A stretch of DNA of 64,000 nt, from assembly GCA_964597145.1 (NCBI GenBank), contig CAZQWH010000001.1, positions 166,441-230,440 on the forward strand. The letters are read 5' to 3'. The DNA comes from an uncultured Candidatus Saccharibacteria bacterium. Its GTDB lineage: Bacteria > Patescibacteriota > CAZHWT01. This document shows positions 1 through 64,000 of the stretch, in pieces (the first letter of the stretch is position 1; each line of letters begins with the position of its first letter). The notes below the pieces were generated by a model. It made no database searches. It saw only the letters and a list, made by a program, of their open reading frames with translations, and was not told where the DNA came from. The translations under genes were made by a program, and so were the position numbers.

Positions 1-182
1 TTTCAACTAAGGCTGGAGCAATCCCGACAGTTGTAGAGTCTATGAAAAATATGAAAGAATCTGCAATCCCAACCTGGTTGGAGCGCAAAGCTGGAGCCGG
101 TCTGGTCAAAGCAAAGCCCGAGCGAGAGCAAATTACTTTCCCCATTGAGGAACAGTTAATCGTTGAGTACTACTCTCGTTAA
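1..182 (+). CDS. rpsD: 30S ribosomal protein S4, C-terminal fragment (gene continues upstream of window)
   Basis: Frame 3 translates to ...IPTWLERKAGAGLVKAKPEREQITFPIEEQLIVEYYSR*, typical S4 C-terminus; stop TAA at 180-182; directly upstream of rpoA as in the alpha operon. Confidence 0.75.
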   Translation, partial: STKAGAIPTVVESMKNMKESAIPTWLERKAGAGLVKAKPEREQITFPIEEQLIVEYYSR

Positions 183-203
183 GAGGGCAAAGGAGCAAAA
201 GAA

Positions 204-1125
204 TATGTCATTGTTAGAATTGAAACCATCAACAACCCAAACTGAATCAACTACCACCAGCGGTACATTTATTATAGAGCCATTAATGTCTGGTTTTGGT
301 CAGACCATTGGCAATGCCCTTCGACGGGTATTATTGTCTCACTTAACCGGCGCCGCCGTAACCAAAGTTCGGATTGACGGTGTATCTCATGAATTTAGTA
401 CTATTCCTGGGGTCAAAGAAGATGTAGTCCAGCTCATTTTAGCCCTAAAGCAAGTCCGCTTTGCCATGCACAGCGACGAGCCACAAACAGTAACCTTAAG
501 CGCCAAAGGCCCAGGCGTAGTTAAAGCCAGCGACTTAAAGTTGACTGCCGGGGTAAGCGTAGCTAATCCCGACTTCGAGATTGCCTCATTAACCGATGCC
601 AAAACCACGTTAAATATTGAACTCACCGTTGAGCGTGGCCAAGGGTATCGCCCGGCTCCAACCGAGAATATGGCAATTGGGGTGATTGGCCTAGATGCCC
701 GATTTAGCCCTGTTACACGGGTTAACTATGTAGTCGAAGATACTCGTGTCGGCCAAAATACCAATCTAGATAAACTAACCGTAACTATTCAAACCGATGG
801 CTCAGTTGCAGCTGCCGATGCATTAGCCCAAGCCAGTGCAATTTTGGTCGAAGCCTTTGGCTCATTGGACGGCAAGTCCGCAGTTGAAGCTGCAGCGCAA
901 GTAGTCTCCGCTCGTGGCAGCGAAGTAGGCGTATCGGTCGATGGAGCGGTTGCCGACGAAGCTTCCCTAGAAGAGTTAAATATATCCACTCGGGTTTTAA
1001 ATAGCCTAAAGAAGGCCGGTATAGAAACTGTTGGCGAATTACGCGGCAAAGACCGGGAAGAATTATTGCAAATCAAAAATCTTGGCGAAAAATCATTGGA
1101 TGAGGTGCTCAAGAAGATTGCCTAA
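204..1125 (+). CDS. rpoA: DNA-directed RNA polymerase alpha subunit
   Basis: Supplied ORF begins at TTG 163, but the ATG at 204 is preceded by AAGGAG. N-terminal domain ...GQTIGNALRRVLLS... and C-terminal alpha-CTD ...LSTRVLNSLKKAGIETVGEL... are both present. Confidence 0.95.
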
Positions 1126-1164
1126 TCTTCTCCGCCAGCAAGTAGATAATAATCAGGTAACATT

Positions 1165-1716
1165 ATGCGACATCAAGTACACGGTAAAAAATTAAATCGC
1201 TCATCCGGACATCGTAAAGCACTGTATCGAAATTTGGTGCAGTCCTTAGTAGAACATGAGCGAATCACCACTACACTAGCTAAAGCTAAGGCGGTGCGCC
1301 CTGTAGCCGAACAGTTAATTACTCGGGCCAAAAAACAAGACTTAGCCGCTCGACGAGCTGTAATTAGCTTTTTGCCTACCACCACAGCCGCCGATAAAGT
1401 CTACCAAGTATTGGCTCCTCGTTTTGCCGATCGACCAGGCGGGTATACCAGAATTATTAAAACAGGCCGGCGGGTTGGCGATGGGGTTGAGATGGCAGTT
1501 CTGGAATTAGTTGAGTTAAGCACTCCAACATCCAAAGCGGCAGCAACGAAGCAGGCCACTAAGAAATCTCGACCGACCGATAAAGCGAAAGCCAAGCAGG
1601 AAGCTACTCCAACTCCGAAAGAGCAAGCAACTGCCAAAGAATCCAAGGCGTCAAACCGACGCTCGCCAGCTAAGGCTAAAGCCGTCGAAGAAAAGAAGGC
1701 TGATAATGAAAAATAA
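1165..1716 (+). CDS. rplQ: 50S ribosomal protein L17 with Lys/Ala-rich C-terminal extension
   Basis: MRHQVHGKKLNRSSGHRKALYRNLVQSL...TTLAKAKAVRP..GGYTRIIK is a canonical L17 core. The tail is low-complexity K/A/T-rich. Confidence 0.9.
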   Translation: MRHQVHGKKLNRSSGHRKALYRNLVQSLVEHERITTTLAKAKAVRPVAEQLITRAKKQDLAARRAVISFLPTTTAADKVYQVLAPRFADRPGGYTRIIKTGRRVGDGVEMAVLELVELSTPTSKAAATKQATKKSRPTDKAKAKQEATPTPKEQATAKESKASNRRSPAKAKAVEEKKADNEK

Positions 1717-2140
1717 GTATTACAATCCCTCTCAAAAAGATATAGCTCAGACTTGGTATTTAATTGACGCTAAGGGCTTGCGCTTAGGCAAAGTAGCCAC
1801 CAAGGCAGCCACTTTGCTCATGGGTAAACATGACCCAAGCTATGTACCGCATTTGGATAATGGACATCGGGTGGTAATTATTAACGCCGCCCACCTGTCG
1901 ATTGATGAGCGCAAACTAGAGCATAAAATGTATTATCGCCACACCGGGTTCCCTGGCGGGTTACGCAGCAAAAACCTGGCTGAATTCCACACAGCTCAGC
2001 CAGCAGAAGTAATCCGCAAGGCGGTTAAAGGAATGTTACCTAAGAATCGCCTAGGTGCGGCCAGTATAAATAAACTGTATATTTACGCGGATGAAACGCA
2101 TGAACAACAAGCACAACAACCGCAACAGGTTGAGGTATAA
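1706..2140 (+). CDS. rplM: 50S ribosomal protein L13
   Basis: YYNPSQKDIAQTWYLIDAKGLRLGKVATKAATLLMGKH...VVIINA matches L13. Overlaps the rplQ stop by 11 nt. Confidence 0.9.
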   Translation: MKNKYYNPSQKDIAQTWYLIDAKGLRLGKVATKAATLLMGKHDPSYVPHLDNGHRVVIINAAHLSIDERKLEHKMYYRHTGFPGGLRSKNLAEFHTAQPAEVIRKAVKGMLPKNRLGAASINKLYIYADETHEQQAQQPQQVEV

Positions 2141-2144
2141 ATCT

Positions 2145-2615
2145 ATGGCAGAAACAGTTGTAAAAGAAAAAGAAACTAATCAAGCAGCCGAAACAGCAGC
2201 GGCAAAAAAGACCAAAGCTAAAGCCGACAAGCAGGCATATTGGAGTGTCGGCCGGCGCAAAACCGCTATCGCTCGGATCAAGATGTCATTAGGCAATGGC
2301 GAGATTATGGTAAACGATAAACCCGTGGAAGAGTTTGCCGACAGTCCAATCAAAAAAATGAAAATACTGGCACCTTTGGCGGCCACAGACCGGCAAGGTT
2401 CTTTTGATATTTCGATTAAAGTATCGAGCGGCGGCATAATGGCCCAGCTCGATGCAATAGCTATGGGAATTGCCCGTGCTTTATTGCAATATGATGAATC
2501 GTTGCGGGCTCCACTCCGAGCTCAAAACCTGCTAACTCGTGATCCGCGAATGAAAGAACGCAAAAAATATGGATTAAAGCGGGCTCGTAAAGCACCCCAA
2601 TTCTCTAAACGATAA
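2145..2615 (+). CDS. rpsI: 30S ribosomal protein S9
   Basis: ATG at 2145 preceded by GAGGT. Protein ends ...RDPRMKERKKYGLKRARKAPQFSKR, the S9 C-terminus. The supplied ORF starts earlier, inside rplM. Confidence 0.9.
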   Translation: MAETVVKEKETNQAAETAAAKKTKAKADKQAYWSVGRRKTAIARIKMSLGNGEIMVNDKPVEEFADSPIKKMKILAPLAATDRQGSFDISIKVSSGGIMAQLDAIAMGIARALLQYDESLRAPLRAQNLLTRDPRMKERKKYGLKRARKAPQFSKR

Positions 2616-2652
2616 ATTCCTGACTGCAAAAGTTACACAATCTTCCAAAAAT

Positions 2653-2673
2653 CTCCGGCCTGCCGGAGTTTTT
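2653..2673 (+). terminator. Rho-independent terminator after rpsI (CTCCGG-cctg-CCGGAG-TTTTT)
   Basis: Perfect 6 bp GC-rich stem followed by a T5 tract 38 nt after the rpsI stop. Confidence 0.6.
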
Positions 2674-2857
2674 GGATTTTGTGGTATTTGAACATAAATT
2701 TGATTGTATGATGTATAGGTTTTACTACATTAAAAACTAGATGATGTAATTGCATGTTATTGATAAGATTGTTAGGATAGAGGTAAATTCTATCCTTCAC
2801 TAGATCAACCTCAAAAAGCAGTAGACTACTAGATACGAGGGATAGTTCCGCAAGCTT

Positions 2858-4204
2858 ATGACTGCTGTCCAAATTAGATGTTGGTTTCAAACTCTGGTTG
2901 CGCATCCCGCTTTTCGTGATATTAATGCGCGGTATGCGGATCTGATGCATTACCCTCATGCCGATCGCTTAGCCATCCGTGTATTGTGGCTGCACGGGAT
3001 AGCCTTGGTCGTATTAGTTATAGTTAATGCCTTTTATCAAACACCGCTTATAATTCCTTCACCCTTCGGTTGGCGGGTAATCGGCGTTGAAGCTGGGCTC
3101 ATAGCACTACTACTCGGATTGGCGGCCACAATTACTCCCATCATGTTATACCGCCGGATTGAAAACCATTTTCTATGGCGATTAGTGCTAGCTACCGCCT
3201 TACTAACCTATTCGTATTTGCTTGTTTTTATTAGCGGCGGCGCAATTGAAATGCACTTCCACTTTTTTATTATTATGGCCTTTATGTCTTTATATGCCGA
3301 TTGGCGGATTGGCTGGTACATGTTTGGCCTAATCACCGTTAACCATTTACTGTTCAATGTATTTTGGCCAGATATGTTGTATTTTTACGGCCACAACGAT
3401 TTATCACCTTTGGTGCATTTACCGTTCATGTTTATCATGACCCTCTTTACCACCATTCTATGCCGCAATTATCGGGGGTCGGTAGCAGCCTTGGTCGCCG
3501 CTAAAAACCGTAATGATGAGTTCTTGGCCATTGCCAGCCATGAGTTAAAAACTCCCCTCACCAGCATGAAAGGGTATACCGAAATGTTGCACCGCAAGTT
3601 TAAACGAGTCTCAGATACAAGCTCGTTGGCCTATATTGAGAAATTAGATGATCAACTCAATAAAATAATCGGCTTAGTCCGGGATTTATTAGATATCTCG
3701 CGTATTCAATCGGGCCAAGTCCAGATTCGGCAGGAGTTAGTCTCGGTTGAATCGCTCGTCGAGAAGGCGGTGGACGAGGTTCAGTCGCTAACGCATCAAC
3801 ATCAAATTGAAGTCGTAGGGGACAAGCGAGTCATGGTCTATGGAGATAAAGCCCGGTTATCCCAACTACTCGTTAACTTATTATCGAACGCCATTAAATA
3901 TTCTCCAGAAGCCGATCGGGTTATTGTATCCATAAAAGCTGCTCGCGACCGCGTTGTAATTGAAGTGCAAGATTTTGGGATTGGCATATCGGTTACGGAA
4001 AAAGTGAAAATTTTTGAGCCGTACTTCCGCGGCCAGGCTCAACAACGAGAAGAGGTCCCAGGCGGTTTGGGTATGGGGTTGTACATCTGCGACGAAATTG
4101 TGCGGCGGCATCAAGGACGGCTATGGGTAGAAAGTACGGTCGGGCAGGGCTCAACCTTTTCCTTTCTCCTTCCTCTACCCCCTCGGGATGGAGGTATACC
4201 GTGA
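2858..4204 (+). CDS. Sensor histidine kinase with multi-TM N-terminal sensor, HisKA and HATPase_c domains
   Basis: Five or six hydrophobic helices. H-box FLAIASHELKTPLTSMKGYTEML. ATPase N, G1 and G2 boxes (LLSNAIKYS, DFGIGI, GGLGMGLYIC). Confidence 0.85.
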   Translation: MTAVQIRCWFQTLVAHPAFRDINARYADLMHYPHADRLAIRVLWLHGIALVVLVIVNAFYQTPLIIPSPFGWRVIGVEAGLIALLLGLAATITPIMLYRRIENHFLWRLVLATALLTYSYLLVFISGGAIEMHFHFFIIMAFMSLYADWRIGWYMFGLITVNHLLFNVFWPDMLYFYGHNDLSPLVHLPFMFIMTLFTTILCRNYRGSVAALVAAKNRNDEFLAIASHELKTPLTSMKGYTEMLHRKFKRVSDTSSLAYIEKLDDQLNKIIGLVRDLLDISRIQSGQVQIRQELVSVESLVEKAVDEVQSLTHQHQIEVVGDKRVMVYGDKARLSQLLVNLLSNAIKYSPEADRVIVSIKAARDRVVIEVQDFGIGISVTEKVKIFEPYFRGQAQQREEVPGGLGMGLYICDEIVRRHQGRLWVESTVGQGSTFSFLLPLPPRDGGIP

Positions 4205-4554
4205 GTAAAACCGTCTTTATCGTCGATGACGATGTAGCTATCCTTGAAGTTTTAAGTATTGTCTTAGAAGAAGAAGGTTATAACGTTGTAACCGATACCG
4301 GTAGCAAAATGCTGGCGATCACCGCCTCAACTCAACCCGATATTATTTTACTAGATATTTGGATGCGTGGCATCGACGGTCGGGAGTTGTCACGAGAGGT
4401 AAAAGCTAATACTGCATTATCAGCCATCCCGATTGTTCTAATGTCAGCCCACAGTCACGCTGATTCCGTAATCGAAGAAGCGAAGGCCGATGATTTTATT
4501 GAAAAGCCATTTGATATCGAATCCATGTTAAAAGTGGTCCGGCAGCATGTTTAA
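4201..4554 (+). CDS. Single-domain response regulator (CheY-like receiver)
   Basis: GTG at 4201 preceded by GGAGGT and overlapping the kinase stop (GTGA). VSKTVFIVDDD...ILLDIWMRGIDG...IVLMSAH is a receiver domain with no output domain. Supplied ORF 4123 starts inside the kinase. Confidence 0.75.
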   Translation: MSKTVFIVDDDVAILEVLSIVLEEEGYNVVTDTGSKMLAITASTQPDIILLDIWMRGIDGRELSREVKANTALSAIPIVLMSAHSHADSVIEEAKADDFIEKPFDIESMLKVVRQHV

Positions 4555-4656
4555 AATAATGAATAGTTAAATTTTAATGGATGCTTTCTTATAGCCAATA
4601 GTAACTATTCATTATTTTCCAGCTACCATTTTGATCAGAATCTCAATAGCCATTTA

Positions 4657-5217
4657 TTACACATCATAACTAAGAATATCTTGGAGTAACTTCGGAAAAC
4701 GATCGTATCCCGATGCGGTATTAAAGTGGCATGCATTGGGTATAACCTGCAGAGGCGAATCAAGCTGGTCAGCTAGATGTTGAGCAATATTCATCGGCAC
4801 AAAAGGGTCATCTGGACTATGATAAAGGGAAAAGGTCGTTTTCCGAAGCGTATCCCAATCAAATTGCTTGTCATAGAAACTATGATTAATAGCGTTCAGT
4901 CCCTCGTCGGGCAAATCTTGAATAAAACCGGCCACTAAACAGGCTACGCGAGGCTGGTTTAATTCAGCCAGTTTCTCTAATAGACTCAAGATGAACGTGG
5001 CCCCAATTGAGTGACCAATCAGCAAAGATTCCGTCGTAAAGCGGTTAAGATAAGGCTCTGCTACCCTCAGCCAAGCTTCTAGGCTTTGATTTACCGGAGA
5101 AGGAAACTGGGGAACATCAACAGCATAACCCCGCTTTTCCAGCTCGCCCTTTAACCACGGAAACCAATTTATCTCAGGTGTACCATAGGCGCCGTGGACG
5201 ATAATTGCGTTTTTTAT
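4657..5217 (-). CDS. YdeN/RBBP9-like alpha/beta serine hydrolase; probable non-canonical ATA start
   Basis: GHSIGA nucleophile elbow. Reading frame is open upstream through ...IKNAIIVHGAYGTPEINWFPWLKGELEKRGY..., the typical N-terminus of this family. There is no ATG/GTG/TTG before TTG 5025. ATA at 5215-5217 (minus strand) lies 7 nt after a GGAG. Confidence 0.5.
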   Translation of the reverse strand: MKNAIIVHGAYGTPEINWFPWLKGELEKRGYAVDVPQFPSPVNQSLEAWLRVAEPYLNRFTTESLLIGHSIGATFILSLLEKLAELNQPRVACLVAGFIQDLPDEGLNAINHSFYDKQFDWDTLRKTTFSLYHSPDDPFVPMNIAQHLADQLDSPLQVIPNACHFNTASGYDRFPKLLQDILSYDV

Positions 5218-5369
5218 TGTATTGCTCCATGTAATACATACATCATATAAAAATAGTAAGTGCCTAAATAGTGGGCTAAGCTCATGTTATTAAGTATTCA
5301 CTATTGTTTTAATAGTCAGCTATTCATTATTCAGTATTCTTTAAGCTATGCCGTTAAGTCGCAATTTGA

Positions 5370-7112
5370 CTATTGGAGGTAGTACACATTAATCGCTCCA
5401 CCTAAGATAGCCACTGGCTGGTGGTGGTCAATTACCCAACCCCAGTCATTATTCCGCTGACAAATGTGGTTGGTGATGGTCGAGCGAGAAATGGCTAAAT
5501 AGCCGGTATAACTATGATTATCAGGATCGGCGCTGGTGTAGGGTATGTGTAGATAGTCGGCTTCGGCCCGGCTAATAAAATTATCAAAAGCAATCGAGTC
5601 AATCTGCTGCTGTGATACGTAGGCAGCCAAAACCTTGGTCCCTTGACCCCAGTCGGTGTTGGAGTCATCGGCTACAAACGGAATAGCCTGCGGTTCTTGG
5701 GCGAGTATGTTGTAGTAAGGCAGGTAATACGGCCAAGCCATAAAGCTGGAGATGGCCACACTGCCAACCAAAACAATACAAGCAGTCAGGACCAGTTTGG
5801 CTTGGCGGCGCTGGTGACCGAAACGCAATAGTCGGGACAATCCGTATCCAGCGCCTATCAGTAATAAAATGTAAATTGGAAAGATATGACGGATACCAAT
5901 GTTTATCCCGGTTAATCCAGAAATAGCCAAGTAAACGACGGTTGGGACAATAAAAAAGTAGCTGGCAAAGGTTAGCCCAGGGGTGGGGGGGCGGAAGCGC
6001 CGCAGTAGATACCACCCAACGCCAGCCATAACAAGTAGTAAGGTTGGAAGTGGTGTCTTAAACAGGCTTAGGAGTGGGAAATAGTCCCAGCGACTCCCCT
6101 CAAAGCATTGTCCCAACAGATAGCCTTGGCGGTTTGGGGCAACAATATTGGCCACACCTTTAGCGTAGGTGGGTGGCAAAATCGTCAGAATGGTGCCAGC
6201 AGGCTGGAGAATATCTGGCCGCTGGGCAGGGTTTTGATCTGGGTTAAGGAGCATCAGCGTGCCGTACCCCAACCATATCAGGGCCAAGGCAATTAATCCA
6301 ATGCTAGCCACGGAAGCTATGTATTGAATCCATACTCTTGGAGAGTGAGCATGAATGTTGGCAGTGAGGTGGCGAAACGGCAGAGGCGCAATAGCTGCTA
6401 GCTGATGACGGTGATACGTTAGCCAGATCGCAGTCAAAACAGGCAAAATAATCGCCAGCATTCCCAGCGAGAATTTAGTCAGCATACCAAGACCAAGGAC
6501 AATGCCAGTAATAACTAACCAGCGGTAATTTCGGTGTTGTAAAAAATTCCAAAAGCTCGCCAGAACACCAATAAAAAACAAACTGGCACCAATATCGGTA
6601 TTAATAAGCTTGCCATGGGCAATAATGTTGGGATCAAAACTGAATAAGGCTAGCACCAAGAGCGCTGGCGTAGTCCCAAAGAGTTGTCGAGCCCACCAGA
6701 ACAACACTAAGGCCAGGCCTAGGGTGATAAACATCATCATCACTCGAGCGGCAAATAAAACTTGGTATGGGTCATCCGAACCCTGGAATAGTAGTTCCCA
6801 GCCCCATTGGTTAGCCTGGTAATAGGTGTTGTAGTCAATGTCCGTTTGTGTTGGTTGAAGATCTAAGGCTTGGTCTGGGATGTGCGGTTGGAGCCAGAGC
6901 AACGGTATCGCGGCAATGGCTTTGACTAAAAACGGGTGTTCAGGATCGAACAGCATATGGTGCTGGGTCAAAGTAGCGTACCCCGACAGTAAATGGATCG
7001 GTTCATCTGCCGTCGCCGAGTCGGTCTTGGCACTGACCACAAGTTGCACTACCAGTATGGCCAACAGGATAATCACCATAATTGGGGTAATAAAGCGGCG
7101 TAACTTAGTCAT
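5370..7112 (-). CDS. GT-C family glycosyltransferase (PMT/ArnT-like, PMT_2) with C-terminal soluble domain
   Basis: About 11 predicted TM helices. DEPIHLLSGY motif (the DE catalytic motif of GT39/GT83) in the first extracytoplasmic loop. 580 aa. Confidence 0.6.
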   Translation of the reverse strand: MTKLRRFITPIMVIILLAILVVQLVVSAKTDSATADEPIHLLSGYATLTQHHMLFDPEHPFLVKAIAAIPLLWLQPHIPDQALDLQPTQTDIDYNTYYQANQWGWELLFQGSDDPYQVLFAARVMMMFITLGLALVLFWWARQLFGTTPALLVLALFSFDPNIIAHGKLINTDIGASLFFIGVLASFWNFLQHRNYRWLVITGIVLGLGMLTKFSLGMLAIILPVLTAIWLTYHRHQLAAIAPLPFRHLTANIHAHSPRVWIQYIASVASIGLIALALIWLGYGTLMLLNPDQNPAQRPDILQPAGTILTILPPTYAKGVANIVAPNRQGYLLGQCFEGSRWDYFPLLSLFKTPLPTLLLVMAGVGWYLLRRFRPPTPGLTFASYFFIVPTVVYLAISGLTGINIGIRHIFPIYILLLIGAGYGLSRLLRFGHQRRQAKLVLTACIVLVGSVAISSFMAWPYYLPYYNILAQEPQAIPFVADDSNTDWGQGTKVLAAYVSQQQIDSIAFDNFISRAEADYLHIPYTSADPDNHSYTGYLAISRSTITNHICQRNNDWGWVIDHHQPVAILGGAINVYYLQ

Positions 7113-7440
7113 AGGCTTCCTCTAAATCGGCTGAGTCCACGAGGTAAGTGTTAAGATCAACAAACAAATTACCATCCTTCTCTGTAATCTCAACTCCTTC
7201 TTGGCGAAGTAGATAGGCTTGGTCCTCCTTAGTCACCGCCATATTCTCAATCGAAATCATGCCTTGGCGGTTAATAACTCGTTGCCAAGGCACTGGTTGA
7301 GTAGAGTTTTTAGCCAAAGCAACACCAACCATTCGGGCGGCTCGGGGTTGTCCTAAGACAGCCGCGATTTGCCCATAGGTAGCCACTTTACCATATGGTA
7401 TGCGTTGCACTACTTTATAAACGCTTAGGTGGAAGTTCAC
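7105..7440 (-). CDS. atl: Alkyltransferase-like protein (ATL; MGMT DNA-binding domain with Trp replacing the active-site Cys)
   Basis: RIPYGKVATYGQIAAVLGQPRAARMVGVALAKN...PWQRVIN: the PCHRV active site appears as PWQRV, the hallmark of ATL proteins. 8 bp overlap with the upstream gene. Confidence 0.7.
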   Translation of the reverse strand: MNFHLSVYKVVQRIPYGKVATYGQIAAVLGQPRAARMVGVALAKNSTQPVPWQRVINRQGMISIENMAVTKEDQAYLLRQEGVEITEKDGNLFVDLNTYLVDSADLEEAYD

Positions 7441-7497
7441 TGAGTTATTATACTATGGATCGGAATGGGTAGCTGCTTATCATTAACTGCGGAATGA

Positions 7498-8040
7498 CTA
7501 CCCTTGGCTGTCCATGGCTGGAGTAACGGTTCGGGACGGAGATTCGTTTGGAGGTAGTGGAGAATGCTCTAGCGATAGCATCATTGATATGTCTTCTACC
7601 GATGAGCCGGTATATTCATCGTCAAAAGTAGGTTTAAAACCAAGTTTGTTATAAAAATCTTTGGTATGGGGTGGATAGGTACTCTTAATCTTAACGTAAA
7701 TTTGCTCAAACCCTTGTTGTGTAAGAGTTCGACGGGCATGGTTAAATAATTGGGTTCCAACGCCCTGGTTGTGGTATCCACGTTTAATAATCAGGCAAAA
7801 TAGGTCAAGGCGAAGCGGATTAATAACATTACGCCTGCCCCCTAAAAACCCGATTACCACCCCTTCATGTAAAGCCATAAACAAGGTCCGAGCTTGAGGG
7901 TCCTCATCCAGGGCTTTGCCGGCTTGTTCTAAAATCAGTCGTCGATCTTGGAAGTCAAAAACATCAGAGTAAGCCTCTAGAATCGGAATAATTTTAGGGA
8001 AGTCCTGGTAAGAGCAGCGCTGGAGCAGTAATTGGTTCAT
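7498..8040 (-). CDS. GNAT family N-acetyltransferase
   Basis: Acetyl-CoA motif RGYHNQGVGTQLFNHA plus ...YNKLGF. Start is ambiguous: ATG at 8040 (MNQLL...) or the upstream start at 8112. Confidence 0.7.
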   Translation of the reverse strand: MNQLLLQRCSYQDFPKIIPILEAYSDVFDFQDRRLILEQAGKALDEDPQARTLFMALHEGVVIGFLGGRRNVINPLRLDLFCLIIKRGYHNQGVGTQLFNHARRTLTQQGFEQIYVKIKSTYPPHTKDFYNKLGFKPTFDDEYTGSSVEDISMMLSLEHSPLPPNESPSRTVTPAMDSQG

Positions 8041-8155
8041 CCTAGATTTGATTGTACCAAATATGGAGGTAGAGTAGAAACAGTTGCTTCCCTGTTGCTG
8101 ATTTAGTATCAAAGCGATACTGTAGAAGCGATAGTCTAATTGAAGGAGGAGTGCT

Positions 8156-8365
8156 ATGCCATACCAAACACTAAACGAATTACCCGATTCGGTTACAGAA
8201 CATCTACCACATCACGCTCAAGAAATTTACCAAGCAGCATTTAACAATGCCTGGGATGAGTATAACCACCAAGAGCAACGGGCTCACAAAGTAGCCTGGG
8301 CGGCCGTTAAAAACGAATACCACAAAAATGAAGAGACGGGGGACTGGGAAAAAGGAATCTCGTAA
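8156..8365 (+). CDS. ChaB-family small protein
   Basis: MPYQTLNELPDSVTEHLPHHAQEIYQAAFNNAWDEY...AWAAVKNEYHK matches the ChaB pattern. Strong RBS GAAGGAGGAG. Confidence 0.55.
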   Translation: MPYQTLNELPDSVTEHLPHHAQEIYQAAFNNAWDEYNHQEQRAHKVAWAAVKNEYHKNEETGDWEKGIS

Positions 8366-8516
8366 GTATAATCATTGTTTAACCTTATTTAATTCTGCTA
8401 GCATGTAAGTTATATCTACATTCGAATCAGGCAGTTTAGATGATATATTTGCAAAGCTGGACGTTGAAAAGGCGGCAAAGAAGCAAAAATATAAGCAGTC
8501 TACCCACCAAACCGCC

Positions 8517-8993
8517 GTGAGGCAACAAACAGTGCTAGAGAGAAATGATGCGATTGTTGCATCTAATACCCTCACCGACTCAGAAAGAGTTGAACAGATA
8601 GATGGTCTTATTCAGGTAGTTCAGCTTGAAACCCAAGGAAAATTAAAGATAATTGAAGATTTGAGGAATGGCCTCAAGGTGGATACTCACCAACTTGGTG
8701 ATAAGTTGGGTATGCCAACCAGATACGAGGATGGGGAAATTTTAACAACAACCGATTCAGGTAATAACTGGCAAAGAATTACGGTTGGCGATTTGCTCAC
8801 TGATAGTGAGTGGCAAGATAAGGGTATGGGTTACAGTGTAAATACTAATCGCATTCCACTTGATATTTGTCAGCAATATGTCGAATACTGGTCTCAAGCC
8901 GAACTTCGTAAACTACAAGATGACTACACCCGAGCGGCGTTAAGGATCGATGAAACTGCTAATACGTTTACACGCAATATCGCTGGGAGCTAG
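8517..8993 (+). CDS. Hypothetical protein
   Basis: 158-codon ORF with a GTG start. No recognisable motif and the start is uncertain. Confidence 0.3.
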   Translation: MRQQTVLERNDAIVASNTLTDSERVEQIDGLIQVVQLETQGKLKIIEDLRNGLKVDTHQLGDKLGMPTRYEDGEILTTTDSGNNWQRITVGDLLTDSEWQDKGMGYSVNTNRIPLDICQQYVEYWSQAELRKLQDDYTRAALRIDETANTFTRNIAGS

Positions 8994-9040
8994 CTGACAG
9001 GCAACAGCGTATCGAGCATTTTGGCCAAACAGTTGAGATT

Positions 9041-9280
9041 ATGGTCAAAAACTTTATTGAGAAAATGAACATAGATAATGGATTCGATGTAAAAGTTGAA
9101 TTCGGTAGCCTGATCTTGGATTACGAATATAAAATCGATTTAATGATAACGATTCAGGATCGCCGACGTGGTGTAGTGATAGATGAAAGTCCTCATGCTG
9201 AAAAAGTCGGAATACAGCTTACCATCCTCACACAGGAAGATTTACTAATCGAGAAAGAGCAAAAGGTCGAGAGCACATAG
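9041..9280 (+). CDS. Hypothetical small protein
   Basis: 79-codon ORF. No recognisable domain. Confidence 0.3.
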   Translation: MVKNFIEKMNIDNGFDVKVEFGSLILDYEYKIDLMITIQDRRRGVVIDESPHAEKVGIQLTILTQEDLLIEKEQKVEST

Positions 9281-9518
9281 AAACGCTTACTCAGAAAAGG
9301 TCTAGTCGATGACGTAGCCTTCGTCAGTCTAGATGCACAGACATCAGACATAATGAAATCTAAGTATAATGAATGGCTCGACAGCAAATCCCCAGGTGGG
9401 CCTGATAAACTCTTGCCCATAGCAACCAAAGAGGCAATCTTTAGGGCTATATTTTACAAGATGCTTAGTCAAGACCAAACTGATGAAATGTGGTCACGCT
9501 ATCAATCAGATTCCGAGG

Positions 9519-10613
9519 TTAACTAGTTACATCACTCTCAATTACATCGTTGTTAGAAATAATGGTAGTAGGCCAGATCTTGCAGCCTGCAGCAATAACT
9601 ACGTCATCTCCAACTTGGGCATTATCCCCAATGGCTGTGCCAAAATAGGGTCGCTGGGTGTCAACCATTTGACCTTTAATAGCGGATTGTACTGTAGGGG
9701 AGGTAGTGGACGATGTAACTTTCAAACCCGATCCGAGTTCAACATTTTGACCTACAACCGAGTGGCTGAGTTGGCAATCTGGTCCAATAATTGCGCCACT
9801 GAAAATAGTGGAATCGGTAATAATGCTATTGTCGCCAATCGTTACGTTATCACCAATAACAGAGCTACCAGTAACAGAGACGTTTTCTCCAACATGAATA
9901 TTTTGGCCAAGAACCGGTTGACCGGTTAGTTTTTGATGGGCGCCAAGGATATGCCAAGGGTAGCCAATGGGTAGCCAGTAATCGACAACTTGAATGGTTT
10001 GAATGGGGTGAGTCTGAGCGAAGGCGGTAACGGTTTCGGTAAATTCGTATTCGCCCCGTGATGAAAGCTTAACCTGGTGATATAGATTAAAAATTTCGGT
10101 TGAAAGGAGGGCGGCGCCAGTGTAAGCTAGGTTGCCCATAAATTGAGCTGGTTTTTCAACGAGTTGAATGAGTCGGCCTTGTTGGTCGGCATTAAGGATG
10201 CCCCACTTTTCGGGATCGGTGACAGGTTGGCCAAGAACAGCAAACTCGTGTTGCAACAGTTGCTCAATGTCTTTAGGGCTATACAGGTCATCGCCATTCA
10301 GGCAGAGTAGTCGATGCTCGCCAGAGATAGAATGAGCTGCCGCCTGGTAGGCATTAGCTGTGCCGAGTGGTTGTTCTTGGACGGCAGTTGTAACTGGTAT
10401 AGGCCAATCATGATTATGGATATAGGTTGAGATTTGGTGGCCAAAATCGTTGGGTCCAATCACGACTATTACTTCGTCAACATAGGGCGCTACTGCTGAC
10501 ATATGATAATCTAAGAGTGGTTTATTTACGATAGGGATAAGAACTTTGGGGCGGGTGAGGCCAAGGGGGGCAAGTCGGGCACCGCCACCAGCTGCTAATA
10601 TAATTGCTTTCAT
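9519..10613 (-). CDS. Sugar-1-phosphate nucleotidylyltransferase with C-terminal left-handed beta-helix (GlmU/RmlA-like)
   Basis: N-terminal MKAIILAAGGGARLAPLGLTRPKVLIP (NTP_transferase G-x-G-x-R motif). C-terminal hexapeptide repeats (IGDNVTIGDNSIITDSTI...). Confidence 0.7.
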   Translation of the reverse strand: MKAIILAAGGGARLAPLGLTRPKVLIPIVNKPLLDYHMSAVAPYVDEVIVVIGPNDFGHQISTYIHNHDWPIPVTTAVQEQPLGTANAYQAAAHSISGEHRLLCLNGDDLYSPKDIEQLLQHEFAVLGQPVTDPEKWGILNADQQGRLIQLVEKPAQFMGNLAYTGAALLSTEIFNLYHQVKLSSRGEYEFTETVTAFAQTHPIQTIQVVDYWLPIGYPWHILGAHQKLTGQPVLGQNIHVGENVSVTGSSVIGDNVTIGDNSIITDSTIFSGAIIGPDCQLSHSVVGQNVELGSGLKVTSSTTSPTVQSAIKGQMVDTQRPYFGTAIGDNAQVGDDVVIAAGCKIWPTTIISNNDVIESDVTS

Positions 10614-10653
10614 AATACGATCTTAAGCTGCGCGCCACCTAGGAGTATCTTCA

Positions 10654-10842
10654 TTATTTTTCGTCACGAATCGTCAAACTTTGACTCTCTTCGTTATATT
10701 CAATAACTATCCTTTGCCCATCACGCCAACCCAACTGGCGAATGTAGCCGATGGGCAACGTTACAAAGTAAGAGGGGTTTTGGCTAGAGCCAGTTTGGCC
10801 GAGCTTACGGATATTTTCTTGACCAGATACACGACGAGACAT
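10654..10842 (-). CDS. Small AbrB/MazE-like (SpoVT-AbrB fold) protein
   Basis: 62 aa; LPIGYIRQLGWRDGQRIVIEY resembles a swapped-hairpin DNA-binding domain. A degenerate copy of the AT palindrome lies in its upstream region. Confidence 0.3.
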   Translation of the reverse strand: MSRRVSGQENIRKLGQTGSSQNPSYFVTLPIGYIRQLGWRDGQRIVIEYNEESQSLTIRDEK

Positions 10843-10857
10843 ACATGCTCCTTTAAT

Positions 10858-10885
10858 TTAATTATATAATAAAGTATATAAGTAA
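10858..10885. repeat. Degenerate copy of the dispersed AT-rich palindromic element (TTAATTATATAAT-AA-AGTATATAAGTAA)
   Basis: 11 of 13 matches in the second arm to the consensus seen at the five intact copies. Confidence 0.5.
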
Positions 10886-10961
10886 AGTAGGTTCGCGGCA
10901 AGGGAGGTAAGAATGAAGTGGGCCAATAGCAGATCGCTAATGACCCACCTGTGCTATCTAC

Positions 10962-11594
10962 CTATCTGGCTCGAACAAAGAATGAGTGCCACTTAGTTCG
11001 AAGGCTGCGAGGTTGATAGACATAGTCAACCAGTTCAAAGCCAGATACTTCCAAAACCGGCTCAAACTCTTCGCGCGTCCAGTAAGTAAAATGACGGTAC
11101 ATTTCTTGATCATCAATGGTCTCAACCTCAATCGTTTCACCCCGACCGTCTTTGAGCGAGATAAAACCAATCCCGCCAGGCCGTTGAGTATGTCGAATCT
11201 GCTTCAGTGCTTGATAGATTCGCAGCCGTGGAATATGAAGCAGCACCGCCGATGCCCAAAACCCGTCAAATGAATTATCAAAGCTGAGGTCATAGACGCT
11301 CTGCTCAATGAAAGTGTGGCCAGGCAGAGCTTGGCGAGCTATCTCGAGCAAACCTGAAGAAATGTCAGTGCCAACATAGTGGTAGCCAAGCGCGATAAGC
11401 TCCTTAGCATCGCGGCCTCCGCCCGAACCAATTTCGAGAATTCGACCCTGAGGCAGGAGTTGGTGGAACAAATCCATTTCCAGCTCCCAATAACCCGGCT
11501 CACCATGCTCGGCAGACCACTGGTGAGCGGCCCGATCGTAGTAACCAAGTGTCAGCTCCTCCTCGGGCAGTAACGGCAGGTGATGGTTGGCCAT
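10962..11594 (-). CDS. Class I SAM-dependent methyltransferase
   Basis: Motif I ILEIGSGGGRD. ATG at 11594 preceded by AGGAGAG. Supplied ORF extends to 11627. Confidence 0.75.
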   Translation of the reverse strand: MANHHLPLLPEEELTLGYYDRAAHQWSAEHGEPGYWELEMDLFHQLLPQGRILEIGSGGGRDAKELIALGYHYVGTDISSGLLEIARQALPGHTFIEQSVYDLSFDNSFDGFWASAVLLHIPRLRIYQALKQIRHTQRPGGIGFISLKDGRGETIEVETIDDQEMYRHFTYWTREEFEPVLEVSGFELVDYVYQPRSLRTKWHSFFVRAR

Positions 11595-11779
11595 TGTATT
11601 CTCTCCTGATGAAAGGCCATAGATCAACTGCTGTGCTTATACCGAAAGTACCTGAGGTTGTCAAATGTAATAAAGACCCCATCTACTTATTGGGCTAACA
11701 ATACCCACCAGTAATATCTTCAAATTTAAATCCCCTCCTCAACCAATGTATGATAAGTTTAACTGAGATAATATACATG

Positions 11780-11805
11780 AATTATATAATTAATTATATA
11801 ATTAA
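11780..11805. repeat. Dispersed AT-rich palindromic element, copy 1 (AATTATATAATT x2 + AA), with CTGAG flank at 11763-11767
   Basis: Same core and same orientation of the upstream CTGAG(T/A)TA flank as copies at 37446, 51858, 56880 and 61029. Confidence 0.8.
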
Positions 11806-12020
11806 AATAGAGACGTAAGTATCGCTCATTAATCGGATAAACGACAAATGTCAATCATATACTAATGTAATAGTATTGCCTATCAACTGGAGTAAGGAGA
11901 GGCAGAATTAATAAACCTCAATCGAGGACGAAACTTGTTTTTGCTGCCAATGGCATAAGGCTGCCCCAAACAGATGTCTCCGAGGGTAATCTGGGAGAGA
12001 GAGTAGGTAAAAGCCAAAGA

Positions 12021-12060
12021 AAAAGCACCTTGGGGTGTAATAGCTAGATAGGTGCTTTTT
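12021..12060 (+). terminator. Hairpin plus T-tract terminator-like element (AAAAGCACCT...AGGTGCTTTTT)
   Basis: 10 bp stem with a 19 nt loop followed by T5. Lies about 220 nt downstream of palindrome copy 1 with no ORF between. Confidence 0.45.
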
Positions 12061-12136
12061 CATTCTAGGGCAATTTTCCTAGAACATATGTGCCCTTCTT
12101 TCTGCACCTTACAGTGCTTCGCAATGACTGGTAACG

Positions 12137-12859
12137 TCATGCCTCAGAGGATGATTGGTAAAGTTCGGCCCGTTTACCTCGAGATTTATTGAATAACTCG
12201 ATCCAGCGCTGCGGTGACCATCCTTTGGGTATCCAATGCACCCACAAGCCACCACAAATTTGTTGTCCTCGACCGTATGGCCACTTTGATTGATATGGTG
12301 CCCATCCACTAACGTGATCCTCGACGAAGATTTCATCAAACATGATCGATCCATCTGCCTCATAAATGACCAGGCGATCACCACCATGAATGATGCGGAG
12401 CGAGTCATACCCGTCCAAACCATCAACTTCGATAGACCAATAGGCCCCCTCAGTGCCCGTTTCGAAAAAAGCTTCGAGTTTGCCGACTGCGGCGGTGGTG
12501 TTGGCTAGCCGTTCTCTTCGTTGAGCAATAAATCCCCGATCCTCATCGGTTAGTGATTGCTGTTGAAGATAGTTAGGAGTGATGGGGGTTTTCTGGCGCT
12601 CTACATCCCATCGCTCCGCCGCTTCCTGACATATGACTGCAAATTGGACAACAGCTTGAATTGCTGTGTCAATTTTGTCTTGATCAGAAGTAAAAGCGAT
12701 ACTTTTGTCGATTTGCTCGTAGCAGTCAGAGAGTTTCTGGTACGTCTTTTTATAAAGGTCGTACAGTTCTTGCTGGACAATCAGATCATAGCGAAACAAC
12801 AAGGTGTTGAGGTTATCCCAGGCAACATCGAATTCTCGACTCTTGGTTTGGTCGCTCAT
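12137..12859 (-). CDS. Hypothetical protein (coiled-coil N-half, Trp/Gly-rich C-half)
   Basis: 240-codon ORF with good coding appearance. No recognised family. Confidence 0.45.
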   Translation of the reverse strand: MSDQTKSREFDVAWDNLNTLLFRYDLIVQQELYDLYKKTYQKLSDCYEQIDKSIAFTSDQDKIDTAIQAVVQFAVICQEAAERWDVERQKTPITPNYLQQQSLTDEDRGFIAQRRERLANTTAAVGKLEAFFETGTEGAYWSIEVDGLDGYDSLRIIHGGDRLVIYEADGSIMFDEIFVEDHVSGWAPYQSKWPYGRGQQICGGLWVHWIPKGWSPQRWIELFNKSRGKRAELYQSSSEA

Positions 12860-12978
12860 GGTCTTCTCCTCTGTGAATTGAGCAACGCTATAGAACAGCA
12901 GGATTGTAGCACAAACTCCAGTTAATGTGTAGCTATAGGCTTATGTCTTAATTGTTTGTATTATGGATCAAATAGAAG

Positions 12979-13130
12979 CTGGTCGGGGTGAGAGTAACGT
13001 TCGCCCTGCTCTCGGCTCATAGCCTTCCACTATCAAATTCGTCGGTTCCATAGTTTCAGGCTATTAAATAAACCTCCGACCGACCAATGGAAGTAATTTC
13101 CCATACTGGCGCCCCGCGCCACCTAGGTTT
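12979..13130 (-). other. Degenerate tRNA-Pro-like partial copy (D-arm/anticodon-arm-like segment, T-stem start and exact 3'-end repeat CTCTCACCCCGACCAG)
   Basis: Minus-strand reading gives GGCGC-GGG-GCGCC-AGTATGGG...GGAGGTT...CTCTCACCCCGACCAG. It lacks a 5' acceptor strand. The 16 nt 3' end is identical to that of the adjacent intact tRNA-Pro. Confidence 0.4.
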
Positions 13131-13142
13131 AGTGTAATTTAC

Positions 13143-13219
13143 TGGTCGGGGTGAGAGGACTTGAACCTCCGACCTCCAGTACCCCATACTGGCGCGCTAG
13201 CCAACTGCGCCACACCCCG
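13143..13219 (-). tRNA. tRNA-Pro (anticodon GGG)
   Basis: Reverse complement CGGGGTG-TG-GCGC-AGTTGGCTA-GCGC-G-CCAGT-ATGGGGT-ACTGG-AGGTC-GGAGG-TTCAAGT-CCTCT-CACCCCG-A-CCA folds as a cloverleaf with a 7 bp acceptor stem, GGTTCAAGTCC T-arm and encoded CCA. Confidence 0.85.
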
Positions 13220-13468
13220 AAAACAAAGTTAAAAGTTAAAAGGCAAAAGGCAAAAGTGATTGACATGTAACATTTTAACTCTGGGATTATATCAGGTATA
13301 AAGCTAAAATTCTAACTCCGAACTCCTATCTCCGTACTTCCGGAACTGCTTGGCCGTTGACGTTTCGGGTTATGTTGGGGTATAGTTCTTATACTCCTTG
13401 CTACACTGTTGGCATGAGGTGTTTTATACTAGTATGGTTAGGTTTGAATAGTACGAAAGGATAATGTT

Positions 13469-14530
13469 ATGGCAACAGCCGCAGATCAAAATAAATCTCA
13501 AGCCATCAAATTGGCTATGGAGCAAATCGAAAAGCAATTTGGCAAGGGCTCTATCATGAAGCTCGGCGATAAGCAGGGCAGCATGAATGTGGAATGTACC
13601 GCGTCTGGGTCTATTGCTCTCGATATGGCGCTCGGTGGTGGTTATCCAAAAGGCCGTATTATTGAAATATACGGACCGGAGTCGTCCGGCAAAACTACGC
13701 TAACCTTGCATGCGGTAGCCGAAGTCCAAAAAGCAGGTGGCACAGCCGCGTTCGTCGACGCCGAACATGCTTTAGATCCGGTCTATGCCAAGCGTATCGG
13801 TGTTGATGTTGAAGCATTACTCGTCTCGCAGCCAGATAATGGTGAACAGGCACTAGAGATTACCGAAACTCTAATTCGATCCGGAGCAGTCGATATGATC
13901 GTGGTTGACTCCGTGGCCGCCCTAACTCCTCGTGCCGAGATTGAAGGAGATATGGGTGATGCCCAAATGGGCTTGCAGGCTCGATTAATGAGTCAAGCTT
14001 TACGTAAATTGACTGGTGCTATTTCTCGATCTAATTCCACCGTTATTTTCACTAATCAGCTTCGAGAAAAGATTGGCGTAATGTTTGGCAACCCCGAAAC
14101 CACGACCGGTGGTAAAGCCTTAAAGTTCTATGCTTCAATTCGGCTAGAAGTTCGCCGAACCGGTCAAATTAAAGATGCCGATAACGTCACTGGTAGCCAG
14201 ACCAAGGTTAAAGTAGTCAAGAATAAGATTGCTCCACCATTCCGTACCGCCGAGTTCGATATTATGTATAACGAAGGCATCTCTAAATCAGGCAGCACCT
14301 TAGATGTAGCTGTAGAAATGGGAATAATCCAGAAAGCTGGAGCTTGGTTTAGCTATAACGATGAAAAAATTTCTCAGGGACGTGAAGCCGCTAAGAAATA
14401 TCTCCAAGAAAATCCAAAAGTAATGGAAGAGGTTAACAAGAAAATTAGAGCCTCAAAAGTCGAAATCCCATTCGAAATTGGCCGTGACTCCGAAGCTGAG
14501 GATGACGCAATAGATGGCGCCAGCCAGTAA
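13469..14530 (+). CDS. recA: Recombinase RecA
   Basis: [20 protein letters not shown] Walker A and a full RecA core. RBS AAAGGA. Confidence 0.97.
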
Positions 14531-14563
14531 TTGCTACCGGGCCTCTATAAAGTGAGAAATGTC

Positions 14564-14593
14564 AAAAGACCTGAATAAAAATTCAGGTCTTTT
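14564..14593. terminator. Bidirectional rho-independent terminator between recA (+) and the HD gene (-)
   Basis: AAAAGACCTGAAT-aaaa-ATTCAGGTCTTTT: 13 bp stem flanked by A and T tracts on both sides. Confidence 0.6.
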
Positions 14594-14620
14594 GGGTGTA
14601 TAAATAATCCTGCTCTCCGT

Positions 14621-15229
14621 TTAACTTTGTAGCGACTCATCCACTTCGCGTTTTAGCTCAAGCATAAAGTCTTGCATAAATTTATATCGCTGAAGGGCTA
14701 TTTGCCTAGCTGAGTCTGTGTATAACATTTCAAACCATTCTAATTGAAAGGCAACCTGCTCGCTAATAGTCGCCGCAGTGCGCGAGCCCTGGCTTACTAT
14801 CACGCCTTCTGGATAGTCAGGCAAATGGCTTTTAGAAGTATAGGCCCGGATTAAACCAATCGCGCCTAAGCCGTCAATTTTATCTGCATCTTGCAAAATA
14901 TGTGCCAGCGCTCCATCGGATTCCTTAGCACTATGTTGCTCAATGGCAGCTATAATGCGATCTTTGGCTTCCGTTGTAAAATGAGACAAGTCATCGAGTA
15001 ACTCTTTAGCTAATTCTACTCCAGCCTGGTCATGACCCTGCTCCTCTTGCTGCAGTATACGTCCTAAATCATGTAACAGCCCAGCAGCCTCAGCCTCTTC
15101 AGCGCTCACACCTTCAGACTGAGCAATTAATTTAGCCAATCCAGCTACCCGCAGCACATGTTTAATATCGTGGGCCGGAATATAGTGGTCGGCAAATAAC
15201 GCTTTAACTTTAGCCTGTAATTGTTCCAT
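14621..15229 (-). CDS. HD-domain phosphohydrolase
   Basis: H...HDLGR motif (LLHDLGRIL) and further His/Asp residues. Start is ATG 15229 or TTG 15232, 7 nt after a TATAGT -10-like hexamer. Confidence 0.65.
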   Translation of the reverse strand: MEQLQAKVKALFADHYIPAHDIKHVLRVAGLAKLIAQSEGVSAEEAEAAGLLHDLGRILQQEEQGHDQAGVELAKELLDDLSHFTTEAKDRIIAAIEQHSAKESDGALAHILQDADKIDGLGAIGLIRAYTSKSHLPDYPEGVIVSQGSRTAATISEQVAFQLEWFEMLYTDSARQIALQRYKFMQDFMLELKREVDESLQS

Positions 15230-15297
15230 CAATAAAAACTATAACACATAGTAAATTGAAATCAATTCGGGTTGCGAAGTGTGGCATAATAAACACT

Positions 15298-16365
15298 ATG
15301 AATCCAACCACACCCCAAGAAGCAGCACGTTTAAGTAATAATCCGCACCTAAATACAGCCTTATCTTTAACCAAGCGCTATATACGCCAACTATGGTTGG
15401 CGTTAGTTAGGTTGTGGAAGTGGGCAGCGTATGCTATTGGGTCGGTAGTGCTAGCTATAGTCGCACTCATTGTAGTGGTCAGCTTGGCCAGCGACGGTGG
15501 CAGCGGAATGACCACGGCTAATGAACAATATATCTCCGGTTCAGGTGCTAATAAAATTGCCGTGGTACCAATTGAGGGCATAATTGGCCAAACTAGTCCA
15601 TCGGTTTTTGGTGGTGGGGTAGGTCTATCGGCCGATCTGATTCGAACCGATCTTAACCAGGCTCAAAACGATCCCACCGTTAAAGCTATTATCTTAAGCA
15701 TAAATAGCCCGGGTGGTTCAGCCGTTGTCTCAGATCAGATCTATCAACACATTACCCAATTCAAGCATAGCTCCAACAAGCCGGTAATTGCCAGCCTTGG
15801 CGATACTGCTGCATCTGGCGGATACTATATTGCCGCAGCTGCCGACAAAATTGTGGCTAATCCTGCCAGCTTAACTGGCTCGATCGGGGTAATTATGGAG
15901 TTCTATGATGCTTCTGGATTATTACGCAATATTGGGGTTAGCCCTGAGGTAGTTAAAAGTGGCACCTACAAAGATATGGGCTCATTTACTCGGCCAGCAA
16001 CGGATGAAGAGCGGGCTATTTTGCAGAGCGTGGTAGATGAGGCGTATGGACAATTCGTCGATCGAGTGGCAGAAGGACGAAATATGGAGCGAGAGACGGT
16101 TATGGCCCTAGCTGATGGTCGAATTTATACTGGCTCGCAGGCCAAAGACAAGGGGTTGGTCGATGAGCTAGGCAATCTAAATGTAGCCGTCGACTTAGCC
16201 AAAGACTTTGCCGGCATCAATCAGGCTTCAGTCGTAAAATACACTCATGGCGGCTGGTGGGACTCAGTCTTAAGTGTTACTCAGTCGCTGCAGCCATTAT
16301 CTGCGTTAAACAAGCTAGCATCCACCCCTACAGTAGGTGGACTACAATATCGCTGGGCACCGTAA
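15298..16365 (+). CDS. sppA: Signal peptide peptidase SppA (S49 family, 36K type)
   Basis: N-terminal TM helix. S49 catalytic region IASLGDTAASGGYYIAAAADKIVANPASLTGSIGV. ATG lies 7 nt after TGGCATAAT, so the mRNA is probably leaderless. Confidence 0.8.
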   Translation: MNPTTPQEAARLSNNPHLNTALSLTKRYIRQLWLALVRLWKWAAYAIGSVVLAIVALIVVVSLASDGGSGMTTANEQYISGSGANKIAVVPIEGIIGQTSPSVFGGGVGLSADLIRTDLNQAQNDPTVKAIILSINSPGGSAVVSDQIYQHITQFKHSSNKPVIASLGDTAASGGYYIAAAADKIVANPASLTGSIGVIMEFYDASGLLRNIGVSPEVVKSGTYKDMGSFTRPATDEERAILQSVVDEAYGQFVDRVAEGRNMERETVMALADGRIYTGSQAKDKGLVDELGNLNVAVDLAKDFAGINQASVVKYTHGGWWDSVLSVTQSLQPLSALNKLASTPTVGGLQYRWAP

Positions 16366-16422
16366 CCAAGCCCTTGAAATCGAAATTTAGAAAATAGAAA
16401 CTAAAATGAGTAGAAATGTATC

Positions 16423-16453
16423 GAGGTGGTTGCGTATAACACGCAACCACCTC
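16423..16453. terminator. Perfect 13 bp palindromic hairpin (GAGGTGGTTGCGT-ataac-ACGCAACCACCTC) between convergent sppA and the S21-like gene
   Basis: Seen directly in sequence. No strong T tract on either side. Confidence 0.5.
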
Positions 16454-16467
16454 TCGTAGTTATCTAC

Positions 16468-16743
16468 CTAGTAGTTGGCAAGAAGGCGCTGCCTCTTGCC
16501 TTCGGCCTGCTGTTTGCGCCGGCGAGACCGCAGGCGCGATGAACGCTGCCGACTGTTGGGTTGGAGGTACCAACCCTTATAGTATCCTTCCTTGTTGGGC
16601 CGGACTCGGCCGAACATCAGAAGTTCTGCACCCTCCTCCCCCAAGTCTCGCACAGCAGAGTCAATGTTAATTTTCAGCATCTTGTCGTAAGGTCGCATAC
16701 TGTTCGTCTGCTCCTCTTGGCTAAGACCTTCACCCAAAGACAT
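16468..16743 (-). CDS. Small basic protein, possibly ribosomal protein S21-like
   Basis: Arg/Lys-rich C-terminus ending ...RLLANY, which resembles S21 ...RRTRLY. YYKGWYLQPNSRQR resembles the S21 EYYEKPSEKRKR segment. Three candidate starts: 16743, 16698 and 16680. Confidence 0.3.
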   Translation of the reverse strand: MSLGEGLSQEEQTNSMRPYDKMLKINIDSAVRDLGEEGAELLMFGRVRPNKEGYYKGWYLQPNSRQRSSRLRSRRRKQQAEGKRQRLLANY

Positions 16744-16994
16744 TCATATAATAATAACCTATAGTACAAGAAATGTCAAGCATGACAAAGAACTCCTAAA
16801 TCAGTATCCAAGGAAGTGCTAGGTGGTCTGTAGCCCAATGGTAATCTAGTCCGCAAGTCCAGAGTTCCTGCGCTGCCAATAAACTCATACTAGTGTGTAT
16901 TGAGTTTAGGTATAAGCCCCTGCTCCCTGAGCGGTGAGCAGATTTACCGATAGTCTCTCTTGAGGCTATCGGTAAAAGAATCGGTGGGCATAAC

Positions 16995-17570
16995 CTAGCT
17001 TCGGATAGTTTTCAGTGCAGTCGACCAGGCTACTACCTGATCAAGCATGGCGGTGATTGGTGCCCCCACCGATTCATCCTTAAGCTGGCCTTGCTCATCA
17101 AAGGCTGCCCAAACATTTGGAATATGAACCGCCGCTCGAACATCAGCCATTTGCAATTCAGCTGCGACACCTCGCAAATGCTCTACTGCCCGCGCTCCGC
17201 CCGCGATGCTACCGTATGAAATAAAGCCGAGCGCTTTGTTGTTCCACTGTTGATAGACATAATCAATGGCATTTTTCAGTGCACTTGGAACACCATGGTT
17301 ATATTCGGCAGTAATAAAGACAAATCCATCAGCCTCACCAATCTTTTTAGTCCAAGCCTGAACGGTGTCGATATCATAAGGTTTACCATCCATAACCGAC
17401 GGAGTTACAGCTTGGTCATAAAGCGGCATAGAGTAATCTTTTAAATCAACTAGTTCAAAATCAGCATCTTGACGCTGATCAATCTGCTTTGTAGCCCAGT
17501 TGGCCACGGTTTGGCCGCTGCGACCTTCGCGAATTGAACTTAATACAATAAGAATTTTGGGTTTAGACAT
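16995..17570 (-). CDS. NAD(P)H-dependent FMN reductase (flavodoxin-like fold)
   Basis: MSKPKILIVLSSIREGRSGQTVANW... matches the FMN_red family N-terminus. Two hairpins lie downstream of the stop. Confidence 0.75.
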   Translation of the reverse strand: MSKPKILIVLSSIREGRSGQTVANWATKQIDQRQDADFELVDLKDYSMPLYDQAVTPSVMDGKPYDIDTVQAWTKKIGEADGFVFITAEYNHGVPSALKNAIDYVYQQWNNKALGFISYGSIAGGARAVEHLRGVAAELQMADVRAAVHIPNVWAAFDEQGQLKDESVGAPITAMLDQVVAWSTALKTIRS

Positions 17571-17805
17571 GAAAAGTACCTCCCTTAAAAGGTTTGTAAT
17601 AAATTATTTTGTGGGCCAATAAGGTAAAAACCACACCTGGTTCGTTTATCAGGAGGGGTTAAGTCTACGCGATGAAGCGAAGTGGCTAGTTGCACCAACC
17701 AACCACAGCTGCATCAAAGCTGTATGGATGATACTAAGACATGCTATCGTTAATACTTTACTAAGTAAAGTAGTTACAATAAGTAAAGCATGATATAATC
17801 CCAAT

Positions 17806-18144
17806 ATGATAACAAAAACTGCTTCAACAATTGATGCATCACTTAACCCCGAAACCTGTGGGGTGACCAAAACCATTAAAGTGATTGGTGCTAAATGGAC
17901 AACCTTAATCTTGCGGGATTTATTTGAAGGCACTAAGCGCTTTGGGGAGTTGCAACGATCTTTATCGGGAATTAGCTCAAAAACACTGTCGGTTAGGCTA
18001 CAGGAATTAGAGGCAGATGGCATAATCCACAAGCAAGTCTTTGCCGAAGTTCCACCTCATGTTGAGTATTCTTTAACCGATAAAGGGCAATCGTTACGCC
18101 AAATAATAGATGATATGAGAGCTTGGGGCGAGCGGTCGGCTTAG
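17806..18144 (+). CDS. HxlR-family winged-helix transcriptional regulator
   Basis: CGVTKTIKVIGAKWTTLILRDLFEGTKRFGELQRSLSGISSKTLSVRLQELEADGII is the canonical HxlR HTH. Divergent from the FMN reductase gene. Confidence 0.8.
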   Translation: MITKTASTIDASLNPETCGVTKTIKVIGAKWTTLILRDLFEGTKRFGELQRSLSGISSKTLSVRLQELEADGIIHKQVFAEVPPHVEYSLTDKGQSLRQIIDDMRAWGERSA

Positions 18145-18147
18145 AAC

Positions 18148-18615
18148 TTACTCAACAATCAAAGTGCCAGTCATGCCCATGTCTCGGTGCGGAATGCAAT
18201 AGAACTCAAAGTTGCCCGGTTCAGCAGCCACAAATTCAACAGTTTTCTGCTCACCAGCAGCTACATCCCCCGTATCGACATCAAATTCTGGCAAAGTAAA
18301 AGTGTGGGTGTCACCAACGCTAGAGAAAATGATTCGAACGACATCGCCACGGTTGACAGTAATGGTACGTGGCACAAAGGTCATATCCTCATTGGTTACT
18401 TCTATTTCCTTAACGATCCCCGAATCAGGTTGGTTGGCATCTTCAGACTCACTGCCCGATGGAGACGATTGTCGCTGGAGCTGAGTTGGAGTAGGGGTTG
18501 GGCTAGGAGTTTCAGTTCGATCATTTTGGTTAGCCGTGTACCAAATCCAACCAACCACAGCGGCAATAAGGACAATAATCACGATTGAGATAACTATTCG
18601 ACTGGTAGAATTCAT
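18148..18615 (-). CDS. Membrane-anchored cupredoxin (type-1 copper) domain protein
   Basis: N-terminal TM helix. C-terminal ...FYCIPHRDMGMTGTLIVE carries the Cys-x2-His-x4-Met copper ligand pattern, with a conserved His about 40 residues upstream. Confidence 0.6.
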   Translation of the reverse strand: MNSTSRIVISIVIIVLIAAVVGWIWYTANQNDRTETPSPTPTPTQLQRQSSPSGSESEDANQPDSGIVKEIEVTNEDMTFVPRTITVNRGDVVRIIFSSVGDTHTFTLPEFDVDTGDVAAGEQKTVEFVAAEPGNFEFYCIPHRDMGMTGTLIVE

Positions 18616-18726
18616 AGAGTATAGCTTAATACGATTGCCGCAGGTGAGGCAAGGAGCAAGCGAAATGAGGACTCTAAGTCATGCTTACTTGATTTCTATC
18701 GACAAAGAGAGTAAACTACCTGCTTC

Positions 18727-19656
18727 ATGCATAAAAAACCGGTGCTTATAACTGGATATGTCAACCCTGATTTAGATGCCTACGCTTGTGCGGTGGGGTA
18801 TGCCGAGCTATGGCAAAAAATGGGTCGAGAGGCAGTTGGCGGCTGTTATGGCGAACCACTCGATGAAGTGAAATACGTATTGAGCTTGGTGGGAGAATCA
18901 CAAGTCCTCGATTATGCTGTAGAAAATTATTCTGCCTATATTGTGGTAGATACCTCCGATCCCTACCATCTGCCAGCTGGTTTACCCACTAGTCAGGTAG
19001 AAGAAGTGGTCGACCACCACTTGTACAATGATCTAACGCTCTTTCCCAATGCTCGCCTAGATATTCAAGCAGTCGGAGCTGCCGCCACCTTGATTGTAGA
19101 GCGATTTCAAAATCATGGCCACCAGCCAAGCCGGTCCACAGCTGCACTATTATATGGCGCCATTATTTCAAATACCTTAAATTTTCAGGCTAAGGTTAGC
19201 ACAGAGCGGGATAGCAAGGCTGCCCAATGGTTGTTGCCCTTGGCTGAGTTACCCCAAGACTTTATTCACTCCTTGTTCACGGTCAAATCTAATGTGGCTG
19301 GGGATCGGTTATTAGAATTGCTGCGACTCGATATGAGCGGCAGTGAAACGGATGGCAAGATATATACCATTGGCCAATTAGAAATGGTTGGCGTGCCTGA
19401 ATTATTGAGCACCCGGGTGGCCGAATTACAGCAGTTTATGGCCGAGTTACACGATGCCCAGCATGCCTATGTCACTTTCTTATCGTTAAGTGATGTGGAA
19501 TTAGGGAAAACTTATTTTATAACACCTCTACCCGAAACGCGTCAGATCCTAGAATCTACTTTGCATATTCAATTTAAAAATGGAATAGGCGAATACCCAG
19601 AGCTGATATTGCGCAAGGAATACGTACCCATAGTCAAGCAATTCGCCACAACCTAA
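18727..19656 (+). CDS. DHH-family phosphoesterase (PpaC/NrnA-like, DHH + DHHA-type C-terminal domain)
   Basis: VLITGYVNPDLDAYACAVGY (motif I/II) and VVDHH (motif III). No clear GGGH motif, so sub-family is uncertain. Confidence 0.55.
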   Translation: MHKKPVLITGYVNPDLDAYACAVGYAELWQKMGREAVGGCYGEPLDEVKYVLSLVGESQVLDYAVENYSAYIVVDTSDPYHLPAGLPTSQVEEVVDHHLYNDLTLFPNARLDIQAVGAAATLIVERFQNHGHQPSRSTAALLYGAIISNTLNFQAKVSTERDSKAAQWLLPLAELPQDFIHSLFTVKSNVAGDRLLELLRLDMSGSETDGKIYTIGQLEMVGVPELLSTRVAELQQFMAELHDAQHAYVTFLSLSDVELGKTYFITPLPETRQILESTLHIQFKNGIGEYPELILRKEYVPIVKQFATT

Positions 19657-19692
19657 GTCAGTAGCTGGCAATCTAACCATTAGTTTAAAGAG

Positions 19693-20514
19693 TTAGTCTA
19701 TCTTATTTGTCTTAGAGTTAGGCTCAATCCGCTGGTCGAGGCGCTCAATGTGGGTTGCATTACCGTTAGTGTCGGTTTGGATCAGGACCGAACGAAAGTC
19801 AACCGGCCCTTCCTCCTCAGTTTCAAAACGATGGGGAGTCTGATGCATTTGAATCGAAATAATAGTTTCTGTCTTAACCCCCAACACGCTATTAAAGGGG
19901 CCAGTCATGCCAATATCAGTAACATAGGCGGTGCCTTGGTTAAGCAAAGTGGCGTCGGCTGTTGGAATGTGGGTGTGGGTGCCAACCACAGCTGAAACCC
20001 GACCATCTAGGTACCAGCCCAGGGCAACTTTTTCAGAAGTTGCTTCAGCATGAACGTCAACTAAAACTGCTTGATATTCATCTCGTGGATGCTGTTCCAA
20101 CAGCGCGTCAACACAGCGGAACGGATCGTCGGTTAAGTCACGCATAAAAACCCGACCTTGAAGATTAAGCAACAAAATTTTACCCTTCGCCCCTAAGTCA
20201 ACCTCTAGCCACCCCTTACCCTTAGCTCCACTTGGATAGTTAGCTGGTCGTGTACCCGGAACAGAGCCTTCATCGAGAGCATCAATAAAATCGGGGAACT
20301 TCCAAACATGGTCGCCATTAGTAAACGCATCTACCCCGGCTTGCATCATCAACTCAATACCATGCACCGAAGCGCCACGACCCTTGGAGGACAAATTATC
20401 GGCATTGGCAATAACCGCGTCGATATGTTTATCCTGCTTAATTTGTGGTAGTAATTTCATTACCGCTTTCCGACCAGGATTACCAACAATATCACCAATA
20501 TATAAAATATTCAT
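19693..20514 (-). CDS. ymdB: YmdB-family metallophosphoesterase (TIGR00282; 2',3'-cyclic nucleotide phosphodiesterase-like)
   Basis: MNILYIGDIVGNPGRKAVMKLLPQIKQDKHIDAVIANADN...GDHVW is a canonical YmdB N-terminus. Same strand as rny. Confidence 0.8.
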   Translation of the reverse strand: MNILYIGDIVGNPGRKAVMKLLPQIKQDKHIDAVIANADNLSSKGRGASVHGIELMMQAGVDAFTNGDHVWKFPDFIDALDEGSVPGTRPANYPSGAKGKGWLEVDLGAKGKILLLNLQGRVFMRDLTDDPFRCVDALLEQHPRDEYQAVLVDVHAEATSEKVALGWYLDGRVSAVVGTHTHIPTADATLLNQGTAYVTDIGMTGPFNSVLGVKTETIISIQMHQTPHRFETEEEGPVDFRSVLIQTDTNGNATHIERLDQRIEPNSKTNKID

Positions 20515-20563
20515 TCGTAAATCTCCGTAATTTTCCTGCTAAAAATAATATCCTGTATCTATA

Positions 20564-21193
20564 CTACATTACCGTAACCTGCGCAAGGTGTGGTGGCTCG
20601 AGTGTCAAAGATAAAGAGTCGGGAAGGGTGGGCAACTGGTCAACCTCAATCGGAATCCGGCCAAGCGTTATGTGCGGGTTAAACACCCTCGGGGGAGCGT
20701 GGTGTAAATTGCGGCTCTTTTCTATAAAGCTAATTGGCTCATTTGTAAGATGTTTGGCTAAATTATGGGTCACGATAGTAAATATCTCTCGATGTATTTG
20801 GTCAATAGACTCATTACGAATTATACTCAAGGCTACTGCCGGGCTCCTAGCGCTGCCGTAGAGATTAAGATGCTCTGCTTCAACCCCAATTTCATCCTCG
20901 ATGCTCTGGGTGAAAGAATAAAGGTCTTGTAATAACTCAGTAAACAGTCCCATAAATGAGTCATAAGTAAGCTCAGGGTTAACGCGACGGTACTCAAAAT
21001 AAAGATCTTGAGGAATACCAAGATGAATAAGCGTCAAATGAAGGTAATCTGAATCTTTAGCCCTAAAATCTGGTACTGTATCCTGAATAATCCTCTGAAC
21101 TTCTAGTAATGCTCCTAACTCCTTTGGCTTTTGTTCCACCGTCACCCTCAAATGGCGGCCGTTAGCCTTGCGATTTACCCTCAACTGCATCAT
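20564..21193 (-). CDS. 2H phosphoesterase superfamily protein (LigT/CPDase-like)
   Basis: Two H-x-T-x motifs, HLTL (LHLTLIHLG) and HITL (PHITLGRIP), spaced about 110 residues apart. Confidence 0.55.
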   Translation of the reverse strand: MMQLRVNRKANGRHLRVTVEQKPKELGALLEVQRIIQDTVPDFRAKDSDYLHLTLIHLGIPQDLYFEYRRVNPELTYDSFMGLFTELLQDLYSFTQSIEDEIGVEAEHLNLYGSARSPAVALSIIRNESIDQIHREIFTIVTHNLAKHLTNEPISFIEKSRNLHHAPPRVFNPHITLGRIPIEVDQLPTLPDSLSLTLEPPHLAQVTVM

Positions 21194-21726
21194 AAGTGCT
21201 TGTTAATTTGCTGCAGGTACGCTTTAAATTCATCCATATTTGTTACCTTATGCTCCAAGACCGCCGTATATAAGTCTAAACTGCTAACACCACGGTGATA
21301 CCTGTCACTGGCTGCTAAGATTTGTTTTAGCTCAAGAATGATAGACTTATTTTCGTCAGTGATTTTGGAGGCTATCCGATCGAGCAGGTTGCGACGCTTG
21401 GTGGCTTCATCGCCTTCTATCAGCCAAATATCCACCTGCCACTTAAGGTCGTGGTGGGTTATATCTGGGCCCAGATAAATACCCTGCGGCATAGTAGGCT
21501 GACCGAGATGGTTAGCAATGGTGACTCGAGCCACTTGAGGCAAATCAAGCAGCTGGGCAAGAATAGGTAGCGTCGCGGTGTTAGTCGGCCTATCCTTGGT
21601 GACAACTTCGATATCAATATCAGGCCAGACCATTAACCCCATCTTGGCACTGCCAGTTAAGCTAGGCCGACCAACAGGACTCAATATTTGAAACAGCTTA
21701 AGCTCGGCCAAGAGCTGTTGGACCAA
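21190..21726 (-). CDS. GrpB/UPF0157-like nucleotidyltransferase-fold protein
   Basis: GSAKMGLMVWPDIDIEVV fits the GrpB GS...KP-IDI-V signature. 4 bp ATGA overlap with the 2H gene. Confidence 0.45.
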   Translation of the reverse strand: MVQQLLAELKLFQILSPVGRPSLTGSAKMGLMVWPDIDIEVVTKDRPTNTATLPILAQLLDLPQVARVTIANHLGQPTMPQGIYLGPDITHHDLKWQVDIWLIEGDEATKRRNLLDRIASKITDENKSIILELKQILAASDRYHRGVSSLDLYTAVLEHKVTNMDEFKAYLQQINKHL

Positions 21727-21805
21727 CGACTGAAGCTCTATTTGGCGTTCAAATAATTGGGATCGGTTGAGCCCCAGGTTAGCCTGTTTTATGCACTACT
21801 CCTGG

Positions 21806-23323
21806 TTACTTGGCAATATCATGGGCTCTGGTTTCGCGAACAACCGTGACTTTTACTTGACCAGGATAGGTAACGGAATCATGAATTTTTTCCGCTACAT
21901 CATGGGCTAGAATTACCATCGCCGAATCATCAACATCTTCTGGCTTAACAATTACTCGAACCTCTCGGCCAGCCTGAATCGCATATACTTTATCTACACC
22001 GTGGAATCCAGAAGCTACATTCTCAATATCTTTGAGCCGTTTAATGTAATCTTCGACACTTTCATGGCGAGCACCTGGACGGGAGCCAGAAATCGCATCA
22101 GCAATGTAGCCAATCACCGACTCAACAGATGAAAATGGCTTATCTTCATGGTGTTCAGCAATAATATTGACCACCTCTTGCGGAAAGCCCATCTTTTCGG
22201 CAAACTTTACTCCAAGTTCTATATGAGTCCCTTCCTCGTCAGTAAATACTTTCCCAATATCATGCAATAATCCGCCTAAGCGCACCGTGTTAACATCGGC
22301 GCCAATTTCTCGAGCCAAAGCCATACCAATCTTAGTTTCTTCTAGGGTATGAGTCAGCATATTTTGGCCATAGGAGAAGCGGTATTTGAACTTACCTAAA
22401 GCATCAACTACTTCACGCGGCAAGTTATAGGCTCCCACGTCATGCGCTAGTTTCTCTCCAGCATCACGCATAATTTTATCAACTTCTTTAGTCTTTTTAG
22501 CAACCACTTCTTCAATTCGCGTCGGTTGGATCCGCCCATCCTTAAGTAATTCTTCTAAAGAAAGGCGAGCAATTTCGCGCCGAACACCATCAAAACTTGA
22601 AAGGCGGATAATTCCCGGAGACTCATCCACATCAACGTCAACCCCTGTAGCCATTTCAAACGCTTTAATGTTACGGCCCTCTTTGCCAATAATCCGACCC
22701 TTTGCATCCTCATCGGGGAGTTTAACCACCGAAGTAGTATGTTCGCTAACATAGTCAGTTGCGCCATGCTTCATCGCGTCAACCAGCAATCTCTGGGCCT
22801 TTTCTTCTACCGAATCTTTAATTGACTGCTCAGATTCCTTAATTCTCCGGGCTTTCTCATCCTTTAGCTTGGCATTCATTGCCTCCATAATGATTTTCTT
22901 AGCTTCATCCCGACTCATTTTAGCCGCCCGCTCCAACTTAGAGAGCTGTTCAACTTTAATTTCTTCTAACTCCTTCAGACGAGCGTTAACTTCTTCGAAT
23001 TGAGCATCTAACTCAGTATCTTTTTTATCAACGTCGGCTAATTTTTTATCAAGCGATTCCTCTCGCCGTTGAACTTTGCGCTCAAATTCAAGCGCTTCTT
23101 GGTGGTGTTGACGAGCTAAATCCTCAGCCTCATGCTTAATTTTAAGGGCCTGATCTTTAGCTTCAAGTATGATTTCACGGGCTTTGGCCTCGGCCTCAGA
23201 TATGCCGCCAACTGTATTTACCTCAGTAGTAGGTTGCTTGCTAGTTTGTCGGGTATAGAGATAATAGGCGGCCAAAATGAGAGCTCCTGCCGCCAGCAGG
23301 ATATAGAATAAATCTTGTGACAT
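21806..23323 (-). CDS. rny: Ribonuclease Y
   Basis: N-terminal TM helix, a coiled-coil region, KH domain (GRIIGKEGRNIKAFE) and HD domain (LLHDIGK). Confidence 0.95.
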   Translation of the reverse strand: MSQDLFYILLAAGALILAAYYLYTRQTSKQPTTEVNTVGGISEAEAKAREIILEAKDQALKIKHEAEDLARQHHQEALEFERKVQRREESLDKKLADVDKKDTELDAQFEEVNARLKELEEIKVEQLSKLERAAKMSRDEAKKIIMEAMNAKLKDEKARRIKESEQSIKDSVEEKAQRLLVDAMKHGATDYVSEHTTSVVKLPDEDAKGRIIGKEGRNIKAFEMATGVDVDVDESPGIIRLSSFDGVRREIARLSLEELLKDGRIQPTRIEEVVAKKTKEVDKIMRDAGEKLAHDVGAYNLPREVVDALGKFKYRFSYGQNMLTHTLEETKIGMALAREIGADVNTVRLGGLLHDIGKVFTDEEGTHIELGVKFAEKMGFPQEVVNIIAEHHEDKPFSSVESVIGYIADAISGSRPGARHESVEDYIKRLKDIENVASGFHGVDKVYAIQAGREVRVIVKPEDVDDSAMVILAHDVAEKIHDSVTYPGQVKVTVVRETRAHDIAK

Positions 23324-23403
23324 GTTATGCGTCCTTGTCTGTTCATGATGAATATTTTACCAGAGTCGGGCAGCCTATCCAAGTCAATGCTAAACGGGGG
23401 GCG

Positions 23404-24138
23404 CTAAAGTCGCTTCGAGTTATCATCCTGGAGTAACTCTTGAGTAACTTGGTTAATAACATCCCAATCAAAGCCCCTTCCGGCCAGGTAACGCGATAAT
23501 TTTTGTTTCTGTTCATAATTTGAGAGTTGATTATGCTTTTTGAGGTACTTAGTCGCCAGCTGGGTAGCAGCTTCGGCTTCATTAAATTCCGTCAACTCAC
23601 TGCTAAAGTGCCCTTCCTCGCGCGGGGTCATTAAGGCGGCTTCAATGTCGGCAGTAGAAACACCCTTGGCTTTGAGTTCTAATAGGAGCAGTCGCTTGCC
23701 ACGAGGACGAAATCGCTGCCGATTGGTAATCCACCATCGAGCGAAGGCAACATCATCAATATACCCTGCCTCAGTTAGTCGAGCCATAACCTGCTCAATG
23801 CTGGTCTGTTGTTCGGCAATAAAGCGCAGTCGAGAATCCGATTGGGAGTTATGTGTATAATCGGGGTGTTTATAAATCAGCTTCTGGCGCAAATACTGTA
23901 AAATTTCCCGGCTCGATCGAGGTCTAACCGACAGGAAATTTAGTGACTTATCATAAGCTTGGCGAAAGGCATCGGCCGCCTTAAGCTCGGCAACTTGTGA
24001 TTCGGTAACTTCTTGGTTTTTTTGTAAACGATGTTGAAGAAGAACTTCAATATGTAAGCCAAAAGCAAACTGGCCATCCACATAAATATTTACCCGGTCG
24101 CCATTTTTTTGTTGTGTGGCAATGTCGGTGATCTTCAT
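23404..24138 (-). CDS. recX: Regulatory protein RecX
   Basis: Three-repeat helical protein, 244 aa, immediately upstream of rny in the same orientation. The N-terminal pattern ...VNIYVDGQFAFGLHIEVL... is RecX-like. Confidence 0.6.
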   Translation of the reverse strand: MKITDIATQQKNGDRVNIYVDGQFAFGLHIEVLLQHRLQKNQEVTESQVAELKAADAFRQAYDKSLNFLSVRPRSSREILQYLRQKLIYKHPDYTHNSQSDSRLRFIAEQQTSIEQVMARLTEAGYIDDVAFARWWITNRQRFRPRGKRLLLLELKAKGVSTADIEAALMTPREEGHFSSELTEFNEAEAATQLATKYLKKHNQLSNYEQKQKLSRYLAGRGFDWDVINQVTQELLQDDNSKRL

Positions 24139-24311
24139 AGTAAAACGTATTATACTCTCTCACAGAAGACAGCAAATTCTTAAGCAATTTTCAGGCAAGC
24201 GTTCTGAAGTAATGTTATCCACATGAAAAATTGAGTAAGAAATTTATCCGAGTAAATTTGAGTGTAACGTTGTTACAGTTTTAACGCCATTGGTTTGGAA
24301 TTGCAATCAAA

Positions 24312-24857
24312 TTGGGATTAGGTCAATATAGGTGCATAACTAATTTGTCTATGCCTTTTGCCTCTGCCCTGGCTCAAATTTCTCCAAACTCATCTTCTAT
24401 AACATCTACTAGCTGTCAACTATTACGCCCCGGCCAAAGGTTCGAATTAGTATCACTCACCATCCACCAAGATTCCACCGATGCGGTCTTCTTTGCCCGT
24501 CAAGACTGTTTAATTACAAGTCGTTTCCCTGGGTTTGAGACTCAATTATTAGAACTATTGCCGCACTTGCTCGATAATGTAAAGTGCTTTAACGGCCACA
24601 ATCACCATTTTGCCACCGAAATGCTAGCCACCGAAATGGGTCACCTATTTGAGCATATTTGGTTAGAAGTACTTTGCACGGAAAAGTTGAAGCACTCGCC
24701 CAAAGCTCATTATGCCGGGGAAACCAGTTGGAATTGGCGTCAAGATCCGCGGGGCATGTTCCATATTCACTTAAATGCCGGCATTGAAGACCGGGAGTTT
24801 ATTGAGCGCTCAGCAATAATGAGCAAGGTCATTTTAGACAAAGTTTTATCTCGGTAA
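24312..24857 (+). CDS. Hypothetical His-rich protein
   Basis: 181-codon ORF with a His cluster (GHNHHF...GHLFEH). Start is uncertain. Confidence 0.3.
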   Translation: MGLGQYRCITNLSMPFASALAQISPNSSSITSTSCQLLRPGQRFELVSLTIHQDSTDAVFFARQDCLITSRFPGFETQLLELLPHLLDNVKCFNGHNHHFATEMLATEMGHLFEHIWLEVLCTEKLKHSPKAHYAGETSWNWRQDPRGMFHIHLNAGIEDREFIERSAIMSKVILDKVLSR

Positions 24858-24995
24858 TTCCCTCCATAAAACCTATATCTGCAATAGCTGCTTAGTTTTT
24901 GCCTTGACAGTGGTAAATAATAGATGTTAGTCTGGAGTTAATCTATTATTATTCTTGTAGACTGCCCCTCTATATTAAGGGAGGTGAATTTTTCC

Positions 24996-25268
24996 GTGAC
25001 TAAGTCAGAATTAATCGAAATAGTAGCCAAGCAGGCTAAATTAACCAAGAAAGCTTCTAAGGAAGCGATTGAGGCCATGACGACTACCATTGAAAAATCG
25101 TTAGCCAAAGGCGACAAGGTGACCGTAACTGGTTTTGGTACATTTGTGGTTCGTAAGCGTGCTAGCCGCAAAGGCCGCAATCCCCAGACTGGTGAGTCTA
25201 TGCAGATCCCAGCTACCAAAACTCCAGCCTTTATTGCTGGTACCAGCATGAAGAATCGGGTTAAGTAA
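24996..25268 (+). CDS. hup: DNA-binding protein HU
   Basis: GTG at 24996, 8 nt after AAGGGAGGTGA. VTKSELIEIVAKQAKLTKK...GFGTFVVRKRASRKGRNPQTGESMQIPA is canonical HU. Confidence 0.9.
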   Translation: MTKSELIEIVAKQAKLTKKASKEAIEAMTTTIEKSLAKGDKVTVTGFGTFVVRKRASRKGRNPQTGESMQIPATKTPAFIAGTSMKNRVK

Positions 25269-25293
25269 CAGATTATTTGGAATGTAGATGTGT

Positions 25294-25322
25294 AAAGCAG
25301 AGCAGGAAGCTGCTCTGCTTTT
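25294..25322 (+). terminator. Rho-independent terminator after hup (AAAGCAGAGCAG-gaag-CTGCTCTGCTTT-TGTGT)
   Basis: 12 bp stem plus a T-rich tail. A second hairpin at 25343-25373 probably terminates the convergent MazG-like gene. Confidence 0.6.
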
Positions 25323-25379
25323 GTGTATACAGACATCTCTAATCCCTCTACTAACTAAGCAAGTAGAGAGGGGACAGTT

Positions 25380-25715
25380 CTACCCACTGGGCTTCTCCAG
25401 AACGCCTTGGCGTCGAAGATTAATTTTGGCTCGGTTCTGCTGCAGCCGGTCGGTGAAGGCTCGCTCTAAGTCGACACCATGAGCCAGGGCTAATCCGGCA
25501 GCGTAGTAAAGCAAGTCGGGGATAACCTGGGTTTCAATCACATCGGTGGATGGCTCTAGGCCATGTTCCCGCGGCTCCACAACGTTGCCCATTTTCCCCA
25601 TAAGCTTGGCCAAGTGTTCCAAAATATGACGGGTGTAGCTCGGTTCATCTTTAGCAGCGTGCCAGTAGGCATCTTCATGTTCTTGCACCATTTGCAAGAT
25701 TTGTTCGATCGTCAT
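25380..25715 (-). CDS. MazG-like nucleotide pyrophosphohydrolase (all-alpha NTP-PPase)
   Basis: ATG at 25715 preceded by AGGAGG. EHLAKLMGKMGNVVEPREHG...DLLYYAAGLALAHGVDLERAF matches the MazG EEXXE/D helical pair. Confidence 0.55.
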   Translation of the reverse strand: MTIEQILQMVQEHEDAYWHAAKDEPSYTRHILEHLAKLMGKMGNVVEPREHGLEPSTDVIETQVIPDLLYYAAGLALAHGVDLERAFTDRLQQNRAKINLRRQGVLEKPSG

Positions 25716-25819
25716 TAGCCACCCTCCTTGCTTGTAAATCGATCGTGCCAGCATTATAGCATTGTCTTTCTCTAAGGGATAAATAAAGAGCCGGAGTAAT
25801 CAGTGCTATAATCGGGCCG

Positions 25820-26815
25820 ATGAAAAAATTATTAGCTATAGTTGGGCCAACCGGAATAGGTAAAACTGCTTTGGCAATTGAAATGGCCCAAAAATATAAT
25901 GGCGAGCTAATCTCGGCGGATAGCCGCCAAATTTATATTGGCATGGATATTGCTACAGGCAAAGAAGTTGCAGCAGGTCAATGGCAACAACGGCGAGGTC
26001 AAAAAGCCCTGGTTATTGCTGATGTGCCGATTTTTGGTCTAGACTTGGTTCAACCAGATCAAGAGTTTTCGGTATTCGACTGGATGCAATTAGTGCGATC
26101 AGTTATTGATAAAATCCTGTCAGATGGAAAACGGCCAATTATAGTAGGCGGGACTGGCTTCTACCTCCAGGCATTACAAGGCAAAATTGCTACCTTGCAG
26201 GTACAGATTAACCACGAGCTGCGGCACAATTTAAACCAACTGTCAGTCGAAGGGTTGCAAGAAAAATTGCAACAAATTGATGCGGTTAAGTGGAAATCCC
26301 TCAATAGCCCAGATCAGAGTAACCCCAGAAGGCTAATCCGAGCAATAGAAGTTGCCTTGCAGTCTACGACTGCAGAATACAAAGGGCTGGATGTGGATAG
26401 CGGATTGGGACAAAAGTCACAAAGTTGGAAAGACGGCTCCCCATCCTCTACTCCCCACTCCTTCCACATGCTAGGTTTAACCATGGAGCGAGATATATTG
26501 TATGCCAAAGTAGATGCCCGGATAGAGCAAATGTTTGCCCAAGGGCTAATCGAGGAGACGCGGCACTTAGTAGCTAAATATAGTCGACAGCTGCCAGCCA
26601 TGAGCGGAATAGGTTACGCTGAATCAGCTGCATACTTAGCGGGTGAGACGTCTCTAGAAAAAGCAATCCAAGAAGTAAAATGGCGCACCCATGCCTACAT
26701 TCGACGACAATACACCTGGTTTCGCAAGCAAGAAGTGCAGTGGGTAGATGTTGGCCAACCCAGTTGGCACAAGGCGCTTCAGGCTATAATTAAATCAGTT
26801 GGCACAAGGCAATAA
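25820..26815 (+). CDS. miaA: tRNA dimethylallyltransferase
   Basis: MKKLLAIVGPTGIGKTALAIEMAQKYNGELISADSRQIYIGMDIATGK is the MiaA P-loop. ATG lies 7 nt after GTGCTATAAT. Confidence 0.9.
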   Translation: MKKLLAIVGPTGIGKTALAIEMAQKYNGELISADSRQIYIGMDIATGKEVAAGQWQQRRGQKALVIADVPIFGLDLVQPDQEFSVFDWMQLVRSVIDKILSDGKRPIIVGGTGFYLQALQGKIATLQVQINHELRHNLNQLSVEGLQEKLQQIDAVKWKSLNSPDQSNPRRLIRAIEVALQSTTAEYKGLDVDSGLGQKSQSWKDGSPSSTPHSFHMLGLTMERDILYAKVDARIEQMFAQGLIEETRHLVAKYSRQLPAMSGIGYAESAAYLAGETSLEKAIQEVKWRTHAYIRRQYTWFRKQEVQWVDVGQPSWHKALQAIIKSVGTRQ

Positions 26816-26861
26816 TCAGACTTGCATAGCCAGTAATTCATCTGTGATACAATAAGCGCAT

Positions 26862-27902
26862 ATGGACAAGCAGACAGTTAGAATTGAATTTAGCATTTCA
26901 TCATTGTTGATGGTTATTGCGGTTGCAGCCGGATTAGTTTTGGCTTTCTTGCTGCGTAATATTATTTTGTCGGTCTTCATTGCCTTTATTTTAGCGGCCG
27001 CAATTGAGCCCCTACTAAAGTTTCTCCAACGGTACAAACTACCCAAAAGCTTATCGCTAGCAATTACCTATGCCCTGGCTCTGGCAATTCTGGCCTTAAT
27101 GGGGTTTATCGTCTTTCCGCCGTTATTGCATCAAGTTGAGCTCTTTATCCGAAATCTCCCCGATCTAACTGGGCGGGCGGTCCAAGTCGTAGCTGGAAGT
27201 GGCGTAGATGAATCGGAAATTCAGCAGTACACTCAACGTGTGCTAGATTTTGTCTTTGGTCGAGCTGAACAAATTTCAAACAGCGTACTGCAGGTGGGAC
27301 TTGGGGTGCTAACGGGAGTAGCTTCAGTTGTAACCATTGTGGTCATCAGCTTTTACATAGTGGCTCAAAAGTCCGAACTATATGACGGCTTAGTGTACTT
27401 AATGCCTAAAAAGACCTACGATCAGGTTCGACTCATTTTGCCCAAGGTTGAGCGTAAGCTGGGCTTATGGCTGCGTGGCCAGCTATTACTCGGCTTGCTC
27501 ATTGGTGTTTTGACTTGGCTGGGATTAACTATTTTACAAATTGATTATGCGCTACCACTAGCAATTATTGCCGGAGTGTTAGAGCTCGTACCACTGGTTG
27601 GGCCAATAATTTCAGCCATTCCATCAATTATCATCGGGCTAACCATTAGCCCGGCCATGGCCATCGCGGTAACCATGCTCTATATTGTGGTCCAACAGTT
27701 AGAGTCAAATTTAATCGTGCCCAAAGTCATGGAACGAGCGGTAGGCTTAAATCCATTGTTAATCATTATTGCATTATTGGCAGGTGGATCGTTAATGGGG
27801 ATTATGGGAGCCATTATTGCCGTGCCAGTTGCAGTCGTAGTTTCAGCTGTGTTGGAGGAAATAAGGTCGGGAGTAGCTTCTAACGCACGACCGAAAGAGT
27901 AA
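26862..27902 (+). CDS. AI-2E family (UPF0118/PerM-like) transporter
   Basis: 346 aa, about 8 TM helices. Conserved central pattern ...LRGQLLLGLLIGVLTWLGL... and C-terminal ...IAVPVAVVVSAV... Confidence 0.6.
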   Translation: MDKQTVRIEFSISSLLMVIAVAAGLVLAFLLRNIILSVFIAFILAAAIEPLLKFLQRYKLPKSLSLAITYALALAILALMGFIVFPPLLHQVELFIRNLPDLTGRAVQVVAGSGVDESEIQQYTQRVLDFVFGRAEQISNSVLQVGLGVLTGVASVVTIVVISFYIVAQKSELYDGLVYLMPKKTYDQVRLILPKVERKLGLWLRGQLLLGLLIGVLTWLGLTILQIDYALPLAIIAGVLELVPLVGPIISAIPSIIIGLTISPAMAIAVTMLYIVVQQLESNLIVPKVMERAVGLNPLLIIIALLAGGSLMGIMGAIIAVPVAVVVSAVLEEIRSGVASNARPKE

Positions 27903-27904
27903 GT

Positions 27905-28183
27905 ATGTCGCAAGCACGTAAAACCCGACAACAAAAAATTCAACAGTCACAACGCAAGCCAAAACCAGTGCGTTCAGAGCCAGTTAGTATTCCTACAACT
28001 GCAATATATACTCCAGAGAAAGCGATAAACCGCGAAGTGGCAGATACCCAACTATATGTTGTGGACGAGCTCAAGCGGATTGGCTGGATTACCATTATTT
28101 GTGCAGTAATTTTGCTGTTAGCCACGCTTTTTCTGGCCGATTTTACCTGGGTTCAAGCCGTCCGAGATTCACTACCATTTTAG
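27905..28183 (+). CDS. Small C-terminally membrane-anchored hypothetical protein
   Basis: Lys/Gln-rich N-terminus and one C-terminal TM helix. Starts 2 nt after the transporter stop. Confidence 0.35.
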   Translation: MSQARKTRQQKIQQSQRKPKPVRSEPVSIPTTAIYTPEKAINREVADTQLYVVDELKRIGWITIICAVILLLATLFLADFTWVQAVRDSLPF

Positions 28184-28205
28184 TAGTACACCGATCTGAT
28201 AATTC

Positions 28206-28847
28206 TTACATTCCCAGCAGATGTAGCACTTTGTGTAGTAATCCATGAGAGCTGTTATTGGTATTGCTCGCCGATGTTTTTTCTTCCTGCTGTAATAAAT
28301 CAAGAATATTTTCCGGCCCTTCTACCCATCCTTGCACAGTAGCATCATCCTCCCAACAGAACCAATCGTCAATTTTAACCAGTTTTTGCAACGCATAGTA
28401 TGGCTGACTACCCGGAGCATAGTAGTAACGGTGGCCGTCATAAGTAATGCCGATAATTTTAGGTGCTTGGTTGCCGCTGTATTGGCAATGTTCGGATCCG
28501 GTAGTATCTGCATCAGCCTCAAAGCCACCTCGCGCCGGGGAGGGGAGGGAAGTAGGTGCTGGCAGATCATCCTCAACTACCGTAATAGATTGTTGGCTCG
28601 TTATCAAAGGGGTAGGGCTAGTTGCCAAAAGACCAGCGCTGCTCGTAGCAGCCGAAACATCATTGTCCGGAATATGGAGAGTCTGCTGTGGTTGAGGTAA
28701 ATCTCCTATTGCAGGGTTGGTGTGATCGCGAAGCAACCGGGGCGATGTTATCGCCACAACCGCTAAAGCAGTAAGCCCAAAAAAAATAATTGAAGCCCAC
28801 TTTAAATACGATGGAAAAAATTGATTCGCTGGTTCGTTGGATGACAT
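28206..28847 (-). CDS. Hypothetical membrane-anchored or secreted protein
   Basis: N-terminal TM helix, then Ser/Thr/Pro-rich linker and a Trp/Tyr-rich C-terminal domain. Confidence 0.4.
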   Translation of the reverse strand: MSSNEPANQFFPSYLKWASIIFFGLTALAVVAITSPRLLRDHTNPAIGDLPQPQQTLHIPDNDVSAATSSAGLLATSPTPLITSQQSITVVEDDLPAPTSLPSPARGGFEADADTTGSEHCQYSGNQAPKIIGITYDGHRYYYAPGSQPYYALQKLVKIDDWFCWEDDATVQGWVEGPENILDLLQQEEKTSASNTNNSSHGLLHKVLHLLGM

Positions 28848-29418
28848 GACATTGTAATAAAAACATCTTGTATGCTATCACAATCATGCGTGCACCGCAT
28901 CAGCCTGGCGACTCAGTTGCACCTACAGACACAGGAACGAAGAATAGTGAATTAAATATTTTTGAGGTCACGTTCTTAGTCTCTAGGCTTAAACCTTAAA
29001 GTTTAAATCCTAGCTGTCCTGGTTAGAGGGCCATGCATCCACTTTTTAGCAAATCACTGCATGCTTAACCGGCAAGGGACCGGGCGGAGAGTTCCTTGAG
29101 CGCTACTCGCCTTACGTCATTTCCGCACAACACTTCGACTTATAACGAGATAAGCCCACCGTTCGAAGCTTCAGGAAGACCGCAAACTCTCGAAAAGAGG
29201 TGTATCCCGTTAAAATGAAAGACTGTTCGTCTTGCTGGAGATTAAGGTGGAAACAACCAGGATAAGAGAAGTATATCGGTCAACAGCCCACGGTCGACTA
29301 TCCACGACATCCTGGCAATCTTACAATCTAGGCTCCAACTTCCCCTCGCCATAGTAAAGGCTACAGATGGTACGTAGCGAAGGCTACTACTCCGTATGGA
29401 GTGAATAACAAGCCATGG

Positions 29419-29452
29419 TAAAAACCCAACGACGCAACTCTATCGTTGCGTC
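29419..29452 (-). terminator. Rho-independent terminator downstream of comM (GACGCAAC-gataga-GTTGCGTC + GTTGGGTTTTTA on the minus strand)
   Basis: 8 bp perfect stem followed by a T tract on the coding strand of comM. Confidence 0.6.
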
Positions 29453-29465
29453 AGTATGCATAACG

Positions 29466-30995
29466 CTAGCTTGTGGGGCGATATTGCAGGGCTTCAGAAA
29501 GATGGGCGACGGTAATACTTTGGCTATTGGCCAAGTCCGCAATAGTGCGAGCTAGCTTAAGGATACGAAAATAGCTGCGAGCCGATAAATTGAGTTTGGT
29601 TGTGGCCAGCTGCATTAGCTGTTGCTCTTCCTCCCGTAGCAGGCAAAACTCTTTAATTTGCTGACTACTCATGCGGGCATTACAAGTTGTAAGGCTAGAG
29701 GCAAAACGCTGGTTTTGAATCTGACGGGCGGCCACCACCCGCTGGCGAATATGGTTAGAACTTTCTGCTAAATTGTGGGACTGCGACTGAGTGAAGTGCT
29801 TTTTATCCACGCGGGGAACATCCACATACAAATCAATTCGATCCATGATTGGACCAGAAACTCGTTTTTGGTAGGCTGCAACCTGACGTGCCGTGCAGAT
29901 GCAAGCCTTGAGCGGATCATTCAAGTGGCCGCAGGGACAAGGGTTTTGGGCAGCTAGCAGCTGAAAGCGGGCGGGAAACGTATAGCTCGCCTTGGCTCGG
30001 CTTACGGTAACCACCCCGTCTTCTAGGGGTTGGCGGAGGACTTCGAGAACTGAGCGAGGAAACTCAGCGAATTCATCTAAAAATAAGACTCCATGATGGG
30101 CCAGTGAAACTTCACCTGGCTTAGGGTTGGATCCGCCACCAATTAAACCAATGCTACTGGTTGTGTGGTGTGGCGCCCGGAATGGCCGCTGGCGGATTAA
30201 CGGCTCTTTACCGAGCAATCCACTAACACTAAAGATAGTGCTCACCTCAATGGCTTCGTCTAGTAGTAGAGGCGGCAAAATAGTAGGAAAGGCACGGGCT
30301 AATAAGGTTTTTCCACTTCCAGGCAGGCCTTGCATGAGTACGTTATGGCCACCAGCTGCAGCAATCTCCAGGGCTCGTTTAGCCATCTCTTGTCCTAAGA
30401 CATCTTGCATGTCCGTTAAATCGGCAATATCATGGTCGGTTAAATCGTACTGTGGCAGGGTAGCCGGGCAAGGAGAAAGTAACTTGACTTGAGTTAAATG
30501 GAGAATCAACTGTTTTAAACTAGTCACCCCATATACAGCCAGTCCCTCAACCAGCGCCGCTTCTGCCGCATTTTCGAGAGGCACATACAATTCAGCAATA
30601 CCGTGCTGTTTGGCTAAATTAGCTATGGCTAGGGTGCCAGCTACCGGACGTAGCGAGCCATCAAGTGACAACTCACCTATAAACCAGCGGCGATCCGTGG
30701 CACATTCAAACTGTTCGCCAGCTAGGAGTAGGCCCAAAGCAATTGGCAGGTCAAACGCCGGACCATTTTTAGGTAAATCAGCCGGGGCTAAATTAACGGT
30801 AATGCGATATTGGGGAAATTCGGCACCACTATTGCGCACTGCTGAACGGACTCGCTCTCGGGATTCATCAATCGCTTTATCCGGCAAACCCACCACGTTA
30901 AATGCCGGAAAAGATTGTCGAGCCACGTCGACTTCAACATGAATGGGAGTTGATTCTAAGCCGCAAATTGTAGCCGTATTAATTGTTGCTAACAT
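29466..30995 (-). CDS. comM: YifB/ComM family Mg-chelatase-like AAA+ ATPase
   Basis: 509 aa. N-terminal Lon-like domain, Walker A GLPGSGKT, Walker B LFLDEF, C-terminal ChlI domain. Sigma70-like promoter TTGACG-N17-TTAGAT plus RBS upstream. Confidence 0.9.
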   Translation of the reverse strand: MLATINTATICGLESTPIHVEVDVARQSFPAFNVVGLPDKAIDESRERVRSAVRNSGAEFPQYRITVNLAPADLPKNGPAFDLPIALGLLLAGEQFECATDRRWFIGELSLDGSLRPVAGTLAIANLAKQHGIAELYVPLENAAEAALVEGLAVYGVTSLKQLILHLTQVKLLSPCPATLPQYDLTDHDIADLTDMQDVLGQEMAKRALEIAAAGGHNVLMQGLPGSGKTLLARAFPTILPPLLLDEAIEVSTIFSVSGLLGKEPLIRQRPFRAPHHTTSSIGLIGGGSNPKPGEVSLAHHGVLFLDEFAEFPRSVLEVLRQPLEDGVVTVSRAKASYTFPARFQLLAAQNPCPCGHLNDPLKACICTARQVAAYQKRVSGPIMDRIDLYVDVPRVDKKHFTQSQSHNLAESSNHIRQRVVAARQIQNQRFASSLTTCNARMSSQQIKEFCLLREEEQQLMQLATTKLNLSARSYFRILKLARTIADLANSQSITVAHLSEALQYRPTS

Positions 30996-31313
30996 TCCTG
31001 CCCTTCCTGTAATCTAAATCTGTGGTGTGTTTGGCGTCAATACCAGTTGGTCCGGGTCTAGTCCTTCACCCATCAACTAAGAAACGATAGGTGGGTAAAG
31101 TAATAGGTACTAGGTTTCAAAGCCAAATGGCAGCCATTAAAGACGACCAGCGGTTGCCTGTATAAAACCCATTCACAGGATTGCAGATATCCGCTTGGAC
31201 GACACCTTATCAAGTATCGGTTACAACCACTAGTAGTGTTATGGGGCAGTAGTACAAATAGATATAACACGAATATAACCCGAATGTAAAGAGATAAAAT
31301 AAATAGAACGGCA

Positions 31314-31322
31314 TGCTATAAT
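31314..31322 (+). promoter_or_regulatory. Extended -10 promoter TGCTATAAT for rnpB
   Basis: TGCTATAAT ends 8 nt before the first base of the RNase P RNA P1 stem. The identical 9-mer precedes miaA and gltX. Confidence 0.6.
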
Positions 31323-31330
31323 GCAGGCGT

Positions 31331-31707
31331 TCTAAAAGGAGGATGGTTGGCCGCACCGGTCTCTCCGCCAATTGGCGGGCACTGGTGAGGAAAGTCCAGA
31401 CTGCGCAGAGCAAGTGACGGGGTGCAAGCCCCGACGGGTAACCGCTGGTGTCCGTCGTCGTATCCTACTAAACAGACGACGGAACGGAGGGTGAATCAAC
31501 ACTCTTCGAGAGCAACAGAGACGAGTAGGGATGAAACGGGCAATCCCAGCTGCAGCAACCTCCGATCGTGTCGTTATGAGTTGGCTCGACCAGACACAAA
31601 GACGAGGGCACCCTGGAACGCGAGGACCAGGGCGGGCAATCGCCTGACGATTGTCCGAGATAGATGGCACAACTAAAACAGAATCTGGCTTACAAGCCTC
31701 CTTTTAG
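31331..31707 (+). ncRNA. rnpB: RNase P RNA (bacterial type A)
   Basis: P4 5' strand GAGGAAAGTCCAGAC and 3' strand ACAGAATCTGGCTTA carry compensatory changes (CCGG/CCGG to CCAG/CTGG). GGGTGAA P10/11 region. P1 pairs TCTAAAAGGAGG with CCTCCTTTTAGA. Confidence 0.85.
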
Positions 31708-31883
31708 AACCTAGAAGAAAGCAATAAAATAGTGAATAGAGGTAATTTTACTTGTTTTGAAGCATTATTTTGAATTTTGTCTAAATTCCATCGTTTACTA
31801 TTTAATAATTTCCCAGTATGATTAACAGGCGGACATAAGTATTCTGCCACTATAAGAGTATAATAATTACCCGGAGTTTATCT

Positions 31884-32495
31884 ATGGCATCTCATTCAAT
31901 GAATAAAGCCCTCGAAGCCTTATTTATTTCTAAAGTACGAATTAAATTACTCGAAGTATTCTTAATTAATCCAGGCTCATTTTTATATGTCCGTGAATTA
32001 GTTCGATTAGTCGATGAAGAAGTGAACGCCGTGCGGCGGGAATTGACTCGTTTGCAAAAAATTGGCATGCTGCGATCAGAGGAGAGAGCCAATCGGTTGT
32101 ATTATCAATTACGAACCGACTTCACCTTCTTCCCCGAATTATTACGGATGTTTGCCAAAACCACCGATCTGGGTGGCGACATTGTTACCCATGCTGCTGA
32201 GCTGGGCAAAATTAAGCATGCAGTGCTCTCGGCCGCGTTTGTTAAAGGTCGAGTGGCTCGAAATTACGAAATTGACTTGCTTATTATTGGCCGAGTTAAT
32301 TCGGCCATTCTAGATGAGATTGTCAAAACCGCGCAACAACGGCATGGACACGAGATAAACTATACAATTATGACCGAAGAGGAGTATGCTTTCCGTAAAG
32401 GCCGGCGCGATCCATTTGTCATGTCTTTCCTCCAGCAAACCTGGGTCAACCTTATCGGTGATGAAGAAGAATTGGTTAAGCTGGAGCGGCAATAA
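31884..32495 (+). CDS. Winged-helix DNA-binding protein fused to a degenerate MNT-like (nucleotidyltransferase-fold) domain
   Basis: N-terminal wHTH (KVRIKLLEVFLINPGSFLYVRELVRLVDEEVNAVRRELTRLQKIGML). C-terminal VLSAAFVKGRVARNYEIDLLIIG resembles the MNT LFGSxARG-x5-SDIDLLV motif with GS replaced by AA. Confidence 0.5.
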   Translation: MASHSMNKALEALFISKVRIKLLEVFLINPGSFLYVRELVRLVDEEVNAVRRELTRLQKIGMLRSEERANRLYYQLRTDFTFFPELLRMFAKTTDLGGDIVTHAAELGKIKHAVLSAAFVKGRVARNYEIDLLIIGRVNSAILDEIVKTAQQRHGHEINYTIMTEEEYAFRKGRRDPFVMSFLQQTWVNLIGDEEELVKLERQ

Positions 32496-32917
32496 TGACC
32501 GCTGCTGGACGGTCTGAAGCTTGGTTAAAGCAAGCCGGGTTCGATCTTGAAGCAGCCCGACTAAGTCTTCAACACGGTTACTTTGAATGGGCTAGTTTTC
32601 AAGCCCAGCAGTCGGCCGAGAAGGCGTTAAAAGGCTTACTTGTATTTTTAGATGGATATGCTCCACGCGGACATCGTTTGGGCGGCTTGTTGGGAATGGC
32701 AAATCGGCTTGATCCGCAGGTAAAAGAGGAAATTAGGGTTTCACACGCCGCTTTGGAGGCGGCTACCTTTATATCCCGGTATCCATTTGCTATCCCGGCC
32801 CAAAAAATGAGTCCACATGAATTTATTGAAAAGGAGGATGCCGAAGAATGTCTCGCCGAAGCGACCGATATTTATCACCAAATCACGAATTTCGTCAGCA
32901 ATTACAAGCAGCCGTAG
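32495..32917 (+). CDS. HEPN domain protein (classical HEPN paired with minimal nucleotidyltransferase)
   Basis: ...AEKALKGLLVFLDGYAPRGHRLGGLL...FISRYPF matches the HEPN R-x4-6-H region and the C-terminal (Y/F)xxRYP motif. Start overlaps the upstream stop (TAATG). Confidence 0.7.
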   Translation: MTAAGRSEAWLKQAGFDLEAARLSLQHGYFEWASFQAQQSAEKALKGLLVFLDGYAPRGHRLGGLLGMANRLDPQVKEEIRVSHAALEAATFISRYPFAIPAQKMSPHEFIEKEDAEECLAEATDIYHQITNFVSNYKQP

Positions 32918-33207
32918 CAGATCTGGTTAAAGAGTTTTCTCCTGAGAAAATATACTTGTTTGGTAGTCTAGTTGAAGGCCAGGCTCGTCCCGAATCCAGC
33001 GCGGATATACTCATTATCGCATCTAGTGTTGCCACAACCCGGTTTATTGCTCGGATTAAGCGGGCCATCAAAGCGGCCAACACCCTGCCACATATTGCGC
33101 CTTTGGTATATACTCCAGAAGAGGTGGAGTTATTGCAACAACAGGGAGATGGGTTTATCCAAGATGTCCTCGACGATGGTAAGTTGCTCTATGAAAAGAA
33201 AAAGTAG
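32848..33207 (+). CDS. Minimal nucleotidyltransferase (MNT) partner of the HEPN protein
   Basis: IYLFGSLVEGQARPESSADILI is the GS-x9-D-x-D pol-beta NTase motif. The only canonical start (ATG 32848) overlaps the HEPN gene by 70 nt. Confidence 0.7.
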   Translation: MSRRSDRYLSPNHEFRQQLQAAVADLVKEFSPEKIYLFGSLVEGQARPESSADILIIASSVATTRFIARIKRAIKAANTLPHIAPLVYTPEEVELLQQQGDGFIQDVLDDGKLLYEKKK

Positions 33208-33280
33208 AAATGCGTTGGTGCAATCACTTGATGCGCTCAGGATAATTCTTTATACTCATCAACGAAAGTAACCACAAACT

Positions 33281-34690
33281 ATGAACATACGCCGAACCTT
33301 TTGGGTAATCATTATTCTAACTCTGGTAGCCGTTGTCATCGATTTACCTCGTATTCCGCTCAAATTCGACATCGCTGGCTGGAAGGTTGATACCGTTATT
33401 GCAGGCCCAGACCTCAATTTGACCACTTTAGGCATCCCTATTCAACGCCCGTTAGATATTAAGCAAGGCTTGGATTTGCAAGGTGGAACCCAAGTTGTAC
33501 TTGAGCTTGACATGTCAAAAATCTCGGGCTCAGAGCAGCAAGCAGCGGCCGATGCAGCCGTAAGTGTATTAGAGAATCGAGTCAACTACACTGGTGCAAC
33601 CGAAGCCGTAGTCCAGCCCGCTAGAGTAGGGGATGACTATCGGGTTTTAGTGGAATTACCCGGCGTGTCTAATACCGATCAAGCCATTGCTCTAGTTGGC
33701 CAAACTGCCCAACTAGAATTTCGTGAGTTTATAGATCCCGCCTCAGCTGCTGGAACCATCCCCACCTTAGAAAATACCAAATCAACTGGCTTGGGCGGTA
33801 ACGATTTAAAATCGGCAGTAGTAGACACTCAAAACCCAACTTCGCCAATGGTGGCCATCACCTTTACCGCCGAAGGTGGCAAAAAGTTTGCCGACCTTAC
33901 CAGTCGCCTTGTCGGGCAACCATTACCTGTTTTCTTAGACAACGTACCTCTAACGGCGCCAACGGTTCAAAATGCAATTATGGATGGAAGAGCAGTTATT
34001 AATGGTAGTTTTACTATAGAATCGGCCAAGCAACTGGCCCTTCAGTTATCAGCTGGAGCATTACCAGTGCCAATCAATGTAGTAGAACAACGCACCATTG
34101 GAGCCACTCTTGGCCAAGATTCGGTCAACAAAAGCTTGGTCGCGGGCAGCATTGGCTTAGTACTGGTCATGCTCTATATGCTGCTTAACTATCGTAAACT
34201 TGGGGTGGTCGCCGATATTGCCTTAGTACTCTATACCCTATTTAGCCTCGCCTTAATTATCTGGATCCCAATTACCTTAACTCTAGCTGGCATTGCTGGA
34301 TTAATTTTATCGATTGGCATGGCGGTTGACGCCAATATTCTCATTTTCGAACGGCTACGGGAAGAGTTGCGTCGTGGTAGTAAAATTCGGGCCGCCATTG
34401 AAATTGGTTTCGATCGAGCCTGGCCATCCATCCGCGACTCCAATATTTCAACGCTCATTACCTGCGTTATTTTGTACCTGTTTGGCACAGGAACCGTCCG
34501 TGGATTTGCTCTAACGCTGGGTCTAGGAGTGCTTGTTTCAATGTTTACGGCCGTAGTGGTAACCAGAACATTCTTGCGTTTACTCTATGGTAGCGGACAG
34601 TTATGGACAAAAAAAGCGAAGCGTAATGCGCAACTATCTCGATATCGGTCGGCTCGCCAGTCCGAACTACCTGCCCAAGGGAGCACCTAG
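33281..34690 (+). CDS. secD: Protein translocase subunit SecD
   Basis: N-terminal TM helix, large periplasmic domain, six C-terminal TM helices with the ...GIAGLILSIGMAVDANILIFERLREE... signature. Confidence 0.85.
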   Translation: MNIRRTFWVIIILTLVAVVIDLPRIPLKFDIAGWKVDTVIAGPDLNLTTLGIPIQRPLDIKQGLDLQGGTQVVLELDMSKISGSEQQAAADAAVSVLENRVNYTGATEAVVQPARVGDDYRVLVELPGVSNTDQAIALVGQTAQLEFREFIDPASAAGTIPTLENTKSTGLGGNDLKSAVVDTQNPTSPMVAITFTAEGGKKFADLTSRLVGQPLPVFLDNVPLTAPTVQNAIMDGRAVINGSFTIESAKQLALQLSAGALPVPINVVEQRTIGATLGQDSVNKSLVAGSIGLVLVMLYMLLNYRKLGVVADIALVLYTLFSLALIIWIPITLTLAGIAGLILSIGMAVDANILIFERLREELRRGSKIRAAIEIGFDRAWPSIRDSNISTLITCVILYLFGTGTVRGFALTLGLGVLVSMFTAVVVTRTFLRLLYGSGQLWTKKAKRNAQLSRYRSARQSELPAQGST

Positions 34691-34695
34691 TCACT

Positions 34696-35769
34696 ATGTC
34701 GGAATCTGCCCCTCATATAGACAAATCAATACATGTCTCAGCTCGGGCCAAGTCAGAGTCCGGGCCAAATCTCGAAACGCAGCCGGTGTTTGATTTTGAA
34801 GAGTTGCGTCAAACGCTACTTGAGCAAGTTGAGTTATTGCAAAGACAGTTTAAAGTTAAACACCGTAACTTGCTGCGTTGGGCTAAGAAACAAGGGTACA
34901 CTTTGCACTTTTTGGCCGATTCGTCTGCCAAGGTAGCCGTAACTGGCGGCTTGATTGGCAGTTTATTAGCTGGGGCGCCGCAACAGATCGCCCAACAATC
35001 CCTCGATCAATCGCCCTATCGTACAGAAATAGTCAACCAAACTCAAGCTCCCAAGTCCGAGGCGGCCGTCCGCCAGAAAGACCAAATGACCGTCATGGCG
35101 ATCCGGCAAAAGCAAGTTGCCGAGCAGCAACAAGCCATGGACACCTTATTGCAGATGAGCCAAGGGACACTCGGCTTAGCCAGTTCGACCACGGCCGCGG
35201 AATTAACCGCCCATCTCACCAATATTCCAGCAGTCAGCGATTTAGAAGGCTATCGTTTAAATACCAACGTCGGTCGCATTGGGGCAGAGCAGCATTTATA
35301 TCGGTATCCTGGAGATAATTTAAATGAGCATTTTAGTTCACCACAAGACCGAGCCATGCACCAATCATCGGGCTTTGCCCCAGGCTTGGGGGCGTATGGG
35401 TATTTTGCTCCGTCTAAAGCGGCTATGACCCCAGAAATCGCTCAGCGAGAAAAATACTATGTAGCTATTCAAACCTTCCTCTCGCCCAACTGGCAGGGTA
35501 ATGTTAACCAAGCCTACAATTGGTTTAAATATCGCAAGGTTGTGGTGTACCATCCAGTTACCCGTAAGGCGGTGGTTGCGGTAGTCGGTGATGCTGGGCC
35601 AGCCTGGTCTACGGGTAAAAATTATGGTGGCTCCCCAGAAGTAATGAGAGCGCTCAACGCGCACGATGGGTACGGGAGCCCTCCAGTCATGATGTTTTTT
35701 GTCAATGATGATCCAGACAATCCGGTACCGCTCGGTCCAGTCGACTTTGAGTTGCCGCCACTAGAATAG
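34696..35769 (+). CDS. Hypothetical protein with C-terminal RlpA/3D-like (DPBB-fold) domain
   Basis: C-terminal VVVYHPVTRKAVVAVVGDAGPA...GGSPEVMRAL resembles the RlpA/MltA-3D motif V-x-V-x-N..G-x-S-V-x-V-x-DRGP...IDLS. N-terminal half unrecognised. Weak call. Confidence 0.35.
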   Translation: MSESAPHIDKSIHVSARAKSESGPNLETQPVFDFEELRQTLLEQVELLQRQFKVKHRNLLRWAKKQGYTLHFLADSSAKVAVTGGLIGSLLAGAPQQIAQQSLDQSPYRTEIVNQTQAPKSEAAVRQKDQMTVMAIRQKQVAEQQQAMDTLLQMSQGTLGLASSTTAAELTAHLTNIPAVSDLEGYRLNTNVGRIGAEQHLYRYPGDNLNEHFSSPQDRAMHQSSGFAPGLGAYGYFAPSKAAMTPEIAQREKYYVAIQTFLSPNWQGNVNQAYNWFKYRKVVVYHPVTRKAVVAVVGDAGPAWSTGKNYGGSPEVMRALNAHDGYGSPPVMMFFVNDDPDNPVPLGPVDFELPPLE

Positions 35770-35784
35770 GGAGGTAAAGATCCA

Positions 35785-36117
35785 ATGAAAGCGATTATAG
35801 ATGCTGTAATAGACAAAGACCAATGGATGGTAGAGCTGGGGCTCAATAAATATACTCCGGCACAGCAACGCACTTTGTGGGATTTAGTTGCGCGCGCCCT
35901 ACAAACAAAAGCCATGGATGTTCTGCTAGATCAATTATCCCAAGAAGACCAACGCCGGTTTGTTCAATATCTATCCGAAGATGAGTTGTCGGAACAATTA
36001 GTGGTATTCTTAGGCAAGAAGATCCCAGGCTACTCAGAGTTGCTAAGCAAGGCGCTTTTGGAGTATAAGAAAGAACTGAAGCGAAACTTAAGTCGATTAA
36101 CTCCCAAAGTGGGTTAG
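35785..36117 (+). CDS. Hypothetical small helical protein
   Basis: 110-codon ORF with an RBS (GGGAGG) and no recognised motif. Confidence 0.3.
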   Translation: MKAIIDAVIDKDQWMVELGLNKYTPAQQRTLWDLVARALQTKAMDVLLDQLSQEDQRRFVQYLSEDELSEQLVVFLGKKIPGYSELLSKALLEYKKELKRNLSRLTPKVG

Positions 36118-36197
36118 TCAAATAGCGAATATCGAATAGCAAATAGTGAAACAATAGCGAATATTTAAATATTAAATATTGACTCTACACCTCATTA

Positions 36198-37289
36198 TTG
36201 TTTAGCTATTTATTCTTAAGTATTGAATTATTGAAATCCGGAGGATTTGTTTTGTTTGATTTTGTGGGTAAAAAAAGATATTGGTTTGGTTTATCGCTAG
36301 CCCTACTTATTCCGGCTATCGTATTTTTAGCCTTAGGCGGATTAAAACTAGGCTTAGATTTTACTGGTGGTAGTGAGTTAGAGTTACACATTACCAACGC
36401 CAACCGTGTTCAAGACGCCTTGCGGGCCCAAGCCAAAACCGAAAATTTGGATTTAGAAAAGATTATTCCAGCCCAAGATAACCACTATCTGCTCCGGTTT
36501 AAATCGTTAGAACAATCCCAGGTTAGCTCATATGTCCAGCATCTTAAAGATGGGCTGGGCGATGTAGAGCAAGTCAGTTTTACGTCGGTTGGCCCCACTA
36601 TTAGCGGCGATTTAAATTGGCAAACAGTTCTATCGGGCATTGGTTTGCCGTTGCGCTTATTTGGTGTAAATATAGATTCCAGTAATATCTCCCAAGCCAT
36701 CGGCGGGGTCTTCTGGGCTTCACTGATGATTGCCTTGTATATCGCTTACGCTTTTCGTAAGATTCCGGCTCCTTATTCACCCTGGGCATTTGGAGTAGCG
36801 GCGGTAATAGCCCTAATTCATGATGTCATTATTGTACTAGGTGCGTTTGCGCTCCTGGGCTACTTTTTCAACATCGAAATTGACACCTCTTTTGTTACGG
36901 CTTTATTGACGGTTATAGGATTCTCGGTTCACGACACTATCGTCGTGTTCGATCGTGTTCGCGAGAACATTCATAAATTCCACAATCTACATTTTGGCCA
37001 AGTAGTTAATATTTCGGTAGCCGAAACGCTGGGTAGGTCGATTGGTACTTCCTTAACCGTCATTTTTGTCTTGTTAGCCATGTTCTTGCTTGGCGGCGAA
37101 TCAATTCGCTGGTTCGTATTTGCCCTACTTGTTGGCATTGTGGCGGGCACCTACTCCTCAATCTTCAATGCCTCTCAACTCTTAACCGTTTGGGAGGAGT
37201 ATAAAGAAAAAGCTTCCGAGTCGCGGAATCAGCGCAGTAATAGCAAGCAATCCGCCCCCAAACTCAAAAAGCCAGCAACAACGGCTTAA
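36198..37289 (+). CDS. secF: Protein translocase subunit SecF
   Basis: Six TM helices. ...HDVIIVLGAFALLGYFFNIEIDTSFVTALLTVIGFSVHDTIVVFDRVRENI... is the SecF signature. Alternative start TTG 36252 lies 6 nt after GGAGGA. Confidence 0.85.
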   Translation: MFSYLFLSIELLKSGGFVLFDFVGKKRYWFGLSLALLIPAIVFLALGGLKLGLDFTGGSELELHITNANRVQDALRAQAKTENLDLEKIIPAQDNHYLLRFKSLEQSQVSSYVQHLKDGLGDVEQVSFTSVGPTISGDLNWQTVLSGIGLPLRLFGVNIDSSNISQAIGGVFWASLMIALYIAYAFRKIPAPYSPWAFGVAAVIALIHDVIIVLGAFALLGYFFNIEIDTSFVTALLTVIGFSVHDTIVVFDRVRENIHKFHNLHFGQVVNISVAETLGRSIGTSLTVIFVLLAMFLLGGESIRWFVFALLVGIVAGTYSSIFNASQLLTVWEEYKEKASESRNQRSNSKQSAPKLKKPATTA

Positions 37290-37445
37290 TCAGCAAGTAA
37301 ATACCACCGGTAACCGGTGCGAGTAATCCGAGTGTTCTACGAAGTTTCCTCAAGGTGTCTGGCCTTACCAGCCTTCGTCAATAAGGTAGCAACCAACCAC
37401 CTTCCTACTAGGCATGATAGTCATAAATTACTGAGTTATTTTAGG

Positions 37446-37473
37446 TTAATTATATAATATATTATATAATTAA
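37446..37473. repeat. Dispersed AT-rich palindromic element, copy 2 (TTAATTATATAAT-AT-ATTATATAATTAA), CTGAG flank at 37431-37435
   Basis: Perfect 13 nt inverted arms. Identical to copy 4. Confidence 0.8.
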
Positions 37474-38067
37474 TTTATAAGGCTAATTTTCAATTTTAAA
37501 CGATTTTTTGTCCCAAGTATCAGTCAGGAAAAACATGCAACCCCAGAGACAAAACAGGCCTCACGTTTTAGTCTAGCGGAGTAGTGCCAATGACGAAATT
37601 TTACGTCAAAAATGGGGCTTTGTCGTCATTGCTAGTAAAGCGCAGCAATCTTGCCTAAGGTGTAATCCAAACGTAAAACTCCGATTTAATCGGGGTAGGT
37701 TGTCCCCGTCTACCGTGCTGCGCAAGCAGACAGGGCAGGCCACACGGAGCCTGCCCTGAACTTGCTAAATAGAGTGATAGGTATACAAAGTATTCAGTGC
37801 TTGCAATAAGATAGCTCTACCATGCAACTTGCTGCCGTCAGCGCAATAAATTGAATTTCATAGTTTTCGCCAGCACATAAGTGGCCACATCCTCTCTTCC
37901 TGTAGCGATCATCCCCACCAACGTCAAGCAACCTGTATCTCTAGAGTTCTAACGCAACGCGGCAGATGCACTAGACATCCAACCAGTAGAGGCAAGGGGC
38001 TAAAATGCCTAAAACCCAAGCCCCCTGCCTGGAACCTGGAATCCGAAACCTGCTATACTAATGCCCT

Positions 38068-39858
38068 ATGAAGCAAAAAAAATGGGTAATAGCCGACCGT
38101 CTCGACCCTGCCCTAGAGCAGCATTTACTCCTCTCCCGATTACAACAGACGAACAGTAGTGCCGAACAGTATCTGCATCCGTCACTCAGCGATTTAAGCG
38201 CTCCAGCCAGCTTTACGGGTATGCAGCCCGCTGTTGAACGAATTATTCAAGCAATTAACAATCACGAGTCAATCGTAGTTTGGGGTGATTTTGACGCCGA
38301 CGGGGTCACCTCCACTGCCATTATGTGGGAAACGTTGCATCAGCTTGGCGCAATGGTTATGCCCTACATTCCAAACCGGGATACTGAAGGCCACGGGTTT
38401 TCGCCAGAAGGTGTTAAAAAACTGCTAGACGACCAGATTGGGTTGGTGGTTACGGTCGATCATGGCATTACCGCCATCGACGAAGTCGAAGCGCTCAGCA
38501 ATCAAGGTATTGAAGTGGTAGTTACCGATCACCATGAACCGAGACTCGCTAAAAGCGAGCAAAAGACAAAAGACAAAAGACAAAAGACAGAATTCGAATT
38601 GCCAGATGCCGTGGCAGTAGTCCACCCGCTCTTAATGGATAGTCCTCAACCACTAGCTGGGTGTGGCGTGGCGTACATGCTAGCATATGCGGTGTGGTTA
38701 GCGCATAGGTTTCAGGAATTTTCTAAATCCGACGTATTAGAAACCCGTCAAGAATTTGCCCAAGGTAAAATTGAACTGGCGGCCATTGGCGCCATTGCCG
38801 ATATGGTACCGTTGCTGGGGGATAACCGGGTATTGGCAACATATGGCCTCAAATCGCTCGTTAAAACAAGCCGGCCAGGTCTACAGCAAATGTACCGTTT
38901 AGCTGGAATGGAGGATAAACAGCAGTTTGGTGCCTACGAAATTGGCTTTGGGATTGGGCCACGCCTTAATGCACCAGGCAGGTTAGGCGATGCGTTGCAG
39001 AGCTTGCGCTTGCTTTGCACTAAAAATCTGCACCGTGCTACTCAATTAGCACAAGATTTAGATAGCCTAAACCAAAAGCGCCAAGAGTTGCTGGCCCAAG
39101 TTGCCGAGGAGGCAAAAACCGAAGTTTTAAAGCATACAGACGGGGTCTATGTCCTAACCAAACCCAACTGGCCTGCGGGGGTATGTGGCTTGGCGGCCGG
39201 CAAAATTGTGGAGAGCCTGTATCGGCCAACCGTAGTTATGGAATGTATGGGCGAGTTATCACGCGGATCAGCCCGGTCAATCCGTGGCTTCGATTTTACG
39301 GCAGCTTTAACCAGCATCGCCGACCTATTAGAAACCTACGGCGGACACGCTATGGCAGCCGGTTTTGTAGCCAAAACCGAGAATTTACCCCTCATTGAAG
39401 AGCGGTTAAGCGAATTACTATGGCAGCAGTTCGACAAGGACTCCCTCCACCCTCAGCTAATGATTGATGCCGAAGTTAAGTTGGATGAACTAAGTTGGGA
39501 TCTACATGCGTTTATTTGCCAGCTAGAACCATTTGGCATGGGTAATCCTAAACCAGTCTTTATTTCTCGCAATCTGGAAGTAATTAATCACCGCCTAGTG
39601 GGCAGCGACGGTAAGCACTTAAAGCTAACGCTCGCCCAAGGGGAAAGGGAAAAGGGAGAAGGGGAAAGTGGCCAAACCCTTAACCCCTTCAATGGTATTG
39701 CCTTCAATCTTGGCTACCTAGCCGAACAACTCAAGCCCGAAATTAAAGTTGATGTGGCGTACCAGTTAGATGAAAATATCTGGCAAAATCGACGTAGCTT
39801 ACAGCTTATGATTAAAGATATTCGAATAGTGAAAATGAAAAACGACCCCTTGGGCTAA
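38068..39858 (+). CDS. recJ: Single-stranded-DNA-specific exonuclease RecJ
   Basis: DHH motifs (VWGDFDADGVTS, VVTVDHGITA, VVTDHHEP), DHHA1 domain and C-terminal OB-fold. ATG lies 8 nt after TGCTATACT. Confidence 0.9.
   Translation: MKQKKWVIADRLDPALEQHLLLSRLQQTNSSAEQYLHPSLSDLSAPASFTGMQPAVERIIQAINNHESIVVWGDFDADGVTSTAIMWETLHQLGAMVMPYIPNRDTEGHGFSPEGVKKLLDDQIGLVVTVDHGITAIDEVEALSNQGIEVVVTDHHEPRLAKSEQKTKDKRQKTEFELPDAVAVVHPLLMDSPQPLAGCGVAYMLAYAVWLAHRFQEFSKSDVLETRQEFAQGKIELAAIGAIADMVPLLGDNRVLATYGLKSLVKTSRPGLQQMYRLAGMEDKQQFGAYEIGFGIGPRLNAPGRLGDALQSLRLLCTKNLHRATQLAQDLDSLNQKRQELLAQVAEEAKTEVLKHTDGVYVLTKPNWPAGVCGLAAGKIVESLYRPTVVMECMGELSRGSARSIRGFDFTAALTSIADLLETYGGHAMAAGFVAKTENLPLIEERLSELLWQQFDKDSLHPQLMIDAEVKLDELSWDLHAFICQLEPFGMGNPKPVFISRNLEVINHRLVGSDGKHLKLTLAQGEREKGEGESGQTLNPFNGIAFNLGYLAEQLKPEIKVDVAYQLDENIWQNRRSLQLMIKDIRIVKMKNDPLG
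38561..38588 (+). repeat. Heptanucleotide tandem repeat (AAAAGAC)x4 inside the recJ coding sequence
   Basis: Four perfect tandem 7-mers encode KDKRQKT within a Lys-rich insertion. Confidence 0.85.
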
Positions 39859-39900
39859 AAGCCCGCAGGGTCGCGACAGAGCAATGGATAACCAGACTGA

Positions 39901-40122
39901 CTAGCTAACTCCCATGCTCGAAAGACCACGGTTGATGCGGAAGATCATGTCTTCCATGATCGCGCGTGACGCCACGCCGATAACACCGGCGATGACCAGA
40001 AAAACCATCTTCCTCATCATGCCCATCTCCTTCTCTAACTGCTCAAAGTCAGTATAACCGAACTTCGGCCAATTCTTCCATCGCGGACTGCGACAGAAAT
40101 CATGCGCCAAGCATAGTGGCAA
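39901..40122 (-). CDS. Hypothetical small membrane protein
   Basis: One hydrophobic helix (MVFLVIAGVIGVAS). Weak. Confidence 0.25.
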   Translation of the reverse strand: MPLCLAHDFCRSPRWKNWPKFGYTDFEQLEKEMGMMRKMVFLVIAGVIGVASRAIMEDMIFRINRGLSSMGVS

Positions 40123-40177
40123 ACCCAGTTGTCGCCACCACAGTCTCCCAGTCTTCCAGCACCAACCCTCCTTTACC

Positions 40178-40426
40178 TTACCGGTCGGGCGGACGATTGT
40201 ACAGAACCGCTGCCGTCCCCACGATAATACAGCCTAATCCTAGAGCCATAAAGAACATCCCTTGATACAGATACTCCTCCGTGATGGGTTTGTCACCACC
40301 AAACCCTGTAAAGAACATGCTAAGAATCAATCCGAAACCAAGCCAAATTAGACTTTTCAAGTTTTTGGGCATCAGCTGCTCCTTGTTAGGTGCGAATATA
40401 AACCTATAGTATAATAAATTGATCAA
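40178..40426 (-). CDS. Hypothetical small membrane protein (two TM helices)
   Basis: LIWLGFGLILSMFFTGFGG and FFMALGLGCIIVGTAAVL helices. Weak. Confidence 0.25.
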   Translation of the reverse strand: MINLLYYRFIFAPNKEQLMPKNLKSLIWLGFGLILSMFFTGFGGDKPITEEYLYQGMFFMALGLGCIIVGTAAVLYNRPPDR

Positions 40427-40536
40427 AATGTCAAACTGCCAAGCAACCCAGATGCGAGGCAGCTTAATTCCAGATTAGCTGACCGCTGGGCTATAGATAC
40501 TTTATTGTGGTGTGCTGAATCAGCAAGCGTAGAAAT

Positions 40537-42582
40537 TTGCTCGGCTGTAGTATGATGTTTTTACCTATGCTAACCGCCCGACAATTGTCTGCGAAAATTC
40601 ATGAGTATTTACCCGAGGCTGACACCAGTTTGGTTGAGCGTGCCTACGCCTTTACCAAAAAGGCGCATCAAAGCCAGACCCGTTATTCTGGCGACCCATA
40701 CTTCACCCATTGCCTGGCTGTGGCCCGACATCTGGTAGAAATGCAGCTAGATGTGGCAACTATCGCGGCTGGATTACTTCATGATGTACCAGAAGACACC
40801 ACTATAACTACAGAGCAAATTGCCCATGAATTTGGCGACGACGTAGCCTTCTTGGTAGATGGTGTAACCAAATTAAGCAAAGTCCGCATGAGCCAACAGC
40901 AGGTGGACCAGCAAGTCCAGACCGATCAAACCGATAAAGCCGCTCTCGATCGGGAAAAGACCGCTATGGAGAATTTACGCAAAATGTTCTTAGCCATGGC
41001 CCAAGATATTCGCGTGGTACTAATTAAATTAGCCGACCGTCTGCATAATATGGAAACGTTGGCCGCTGTACCCGAGCACAAGCAGTACCGGATTGCCCGG
41101 GAAACCATAGATATTTACGCGCCGTTAGCCGAGCGGCTGGGAATGGGTGAAGTTAAAGGCCAGCTGCACGATTTAGCCTTCCCCTATATAGACCCCGAAG
41201 GATATAAATGGATTAAGCAGGTATCGGGTCCCATGTACCGCAATACCGAAAAATACTTGCGTCGGGTTATGAGCTTTGTCGAGCACGAGCTGGACCAGCG
41301 TCAAATCCCAGCCTCAATCCATGGCCGCAGTAAGCATTTGTATAGCCTATACCGCAAAATTCAGTCCAAGAGCCGGGATTTTAGCGAAGTATACGATCTA
41401 GTCGCGGTGCGGATTTTAGTAGACGATGTGTCGGAGTGTTACGAGGTTTTAGGCTTACTCCATCACCATTGGAAGCCGCTATTGGGCCGAATTAAAGACT
41501 ACATCGCCTTACCCAAGCCAAATGGTTACCAAAGTTTGCATACCACCGTTTTTTGTCTGGATGGTAAAGTGGTAGAATTCCAGATCCGCACTCATCAAAT
41601 GCATCGAGAGGCAGAGTATGGGATTGCTGCCCATTGGAGCTATAGCACCTATAAAGGCGACGGGCTGCAACAAAAAAGTAACCGTTTAGCTTGGGTGCAG
41701 CAGTTAGCCAGGTGGCAAGAGGACATCTCTTCCAGCCAGGAATTTATGGAAGGGTTAAAAATCGATACCTTTCGTCATCGCATCTTCGTTTTTACACCCA
41801 ATGGCGAAGTGAAAGACTTACCAGTCGGGGCTAAGCCACTAGATTTTGCCTACACGGTTCATACCAAAATTGGTGAATCATGCGCTGGAGCCAAGATTAA
41901 CGGTAAATTAGTAACCTTAAACACCTCGTTAAATAACGGCGATGTGGTAGAAATTTTAACCTCCTCTCGGGCTACCCCTAAATCAGATTGGCTGGATATG
42001 GTTATTACCTCTGGAGCTAAGGCTCACATTCGTAAATACTTGCGCGAGCACCAATCGGAAACCGAGGAGCCAGTTAAGTTGGAGAGTAAAATTGAAGAAA
42101 AGGCGACCACCCGATCGCAGCCGATTAAAGTCCACCCCATCAGCTCCCCAACTGGCGAAGTGGTTGTAGATGGCACGAAGGGTTACCTGGTGCGGTTAGC
42201 TAAATGCTGCAAGCCAGCTATTGGCGATAGTATTATGGGTATAGTCACCGTTAGCGAAGGTATCTCGGTCCATAAGCGCTGGTGCTCTAATATTCAGCAT
42301 GTATCCAATAAAGCTCGCCTCATACCGGTATCCTGGGACGATGATAGTAAGCAGCGAGCCAGTTTGCGACTCGAATCCTACGACAAGCCTGGTTTAACCC
42401 GAGAAGTGGCCAATATCATGGCTCGCCGCCGGGTAAACATTGTGTCTATCACCGGCAGTACTCAGGATGACGGCATTAATGTGATGACTTTAGATGTGGA
42501 TATGCCCAGCCAGGTAAATGTGAATGATGTGGTGAATGATTTGTTGCGACATAAGAGCATCTACTTTGTGGAACGGCAATAA
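40537..42582 (+). CDS. rel: Bifunctional (p)ppGpp synthetase/hydrolase (RelA/SpoT homolog)
   Basis: HD hydrolase domain (HCLAVARHL...LLHDVPEDT), RelA_SpoT synthetase domain, TGS and ACT domains. Alternative start ATG 40570 (MLTARQ...) lies after a TAGTAT -10-like hexamer. Confidence 0.9.
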   Translation: MLGCSMMFLPMLTARQLSAKIHEYLPEADTSLVERAYAFTKKAHQSQTRYSGDPYFTHCLAVARHLVEMQLDVATIAAGLLHDVPEDTTITTEQIAHEFGDDVAFLVDGVTKLSKVRMSQQQVDQQVQTDQTDKAALDREKTAMENLRKMFLAMAQDIRVVLIKLADRLHNMETLAAVPEHKQYRIARETIDIYAPLAERLGMGEVKGQLHDLAFPYIDPEGYKWIKQVSGPMYRNTEKYLRRVMSFVEHELDQRQIPASIHGRSKHLYSLYRKIQSKSRDFSEVYDLVAVRILVDDVSECYEVLGLLHHHWKPLLGRIKDYIALPKPNGYQSLHTTVFCLDGKVVEFQIRTHQMHREAEYGIAAHWSYSTYKGDGLQQKSNRLAWVQQLARWQEDISSSQEFMEGLKIDTFRHRIFVFTPNGEVKDLPVGAKPLDFAYTVHTKIGESCAGAKINGKLVTLNTSLNNGDVVEILTSSRATPKSDWLDMVITSGAKAHIRKYLREHQSETEEPVKLESKIEEKATTRSQPIKVHPISSPTGEVVVDGTKGYLVRLAKCCKPAIGDSIMGIVTVSEGISVHKRWCSNIQHVSNKARLIPVSWDDDSKQRASLRLESYDKPGLTREVANIMARRRVNIVSITGSTQDDGINVMTLDVDMPSQVNVNDVVNDLLRHKSIYFVERQ

Positions 42583-42844
42583 GGCTGGCATAGCCAGTTG
42601 AATATAGGATACAAGATACATAAATGCGGGATGCGGAAGACGAAAGACAGAAGATCGAATTACGGGACTGCTGGACGATTAGATGCGAAATTTGAATATT
42701 GAAATTCAAAACAAATCCTAAGCTCGAAATCAGAAATACCAAACCCAACAACCTAAAGCCCGATATTCGATATACGATCTTCGATCTACGAGCCCCCTTC
42801 CCCGTCATTCTGGAATGAAGCCTAGCGAAGAGATAGAATCCCTT

Positions 42845-42896
42845 CTACAGTCTACAGTCTACAGTCTACAGTCTACAGTCTACAGTCTACAGTCTA
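42845..42896. repeat. Heptanucleotide tandem repeat (CTACAGT)x7.4 immediately upstream of the aspS -10
   Basis: Seven perfect 7-mers ending 9 nt before the TG-n-TATAAT extended -10 at 42903-42911. Confidence 0.9.
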
Positions 42897-42936
42897 AACC
42901 TATGGTATAATCATCTCAGATAAATAAGGAAACCAT

Positions 42937-44262
42937 ATGACAGAACGAACTTTAACCAAAAATATTGTGAAACAAGTTGGTAAGCAGGTGCGGATTGCCG
43001 GCTGGGTGGCCAATCGCCGCGATCATGGCAAAATTACTTTTTTAGATATTCGTGACCGCAGTGGAATTGCGCAGTTGGTGGGCATTAAGCTAGAAGCGGT
43101 GCCTAATATGTTCGATACGGTAGAAATAGTGGGCCTGGTGAAGCAGCGCCCCGAAAAAATGGTTAACCCCGACTTAGCCACCGGAACTGTCGAAATCGAG
43201 ATTGAGTCACTCAAGATTCTCAACCCCGCGGCCGAACTACCCTTTGACATGGGTGGCCTCAATCTCGATGTGTCACTCCCAACCTTATTAGATTACCGAG
43301 CACTAACCCTACGTCATCCCAGGGTGGCGTCAATTTTCAAAGTCCAAGCCAAGATTGTGGAAGGTTTTCGTCAAGCTGCCGAGGCTGTCGGGTGTACAGA
43401 GGTATTCCCACCAACAGTCTCTGCTTCTTCTACCGAAGGAGGAGCTGAGGTGCTCAAGGTGGATTATTTCGGGCATCCCGCCTTCCTTGTCCAAAGCCCT
43501 CAACTGTATAAACAAATGATGGTTGGCGTGCTGGAACGGGTCTATTTAATTTCCCATATCTACCGGGCTGAGCCATCGGTCACTACTCGGCACTTGGTAG
43601 AGTCGGTGCAGATGGATTGCGAAATTGGTTTTATTGACTCGTTTAATCAGCTGTGCGACATAATGGAACAAACATTTGCTCAGACAATTGCTAACGCTCA
43701 AAAGGCAGCAGCGGAGGAGTTGCGGTATTTGGAAGTAAAGCCCTCTCAGGTCACACATAAAATTCCCCGACTAAAAATGCGGGAAGCTCAGCAAATTATC
43801 TTTGAACGAACTGGAGTAGACCATCGGACAGAAAAAGACCTAATGCCAGAGGATGAGCGGGAAATTGCGGCATGGGCACTGGAAGAACATAGGTCAGATT
43901 TAGTCACCATTACCCATTTCCCTACCACTAAGCGCGCCTTTTATACCATGCCCGACCCGAAAGATCCAGAATATAGCCTAAGCTACGACTTACTCTACAA
44001 GGGTTTAGAAATTTGCTCGGGTAGCCAGCGAATTGATAATGTGGATCAATTAACACAAGTTATTCGCGACCGCGGCATGAACCCAGCCGATTTTGCGCTG
44101 TATCTGCAAGCATTCCAGTACGGTATGCCTCCCCATGGCGGTTTTTCCTACGGTTTAGAGCGCACGACCATGAAAATGCTCAACTTGGCGAATATCCGCG
44201 AAGCTAGCCTATTCCCTCGAGATATGGAGAGGGTCGACTTCCGCTTCAGCAAAAATGATTAG
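42937..44262 (+). CDS. aspS: Aspartyl-tRNA synthetase, type 2 (archaeal-like class IIb; AsnRS cannot be fully excluded)
   Basis: 441 aa. N-terminal OB fold, class II motifs 1-3 (…FRAEPS..TRHL.E…, …GGFSYGLERT…). Its size is typical of short non-discriminating AspRS. Confidence 0.7.
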   Translation: MTERTLTKNIVKQVGKQVRIAGWVANRRDHGKITFLDIRDRSGIAQLVGIKLEAVPNMFDTVEIVGLVKQRPEKMVNPDLATGTVEIEIESLKILNPAAELPFDMGGLNLDVSLPTLLDYRALTLRHPRVASIFKVQAKIVEGFRQAAEAVGCTEVFPPTVSASSTEGGAEVLKVDYFGHPAFLVQSPQLYKQMMVGVLERVYLISHIYRAEPSVTTRHLVESVQMDCEIGFIDSFNQLCDIMEQTFAQTIANAQKAAAEELRYLEVKPSQVTHKIPRLKMREAQQIIFERTGVDHRTEKDLMPEDEREIAAWALEEHRSDLVTITHFPTTKRAFYTMPDPKDPEYSLSYDLLYKGLEICSGSQRIDNVDQLTQVIRDRGMNPADFALYLQAFQYGMPPHGGFSYGLERTTMKMLNLANIREASLFPRDMERVDFRFSKND

Positions 44263-44286
44263 GTAGATTTTAATAATTCGGGATGG

Positions 44287-44323
44287 GTACAGGGATTGAG
44301 GGTTCTACCCTCAATCCCTGTAC
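44287..44323. terminator. Perfect 17 bp hairpin (GTACAGGGATTGAGGGT-tct-ACCCTCAATCCCTGTAC) between convergent aspS and the next gene
   Basis: Seen directly in sequence. 25 nt after the aspS stop and 5 nt before the stop of the minus-strand ORF. Confidence 0.5.
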
Positions 44324-44327
44324 TAGT

Positions 44328-44792
44328 TTAGTCACAGTCCCAGCGGATGTTGGGACTAACGTTGAAGCAAGGGTGACGGTCGCCAATTTCATTAAGTACT
44401 TGTATGGTTTGTTCTCTCCACCGGCAATCCCACTGTTGGAGATCCCGATGAAGTAAACAATCACTAGCCGATGACTCATCCAAGAATAGAGCCACCACCT
44501 TATTAGTGTGCCCGCCCCAAAAGAGAGGAAAGGCAATATCTTCGAATGGACCTCCCTTAACTCGGTCAAAGAGCCAGATACCCCGCTCGGCGGTAATCCC
44601 GACTGAAGTACCATCCTCCAATCTGAACGGCTTGGGAGTACCCTCCGGCCCCTCAATAGACACGAGTCGCTCCACCGTCGGCCATTCCTTCTCACCCCAC
44701 CGCTGATCGGTGATCTGGTATAGAGATTCACTCGCAGTTACGGCAAAAAACTCATGGAGTAGATCGGCCTCAACTACAGTCTCTGTATCCAT
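44328..44792 (-). CDS. Hypothetical protein
   Basis: 154-codon ORF. An overlapping alternative frame (44270..44731) exists. No motif recognised. Confidence 0.3.
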   Translation of the reverse strand: MDTETVVEADLLHEFFAVTASESLYQITDQRWGEKEWPTVERLVSIEGPEGTPKPFRLEDGTSVGITAERGIWLFDRVKGGPFEDIAFPLFWGGHTNKVVALFLDESSASDCLLHRDLQQWDCRWREQTIQVLNEIGDRHPCFNVSPNIRWDCD

Positions 44793-45175
44793 GCCTCATC
44801 CTTTCTCGGGTTTTCTGGACTACACTTTGTCCAGCATGACAGAGCTATACCACTCTAGTCGTTATTACTCAACCACCGACTGCCAAATTATTCTCTCCAG
44901 GAGGCATTCTTTTGAGCTTTATATGGTGGCTGATAGCCAACATTCGATAATTTTATGGGTTATCCCTCGATTAGGTTGAGAACCAACTCTGTACCAATTA
45001 TGCTTTGTGATATGCACTCAATAGAACCTAGAATCTAAAACTATTCGACTACGCTCATAGCCATGGTAAATAAGGTAAATCGAGCGGAAGGCACTAAATA
45101 GCATGAGTAAGAGCGCTCTGTTAAATAGGGGGCAGCTTAAGTTGTGCCATAGATGCAAATATGCTGCAGCGGCAA

Positions 45176-46354
45176 TTAATTCGCGCCCAGCAAAGCCCGG
45201 ACAAACTCTTGATCAATCGCTGGAACATAGCCTACCCAGCGGGCATCGCCCACGTCGGTATTGGCCCGGCCTTCAAACATCCATACCGGCTGGACATAGT
45301 CGGAGTTTTTGCTATCGGGCTCTAGATAACACAGAGTAATAAATAAGACGCGCCCGCTCATAAATGACGATGGTGCTGTATCACTGTTAATGGGGTTAAC
45401 CGAAACTAAGTAAGAGCCAATGGCATTTTTAAACATTTCGAAGGCGGTTTGTGCGGTAATAATCGGATAAGTAGCAGATTTAGTAAGTTGGATAGGAAAA
45501 TAGTTGTTTTCCAAATCAACGATTTGGTCAATTTCTAAGGCAGTGGATCGATCATCCTCAACCTTAATTGTTTCTGGGACAATCACTATAGAAATTGGGC
45601 CAAACTTCCCACCGGCGGAGTAGACAGGTAAGTCGTTAATTTTTTGGCGGAGAAAGGTGGCTTGGGCGTAGTTAGTTGGTGCCACAGCTGTGCTGCTCTG
45701 CGGTACGTAACGGCCATTTACCGGATTAACAAATTGAACATCCGGCGCGTCGTACTGCAAATCAGGATATTGGAATTGGCTGCGAATAAATTGGCTGGTT
45801 TGTTGGCCAATCGGCGAGAAACGGCTAAAGCTCTGGCGGCGGGCAAAATTAATCCGGCTAATATCTACCGACAAGTCAAAAGTTTGGTTGTTCAAATTTA
45901 AAATCAGCGACCGAATACCCTCCCCCCATTTAAAAGTGGAGGGGGTTGGCTGGGTAGGGCTAGTGGTAAAACCAAGATTAGTAGCCCGCGCTCTAGCCCG
46001 GTCTTGAGCGCTCAGCGACAGGGCCGAATCCGCTGCCCGATAGACAATTGCCGAACTACTTGCTTCGGGGTAAGTACCGCTCACTAAATCTAGTTGAATG
46101 GTGGCAGTTTCCGTAGTTACGTCCGCTAAGGGTAAAACAGGTTGGTTAATTTGGCCAAACGCAGCTGTGGGCAGGTTAGTGGCCTGTTCGGTTGTAGCAT
46201 CGCCAGTTAAGGCTCCCACGATGGCAAAGAATATGCGCCCAACAATTAAAACCACCACTACAGCACCAAATCCAACGGCAAAAACGCGAGTCATTTTTTT
46301 AGCACGGGTTAGTGAGGTCATGGGCAGGAACGTAATGCAAAACGCAAAAGTCAA
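45176..46354 (-). CDS. Hypothetical membrane-anchored extracytoplasmic protein
   Basis: N-terminal TM helix (VFAVGFGAVVVVLIVGRIFFAIVGAL), then a roughly 340 aa Ser/Thr/Gln-rich domain. No family recognised. Confidence 0.4.
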   Translation of the reverse strand: MTFAFCITFLPMTSLTRAKKMTRVFAVGFGAVVVVLIVGRIFFAIVGALTGDATTEQATNLPTAAFGQINQPVLPLADVTTETATIQLDLVSGTYPEASSSAIVYRAADSALSLSAQDRARARATNLGFTTSPTQPTPSTFKWGEGIRSLILNLNNQTFDLSVDISRINFARRQSFSRFSPIGQQTSQFIRSQFQYPDLQYDAPDVQFVNPVNGRYVPQSSTAVAPTNYAQATFLRQKINDLPVYSAGGKFGPISIVIVPETIKVEDDRSTALEIDQIVDLENNYFPIQLTKSATYPIITAQTAFEMFKNAIGSYLVSVNPINSDTAPSSFMSGRVLFITLCYLEPDSKNSDYVQPVWMFEGRANTDVGDARWVGYVPAIDQEFVRALLGAN

Positions 46355-46596
46355 AGGTCAAAAGTTCAGTTAAAAAGTTAAAACTACCATAGTATAATGC
46401 TTGACCGTTACTTTGACTATTATTATAGCAACATATGTTTAAAGCACACAATTAGACGAAGGTTTATCAGAAACATAATCAGCTTTGAGTTTTTACACCG
46501 CACTTTTGGCCTACACACTTTGAGTTTTAACTTATACAAACCAGAGTATAGAGAGAATATTTTAAACAGTTTAAAGAAACATTCTCAGATAAGCCA

Positions 46597-46605
46597 TGCT
46601 ATAAT
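46597..46605 (+). promoter_or_regulatory. Extended -10 promoter TGCTATAAT, 6 nt upstream of the gltX ATG (leaderless transcript predicted)
   Basis: No SD can fit between the -10 and the ATG at 46612. Same 9-mer as at rnpB and miaA. Confidence 0.55.
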
Positions 46606-46611
46606 ACCCTC

Positions 46612-48033
46612 ATGTCTGTACGTACTCGCATCGCCCCATCACCCACCGGATTCCCTCATGTCGGCACCGCTTATCAATCGTTATTCGATTATGTTTGGGC
46701 CAAAAAACACGACGGTCAGTTTGTGTTGCGATTAGAAGACACCGACCGGGCCCGATTGGTAGAAGGAGCAGATAAAAACATTTACGAAATGCTACGCTGG
46801 TTGGGTTTGCCCTTCGATGAAGGTCCCGATATTGGCGGACCATACGCTCCGTATGTGCAATCGGAGCGGCTCGATGTGTATCAGCAACAGGTTCAAACCT
46901 TGCTTAAGAATGGCCATGCCTATTACTGTTTTTGCTCAGCCGATCGATTGGCCGAAATGCGGTTAAAGCAGCAACAGCAGCATTTGCCTCCCAAATACGA
47001 CCGCCTTTGCCTTAGCTTATCCAAGGCCGAAGTGACCGAACAATTGGCCCAAGGCACTCCCCACGTCGTCCGCATGAAAGTACCCCAAGGTCAAACCAGC
47101 TTTACCGATCGCATTCGCGGCACCATTACTTTCCAAAATGCCGAGATTGATGATCAAGTTCTACTCAAGTCAGACGGTTTCCCCACCTACCACTTGGCGG
47201 TGGTGGTAGACGATAATGCCATGCATATTACCGATATTATTCGTGGCGAAGAATGGATTTCATCAACACCCAAGCACATCTTGCTCTACCAATTCTTTGG
47301 TTGGGACGTGCCGGTATTTACTCATTTACCCTTATTATTAAATAACGATAAGTCTAAGTTATCCAAACGCAAAAACGATGTATCGTTGTTATCCTACAAA
47401 GAGCAAGGATACTTGCCAGAGGCACTACTCAACTTTTTAGCTCAGCAAGGCTGGTCGCACCCAGAAGGTAAAGATATCTATTCAATCGATGAAATGATTA
47501 GTCTATTCACTTGGGATCGGGTGCCCAAAACCGGCTCAATCTTTAGTTTCGAAAAAATGCAGTGGTTTAACGGGCAATATATTCGGGCGTACAGTGCTGA
47601 GCGTTTAGCCAGTATGGTGGAGGAGTATTCCCGCCACCCTGCATCCGAGATTAAGCGCGTATTGCCACTGGTACACGACCGATTAACGGTTTTAGGCGAG
47701 TTCGACGAACTAGTAGAGTATTTGTACGACACCTTGGACTATGATACAGCCTGGCTGATCGGTAAAAATCAAACGGTTGAGTTGACCCGCGAACTATTAG
47801 AAGCAATGCAAGGTCGGCTAATGAAGTTAGACAGTTGGGAGCAGGAGCCATGGGAGTCGGCGCTACGTGGCTTAGCCGAGGAACAAGGAATCAAGGCTGG
47901 CCAACTATTTATGACGTTACGCGTGGCCATTACCTTTACCAAAGCCTCCCCTCCATTACGAGAATCAATGGAATTACTGGGTCGAGATGAGTCAATTAAA
48001 CGTATAGAGTTGGCAATAAAAAAGCTGGATTAA
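46612..48033 (+). CDS. gltX: Glutamyl-tRNA synthetase
   Basis: PSPTGFPHVGTAY (HIGH-type motif), KLSKR (KMSKS motif), anticodon-binding C-terminal domain. Confidence 0.95.
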   Translation: MSVRTRIAPSPTGFPHVGTAYQSLFDYVWAKKHDGQFVLRLEDTDRARLVEGADKNIYEMLRWLGLPFDEGPDIGGPYAPYVQSERLDVYQQQVQTLLKNGHAYYCFCSADRLAEMRLKQQQQHLPPKYDRLCLSLSKAEVTEQLAQGTPHVVRMKVPQGQTSFTDRIRGTITFQNAEIDDQVLLKSDGFPTYHLAVVVDDNAMHITDIIRGEEWISSTPKHILLYQFFGWDVPVFTHLPLLLNNDKSKLSKRKNDVSLLSYKEQGYLPEALLNFLAQQGWSHPEGKDIYSIDEMISLFTWDRVPKTGSIFSFEKMQWFNGQYIRAYSAERLASMVEEYSRHPASEIKRVLPLVHDRLTVLGEFDELVEYLYDTLDYDTAWLIGKNQTVELTRELLEAMQGRLMKLDSWEQEPWESALRGLAEEQGIKAGQLFMTLRVAITFTKASPPLRESMELLGRDESIKRIELAIKKLD

Positions 48034-48055
48034 GTTTATAATCTGAAAGGTATAT

Positions 48056-48316
48056 ATGGGGTTTATCTTTGTAATTATCTGGCTGGTAGTAGCAATAGGG
48101 TTGCGCACTAGCCTAGTGAAATGGCAAAAACGCCAAAATCAGGCATGGGCTATGCGGGTGCTGGAAGTTATAGGAATAGCTTTGTTTAGCCTGCTTGCTA
48201 CCTATCTAGCCATAAAGGTGCTTTATGAGGAGATTTACCCCTGCATGTTTATTGATAACTATTATTGCAATTTCTGGGGCACGCAATACTGGGATTTGTT
48301 TGGTATAGAATTTTAA
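48056..48316 (+). CDS. Hypothetical small membrane protein
   Basis: Two hydrophobic helices. No motif. Confidence 0.3.
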   Translation: MGFIFVIIWLVVAIGLRTSLVKWQKRQNQAWAMRVLEVIGIALFSLLATYLAIKVLYEEIYPCMFIDNYYCNFWGTQYWDLFGIEF

Positions 48317-48334
48317 TGAAATCAGGAGGCAACC

Positions 48335-48517
48335 ATGAAAAAACTACTACGATCAAAACATAATCGGGTGATTGCCGGAGTGGCAGCCGGGATGGCCCAG
48401 TACCTCAATATCGACCCAACCGTCGTTAGAATTCTGTGGGCCCTACTCTTATTGCCTGGAGGCATTCCTGGCCTAGTTCTGTACATTGTTTGCTGGATAA
48501 TTATTCCTGAAGAGTGA
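48335..48517 (+). CDS. PspC-domain protein
   Basis: LRSKHNRVIAGVAAGMAQYLNIDPTVVRILWALL...LVLYIVCWIIIP matches the PspC domain. RBS AGGAGG. Confidence 0.7.
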   Translation: MKKLLRSKHNRVIAGVAAGMAQYLNIDPTVVRILWALLLLPGGIPGLVLYIVCWIIIPEE

Positions 48518-48997
48518 GTAGTTGGCAGGGCGCATGGAGTGTGCAAGATTAGTTACTGCTAATTAGCCAGCACTTGTTGCTCTGAGTTGGTGATTTTGGT
48601 ACAATCCGAAGCGCTGTCATAGACAGCACAGTAGCTGGTATTTGGTATCTTGTATGGGTTATATAGGCGTAGTCATTCTGGACTGAAGCCAAGCGTAAGG
48701 ATAGAATCTCTATCTACTAACTACAGTCTACGAACTACTGCAAGCAAAGCTTGCTGCGGCATCACCTCAACCGTCAGGTTGAGTAACCAGCTATAATGAA
48801 GGAAGCTTAACGGATAAGAACTAAATAATTGCTGCGAGATGGTGCTACGTAGTGGTTTTCTCTATGCCAACGAGCAATAGAATAGGCAAATTATGGATGA
48901 CGAAATATAATTGAGTCCAATTGCATCACATTCCGATGGAACATCGGAAAAGGCTTTGAAAGTTGGAAGAGATAATTTAATATAGTCAGACTAATAT

Positions 48998-49071
48998 TGG
49001 CGGATGGTGAAATGGCATCACACCACTCTCTGGAAGTGGCATTCTTGGTTCGAGTCCAGGTCCGCCAGCCA
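48998..49071 (+). tRNA. tRNA-Gln (anticodon CUG)
   Basis: TGGCGGA-TG-GTGA-AATGGCA-TCAC-A-CCACT-CTCTGGA-AGTGG-CATT-CTTGG-TTCGAGT-CCAGG-TCCGCCA-G-CCA. U1-A72 and G73 are typical for bacterial tRNA-Gln. CCA is encoded. Confidence 0.85.
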
Positions 49072-49079
49072 AGCAAAGT

Positions 49080-49104
49080 GCCCAACGATTGAGTTGGGCT
49101 TTTT
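49080..49104 (+). terminator. Rho-independent terminator after tRNA-Gln (GCCCAAC-gattga-GTTGGGC-TTTTT)
   Basis: 7 bp GC-rich stem plus T5, 9 nt after the tRNA 3' end. Confidence 0.6.
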
Positions 49105-49217
49105 GCTTGCTTGTGGGCTACAGAATCGGATCAACTAGGTTCGAAGATAGGAGAATAACTATAGCTGACTGGTTCATGCTATAGTTGTGAACTACTCTCG
49201 CGGGAATTGTGGGACAA

Positions 49218-49234
49218 TTCCGCGGCGACCAGGT
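49218..49234 (+). other. Direct repeat of the tRNA-Gln 3' end (CCAGGTCCGCCAGCCA), 147 nt downstream of the tRNA
   Basis: 16 of 16 identity to tRNA-Gln positions 61-76. Preceded by a bulged hairpin CGCGGGAATTG...CAATTCCGCGG. No matching 5' half found. Confidence 0.5.
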
Positions 49235-49279
49235 CCGCCAGCCATGGTTGGTTGATTATTCTTCTGATATACTCTAAGG

Positions 49280-49699
49280 ATGCTGATATCCCAGCGAATG
49301 ACCAGAGCTCAAAAAGTTGCTGCGGCCCTAGGTGTCTTTGCCTTGCTAGTTATTTTTGTTTCCGCACTTAATCGCCAATTTATTGTAAAAACATATAGCA
49401 ACCTGGTGCTCGTAAATTCTGAGCAGTTTTTACCTTGCGAGCAACTGCCCGAAATTGAGAAAGTTGAGCAAAAGTATGAAGAAAATCAGGAGCTGCGAAT
49501 TCAGCTGCAGCAGATTTCGCCAAATCTGGCCGTATCCGTAGAGAGGGATAAAGCAGCAGATATCGGACTCGATACCTGGCAATGCCCAGGTAAGGCTGAT
49601 ATTCTGATAACTGTCCAATCAGAAGAACATCGTCAAAATATTTCGCAAATTGTTGGAAATAGTTTTGATGGCGTTCCATATAGAATTATCAATTATTAG
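49280..49699 (+). CDS. Hypothetical membrane-anchored protein
   Basis: N-terminal TM helix followed by a roughly 100 aa soluble domain. Confidence 0.4.
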   Translation: MLISQRMTRAQKVAAALGVFALLVIFVSALNRQFIVKTYSNLVLVNSEQFLPCEQLPEIEKVEQKYEENQELRIQLQQISPNLAVSVERDKAADIGLDTWQCPGKADILITVQSEEHRQNISQIVGNSFDGVPYRIINY

Positions 49700-49787
49700 C
49701 TGGCTCAGCGAGCACCATTGAATTCACACCCTCATAATAAGTTCCTACATAGTCCAAGCATGCCAGCCAAGTGAATCTATCTCAGAC

Positions 49788-49814
49788 AAAAAACCGTGTT
49801 GCCCACGGTTTTTG
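49788..49814 (+). terminator. Rho-independent terminator (AAAACCGTG-ttgccc-CACGGTTTTT)
   Basis: Stem plus T5, 89 nt after the stop of the 49280..49699 gene. Confidence 0.6.
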
Positions 49815-50054
49815 TTGTTCCTAAGCTTGTATCATCAGCTTAAACATCAGTTCTAATCCATGTTCTCCTATCTTCAAATTAGTCTATTGAAATGCACTTA
49901 GCCTATTGTCTGGATCAAATGCTTCTAATTCATCACAGACTAATATAGAAATGAGTCAGTTTTTAAAAGAATCTCTGTTTAATTTTAGCTTGACGCTCAT
50001 GTTACACTTTAAACGTCCTGTCGGCAGAGTACGATTACTTCAAAGGAGAGAGTC

Positions 50055-50378
50055 ATGACTTGGGATTGGTCTACGGGATTTATGGATCCGAATGCGCCGG
50101 GGATCAATGAGGCCAAGCGACGGCAAGCGGCAGCCGAGAGCCTGATTCGCAAGCTAGGGAGAGGAGATGATGAACTCTCTATAACTCTTGGCAGCATGCT
50201 TCTTTGGGAGCCTTTATATAACGTCGATGATTGCGGTGAGCTGCGTCGATTTGGTGCCGATGGTATCCGCGATCAACTTGAACGGTTCAAGCAGCTACCG
50301 AGTGCTATGCTCACCGATGATGAGCAGGCATTAATACGGGACCTAGATGCGGTGATTGAGCGTTACCCTGAGGGGTAA
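50055..50378 (+). CDS. Hypothetical protein
   Basis: 107-codon ORF with RBS AAGGAGAGAG. No recognised motif. Confidence 0.35.
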   Translation: MTWDWSTGFMDPNAPGINEAKRRQAAAESLIRKLGRGDDELSITLGSMLLWEPLYNVDDCGELRRFGADGIRDQLERFKQLPSAMLTDDEQALIRDLDAVIERYPEG

Positions 50379-50523
50379 GTAAGATAAAAACCTATAAGCA
50401 ATGCCCTCACGACCCCAGCGGGCTGAGGGCTACTCTTACACTTACCAAGTGGTTATCCCTTGACACATAACTTTCAAGGGCGTAATAGTTAAAGCATAAT
50501 TCAACTGCCTCAGAAAGGCAGTT

Positions 50524-51210
50524 ATGTATATTCCTCAACCTAACTTTGCAAATGGTGAAATTTATCACATTTATAACCGCGGTATTGACCGCCGGCCGAT
50601 TTTTACCAACAAGCAGGAATATCGTCGGCTAATCCAATCCTTAGCCTTTTATATCCCCACCGACACCTCCATTCGGCTCTCTCATTACTTGGTGATGAGC
50701 CAGGGCGATCAACAGAAAGTCGACCTTCGCCGCCAAATGGCTTCTCGACGCGTCTCCACGCTCTCATACTGCCTGATGCCTAATCATTTTCATCTATTAC
50801 TTCGTCAGGAGAGCGAAGGTGGTATTTCTGAGTACTTAAGACTGTTGCAAAACAGCTACGCCCGCTATTTTAATATCAAACACTCTCGGTCCGGAGCTTT
50901 GTTTGAAGGTATATTCAAAGCAGTCTATATCGAATCACAACAACAATTAGTCCATGTTTCCCGCTATATTCACCTCAATCCCTACACGGCCTACCTTGTG
51001 AAAGATCCCAGCAACCTTGCTAACTATGCCTGGTCATCATTGCGTGACTATGTCGCGCCATCGCCGACTAGTTTTATTGACACCCAGACAATTCTTAGTG
51101 ATTTTTCCAGTACCTCAGCTTACTATGACTTTGTACTTGATCAGGCCGACTACCAACGCAGTCTGGTAAAATATGGACATCTAATCCTTGAGGATGAAGT
51201 AAAAAGCTAA
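50524..51210 (+). CDS. rayT: RayT/IS200-like HUH (Y1) transposase
   Basis: YHIYNRGIDRRPIF...YCLMPNHFHLLL (HuH motif) ...NSYARYFN...HVSRYIHLNPY (Tyr-containing helix). 228 aa. Imperfect hairpins at about 50405-50433 and 50495-50518. Confidence 0.7.
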   Translation: MYIPQPNFANGEIYHIYNRGIDRRPIFTNKQEYRRLIQSLAFYIPTDTSIRLSHYLVMSQGDQQKVDLRRQMASRRVSTLSYCLMPNHFHLLLRQESEGGISEYLRLLQNSYARYFNIKHSRSGALFEGIFKAVYIESQQQLVHVSRYIHLNPYTAYLVKDPSNLANYAWSSLRDYVAPSPTSFIDTQTILSDFSSTSAYYDFVLDQADYQRSLVKYGHLILEDEVKS

Positions 51211-51278
51211 GTGTCAGGAGATAACCACTTGGCAAGTATACGGAATTTAAGAGCCGATCTATTTGCTATACTTCCACT

Positions 51279-51794
51279 ATGATCCTCACGTATCCCCGAG
51301 ATCCCAGGCTTATTACAGTTCGACGAGGCGGTACGCTCACCCAGACAAACCATCACTGGTTGGCGTTATGGGCTTCAGCTTGTGCTGAGCATGTCCTACA
51401 CTTATTTGAACAGGTACAACCTGACGATAGCCGACCTCACCAGGCAATCGAATTAGCTCAGATGTGGGCCCGAGGCGAGGCAACTATGTCTCAGGCTCGT
51501 ACGGCTGGTGGTCATGCCAATGCTGCGGCTAGGGATCAGACAGGAGCGGCTCGTTATGCTGCATATGCTGCTGCTCAGGCAGCACTGGTTGCACATGTTG
51601 CTGCCCACGATCTAGGAGCAGCGGCTTATGCTATCAAGGCGGTACAGGCGGCAGTTCAGAAAGTGCAGCAAGAACAAGCTGGTCGCCAAGAATGCCAATG
51701 GCAGCGCACCCAACTACCAGCCAACATACAAAATCTAGTCCTAGATGACCAGCGGTTGCGTAACCACGTATGTTGGCATGTTTTTGAATGTTAA
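51279..51794 (+). CDS. Ala-rich all-alpha protein resembling polymorphic-toxin immunity-like proteins (family uncertain)
   Basis: ...HHWLALWASACAEHVLHLFEQ...RPHQAIELAQMWARGE... followed by Ala/His-rich helices. I recall this pattern from proteins annotated as putative immunity proteins, but cannot verify it. Confidence 0.3.
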   Translation: MILTYPRDPRLITVRRGGTLTQTNHHWLALWASACAEHVLHLFEQVQPDDSRPHQAIELAQMWARGEATMSQARTAGGHANAAARDQTGAARYAAYAAAQAALVAHVAAHDLGAAAYAIKAVQAAVQKVQQEQAGRQECQWQRTQLPANIQNLVLDDQRLRNHVCWHVFEC

Positions 51795-51857
51795 TAACCT
51801 ACCCAGATAATATCCTCTATCATTCCTGTTATTTATATTTATCTGAGTTAATTACAT

Positions 51858-51885
51858 TTAATTATATAATTTATTATATAATTAA
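51858..51885. repeat. Dispersed AT-rich palindromic element, copy 3 (TTAATTATATAAT-TT-ATTATATAATTAA), CTGAG flank at 51843-51847
   Basis: Perfect inverted arms. 125 nt upstream of the ogt start. Confidence 0.8.
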
Positions 51886-52010
51886 ATAATCACAATTTGT
51901 GACTAAAATACCAAAGTATCACAATGAGCTGAGTAAAGGTTTGTGGTAAGGTTGATCCAGATTACCTGGCTAATCAGGAGGAGGGACTATTCGGCTTATG
52001 AGGCTTATAG

Positions 52011-52517
52011 ATGACTAATCTAAAAGTGATCAGCACACGCACACCAGATGGCCCGTTTTCTATGGTGGTAGACCAGGCTGATATTGTCCGACTATCGGGG
52101 TTTAGTGATGTAGAACAACTAGCTAAACGTCTGCCTCGGAAACTACAAGGGTTGCCAATAAGCCCAGTTACGAATCATCCTTATATACAAGCGATAAAAG
52201 CTTATTATGACGGAGATACCGCCGCGTTGGTGAACATTCCCCGTAGCCAGAATGGCAGTCACTTTCAAGAACAAGTCTGGCGAGCAATTGACCGTATTCC
52301 TCTTGGCCATACCCTAACCTACAAACAGTTGGCCACGGCCTCCGGCTACCCTACCGCTGTACGAGCTACAGGAACAGCCTGCGGCGCAAATAAATTGATC
52401 CTGCTTGTACCTTGTCACCGAGTACTCAAAAGCGATGGAGGTATTGGCAGCTATCTTTACGGTTCAGCTATTAAAACATCGCTACTTAGGCACGAAAAGG
52501 TGCTACGTGGCTCTTAA
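52011..52517 (+). CDS. ogt: Methylated-DNA--protein-cysteine methyltransferase (Ogt/MGMT)
   Basis: ...TYKQLATASGYPTAVRATGTACGANKLILLVPCHRV... with the intact PCHRV active site. Confidence 0.85.
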   Translation: MTNLKVISTRTPDGPFSMVVDQADIVRLSGFSDVEQLAKRLPRKLQGLPISPVTNHPYIQAIKAYYDGDTAALVNIPRSQNGSHFQEQVWRAIDRIPLGHTLTYKQLATASGYPTAVRATGTACGANKLILLVPCHRVLKSDGGIGSYLYGSAIKTSLLRHEKVLRGS

Positions 52518-52780
52518 TGGCAACCTCACGTTTAAACCATAACACCTAATTTAAAAGTTGCAAATACTCATTAGCCGCGAATTGTTATTAAGTTCTCCAC
52601 CTGGCAGGTGAGTATCGTAAGCATATAAATTTAAATCTTTCTACCAGTTTTCGCCAACAAGCTTAAAGTTGCCACCTATGACAACCCTACCATGAGTACA
52701 ATAAACCGTAGGTGCAATGATAGTATATAATACTATAAGCCTAATATCTTAAAGTTGTCACTTCATCAGGGAGAGCTAGG

Positions 52781-52957
52781 GTGAGACTGGCAGATCTCCG
52801 AGACTGCGCTGATGAGATTCATGCAGTCAAGGACAGGTACGGTATCGTTGTCTTTGCCCTGTCGTTTGTGGATTGGGGGCTACGCAAACTATTCGCCGCA
52901 TTGAGGTTGCTACCCAAACATGGCCATTGGCGAGACCTTCGTTTTCCAGGCAAGTAA
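52781..52957 (+). CDS. Small hypothetical protein (58 aa; below the ORF-track cutoff)
   Basis: GTG start 9 nt after GGGAGAG. Followed by a terminator at 52989-53011. A direct repeat CTTAAAGTTG(C/T)CAC lies upstream. Confidence 0.35.
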   Translation: MRLADLRDCADEIHAVKDRYGIVVFALSFVDWGLRKLFAALRLLPKHGHWRDLRFPGK

Positions 52958-52988
52958 ATTGTTACTGCCTTCTTATATACAAGACATC

Positions 52989-53011
52989 GGGCGCTACTAG
53001 CGCCCGTTTTT
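52989..53011 (+). terminator. Rho-independent terminator (GGGCGC-tacta-GCGCCC-GTTTTT)
   Basis: 6 bp GC stem plus T5, 32 nt after the small ORF stop. Confidence 0.6.
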
Positions 53012-53159
53012 CTTTGTCTTGCGAGTCGGTAATTTCAATTATATAAACCAAGTATCACTACTTGTGATCTACCAAGTCTTCAATAGCTATAAAATCTCTC
53101 ACTCTGTCGTGCAGATAAAAACAATACACTGCTTTATAAAGCTCTGTTATCATGAATAG

Positions 53160-53594
53160 ATGCCGCAATTAAGCAAGACTACGCGACTAAAACTTTTCAT
53201 ACCCTTTATATATTTTGGCTGCTCGCTGCTCTTTTTCCTATTTACTTGGCCGCCACGCGCCGAAACTCACCATTTAATAGGAGTTTTGGTAGCAGTCGTT
53301 GGGTTTCTTCTTTGGTTAATAGCTCGTATACAACTTGGCAATGCCTTTACCATAGCCCCAGAAGCGCACTTCATTGTAAGTGGTGGCTTATATAGCAAGT
53401 TCCGCCACCCCGTCTATTATTTTTCAACACTGGCGGTAATTGGCCTCGGTATCTATATTTGGCTTTGGCCTATGCTAGTGGTTCTAGCAGTGATGATTAA
53501 CTTAGAGGCTTTTCGTCTGCAGAAAGAAGACGAGCAACTGACAAAAAAGTTTGGGCAGCAATACCTGGAATATAAAAAATCAACCTGGCTTTAA
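53160..53594 (+). CDS. Isoprenylcysteine carboxyl methyltransferase (ICMT)/PEMT-family membrane methyltransferase
   Basis: Four TM helices. ...SGGLYSKFRHPVYYFSTLAVIGLG...EAFRLQKEDEQLTKKFGQQYLEYKK matches the family C-terminal signature (RHP.Y, EE..L...FG..Y..Y). Confidence 0.6.
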   Translation: MPQLSKTTRLKLFIPFIYFGCSLLFFLFTWPPRAETHHLIGVLVAVVGFLLWLIARIQLGNAFTIAPEAHFIVSGGLYSKFRHPVYYFSTLAVIGLGIYIWLWPMLVVLAVMINLEAFRLQKEDEQLTKKFGQQYLEYKKSTWL

Positions 53595-53781
53595 TGTAGT
53601 CAAAGGCATGCATGTTCATACCCCCAGACATTCCTTTGATGACTTGATTGAGATAAAGCTCACTTGTTGCGTATCAATTCTCATAGGTCTGTGAGTTTTA
53701 AATGTGCAGGTTCATCAGGCACCTATGCAGCTGTAAGTCCATCACCAACCAACGCAGATGCGGTATGATTGAAGGACGCTT

Positions 53782-53961
53782 ATGTTTTCACGTAAATTTC
53801 TTATCTATCTTGGCATAGCAGTTGGCTCGGGGCTAGGCAGCATGGTGCCCCATTTATGGGGATCGGCGGCACTTTCGGGGTGGGGATTACTCTTTGGTAG
53901 CATTGGTGCAGTGGCAGGTTTTTATGTGGGGTTTAAGTTAGGAGAATGGGTAGAGCAATAG
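53782..53961 (+). CDS. Small glycine-zipper membrane protein (GlsB/YeaQ/YmgE-like; 59 aa)
   Basis: GxxxG-rich helices (GIAVGSGLGSMV...GLLFGSIGAVAGFYVG). RBS GAAGGA. Below the ORF-track size cutoff. Confidence 0.35.
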   Translation: MFSRKFLIYLGIAVGSGLGSMVPHLWGSAALSGWGLLFGSIGAVAGFYVGFKLGEWVEQ

Positions 53962-53968
53962 CTGGCTT

Positions 53969-54298
53969 TTAGGTAAATAACTGTCGTAAGGCGGTTTTTA
54001 CCGCTTCTCGTTTTCCAGTTTGCAGTGTGCCTACCGTATTCTCAATAATTGATGACTCAAGAGTGAATAGTTTATCTGGCCGAATAAAACTATCAATCTG
54101 CAGTGATCCGTTATCAAAATCCCCTGACGTGAGAGGGATGGCTCGTTTACTGGTATGAGCATTGGAGGTAATTTGACAGACAATTAGATTATTGAATTCT
54201 GCCTTGCCCACTATCAATGCCGGCCGCTTCTTGAGCCGGGTTAGATCAGCATACGGAAACGACACAATAATTACATCGCCTACTGTAAATGGACCCAT
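53969..54298 (-). CDS. mazF: MazF/PemK-family endoribonuclease toxin
   Basis: GDVIIVSFPYADLTRLKKRPALIVG...LIVCQITSN matches the MazF/CcdB fold. Confidence 0.75.
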   Translation of the reverse strand: MGPFTVGDVIIVSFPYADLTRLKKRPALIVGKAEFNNLIVCQITSNAHTSKRAIPLTSGDFDNGSLQIDSFIRPDKLFTLESSIIENTVGTLQTGKREAVKTALRQLFT

Positions 54299-54525
54299 GC
54301 TTCGTCTTCCTCTGGGGTATCCCAGTCGCTGAGACTATTGAGGCTCAATAAATACTCCTCATTAAATACTTTGTTGTGTTTAGACGGTACAGGTGAGGGA
54401 GTTATTTTAATTTCACCCTTAGTAGCCTTTAGTTCGACGTTCCCCGCTAAGCCACTTTCTTCTAAAAGCGGTTTTGGGATACGAACACCTTTTGAATTTC
54501 CAATAGTAATGATAGATGTTTTCAT
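54280..54525 (-). CDS. mazE: MazE/AbrB-family antitoxin
   Basis: TSIITIGNSKGVRIPKPLLEESGL...GEIKITP is a SpoVT/AbrB swapped hairpin. 19 nt overlap with mazF. Confidence 0.7.
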   Translation of the reverse strand: MKTSIITIGNSKGVRIPKPLLEESGLAGNVELKATKGEIKITPSPVPSKHNKVFNEEYLLSLNSLSDWDTPEEDEAWVHLQ

Positions 54526-54646
54526 GTAATTACATTATATATACATAGCAAGTTGGCTGTCAAACTTACATAGCTGTGGCACACATAAAACATTAAACCA
54601 AATGGTCCAACCTTGCCCGTTGTTTGCATTATAGAATCTGGAGGAA

Positions 54647-55042
54647 TTATGATTTCTTTTTCTTAGATTGGTTGAGCTGGACGGCGTTGCAGATTAGGTC
54701 TTTGAAGGCCGCCTCGTCAATCTCATCTTCTTTACGAATAATCACGGCTCGGTAGGAATTGATCAGGCCCTTGGGATCATCGAGATCGGGACCCTTGGCA
54801 AAACCAATTCGCAGATGTTTTTTATAGGTTTCACCGGTGCAAATCATGCCGTCATGCGACCAGAGTGGCACGCCGTCTGGATTGGAGGGAGTTTTCCATT
54901 TAACCGCCTCAACTACGTCTGGGTCGGCCTGGTTAATCAAAGTACGAATCTGTGCCAATTTCTGCCCCCGCCAATCAGCAAACTTGGCAATTATCGCCTC
55001 TATCTCGTCCGATGGTGGGGTGTCTTTGGTAAATGATGCCAT
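54647..55042 (-). CDS. DUF1801 (YdhG-like) domain protein
   Basis: ...VEAVKWKTPSNPDGVPLWSHDGMICTGETYKKHLRIGFAKG fits the YdhG/DUF1801 pattern. Confidence 0.45.
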   Translation of the reverse strand: MASFTKDTPPSDEIEAIIAKFADWRGQKLAQIRTLINQADPDVVEAVKWKTPSNPDGVPLWSHDGMICTGETYKKHLRIGFAKGPDLDDPKGLINSYRAVIIRKEDEIDEAAFKDLICNAVQLNQSKKKKS

Positions 55043-55248
55043 GGCAACTACACCCTACCATGGCGGAAATAACTATGTAAATAAATAGAATACGAATAAG
55101 CGCGGAAATTGCATTATTTGTTTAATTCTGCGGTTGTCGTGGGTAAGCGAGCATAAATAGTAAAAGGTAGATGTCAGGGAAAACTGCTTGGTAAGTCTAA
55201 GAATCTCGTTATTCACTATGGCTATGGCGACAACTAGTTTGCTACAAT

Positions 55249-56739
55249 ATGGCTAACGCCATGAGCAGCCCTGATTCTCTACCTCTTGTAATAGTTATCA
55301 CTCATTTTGTTAATTTGTTTGCAATTGTTTTGTTAATCCGCAGTGGGTTACATATTCTCGCCGACCACCCCAAACTTTATTGGACAGATCATACTACCGA
55401 GAATAACCACTGGCTCAAATTTGGTAAAAAGAAAATGCCCCAAGACCAGATTTGGACTGCCCATGACGAAGTCGAGCCAATTGGACGGTTTGCCTTGCCA
55501 GGGGGTGGACATAAAGATTTCGGATCAGCCCGAAATTGGCATTTTGCCGCAGCCACTATTTGGATAATCACCGGAATAATTTATTATGGCTTTCTGTTTA
55601 TATCGGGAGAGTGGCAGCGATTAATTCCAACTAGTTGGGAGGTTTTTCCTCAAGCCCTCGACGCATTTATAAATTATATCCAATTTAAGATTCCACCAGA
55701 GTCAGCCTTCCAGCCATACGACGCCCTCCAGCAGTTAGCCTACGCGGTCGTAGTATTTGGTCTGGCTCCATTAATGGTTATAACAGCCATTGCCATGTCG
55801 CCAGCCCTAACCGGTTGGTACCCAGGATATCTCAAACTCTTTGGCGGCCGGCGGCAAGCTGCCCGCAGTCTACACTTTTTGGGAATGATTGGGTTTACCT
55901 TATTCATTCTCATCCATGTCACCTTAATATCCTTAGTCTACTTCTATCGCAACGTCAAACTAATTACTTTTGGTACCACCAATGTAGATATAGCTGCAGC
56001 CTTAACGGTGTTCGTGGCTGGATTGTTAATAGTCGTGGTCTTTAATGTGTGGGCCAGTTATATCACTATCAACCATCGGATAGTTACCCGTAAGTTCCTA
56101 GTTGGGTTCTATACCCCGTTTATTAAGGCAACTCTGGGGAAGTTTCATTCGCGCCAACAATATAGCGAACAGGATATATCCACATTCTTCCGGGTGAATG
56201 GTTACCCACCCAAAACCGAAGCATACAAACAACTACAAGCAACCAACTTCCAAGGTTGGAGGTTAACTATTGGTGGCATGGTTGACCAGGAAGTAGCTCT
56301 ATCCCTGGCAGAATTAAAAAAATTGCCCAGCCATACTCAAATTACCAAACATATTTGCATTCAAGGCTGGTCAGCAATTGCCCAATGGCAAGGCGTTCAA
56401 ATGCGCCATATCGTAAATATGGTTAAACCCCAGCAGGGAGTGCGGTTTGTGGTGTTCTACGCCTATGATGAAGATGAAAACGGCAAGCCGTTCTACGAAG
56501 CCTTGCGCTTGGAAGATATGAATGACGACCAAACAATACTAGCCTATGCCATGAATGGTCAGGATTTACCCATCAATCATGGCGCACCAATTCGGTTACG
56601 TTGTGAAAAGAAATTAGGTTATAAAATGATTAAGTATATTAAGCGAATAGAATTTGTGCACGACTTTGCCCATATAGGACAAGGGCGTGGTGGCTACCGT
56701 GAAGATGAAGTCTTATTCGACTGGGAAGCCAGTATTTAA
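55249..56739 (+). CDS. Fusion of a cytochrome b-type membrane domain with a sulfite-oxidase-family molybdopterin oxidoreductase domain (MsrQ-MsrP-like)
   Basis: N-terminal part has 5-6 TM helices with conserved His residues (HFVNLFAIVLLIRSGLHI..., ...ARNWHFAAATIW...). C-terminal HICIQGWSAIAQWQGVQM...NGQDLPINHGAPIRLRCEKKLGYKMIKYIKRIEFV matches the YedY/MsrP Mo-cofactor domain. Confidence 0.55.
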   Translation: MANAMSSPDSLPLVIVITHFVNLFAIVLLIRSGLHILADHPKLYWTDHTTENNHWLKFGKKKMPQDQIWTAHDEVEPIGRFALPGGGHKDFGSARNWHFAAATIWIITGIIYYGFLFISGEWQRLIPTSWEVFPQALDAFINYIQFKIPPESAFQPYDALQQLAYAVVVFGLAPLMVITAIAMSPALTGWYPGYLKLFGGRRQAARSLHFLGMIGFTLFILIHVTLISLVYFYRNVKLITFGTTNVDIAAALTVFVAGLLIVVVFNVWASYITINHRIVTRKFLVGFYTPFIKATLGKFHSRQQYSEQDISTFFRVNGYPPKTEAYKQLQATNFQGWRLTIGGMVDQEVALSLAELKKLPSHTQITKHICIQGWSAIAQWQGVQMRHIVNMVKPQQGVRFVVFYAYDEDENGKPFYEALRLEDMNDDQTILAYAMNGQDLPINHGAPIRLRCEKKLGYKMIKYIKRIEFVHDFAHIGQGRGGYREDEVLFDWEASI

Positions 56740-56879
56740 GCAAGTAGGCTTTCAGCGGTCAAATGGACAAAGTTGGCTTCGAAAGCTACGCAGCAGATAA
56801 TTACCCGGCCAGGAATTCATAATACAGTGAATTCATAGTGCAACCTATGATTGCAATAATTTACAGAGATAAAATAAGT

Positions 56880-56907
56880 TAATTATATAATATATTATAT
56901 AATTAAT
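56880..56907. repeat. Dispersed AT-rich palindromic element, copy 4 (TTAATTATATAAT-AT-ATTATATAATTAA), CAGAG flank at 56865-56869
   Basis: Identical 28-mer to copy 2. Ends 17 nt before the NUDIX stop codon. Confidence 0.8.
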
Positions 56908-56924
56908 GAGTATCCCATCTTTTG

Positions 56925-57398
56925 CTACTTTTGATATCGCAGATAGTATTCTTCAAGGACTGGTTGAAAGTTTCGGTATTGATTGAGGAAGACGAGATAT
57001 CCAGGGAGTTCGGCTAGGTTTACCCATTTATATTGTTGAACTTCGGTACGATCTAGTTGAATCTTGGCGTCGGGGTTGATCAGTCTAATGTAGACATGGT
57101 CTTTGTGCTGTCCCTGGTAGAGGTGGGTAATGGGGCGGTCTTCATCAATCATATCCTGCGGGAAGTCGTAAATATTTGGGTAGGATGAAACACCCAAGAC
57201 TTGCAAGTCGTGAGGGTTTAGGCCAAGCTCTTCACCTACTTCGCGCACGGCGTTTTCTTCTGGACTTTCTCCCTCCTCACGTCCCCCACCTGGGAAGTTC
57301 CATTCATCTGGTCGGTAGCTCTGATGTCGAATAAGTAGCAGATTGTTATTCTGATCAAAAATCAATGCATGCGCGCCGAGTCGATACGGTTTGTTCAT
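56925..57398 (-). CDS. NUDIX hydrolase
   Basis: Nudix box GGGREEGESPEENAVREVGEELGL. Confidence 0.9.
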   Translation of the reverse strand: MNKPYRLGAHALIFDQNNNLLLIRHQSYRPDEWNFPGGGREEGESPEENAVREVGEELGLNPHDLQVLGVSSYPNIYDFPQDMIDEDRPITHLYQGQHKDHVYIRLINPDAKIQLDRTEVQQYKWVNLAELPGYLVFLNQYRNFQPVLEEYYLRYQK

Positions 57399-57551
57399 AT
57401 TGGTATATTAGTCAAATCTCAGATGGCGGTCAAATGTACATTTGAATATTAGTGATGGGTGGTGAAGTGAGTAGAGGGCAAGCTAGTACTTATTGTCGTG
57501 GTTAGCCTGTAGGAGTACAATTGAATAAATTCGCGGGAAGGGGGTGAAAAG

Positions 57552-58037
57552 ATGGCTCAAACAACTCAAACTTCTAGCGATGATCGAGCGAAGGTTCTAT
57601 CGTTTCCTCCTGCGGTTGGCGCAATATTGATTCTAATCGGAATCGTGTTACATCTGCTCTGCCCATTACACATTTTGGATAATGGTTGGCTGGCGTTGAT
57701 ACTAGGTGTGTTGGTACTAGCTGTTGGTGTTGGCCTACAGGTTGCCTGTATTCGAGTATTCAAAAGAGCTCAAACTACTCCGCTATTTCAGAAACCTACT
57801 ACCAAAGTACTGCAACATGGCTTGTATGCCACATCACGCAACCCTATATATATCGCGGTCTTATTTCAGTTTTTAGGATTGGCGTTACTGGTAAATACAG
57901 CCTGGCTGCTATTAATGTTGCTGATTGTATTCCTTTATCTGCACTTTGGTGTTATCAGTGGTGAAGAGCGGTATCTAGAACAGAAATTCGGCGATGAATA
58001 TAAAAGCTATAAATCAAAAGTCCGTCGGTGGGTATAA
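57552..58037 (+). CDS. ICMT/PEMT-family membrane methyltransferase (second paralog)
   Basis: ...HGLYATSRNPIYIAVLFQFLGLALL...GEERYLEQKFGDEYKSYKSKVRRWV carries the same family signature as 53160..53594. Confidence 0.6.
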   Translation: MAQTTQTSSDDRAKVLSFPPAVGAILILIGIVLHLLCPLHILDNGWLALILGVLVLAVGVGLQVACIRVFKRAQTTPLFQKPTTKVLQHGLYATSRNPIYIAVLFQFLGLALLVNTAWLLLMLLIVFLYLHFGVISGEERYLEQKFGDEYKSYKSKVRRWV

Positions 58038-58096
58038 AAGCCGCTTGATCGCCTGGCCGAAAGCGCCAAGATGGTCAACTATTTCAACGGCGTTGA

Positions 58097-58450
58097 TTAT
58101 GATGCGTTTTGGGGTTTTCGGCGGGCGAGTATGCCTTTGATGGAGGGGCTAATTTCTTTGTCGGTGCGGTGGATACAACCAAGCCAACAGCAGGGGCGGC
58201 GCTGGCCGTCGAGTAATTCCTCGCTGGTGCGTCGGATGCGACGCTCCCGGGTTTGGGCTTGTTTAGCATCCTCGACCCAGCAGATAAATTCATTGCGGGC
58301 TAATGGTGTCAAACCCTCCCACAGTTCAATTACTTTGTCATTAGCAAGTATTGATTGCAGGAGGTCTTTTGGCATGGCATGAGCCACGCCAGCACTTAGT
58401 GTTCGTTCAGACATAGGGTAATTATATACTGTCCAGGCTACTTTTTGCAC
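58097..58450 (-). CDS. YdeI/OmpD-associated family domain protein
   Basis: ...MPKDLLQSILANDKVIELWEGLTPLARNEFICWVEDAKQAQTRERRIRR... fits the YdeI_OmpD pattern. Likely start MSERTL at 58414. Confidence 0.45.
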   Translation of the reverse strand: MQKVAWTVYNYPMSERTLSAGVAHAMPKDLLQSILANDKVIELWEGLTPLARNEFICWVEDAKQAQTRERRIRRTSEELLDGQRRPCCWLGCIHRTDKEISPSIKGILARRKPQNAS

Positions 58451-59007
58451 AATGTGGAAATATTTTTTATGTCAGAGGCAATCATAATAAGGTCATTGCT
58501 TAATTGATGGCCACCTTGGTTAAGCTCATGCCTTATCGCCTGGGGTAATTTTTGGGCATACAAGGCAAGGTGGGCAAATGGCACAACTTCGTCATCCCGA
58601 CTGTGATACAAATAGATTGGAGTAGACTGAGGGATTCTGGTGGCGATGTTACTCGAGAGCTCCAATTTTTCGTAACCTTCATAACGCCAACCATCTCCAC
58701 CCCAATACGGCGCAGCTAGGAGAAAAATGCCGGCGATTGGTTTTTGGGCCATAGTGTCATCTAGGTATTTGACCAGAATTGAAGCCCCAACCGAATGGCC
58801 AACAAGAATGATTCTTTCCGTCCCGGCTAGTTCCGCCTCAATTTGTTGTCTCCATAGCTCATACGGAGCATTTTCCTCATCCGGCATGGCCGGGTATCGA
58901 ATCTCGTACTCGGATCCAAGAGTGTGACGGAGGCTATCGACTAACGGTGCATCGGCGTGATAAGCCCCCTCGCCCGCGCCGTGGATAAATAGGATTTGTT
59001 TGCTCAT
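58438..59007 (-). CDS. Alpha/beta hydrolase-fold serine hydrolase
   Basis: MSKQILFIHGAGEG... and nucleophile elbow GHSVGA. 189 aa. Confidence 0.55.
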   Translation of the reverse strand: MSKQILFIHGAGEGAYHADAPLVDSLRHTLGSEYEIRYPAMPDEENAPYELWRQQIEAELAGTERIILVGHSVGASILVKYLDDTMAQKPIAGIFLLAAPYWGGDGWRYEGYEKLELSSNIATRIPQSTPIYLYHSRDDEVVPFAHLALYAQKLPQAIRHELNQGGHQLSNDLIMIASDIKNISTLCKK

Positions 59008-59116
59008 AATTTAGCTCCTGTATCGATTATAGCTGATAGCATCTTTTGGTTCTATCCCGAGAGGGGCAGTTGACTTAACTCATGTTGACCATCAGCCTTT
59101 TTGCTATGATGGGTTT

Positions 59117-59689
59117 ATGAAAGAGGACTATGAAATCATAGAGTTCAAGAATTTAACCGAGTGGCGGGAGTGGTTGAGCGAAAATCATTCGGCGATTGAT
59201 GGAGTATGGTTGCGGTTGTATAAAAAGGGTATCGGGATTGAATCCGTTTCGCATGCAGGCGCGCTGGACCAAGCTTTGTGTTTTGGTTGGATTGATGGGC
59301 TGAGGAAGGGTTATGATGACCAGTCATTCTTACAGAAATTTACTCCGAGACGGCGGAATAGTCTATGGTCAAAGCGTAATATTGAACATATTGAGCGCCT
59401 GACCAGGTCTGGCTTGATGATGGAAGCTGGACTGGCTGAGGTGGAGCGAGCTAAGGAAGATGGCCGTTGGCAGAAAGCCTATGATTCGTTCCGTAGCATG
59501 ACAGTGCCCGAAGATCTATCATTAGAGTTGGAAAAACGTCCACGAGCTAAGGTATTTTTTGAGTCGTTAAATAAAACCAACAAGTATGCAGTATTGTGGC
59601 GATTGCAAACGGCTAAGACCATAGCTACTCGTCAGAGGCGACTGGATAAGGTTCTGTCTATGCTGGAGGCGGGGGAAAAGTTTCACTAA
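59117..59689 (+). CDS. YdeI/DUF1801-family protein
   Basis: ...WLRLYKKGIGIESVSHAGALDQALCFGWIDGLRK...RLQTAKTIATRQRRLDKVL... matches YdeI full-length proteins. Confidence 0.5.
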   Translation: MKEDYEIIEFKNLTEWREWLSENHSAIDGVWLRLYKKGIGIESVSHAGALDQALCFGWIDGLRKGYDDQSFLQKFTPRRRNSLWSKRNIEHIERLTRSGLMMEAGLAEVERAKEDGRWQKAYDSFRSMTVPEDLSLELEKRPRAKVFFESLNKTNKYAVLWRLQTAKTIATRQRRLDKVLSMLEAGEKFH

Positions 59690-59710
59690 AATTGCTTCGA
59701 TAGATTTGTC

Positions 59711-59733
59711 GTCATGCTGGCCTTCGGCTCTGA
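59711..59733. repeat. Left arm of a 23 bp inverted repeat (GTCATGCTGGCCTTCGGCTCTGA) flanking the DHFR-family gene
   Basis: 22 of 23 identity to the reverse complement of 60956..60978. Confidence 0.6.
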
Positions 59734-59928
59734 GGCTCAGGCTCGAAGAGAGCAAAGCGTATTTTAGACACAAAGTGGCTCGTGCTTTAGCACATAGCAT
59801 CTATAAAAACTTGATTCAGATGAGATCCTATCGTGCGTAAACTCACTCCAGGATGACAGTGGCTGGGTTGGGAAACATACTTTGGGCTGCCTAAGTGTTA
59901 TGATGAGATAACAGTAAGGGAGGAATGC

Positions 59929-60573
59929 ATGTCAAAAGTAGTCGCTAACATATCAATGTCACTGGACGGCTTTATCGCCGGGCCCAATCCGACCCTCGAA
60001 GAGCCACTGGGTCAGCGTGGTGAAGAGCTACATGAATGGGTAGTCAAGTTGGCCTCTTGGCGTCAAGCTCATGGTATATCTGGTGGTGAGACGGGGCCCG
60101 ACAACGATATTATGGAGGCGTCGCAAGAGAATGTGGGGGCCGTTATTATGGGGCGCCGGATGTATAGTGGTGGTGAAGGTTCATGGGCAGATGATCCAAA
60201 CCCTGATGGTTGGTGGGGTGATACGCCACCATTTCATGCTCCGGTCTTTGTTCTGACTCACCACCAGCGAGAAACTGTGACCAAAGAAGGTGGCACTTCC
60301 TTTATCTTTGTGACCGATGGGATTGCCAGTGCCTTGGCTCAAGCCAAAGAAGCCGCTGGTGATAAGGATATCTCGATAGCCGGTGGGGCTAGTGTCATCC
60401 AGCAATGCATGAAAACGGGTCAAGTAGATGAGTTGCACATTCATCTGGCGCCGATCTTACTGGGCAGCGGCACACCTTTGCTGGTTGATCTGGGAGAGGC
60501 TAAGTTGGAGAAAATTGAGGCTATTGATGCTTCGCCTTATGTTACTCACCTCAAATTTCGGATAAAAAAGTAG
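59929..60573 (+). CDS. Dihydrofolate reductase-family protein (RibD C-terminal domain-like)
   Basis: MSKVVANISMSLDGFIAGPNP...IMGRRMY...PVFVLTH...ISIAGGASVIQQCMKTGQVDELHIHLAPILLGSGTPL is the canonical RibD_C/DHFR-like pattern. Confidence 0.75.
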   Translation: MSKVVANISMSLDGFIAGPNPTLEEPLGQRGEELHEWVVKLASWRQAHGISGGETGPDNDIMEASQENVGAVIMGRRMYSGGEGSWADDPNPDGWWGDTPPFHAPVFVLTHHQRETVTKEGGTSFIFVTDGIASALAQAKEAAGDKDISIAGGASVIQQCMKTGQVDELHIHLAPILLGSGTPLLVDLGEAKLEKIEAIDASPYVTHLKFRIKK

Positions 60574-60955
60574 TTCGCAAACTCAAACACAGTAGATAGA
60601 TAGTTCTAACTAGGCTTACTTTTTTAGGTCATTGCTGCGCTGCTTTGCTCTCCGTAGGGTCAGGCAGGAATCAACGACTATAACAACACCCCAGCGCCCG
60701 GATTACAGCTTTCGCCGGAATGATCTAGGAAACTACGTCATTGCGAGGGAGTATTAACGACCGCGGCAATCTTGTAGGGCCTGGTAGATTACTTCCTGAC
60801 CTTATACAGGACGGGTGGACAGTTTTACTCGCAATAACGACTCACATCCACGCATTGCGACCCCTTCTTCGTTTGACGCTGAGACCCTATCACTTCGTTC
60901 TCTTCGAGCTATTCGACAAGCTTCATAGTCATGACCTGAGCTCACTGTCGAAGGA

Positions 60956-60978
60956 TCAGAGCCGAAGGCCAGGATGAC
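60956..60978. repeat. Right arm of the 23 bp inverted repeat (TCAGAGCCGAAGGCCAGGATGAC)
   Basis: Reverse complement of 59711..59733 with one mismatch. Confidence 0.6.
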
Positions 60979-61028
60979 AGAACCATATTGATATACATGC
61001 TATCGTAAATTATCTGAGTTATTTTATA

Positions 61029-61056
61029 TTAATTATATAATAAATTATATAATTAA
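61029..61056. repeat. Dispersed AT-rich palindromic element, copy 5 (TTAATTATATAAT-AA-ATTATATAATTAA), CTGAG flank at 61014-61018
   Basis: Perfect inverted arms. Flank TATCTGAGTTATTTTA is identical to the copy 2 flank. Confidence 0.8.
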
Positions 61057-61287
61057 TTTTTTACAAATCTGGCTCCTATCCGTAGAGGATTTTTTGCTCC
61101 TAACATTGGACTAACCTTGATAGGGTGTTGGTGCTCTTAGGTGGTAGGTGAAGGTTGCTTGAAAAAAATAATACGAAAAAAATCAGGCTATAAAAAACTC
61201 AAGTCGAAGAAATGACTTCGATGAGGCCGAGTTTGGTACGTAAGGTAATGCAAAGCTCGCAAAATTAGTGCCATACATTCTAAGGAT

Positions 61288-61803
61288 TTAGGTGACAATC
61301 GAGTAAACCTGGACCGAATTAATTTGAGCCTGTTTACCAAAGCTATTGAAGGTGTAGAAGTTGCCAAACTCCACCATACCACCATCGGCAAATTTAAGCA
61401 CGCCATTGGCGGCTGCCTGGTTGCCATGGGTAATGATGGAATGGATAATTAATTCGGTGACGTGTGAGCGGTTAGCATCTTGGGTTAAAAGAGCTTCAAC
61501 CTGGTCCCTACCAGCAGCACGTTGGTGACCATAAATGTTAAGTTTGATGTCGTCGCTGACCATGGCCACAACAGCCCGGATATCAGCCTGGGCATTAGCC
61601 ACACAAAAATCGTAGATATAGCGCTTTTTAGGCGCATTACCACAATCTAGCCCAGAGGTAACCGTAATCATATTCACATCATACACTGTCCTACCACTAG
61701 TGTCATTCATATAATTTATTAGTTTAGGTTTCGGGGTGTAAGAGTAGGCACTATAAAAATTGCTGTAAACAAAAATAACCAACACCTCCGCATAGCGCTC
61801 CAC
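61288..61803 (-). CDS. NTF2-like/SnoaL-like fold protein (hypothetical)
   Basis: ...YIYDFCVANAQADIRAVVAMVSDDIKLNIYGHQRAAGRDQVEALL...NGVLKFADGGMVEFGNFYTF resembles the SnoaL-like pattern. Start uncertain, possibly MNDTS at 61710. Confidence 0.35.
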   Translation of the reverse strand: MERYAEVLVIFVYSNFYSAYSYTPKPKLINYMNDTSGRTVYDVNMITVTSGLDCGNAPKKRYIYDFCVANAQADIRAVVAMVSDDIKLNIYGHQRAAGRDQVEALLTQDANRSHVTELIIHSIITHGNQAAANGVLKFADGGMVEFGNFYTFNSFGKQAQINSVQVYSIVT

Positions 61804-61966
61804 GAATAAGCATCTGGCAGGCTAAGCTCTATCAAGTCTGAGGAAAAATAATTGAGTAATATAGCATCCAAAGAGGTTAAATGGAGTATATGGAATACAA
61901 GGTATCCCAGATTAGAGTGGTGTGGTCAAGAAATAAGCTTAATATTTGGTCTGATATAATGCCGGT

Positions 61967-62832
61967 GTGCATTATTTGTTGGCAGCTGTTCTCTCTAACC
62001 TTTCGTACGCTATAGCAGACAATACAAATGGCGTGGTGGCGCAGAAAAATAAACCGCTATCTGTTGCTATATGGGCTGCAATATTTGCAGTAGTGATATT
62101 TTTTATCCCCTTGGTCATATTTTTTCAACATGAAATTGCGAGGTTAACCTTTGAAAGTGTCTTGTGGATTCTGGGCACAGGAGTGTTGGTTGCTCTGGGG
62201 TATCTTTGCTTCATTAGTGGTATGAATAAAGGGAGCGTGACGTTAACCGGGGTAATTGGAGGCTCTTTCCCTGCAGTCACAACGGTGATTGCACTGCTGT
62301 TGTTCCAAGAACAGGTTTCTCTATTTCAAATATTGGCTATCCTGGTGATAATTTTGGGTATTATTTTATCTTCGATGCAAGGCAATCCTTCTACATTACT
62401 GAGGGATATAAAATCTCCATCCCTTCTATTCGCACTTGGAGCCTTCTTTTTGTGGGGTTTGTATTTTGCGTTAATTCGAATTCCCGTGGAGCAGGTTGGT
62501 TGGTTCCTGCCACAATATGGATCGAGTGTTATAGGCATTCCATTATACATTCTTATTGCTCAACTATCTGGTGAAAGCAGGTGATGTCAAAGCCCCAATT
62601 GCCAATTATAATCGCGGTCGCATCTTCTTTGCAGGTAGCTGGCAGTATGCTGTTTAATTACGCTATTAGCCAGGGTCCAACCACAATTGTAGCTCCAATT
62701 GCCGGAAGTTCGCCGGCGGTTTTTGTTGTTATTGCTCATTTTATCTTTAAAGAGCGCTTAAATACCTACCAAAATGTCGGCATCATAACGGCATTGGCCG
62801 GTATCATTGGATTGTCATTGCTGAGCGCTTAA
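61967..62832 (+). CDS. EamA/DMT-family transporter, apparently split into two ORFs (61967..62584 and 62581..62832) in different frames
   Basis: ORF1 carries about 6 TM helices of an EamA repeat pair. ORF2 carries the last 3 TM helices and begins GTGATG, overlapping the ORF1 stop. Together they make a typical ~288 aa EamA protein. Confidence 0.5.
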
Positions 62833-63004
62833 AGCGGACCGCTGAAAGAGAAATATTTGTAAGCTCATTTTATTCTATTCGTTAATTGCGAATAACCCGA
62901 CGTTGCCAGGGATGTCGACATCCGATGTCGAAAGTTTCACCTAATTTCTGGTTTTGGCTATGATGCTATAATTGACCCTTGTTGAATGGCACTGAGATAA
63001 AGGA

Positions 63005-63313
63005 GTGGAGCTGATGGCACTGTCGATTTCGGTTCGAGTCAATGTGCGTGGCGAGTGGCGGGCGATTGCCGAGGTTTCCCTGAAATGTGAGGTATGCGGT
63101 ACGACTTACAGCAATCTAAATGAACAGCCCATTACCGGGGCTTATGATTTTTTAACGCATAGAATTGTATGGGATGAGGAGGTATTGAAAGATTTGAGAG
63201 AGAACTCAAAGCCTGAAGGATGGACTAGCCAGGGGAAATCAAAAATATTTTCTGGTGAAGGACATCTGACTTCATGGACAGAGTGGTACTGTCCTGAGTG
63301 TTCATCGAAATAA
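63005..63313 (+). CDS. Hypothetical zinc-ribbon protein
   Basis: Two CxxC pairs (CEVCG ... CPEC) about 75 residues apart. Confidence 0.35.
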   Translation: MELMALSISVRVNVRGEWRAIAEVSLKCEVCGTTYSNLNEQPITGAYDFLTHRIVWDEEVLKDLRENSKPEGWTSQGKSKIFSGEGHLTSWTEWYCPECSSK

Positions 63314-63425
63314 GGTAAATCTCAAACTGCAATGGCGCGACTCTTTATAGTCGCGCTATTTTCAATTTCGTTGGTAGTGTTTAATGTATTGATTGGATTA
63401 GTGCATCTATGATTCTAGATTTTTC

Positions 63426-63941
63426 TTACTTGGTAGTTATCCCAGTATCCGTGTCTGGATGATTGTGCAATATACTCTGGATAAATGCGCCAAATGTTGT
63501 TCCGGTAACAGCGTGAAACAAGATTAAAACAAGCGCATAGGTTGGCCAACCGCCAGTCTGCTGTGGAGTATAGTTCACAAAGTAAATAGTATCACTAACC
63601 CAGATATACCCTTCCCAGGGGTTCTCAATAATCGCTGGTAGGGGAGCATATGTAATCAATACTTCGACGCATACCACCCAGATTATAAAAAGCAATGGAA
63701 CAATGAGCGCTAGTTGCTTCCAATTCTTTCGAAATAACCATGCATACGCAGCCACCCACAGAAAGAAAGACAAGCCAACACGGAAGGCACTTAGGGCAGG
63801 GGTAGGCGCGCAATTCTGTATGTAGCATTCTGTAAAATAATCACCTATAGGTGTGGTTATCTCACTTGCTCCCCAGATTACATTGAGTCCAATTAAGATC
63901 GGCAAGGTGATAATAAAAATTAAATGTCGAAGATGCGACAT
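63426..63941 (-). CDS. Hypothetical integral membrane protein
   Basis: 171 aa with about 5 hydrophobic helices. No motif. Confidence 0.35.
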   Translation of the reverse strand: MSHLRHLIFIITLPILIGLNVIWGASEITTPIGDYFTECYIQNCAPTPALSAFRVGLSFFLWVAAYAWLFRKNWKQLALIVPLLFIIWVVCVEVLITYAPLPAIIENPWEGYIWVSDTIYFVNYTPQQTGGWPTYALVLILFHAVTGTTFGAFIQSILHNHPDTDTGITTK

Positions 63942-64000
63942 GACTGAGGTGTGATAGATAGATTTATTTAGCTGCCTAAATTGGTAAAAGTACCCACTGA

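What the first reader, a model, noticed from the sequence alone, without database searches (positions are those of the whole stretch)
31884..33207. Three-gene wHTH/degenerate-MNT + HEPN + MNT module immediately downstream of rnpB
The classical HEPN (R-x4-6-H, RYP) and MNT (GS-x9-DxD) pair is preceded, with a 1 nt TAATG overlap, by a 203 aa protein. That protein has an N-terminal winged helix and a C-terminal MNT-like domain in which the catalytic GS is AA and the DxD is ExD. It is likely an inactive MNT repurposed as a DNA-binding regulator or decoy. The gene order regulator-HEPN-MNT, with a 70 nt HEPN/MNT overlap, is atypical for HepT/MntA toxin-antitoxin pairs, where MNT usually comes first. 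HEPN proteins are RNases, and the module abuts the RNase P RNA gene, so it could be an RNA-targeting addiction or defence module with an extra regulatory layer.
Basis: partly seen in the sequence, partly recalled or inferred. Interest (0 to 1): 0.55.

Follow-up and report, generated by a model that had tools for sequence, protein, structure and literature searches.

The report
HEPN–MNT cassette beside orphan regulator
The three genes are real. They are a common, self-contained HEPN/MNT toxin-antitoxin-like gene pair that landed next to an unrelated, widely conserved regulator-like gene in one small bacterial lineage, so this is a modest variant of known systems, not a new three-part machine.

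Summary
All three ORFs, the TAATG junction, the 70-nt HEPN/MNT overlap and an upstream RNase P RNA are present. Two motif claims are wrong. The "classical" MNT is GS-X10-S-A-D and has Ala at the third catalytic carboxylate. The HEPN has no conserved R-x4-6-H; its conserved residues are H60 and R95-Y96-P97.

The first protein (P1) is an ArsR-like winged helix plus a degenerate MNT domain, homologous to PDC-M05A. It was found in at least 574 genomes of Patescibacteria (candidate phyla radiation, CPR). In 72 of 80 sampled loci secD follows it directly, and none of the 80 has a HEPN or MNT nearby.

Relatives of the HEPN form stand-alone HEPN→MNT pairs in 68 of 80 metagenome loci, usually with a 58-nt overlap and never with a P1-like gene. 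They also occur on Thermus plasmids. This is the uncharacterised "Class II" HEPN/MNT module.

The triad occurs only in close relatives of this genome (P1 77-81% identical to the window in the three loci examined). There all three genes stay intact although synonymous sites are saturated. The rnpB adjacency is not conserved.

Best reading: an old insertion of a Class II cassette into the P1–secDF operon, with an MNT that probably can no longer AMPylate.

The parts
31335..31708 (+). RNase P RNA (bacterial type A, reduced). It is a neighbour, not part of the module.
   Evidence: RF00010 at 79 bits, E 1.2e-23, model positions 1-367 of 367, below the gathering score of 100. The adjacency is not conserved in relatives.
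31854..31870 (+). Probable promoter -10 region of P1 (TATAAT at 31859-31864). The string AAGAGTATAATAATTAC is shared with relative L084.
   Evidence: Read from the sequences. The consensus scan did not list this site, and its overall count of sites was about that expected by chance. This is an inference only.
31884..32495 (+). P1: ArsR-like winged helix (about residues 1-80) plus a degenerate MNT-like domain (about residues 95-200). Motif is A117-A118, ten residues, E129-I130-D131, with E157 and N159 on the next strand. It is an orphan homologue of PDC-M05A.
   Evidence: PADLOC PDC-M05A E 1.2e-32 over the full length. AF2 pLDDT 88. Foldseek to ArsR/HlyU and to MntA. hhalign to MNT 97.4%. Family survey.
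32495..32917 (+). HEPN protein of the classical PF05168 ("HEPN-T", Class II) type. Conserved E42, K43, H60 and R95-Y96-P97.
   Evidence: PF05168 at 90 bits. Closest solved chains are 1wol, 1ufb and 1o3u. Invariant columns. No PADLOC hit.
32848..33207 (+). MNT of the cassette, starting 70 nt inside the HEPN gene. GS is kept, the first Asp of DxD is Ser51, and the third carboxylate is Ala84. It is predicted to be catalytically impaired.
   Evidence: PF18765 and PF01909. Alignments. All 18 clade homologues share the S and A/T substitutions.
33281..34690 (+). secD, the gene that directly follows P1 in genomes without the cassette.
   Evidence: 72 of 80 loci have secD 351 nt or less downstream of P1.

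Best explanation
The locus is a composite of two units with separate histories.

1. **P1** is a conserved lineage gene of Microgenomates-type Patescibacteria. It has an ArsR-like winged helix fused to an MNT-like domain and is homologous to the A subunit of the two-gene candidate defence system PDC-M05. Here it lacks the M05B partner and has a decayed GS/DxD motif. I infer that it is a DNA-binding regulator of its own operon, P1-secD-secF.

2. **HEPN+MNT** is a self-contained "Class II" HEPN/MNT cassette (PF05168/PF01909, COG2250/COG1708 type). Its normal layout is HEPN first, with the MNT start about 58 nt inside the HEPN gene. I infer that an ancestor of this narrow clade acquired the cassette between P1 and secD.

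3. **Expression (inferred).** The HEPN start now abuts the P1 stop and no terminator-like site follows. The cassette is therefore most likely transcribed from the P1 promoter and translationally coupled.

4. **Mechanism (inferred).** If the HEPN is a toxin, it would be an RNase using the alternative H60/R95 site proposed for this family. The MNT would restrain it. This clade's MNT has lost two of the three metal-binding carboxylates, so it would act by stoichiometric binding and not by AMPylation of the conserved Tyr96.

Parts 1 and 2 rest on comparative data, apart from the two inferences flagged in them. Parts 3 and 4 are inferred.
For: **P1 on its own**
- 574 of the first 600 pattern matches in species-representative genomes encode a relative.
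- In the 80 best loci, 72 have secD at a median gap of 20 nt (maximum 351 nt) and none has a HEPN or MNT within 4 kb.

**The cassette on its own**
- Of 80 metagenome loci with HEPN relatives (33-48% identity), 68 are HEPN→MNT, 49 of them with exactly a 58-nt overlap. Three are MNT→HEPN. None has a P1-like winged-helix gene.
- The same layout, with a 74-nt overlap, sits inside a cobalamin operon on a Thermus plasmid. Relatives occur on 58 plasmid records.

**The triad in a narrow clade only**
- It was found only in L001, L082 and L084 (P1 77-81% identical to the window).
- The next relative examined, L083 (58%), has a MazE-like gene in that position.

**Retention**
- Nonsynonymous differences per site (pN) are 0.06-0.16 for P1, 0.14-0.28 for HEPN and 0.23-0.35 for MNT. 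Synonymous differences per site (pS) are 0.71-0.94, that is, saturated.
- There is no compositional anomaly and no flanking repeats.

**MNT decay**
- S51 where 67 of 68 cassette MNTs have D. A84 where 56 of 68 have E or D.
- In MntA, D39, D41 and D71 bind Mg, and the DxD→ExE or GS→AT substitutions abolish AMPylation (PMC7641770).

**HEPN type**
- PF05168 only. The invariant H60 and R95 fit the alternative active site proposed for this family (PMC3710099).
Against: - P1 is homologous to PDC-M05A, whose natural partner is a HEPN-like gene immediately downstream. A HEPN in exactly that position, with overlapping stop and start, could be more than coincidence.
- The cassette has been kept across saturated synonymous divergence, which is unusual for a purely selfish pair and hints at integration with host genes.
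- The sampling is capped (600 pattern matches, best 80 loci per scan), so cassette-bearing lineages elsewhere could have been missed.
- No toxicity, RNase or AMPylation data exist for any Class II pair (PMC7641770).
- Calling the MNT inactive rests on homology to MntA mutants. E49 or other residues might compensate.
Confidence: 0.65

Rival explanations
1. A true three-component system. P1, a PDC-M05A-type winged-helix NTase, is a working partner of the HEPN as its transcriptional repressor, its binding or modifying antitoxin, or both. The crippled MNT serves as an adaptor or second antitoxin.
For: - P1 matches PDC-M05A over its full length (E 1.2e-32).
- Real PDC-M05 pairs place a HEPN-like gene directly after the A gene, overlapping or adjacent.
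- The P1 stop and HEPN start overlap in the window, L001 and L084.
- The three genes are co-retained over long divergence.
- P1 and MNT decay in complementary ways: P1 keeps E-x-D but lacks GS, and MNT keeps GS but lacks two carboxylates.
Against: - None of the 80 sampled P1 loci outside the clade has a HEPN.
- The HEPN and its family match no M05B model, and hhalign to M05B gives probability 0.9%.
- HEPN relatives always bring their own MNT and never a P1-like gene.
- The AA and E-x-D variants of P1 also occur in P1 genes without a cassette, so they did not arise in response to it.
- L082 has a 4-nt spacer (locus positions 1035-1039) instead of the overlap.
Confidence: 0.15
2. A domesticated, non-toxic pair. 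The HEPN and the inactive MNT form a nucleotide- or RNA-binding regulatory complex that serves the secDF operon or the cell envelope, with no toxin-antitoxin behaviour left.
For: - Class II HEPNs lack the RX4H RNase motif and have never been shown to be toxic (PMC7641770).
- The MNT catalytic residues are lost, yet the protein stays under purifying selection.
- The position inside a housekeeping operon has been stable over long divergence.
- Fused MNT-HEPN proteins typically lack the predicted RNase residues and are proposed to be domesticated TA systems (PMC3710099).
Against: - Every family-invariant polar residue of the HEPN (E42, K43, H60, R95; also Y96, which is at least 90% conserved) is kept. 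This argues that the original activity is intact.
- The pair is absent from nearly all related genomes, so it is not needed for secDF function.
Confidence: 0.15
3. An RNA-targeting module functionally tied to RNase P RNA.
For: rnpB ends 175 nt upstream of P1 on the same strand.
Against: - In L084, which carries the same triad, rnpB lies about 3 kb upstream on the opposite strand, beyond comM.
- No rnpB is present in the 6 kb upstream in L001, or in the sequence held for L082 (437 nt upstream) and L083 (3.2 kb upstream).
- Stand-alone cassettes occur in many unrelated contexts.
Confidence: 0.02
4. The triad is ancestral to the P1 family and the HEPN+MNT pair was lost in most lineages.
For: P1 descends from a family (PDC-M05A) that normally has a HEPN-like partner.
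Against: - That partner, M05B, is a different family from this HEPN.
- The nearest outgroup HEPNs (44-50% identity and below) sit in stand-alone HEPN→MNT pairs.
- This reading would require dozens of independent precise losses.
Confidence: 0.03

Closest known systems
[quoted passage not shown] 2020 (PMC7641770) and predicted by Makarova et al. 2009 (PMC2701414)
   Same: - The HEPN is PF05168 with the conserved Tyr and without RX4HXY.
- A small MNT of PF01909/PF18765 is adjacent.
- Relatives form mobile two-gene units, including on plasmids.
- The closest structures are TM0613, TT1696 and ST-type HEPNs.
   Different: - The MNT of this clade lacks the GSX10DXD signature (S51) and the third carboxylate (A84).
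- The pair is embedded in a host operon and has been vertically retained.
- No biochemistry exists for this class, so how it works is unknown.
HepT/MntA type VII toxin-antitoxin (Shewanella SO_3166/SO_3165, Class I)
   Same: A HEPN-fold protein paired with a minimal nucleotidyltransferase. MntA structures are the top fold matches for the P1 C-domain.
   Different: - Different HEPN family (not DUF86; no RX4HXY).
- Reversed gene order.
- The MNT scores 31.5 bits against a cut-off of 60 for the NCBIfam MntA model.
- The catalytic DxD and the D71 equivalent are missing, so AMPylation is unlikely.
PDC-M05 candidate defence system (PADLOC): M05A is an ArsR-like HTH plus a KNTase-like NT, and M05B is HEPN-like
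   Same: - P1 has the M05A architecture and matches all five M05A models, the best at E 1.2e-32.
- It aligns at 26-30% identity over 92-97% of its length to plasmid M05A proteins.
- A HEPN-fold gene follows P1 directly.
   Different: - The HEPN here is not M05B (no model match; hhalign 0.9%).
- P1 lacks the canonical GS/DxD that plasmid M05A proteins keep.
- In most genomes P1 has no partner at all and is followed by secD.
ArsR/SmtB-family winged-helix repressors (HlyU, CzrA, SmtB)
   Same: The fold of P1 residues about 10-95 (Foldseek probability 1.0, target TM about 0.7).
   Different: Sequence scores are far below family cut-offs (20 bits against 55). The C-terminal MNT-like domain replaces the usual dimerisation and metal-sensing helices.

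Membership tests
HepT/MntA type VII TA (Class I HEPN/MNT) | Toxin of PF01934 (DUF86) or PF08780 carrying RX4HXY | tested here: not met
   Only PF05168 matches and no NCBIfam family matches. The conserved residues are H60 and R95-Y96-P97. R22-x4-H27 is not conserved.
HepT/MntA type VII TA (Class I HEPN/MNT) | Antitoxin MNT with GSX10DXD plus a third Mg-binding Asp (D71 in MntA) | tested here: not met
   G39-S40, ten residues, then S51-A52-D53. A84 aligns to the third carboxylate. The NCBIfam MntA model gives 31.5 bits against a cut-off of 60.
HepT/MntA type VII TA (Class I HEPN/MNT) | MNT gene upstream of the HEPN gene | tested here: not met
   HEPN is at 32495-32917 and precedes MNT at 32848-33207.
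HepT/MntA type VII TA (Class I HEPN/MNT) | MNT AMPylates a Tyr of the toxin and thereby neutralises it | not testable with these tools
   This needs biochemistry. Sequence predicts loss of activity, by analogy with the MntA D39E/D41E mutant (PMC7641770).
Class II HEPN/MNT (PF05168/PF01909) | HEPN protein of PF05168 lacking RX4HXY but with a conserved Tyr | tested here: met
   PF05168 at 90.3 bits against a cut-off of 22. Y96 is conserved in at least 90% of sequences.
Class II HEPN/MNT (PF05168/PF01909) | Adjacent small MNT of PF01909 | tested here: met
   PF01909 at 29.1 bits (cut-off 21) and PF18765 at 42.1 bits (cut-off 26.9).
Class II HEPN/MNT (PF05168/PF01909) | MNT keeps GSX10DXD | tested here: not met
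   S51 replaces the first Asp in the window and in all 18 clade homologues. 67 of 68 stand-alone cassette MNTs have D there.
Class II HEPN/MNT (PF05168/PF01909) | Self-contained, mobile two-gene unit | tested here: met
   68 of 80 relatives are HEPN→MNT pairs in varied contexts. Relatives occur on 58 plasmid records, 19 of them conjugative.
PDC-M05 (PADLOC candidate defence system) | A subunit: ArsR-like HTH plus KNTase-like NT, about 200 aa | tested here: met
   P1 against PDLC04368: E 1.2e-32, residues 8-199 matching model positions 5-197 of 201. The domain description comes from bioRxiv 10.1101/2024.09.26.614923.
PDC-M05 (PADLOC candidate defence system) | B subunit (M05B) encoded next to A | tested here: not met
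   The window HEPN and 25 relatives match no M05B model. hhalign to plasmid M05B gives probability 0.9%. Real M05B proteins score E 1e-61.
PDC-M05 (PADLOC candidate defence system) | Protection against phage | not testable with these tools
   One cold-seep PDC-M05 protected E. coli against at least one phage. Nothing is known for P1.
Bacterial RNase P RNA, type A (RF00010) | Score at or above the Rfam gathering threshold over the full model | tested here: inconclusive
   79 bits against a gathering score of 100, but E 1.2e-23 over model positions 1-367. The L084 orthologue scores 78.3 bits.

The most novel reading that the evidence does not exclude
P1 is a domesticated PDC-M05A antitoxin that became a core regulator of the secDF operon in Microgenomates. 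In this lineage it has been re-coupled to a captured HEPN whose own MNT is catalytically dead. Two crippled NTase-like proteins would then jointly control one HEPN RNase: P1 at the DNA level, and possibly by direct binding or modification, and the MNT by binding. This would tie toxin activity to expression of the protein-export machinery.
Probability: 0.12. Interest if true: 0.6.

Novelty: new variant of a known kind. Interest (0 to 1): 0.33.

Why it matters
The finding mostly resolves into known parts: a Class II HEPN/MNT cassette and a relative of PDC-M05A. Three points have some value.

1. It is a natural case of a Class II MNT that has lost its catalytic carboxylates yet stays under selection. 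That could help test whether this abundant but unstudied class works through AMPylation at all.
2. A homologue of a toxin-antitoxin/defence antitoxin (wHTH-NTase) appears to have been fixed as a partner-less, secDF-linked gene in at least several hundred reduced CPR genomes. This would be an example of domestication.
3. PADLOC-type annotation could mislabel P1 as a defence component.

None of this opens a long-standing question.

Tried and rejected
- **Sequence search of solved structures.** Searches with P1 and with its C-domain profile found only winged-helix hits or noise. The NTase link needed profile and fold methods.
- **Conserved P1 operator.** The k-mers enriched upstream of P1 in 85 loci belong to the 3' end of a conserved upstream gene, not to an operator.
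- **Insertion scars.** No flanking direct or inverted repeats and no GC anomaly mark the cassette.
- **Promoter and terminator scan.** Counts are at chance level. No terminator-like site lies between P1 and secD.
- **dN/dS.** It could not be computed because synonymous sites are saturated, so only pN and pS are given.
- **Programmed frameshift fusing HEPN and MNT.** The MNT is in the +2 frame, but I saw no slippery heptamer in the overlap when reading the sequence. I dropped the idea.
- **Experimental work on PF05168-type pairs.** The library holds none beyond the statement that none exists.
Full report
**What is in the sequence.** Three same-strand ORFs lie at 31884..32495 (P1, 203 aa), 32495..32917 (HEPN, 140 aa) and 32848..33207 (MNT, 119 aa). 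The P1 stop (TAA, 32493-32495) shares one base with the HEPN ATG. The MNT ATG lies 70 nt inside the HEPN gene. Each start has a Shine-Dalgarno-like site, as read from the sequence. The HEPN matches PF05168 (E 1.2e-25), and the MNT matches PF18765 and PF01909. A full-length match to bacterial RNase P RNA lies at 31335..31708 (E 1.2e-23, 79 bits, below the gathering score of 100). secD starts at 33281 and comM lies upstream on the other strand. The window holds no other HEPN, MNT or P1-like gene.

**P1.**
- An AlphaFold model (pLDDT 88) shows two domains.
- The N-terminal domain matches ArsR/SmtB-type winged-helix repressors such as HlyU, CzrA and SmtB (Foldseek probability 1.0).
- The C-terminal domain, modelled alone (pLDDT 90), has MntA antitoxins as its best PDB matches (6m6u, 7bxo; probability 0.98, TM 0.44), followed by other minimal nucleotidyltransferases.
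- Profile-profile comparison with the MNT family gives 97.4% probability and E 1e-11.
- An MNT profile hits most of the P1 homologues tested, about 70 of 84, at E between 1e-4 and 1e-11.
- Four of 27 family members hit PF01909 directly.
- The hhalign register maps A117-A118 onto G-S, E129 and D131 onto D-x-D, and N159 onto the third carboxylate.
- P1 also matches the PADLOC model PDC-M05A over its full length (E 1.2e-32). PDC-M05 is a candidate defence pair made of an ArsR-HTH/KNTase-like protein and a HEPN-like protein. One example protected E. coli from at least one phage.

**P1 is a conserved gene that normally has no HEPN partner.**
- 411 homologues were found, and all the named ones are Patescibacteria (Curtiss-, Woyke-, Levy-, Gottesmanbacteria, WWE3).
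- In species-representative genomes, 574 of the first 600 pattern matches encode a relative.
- In the 80 best loci, 72 have secD starting at a median of 20 nt (maximum 351 nt) after P1, which leaves no room for a 0.7-kb cassette. Three more run off the contig.
- No HEPN or MNT profile hit occurs within 4 kb in any of the 80.
- Across 202 family members the GS position is variable (G 62% at 117; S only 13% at 118). D131 (94%), E157 (99%) and N159 (99%) are nearly fixed, and position 129 is D in 63% and E in 25%.
- Real PDC-M05 pairs on Burkholderia, Comamonas and Sulfuricella plasmids keep canonical GS…DxD in the A subunit and have an M05B gene directly downstream.
- P1 therefore looks like a partner-less, partly decayed descendant of M05A. 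Its constant position next to secDF suggests a regulatory role there, but that is inference.
- I found no conserved operator.

**The HEPN+MNT pair is an independent cassette.**
- HEPN homologues at 59% identity or more to the window (by alignment A4) come from contigs of the same clade. The next nearest are 32-49% identical.
- Of 80 metagenome loci with such relatives, 68 have HEPN followed by an MNT that starts inside the HEPN gene. In 49 of them the overlap is exactly 58 nt. Three have the reverse order. None has a P1-like winged-helix gene.
- Individual examples are L085 (HEPN→MNT, divergent neighbour upstream) and L086 (MNT→HEPN).
- Relatives occur on 58 plasmid records. On Thermus thermophilus pAA229 the RefSeq annotation shows HEPN→NTase with a 74-nt overlap inside a cobalamin operon.
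- The closest solved structures are the uncharacterised HEPNs 1wol, 1ufb (TT1696) and 1o3u (TM0613).
[quoted passage not shown] It lacks RX4HXY, keeps a conserved Tyr, and has had no biochemical study. It is also the "HEPN-T" family, in which a second conserved His is proposed to substitute in the active site.
- The window HEPN keeps the family-invariant E42, K43, H60, R95 and P97, plus the highly conserved Y96.
- Neither the window HEPN nor its relatives match any M05B model. Profile comparison with M05B gives probability 0.9%.

**The MNT is the more degenerate enzyme.**
- In the window and all 18 close homologues the motif is LFGS, ten residues, then S-x-D.
- The strand that carries the third carboxylate reads [IVL]-[AT]-P-L.
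- In 68 stand-alone cassettes the corresponding residues are D (67 of 68) and E or D (56 of 68). hhalign confirms the register.
- In MntA these positions (D39, D41, D71) bind the two Mg ions, and D39E/D41E abolishes AMPylation and weakens neutralisation.
- AMPylation by this MNT is therefore unlikely. P1 (AA, ten residues, E-x-D) is equally unlikely to be active by the same mutational yardstick.

**The triad is conserved only in a narrow clade.**
- P1-HEPN-MNT-secD occurs in L001, L082 and L084 (P1 77-81% identical to the window).
- Matching contig lengths in the three hit tables suggest at least about ten more such contigs.
- The stop/start overlap of P1 and HEPN is present in L001 and L084 and is replaced by a 4-nt spacer (locus positions 1035-1039) in L082.
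- A 58%-identical P1 (L083) is followed by a MazE-like gene (PF04014, 2.6e-9).
- Between triad-bearing loci, synonymous sites are saturated (pS 0.71-0.94). pN is 0.06-0.16 for P1, 0.14-0.28 for HEPN and 0.23-0.35 for MNT, and all ORFs are intact.
- The cassette has no GC anomaly and no flanking repeats.
- The simplest history is one old insertion followed by vertical retention.

**rnpB.** In L084 the orthologous RNase P RNA lies 3 kb upstream on the opposite strand, beyond comM. L001 (6 kb upstream held), L082 (only 437 nt upstream held) and L083 (3.2 kb upstream held) show none. In eleven more distant genomes it lies about 2-4 kb upstream on the opposite strand, and in one (L034) on the same strand as P1. 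The adjacency in the window is a local arrangement and not a functional link.

**Mechanism and confidence.** The composite origin is well supported (about 0.8). I give the whole explanation 0.65, because how any Class II pair works is unknown. My preferred mechanism has three steps:
- The cassette is transcribed from the P1 promoter. There is no terminator-like site before secD, and a -10-like TATAAT is shared with L084.
- The MNT is translationally coupled to the HEPN.
- The MNT restrains the HEPN by binding.

The main rival (0.15) is that P1 has acquired a real role in controlling the HEPN, echoing the PDC-M05 layout. A second rival (0.15) is that the pair is no longer toxic.

**Caveats.**
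- Collection scans were capped at 600 matches and 80 loci.
- Gene starts in the surveys are longest-ORF calls.
- Fold similarity of the C-domain is modest.
- All activity statements are inferred from motifs.

Noticed in passing
L083, about 3990-4230 (+), just downstream of the P1 homologue at 3235-3825: A relative with 58%-identical P1 has a MazE/AbrB-type antitoxin gene (PF04014, E 2.6e-9) after P1, where the window has HEPN+MNT. The contig ends before any toxin or secD. The P1-secD junction may repeatedly capture toxin-antitoxin genes.
   Followed up: partly
L088-L167; window 32848-32917: In 49 of 68 stand-alone HEPN→MNT cassettes the MNT ORF starts exactly 58 nt before the HEPN stop, always in the +2 frame. 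The overlap is 70 nt in the window and 74 nt on the Thermus plasmid. Such a fixed, long overlap suggests obligatory translational coupling. I did not find it described in the papers I read.
   Followed up: partly
window 31335-31708; L084 971-1338: The RNase P RNA scores only about 79 bits, below the Rfam gathering score of 100, in both genomes. Large parts of the model are skipped and a 69-nt insertion is present. It appears to be a reduced or divergent CPR-type RNA, which the default Rfam thresholds miss (the scan did not list it).
   Followed up: no
window 34696-35769 (+); L001 8838-10200; L082 3257-4666; L084 7218-8667: In this clade secD and secF are separated by two extra ORFs. One is about 345-360 aa with no Pfam match. 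The other is about 107-112 aa and is DUF5663 in L084. Several other Microgenomates loci also show a gap of about 1.2 kb between secD and secF.
   Followed up: no
L168 (Thermus thermophilus pAA229) 1495-2182: A HEPN→NTase cassette (74-nt overlap) sits 9 nt after cbiB, inside a cobalamin-biosynthesis operon. This is another case of the cassette embedded in a housekeeping operon.
   Followed up: partly
L169, L170, L171 (Burkholderia, Comamonas and Sulfuricella plasmids): PDC-M05B proteins have no Pfam match. They share an R-N-x3-4-Y-[ED]-G motif that resembles a HEPN Rx4-6H motif with Tyr in place of His.
   Followed up: no
record titles of L009, L010, L013-L015 and many others: Many MAG records carrying this Patescibacteria-type P1-secD locus are titled "uncultured Gammaproteobacteria" or "Pseudomonadales", and one "Nanoarchaeia archaeon". 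These are probably mislabelled submissions.
   Followed up: no
upstream of P1 in many of L002-L081: A conserved gene ending in ...G-Q-I-W-I-E... lies 50-100 nt upstream of P1 in many genomes. It is a DUF3048 protein in L083. The wider synteny is therefore DUF3048-P1-secD-secF. In the window this position is taken by rnpB and comM.
   Followed up: no

Follow-up and report, generated by a model that had tools for sequence, protein, structure and literature searches.

The tRNA-Gln locus and its direct repeat

The window, by which we mean the whole 64-kb stretch of DNA that was analysed, belongs to an uncultured lineage related to Saccharimonadia/Patescibacteria, as determined by searches with its GluRS and RecA proteins. 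GluRS was 71% identical to that of a 'Candidatus Saccharibacteria' MAG, and RecA was 77-78% identical to that of Candidatus Saccharimonadales. The part from 0 to 48.5 kb carries housekeeping genes, encoding RpoA, L17, S9, RecA, RecX, RNase Y, MiaA, SecDF, RecJ, RelA/SpoT, AspRS and GluRS. A tRNA-Gln gene follows, and the features at and beyond it are:

48998-49071, plus strand: tRNA-Gln(CUG), 74 nt, CCA encoded (ARAGORN; Rfam RF00005, 54.8 bits)
49056-49071, plus strand: direct repeat copy 1, the final 16 nt of tRNA-Gln, from the T-stem 3' strand through CCA
49072-49228, plus strand: non-coding spacer of 157 nt, read as an inserted remnant
49080-49104, plus strand: strong intrinsic terminator of tRNA-Gln, a 7-bp GC-rich stem (49080-49099) followed by TTTTT
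49157-49186, plus strand: perfect 9-bp hairpin, AACTATAGC ... GCTATAGTT
49199-49224, plus strand: bulged GC hairpin, CGCGGGAATTG-TGGGA-CAATTCCGCG
49229-49244, plus strand: direct repeat copy 2, an exact 16-mer of the tRNA-Gln end
49238-49251, plus strand: near-palindrome CCAGCCATGGTTGG, which straddles the end of copy 2 and is also a weak terminator-like hairpin
49280-49699, plus strand: first ORF past copy 2, 139 aa (133 aa if started at the ATG at 49298); no known homologue

The repeated 16-mer, CCAGGTCCGCCAGCCA, corresponds to canonical tRNA positions 61-76 and comprises the 3' strands of the T-stem and acceptor stem, the discriminator G and the encoded CCA. It occurs as two exact copies with a start-to-start distance of 173 nt, and no third copy was found in the 64-kb window at up to 3 mismatches; in shuffled sequence, 0.01 matches per window are expected by chance at up to 2 mismatches. 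The initial annotation was correct in recognizing an exact repeat of the tRNA end, but placed its second copy 10 nt too low, at 49219-49234. Since copy 2 really occupies 49229-49244, an end at 49234 cuts through the repeat, and the spacer, given there as 147 nt, measures 157 nt. The edges of the 16-mer are sharp and end exactly at CCA, and local and global alignments with shuffles revealed no homology around the repeat beyond the 16 nt, which bears out the att-like scar geometry originally proposed. The tRNA terminator (stem and T-run) and the bulged GC hairpin that had been described between the repeats were both found. The region 48900-49400 was 100% identical in three Logan assemblies from different runs (L005-L007), and the repeat is therefore not an assembly artefact, a source that was ruled out by the agreement of these independent assemblies.

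The spacer between the repeats

Apart from the 16-mer, the spacer showed no significant similarity to tRNA-Gln (60 of 300 shuffles scored as well), and comparison of the regions flanking the tRNA-Gln repeat with the flanks of relatives L010 and L012 gave nothing significant in either direction. The bulged GC hairpin is present once in the 64 kb, even when 3 mismatches are allowed, and viral and metagenome contigs gave no match to it. Using an exact-pattern scan, zero matches to the spacer arms were obtained in viral contigs and JGI metagenomes, and zero matches to the tRNA-Gln 3' end in viral contigs.

The predicted RNA fold of the spacer was well below that of shuffled sequences, with z = -5.0 for 49072-49260 (which includes copy 2 and 16 nt beyond it) and z = -3.55 for 49105-49244 (terminator excluded, copy 2 included). 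The structure predicted is a four-way junction in which the 16-mer forms part of the closing stem. An Rfam search at permissive thresholds (E up to 1) matched only the tRNAs and assigned the spacer to no family, and the interval 49100-49280 showed no promoter-like site. The ORF that begins beyond copy 2 had no Pfam or PHROG match, and its sole match among 5.8 billion proteins was itself.

A parallel structure at tRNA-Pro

The only other tRNA gene of the window, which is encoded on the minus strand, is also followed by a copy of its own 3' end:

13143-13219, minus strand: tRNA-Pro(GGG)
12980-12994, minus strand: exact copy of the last 15 nt of tRNA-Pro (16 with the following G)
within 12980-13219, minus strand: tRNA-Pro spacer of 147/148 nt, a 5'-truncated pseudo-tRNA-Pro

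In this spacer, blocks at 13116-13122, 13100-13112 and 13071-13081 match the tRNA exactly. They correspond to tRNA positions 7-13, 25-37 and 46-56 in the correct order, which makes the spacer a 5'-truncated pseudo-tRNA; a further 76 nt lie at the position of the T-loop (12995-13070). No similarity was detected between the tRNA-Gln spacer and the tRNA-Pro spacer, including the inserts at the T-loop position, and so the two do not form a shared sequence family. As a control, 65 unrelated metagenome contigs, which had been fetched by a tRNA-Gln D-arm pattern, were found to have a 3'-anchored repeat at 1 of their ~120 tRNAs, and two such repeats at the two tRNAs of the window are therefore unusual. 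The sole control case was a tRNA-Gly (L030), whose repeat brackets 845 bp with one unknown ORF.

The tRNA-Pro gene is divergent from recA in relatives as well. In the closest relative, L085 (RecA 93% identical), there is no downstream tRNA-Pro unit. The window flank past the second Pro repeat aligned to the DNA that follows the tRNA in L085 with a score of 11.5 (shuffled controls: -5.3 +/- 4.7, with 0 of 1000 as good), whereas the flank past the first repeat aligned much more poorly (35 of 1000 shuffles as good). In a second species (RecA 88%), in the assemblies L091, L092 and L094, the DNA directly after tRNA-Pro lacks any tRNA-derived unit and reads as the native flank, and a homologue of a 240-aa ORF of the window follows. 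Assembly L093 (ERZ27320629) has a RecA protein identical to that of these three and different DNA right after CCAG, where a 27-nt leader, a pseudo-tRNA-Pro and the leader again (1-205, minus strand) run up to the end of the contig as a tandem with a 51-nt direct repeat and a period of 100 nt. The Pro unit of the window and this ~100-nt unit were identical in 81 of 90 aligned columns (score 40.9 against 22.6 +/- 2.8; 0 of 1000 shuffles as good), and the two share derived features that are absent from tRNA-Pro itself. The flanks of the relatives, the presence or absence of the unit among L091-L094 and the homology with L093 together therefore identify the Pro unit as an insertion at the tRNA end, with the ancestral flank starting again past the second repeat. 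Both the insertion and its strain-level presence or absence were observed directly at this gene: the unit varies between near-identical strains and is common to two species. The organism of L009 and L085 is that of ENA ERZ27321039 and ERZ27320636.

The 240-aa ORF of the window (12137-12859, minus strand) has a ribosome binding site and first codons that resemble those of the methyltransferase gene of L085 (685-802). In L085 that gene lies directly after tRNA-Pro; in the window a methyltransferase gene is found 1.3 kb further on (10962-11627). This displacement suggests a further insertion or rearrangement near the tRNA-Pro of the window.

Gene content downstream of tRNA-Gln

Relatives L001, L010 and L012 matched the window over 36-48.5 kb, and the gltX-tRNA-Gln linkage was kept in L010, L011 and L012; the relatives compared at this locus are distant, with GluRS at most 85% identical overall and 70-81% identical in the three that retain tRNA-Gln. 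Almost nothing of 49.2-64 kb was matched in L001, L010 and L012, the exception being a weak OmdA match. In L012, which keeps the backbone from recA to gltX and tRNA-Gln, the 10 kb past the tRNA contains different small genes, and no repeat follows its tRNA-Gln. Compared with these distant relatives, conserved DNA gives way to variable DNA at the tRNA-Gln gene.

Pfam searches of 49.2-64 kb identified a Y1 transposase, an Imm5-like protein, Ogt, MazEF, NUDIX, two ICMT/PEMT and two OmdA/YdeI proteins, DUF1801, one hydrolase, RibD_C, a SnoaL-like protein and a split EamA transporter. This agrees with the accessory gene content first listed for the region, except that there is only one hydrolase and not two. 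A molybdopterin oxidoreductase fused to cytochrome b is also carried in 49-64 kb. The EamA transporter gene (61967-62832) is split into overlapping ORFs of 205 aa and 83 aa, probably due to a frameshift, and the same arrangement was seen in the independent assemblies L082-L084.

No integrase or recombinase Pfam domain was found in any ORF of 150 aa or more in 1-48 kb or in the main ORFs of at least 81 aa in 49-64 kb. Contig L082, which is from the same strain and extends to ~69.5 kb (5.5 kb past the window), contained neither a third repeat nor an integrase. Leave-one-out tetranucleotide distances were 1.13-1.36 for 50-64 kb compared with 1.04-1.41 for core blocks, and GC content was 0.41-0.48 compared with 0.42-0.50. 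A composition like that of the core had been named beforehand as one half of the evidence that would refute an island, and 50-64 kb falls inside the core range. As for the island boundary that had been placed at this point, core synteny does end at tRNA-Gln and miscellaneous genes do follow, but the repeats enclose only 157 bp. A tRNA gene marks the boundary, while a distal repeat bracketing cargo and a recombinase (both sought out to ~69.5 kb) and a distinct composition were not found, and for these reasons a discrete integrated island is not demonstrated. The 'core' part of the window has a scar of the same type beside tRNA-Pro, and such a scar alone is thus no mark of a large island. Gradual turnover at a hotspot fits 49.2-64 kb better than one island does.

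Other repeats near the tRNA genes

Exact copies of tRNA 5' ends, starting from tRNA position 1, were observed in three relatives: L085 954-973 (20 nt), L010 5901-5912 (12 nt) and L050 1360-1382 (23 nt). They are located 57-130 nt upstream of an intact tRNA-Pro (L085), tRNA-Gln (L010) and tRNA-Arg (L050), and mirror the 3' repeats. Upstream of tRNA-Gln in the window, the segment 48831-48869 is conserved with L010 5899-5937 (28 of 39 positions identical; 5 of 1000 shuffles as good), and it starts with a 12-mer, TGCGAGATGGTG (48833-48844), that resembles the tRNA-Gln 5' end. CTAC-N-AACTACTG motifs, with a small hairpin after each, also occur upstream of tRNA-Gln, at 48713-48737 in the window and at 5740-5790, 5860-5900 and 6000-6040 in L010.

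Intergenic regions also carry a repeat family of ~74 nt, whose members share a conserved CTGAG(T/A)TA motif ahead of an AT palindrome, TTAATTATATAAT-N3-ATTATATAATTAA. The window has six of them (10852-10885, 11742-11815, 37410-37483, 51822-51895, 56843-56916 and 60993-61066), with the palindromes at 10852, 11772, 37440, 51852, 56873 and 61023. Three palindromes do lie in 49-64 kb, as was originally reported, but the total is six rather than five, with three outside that region. A similar repeat is located downstream of tRNA-Gln in L010, at about 6225-6275. The repeat may be a bidirectional promoter/operator or a small repeat element.

The AspRS gene is preceded by ~7.5 tandem copies of the 7-mer TCTACAG (42844-42896), to which the CTAC-N-AACTACTG motifs are related. 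In L086, tRNA-Pro is preceded by a tandem array of the heptamer TAATCGT and followed by three copies of a ~120-nt repeat (5200-5610, minus strand; 5691-5760), which further indicates that the flanks of tRNA genes in this clade are prone to repeats.

Origin of the tRNA-Gln structure

What is seen at tRNA-Gln is an exact repeat with sharp edges, no recombinase nearby, and a loss of synteny at the gene. We give an even chance to the reading that this is a 173-bp unit inserted at the 3' end of the tRNA, with an att-like scar around a non-coding remnant. The unit would consist of the 157-bp spacer and one 16-bp copy of the tRNA end, and the tRNA would be left intact. The most likely route would be recombination at the tRNA end, similar to that of integrative elements, in which the incoming DNA brings a copy of the tRNA 3' end, so that the gene is rebuilt and its original end displaced downstream. 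The 16-mer within the tRNA would then be attL-like and the downstream 16-mer attR-like. The present content between them, a terminator that would now be serving the tRNA and two hairpins, with no genes, could be a remnant or a miniature non-autonomous unit. The predicted empty site has tRNA-Gln directly joined to TGGTTGGTTGATT, and the predicted circular junction is ...CAATTCCGCGGCGA-CCAGGTCCGCCAGCCA-AGCAAAGTGCCC....

Insertion at tRNA-Gln is supported by the same architecture at tRNA-Pro, with its 15+1-nt repeat and its spacer of 147/148 nt. We infer that a site-specific recombinase made the Gln unit. A mechanism shared by the Gln and Pro cases is suggested by analogy, since the two spacers have no sequence in common. 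If the 3' flank of the tRNA is a site of recurrent gain and loss in this lineage, this would be why the conserved core stops there and lineage-specific genes follow. Several findings count against the insertion reading. No integrase was found in the ORFs scanned in the window or in the 5.5-kb extension, no parent phage or element with the spacer arms was present in the viral or metagenome collections, and a 157-bp remnant is far smaller than the CIMEs that have been described. The 5'-end copies upstream of tRNAs in L085, L010 and L050 are more easily explained by local duplication than by classical 3'-end integration, and the tandem in L093 could be produced by unequal crossing-over too.

It is possible, if rather unlikely, that the structures are miniature gene-less units of ~100-170 bp at tRNA termini that are mobilised in trans, or else a conserved functional tRNA-like trailer RNA. 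Such units would insert at the tRNA terminus and rebuild it; strains would differ by their gain, loss and tandem amplification, and different species would have them in common. With the recombinase encoded elsewhere, they would be the counterpart of MITEs in the integrase world, and the Gln unit and the Pro units of the window and L093 would be members.

A somewhat doubtful origin, though one deserving serious weight, is local partial tandem duplication, in which the tRNA, or its 3' part and trailer, was copied by slippage or unequal crossing-over and the second copy then decayed by indels except for its unchanged 3' end, with no mobile element involved. The ordered exact tRNA blocks of the Pro spacer, the true tandem repeat of 100-nt period in L093 and the upstream 5'-end copies in L085, L010 and L050, which look like partial tandem duplications, are all consistent with it, as is the richness of the intergenic regions of this lineage in tandem repeats (in the window and in L086). 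The Gln spacer fits it poorly, having no tRNA similarity past the 16-mer, and it is unlikely under uniform decay that 58 nt would be fully erased with 16 of 16 kept. At tRNA-Pro, the DNA after CCAG in L093 differs from the flank in assemblies with identical RecA and is therefore not a local copy, and two species have the unit at ~90% identity although their intergenic flanks can hardly be aligned. Another view, which we consider very improbable, is that the spacer and second 16-mer are a functional structured RNA or regulatory leader, such as a tRNA-like element 5' of the ORF, in which selection would keep the 16-mer. Its appeal lies in the fold, so far below that of shuffled sequences and closed through the 16-mer, and in the conservation of the Pro unit across species far above that of neighbouring intergenic DNA. 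However, the strong terminator cuts the spacer off from the tRNA transcript, and neither a promoter-like site nor an Rfam family was found for it. The Gln and Pro spacers share no sequence and no obvious common fold, and the unit is absent from relatives and from the identical-RecA sisters of the L093 carrier, strains in which it is dispensable.

The remaining explanation, that a large island of 49.2-64+ kb was integrated at tRNA-Gln with the second 16-mer as its proximal att site and the distal repeat and integrase outside the window, seems to us quite improbable. Synteny with relatives does stop at tRNA-Gln, the genes downstream include a toxin-antitoxin pair, the Y1 transposase, the immunity-like protein, Ogt, NUDIX and paralogous small genes, and the ORF adjacent to the repeat has no homologue. 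Integrases usually adjoin the tRNA-proximal att site, and there is none here; nor was an integrase or a third repeat found to ~69.5 kb, and the composition is indistinguishable from that of the core. The different gene miscellany after tRNA-Gln in L012, with no repeat, fits gradual turnover. A CRISPR-transposon homing spacer, a bridge-RNA/omega-RNA guide and a retroviral-type primer-binding site were also considered and rejected, as no matching protein genes were present and the 157-bp same-strand geometry is unfit for them.

Implications for annotation

The tRNA-Gln scar flags a plasticity hotspot in an uncultured bacterial lineage with small genomes. In annotating the window, neither the second 16-mer nor the pseudo-copy of tRNA-Pro should be entered as a gene, and present evidence gives no ground for labelling 49.2-64 kb as an integrated island. 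The pattern deserves attention in that it involves both tRNAs of the window, a strain-level presence or absence in a relative, and a 100-bp unit conserved across species. If these are indeed mini-elements mobilised in trans, they would represent an unusually small class of site-specific insertions and could serve as a strain-typing marker.

Comparison with known systems

The Y1 (IS200-like) transposase gene located 1.3 kb downstream (50524-51210) and the GC-rich bulged hairpin of the spacer recall the REP/RayT system (REPtron). Unlike REP sequences, the hairpin has a single occurrence in 64 kb, away from the borders of the transposase gene, and no inverted repeats matching it were found around 50524-51210. 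The hairpin was therefore ruled out as a REP of the nearby transposase on account of its single copy in the window. To our knowledge, REP elements do not duplicate tRNA ends.

Like tRNA pseudogenes that arise by tandem duplication, the Pro unit is a 5'-truncated copy of tRNA-Pro with altered loops. It differs from them in that its L093 version starts with DNA that is not local and in that more than one species has it, and the Gln unit differs in having no tRNA similarity beyond the 16-mer.

Partial tRNA copies are common; they are the usual product of element integration, which is the usual source of tRNA gene fragments (PMC9897764). As in islands and prophages integrated at tRNA genes, the tRNA at tRNA-Gln is complete and its 3' part, which begins in the T-arm and extends to the gene end, is copied exactly, with sharp borders. 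The cases described enclose 9-23 kb with an integrase, whereas the repeats at tRNA-Gln enclose 157 bp and no gene, and the ORFs scanned within about 20 kb encode no integrase.

Known CIMEs span kilobases and can be recognised as derivatives of a related ICE. The units described here are 100-173 bp, and no parent element was present in the collections searched, so that derivation from an autonomous element was not seen. The likeness lies in the arrangement. By definition, CIMEs are elements that have decayed until just attL and attR are retained, and they frequently form tandem accretions (PMC5704250); at tRNA-Gln, att-like repeats corresponding to attL and attR flank DNA that lacks recombination and integration genes, and at tRNA-Pro the tandem in L093 resembles an accretion. 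Set beside these systems, we regard the tRNA-Gln structure as known biology, an ordinary trace of the insertion of DNA at a tRNA gene, which is mildly unusual in that tiny partial tRNA copies recur often in this Saccharimonadia-like lineage.
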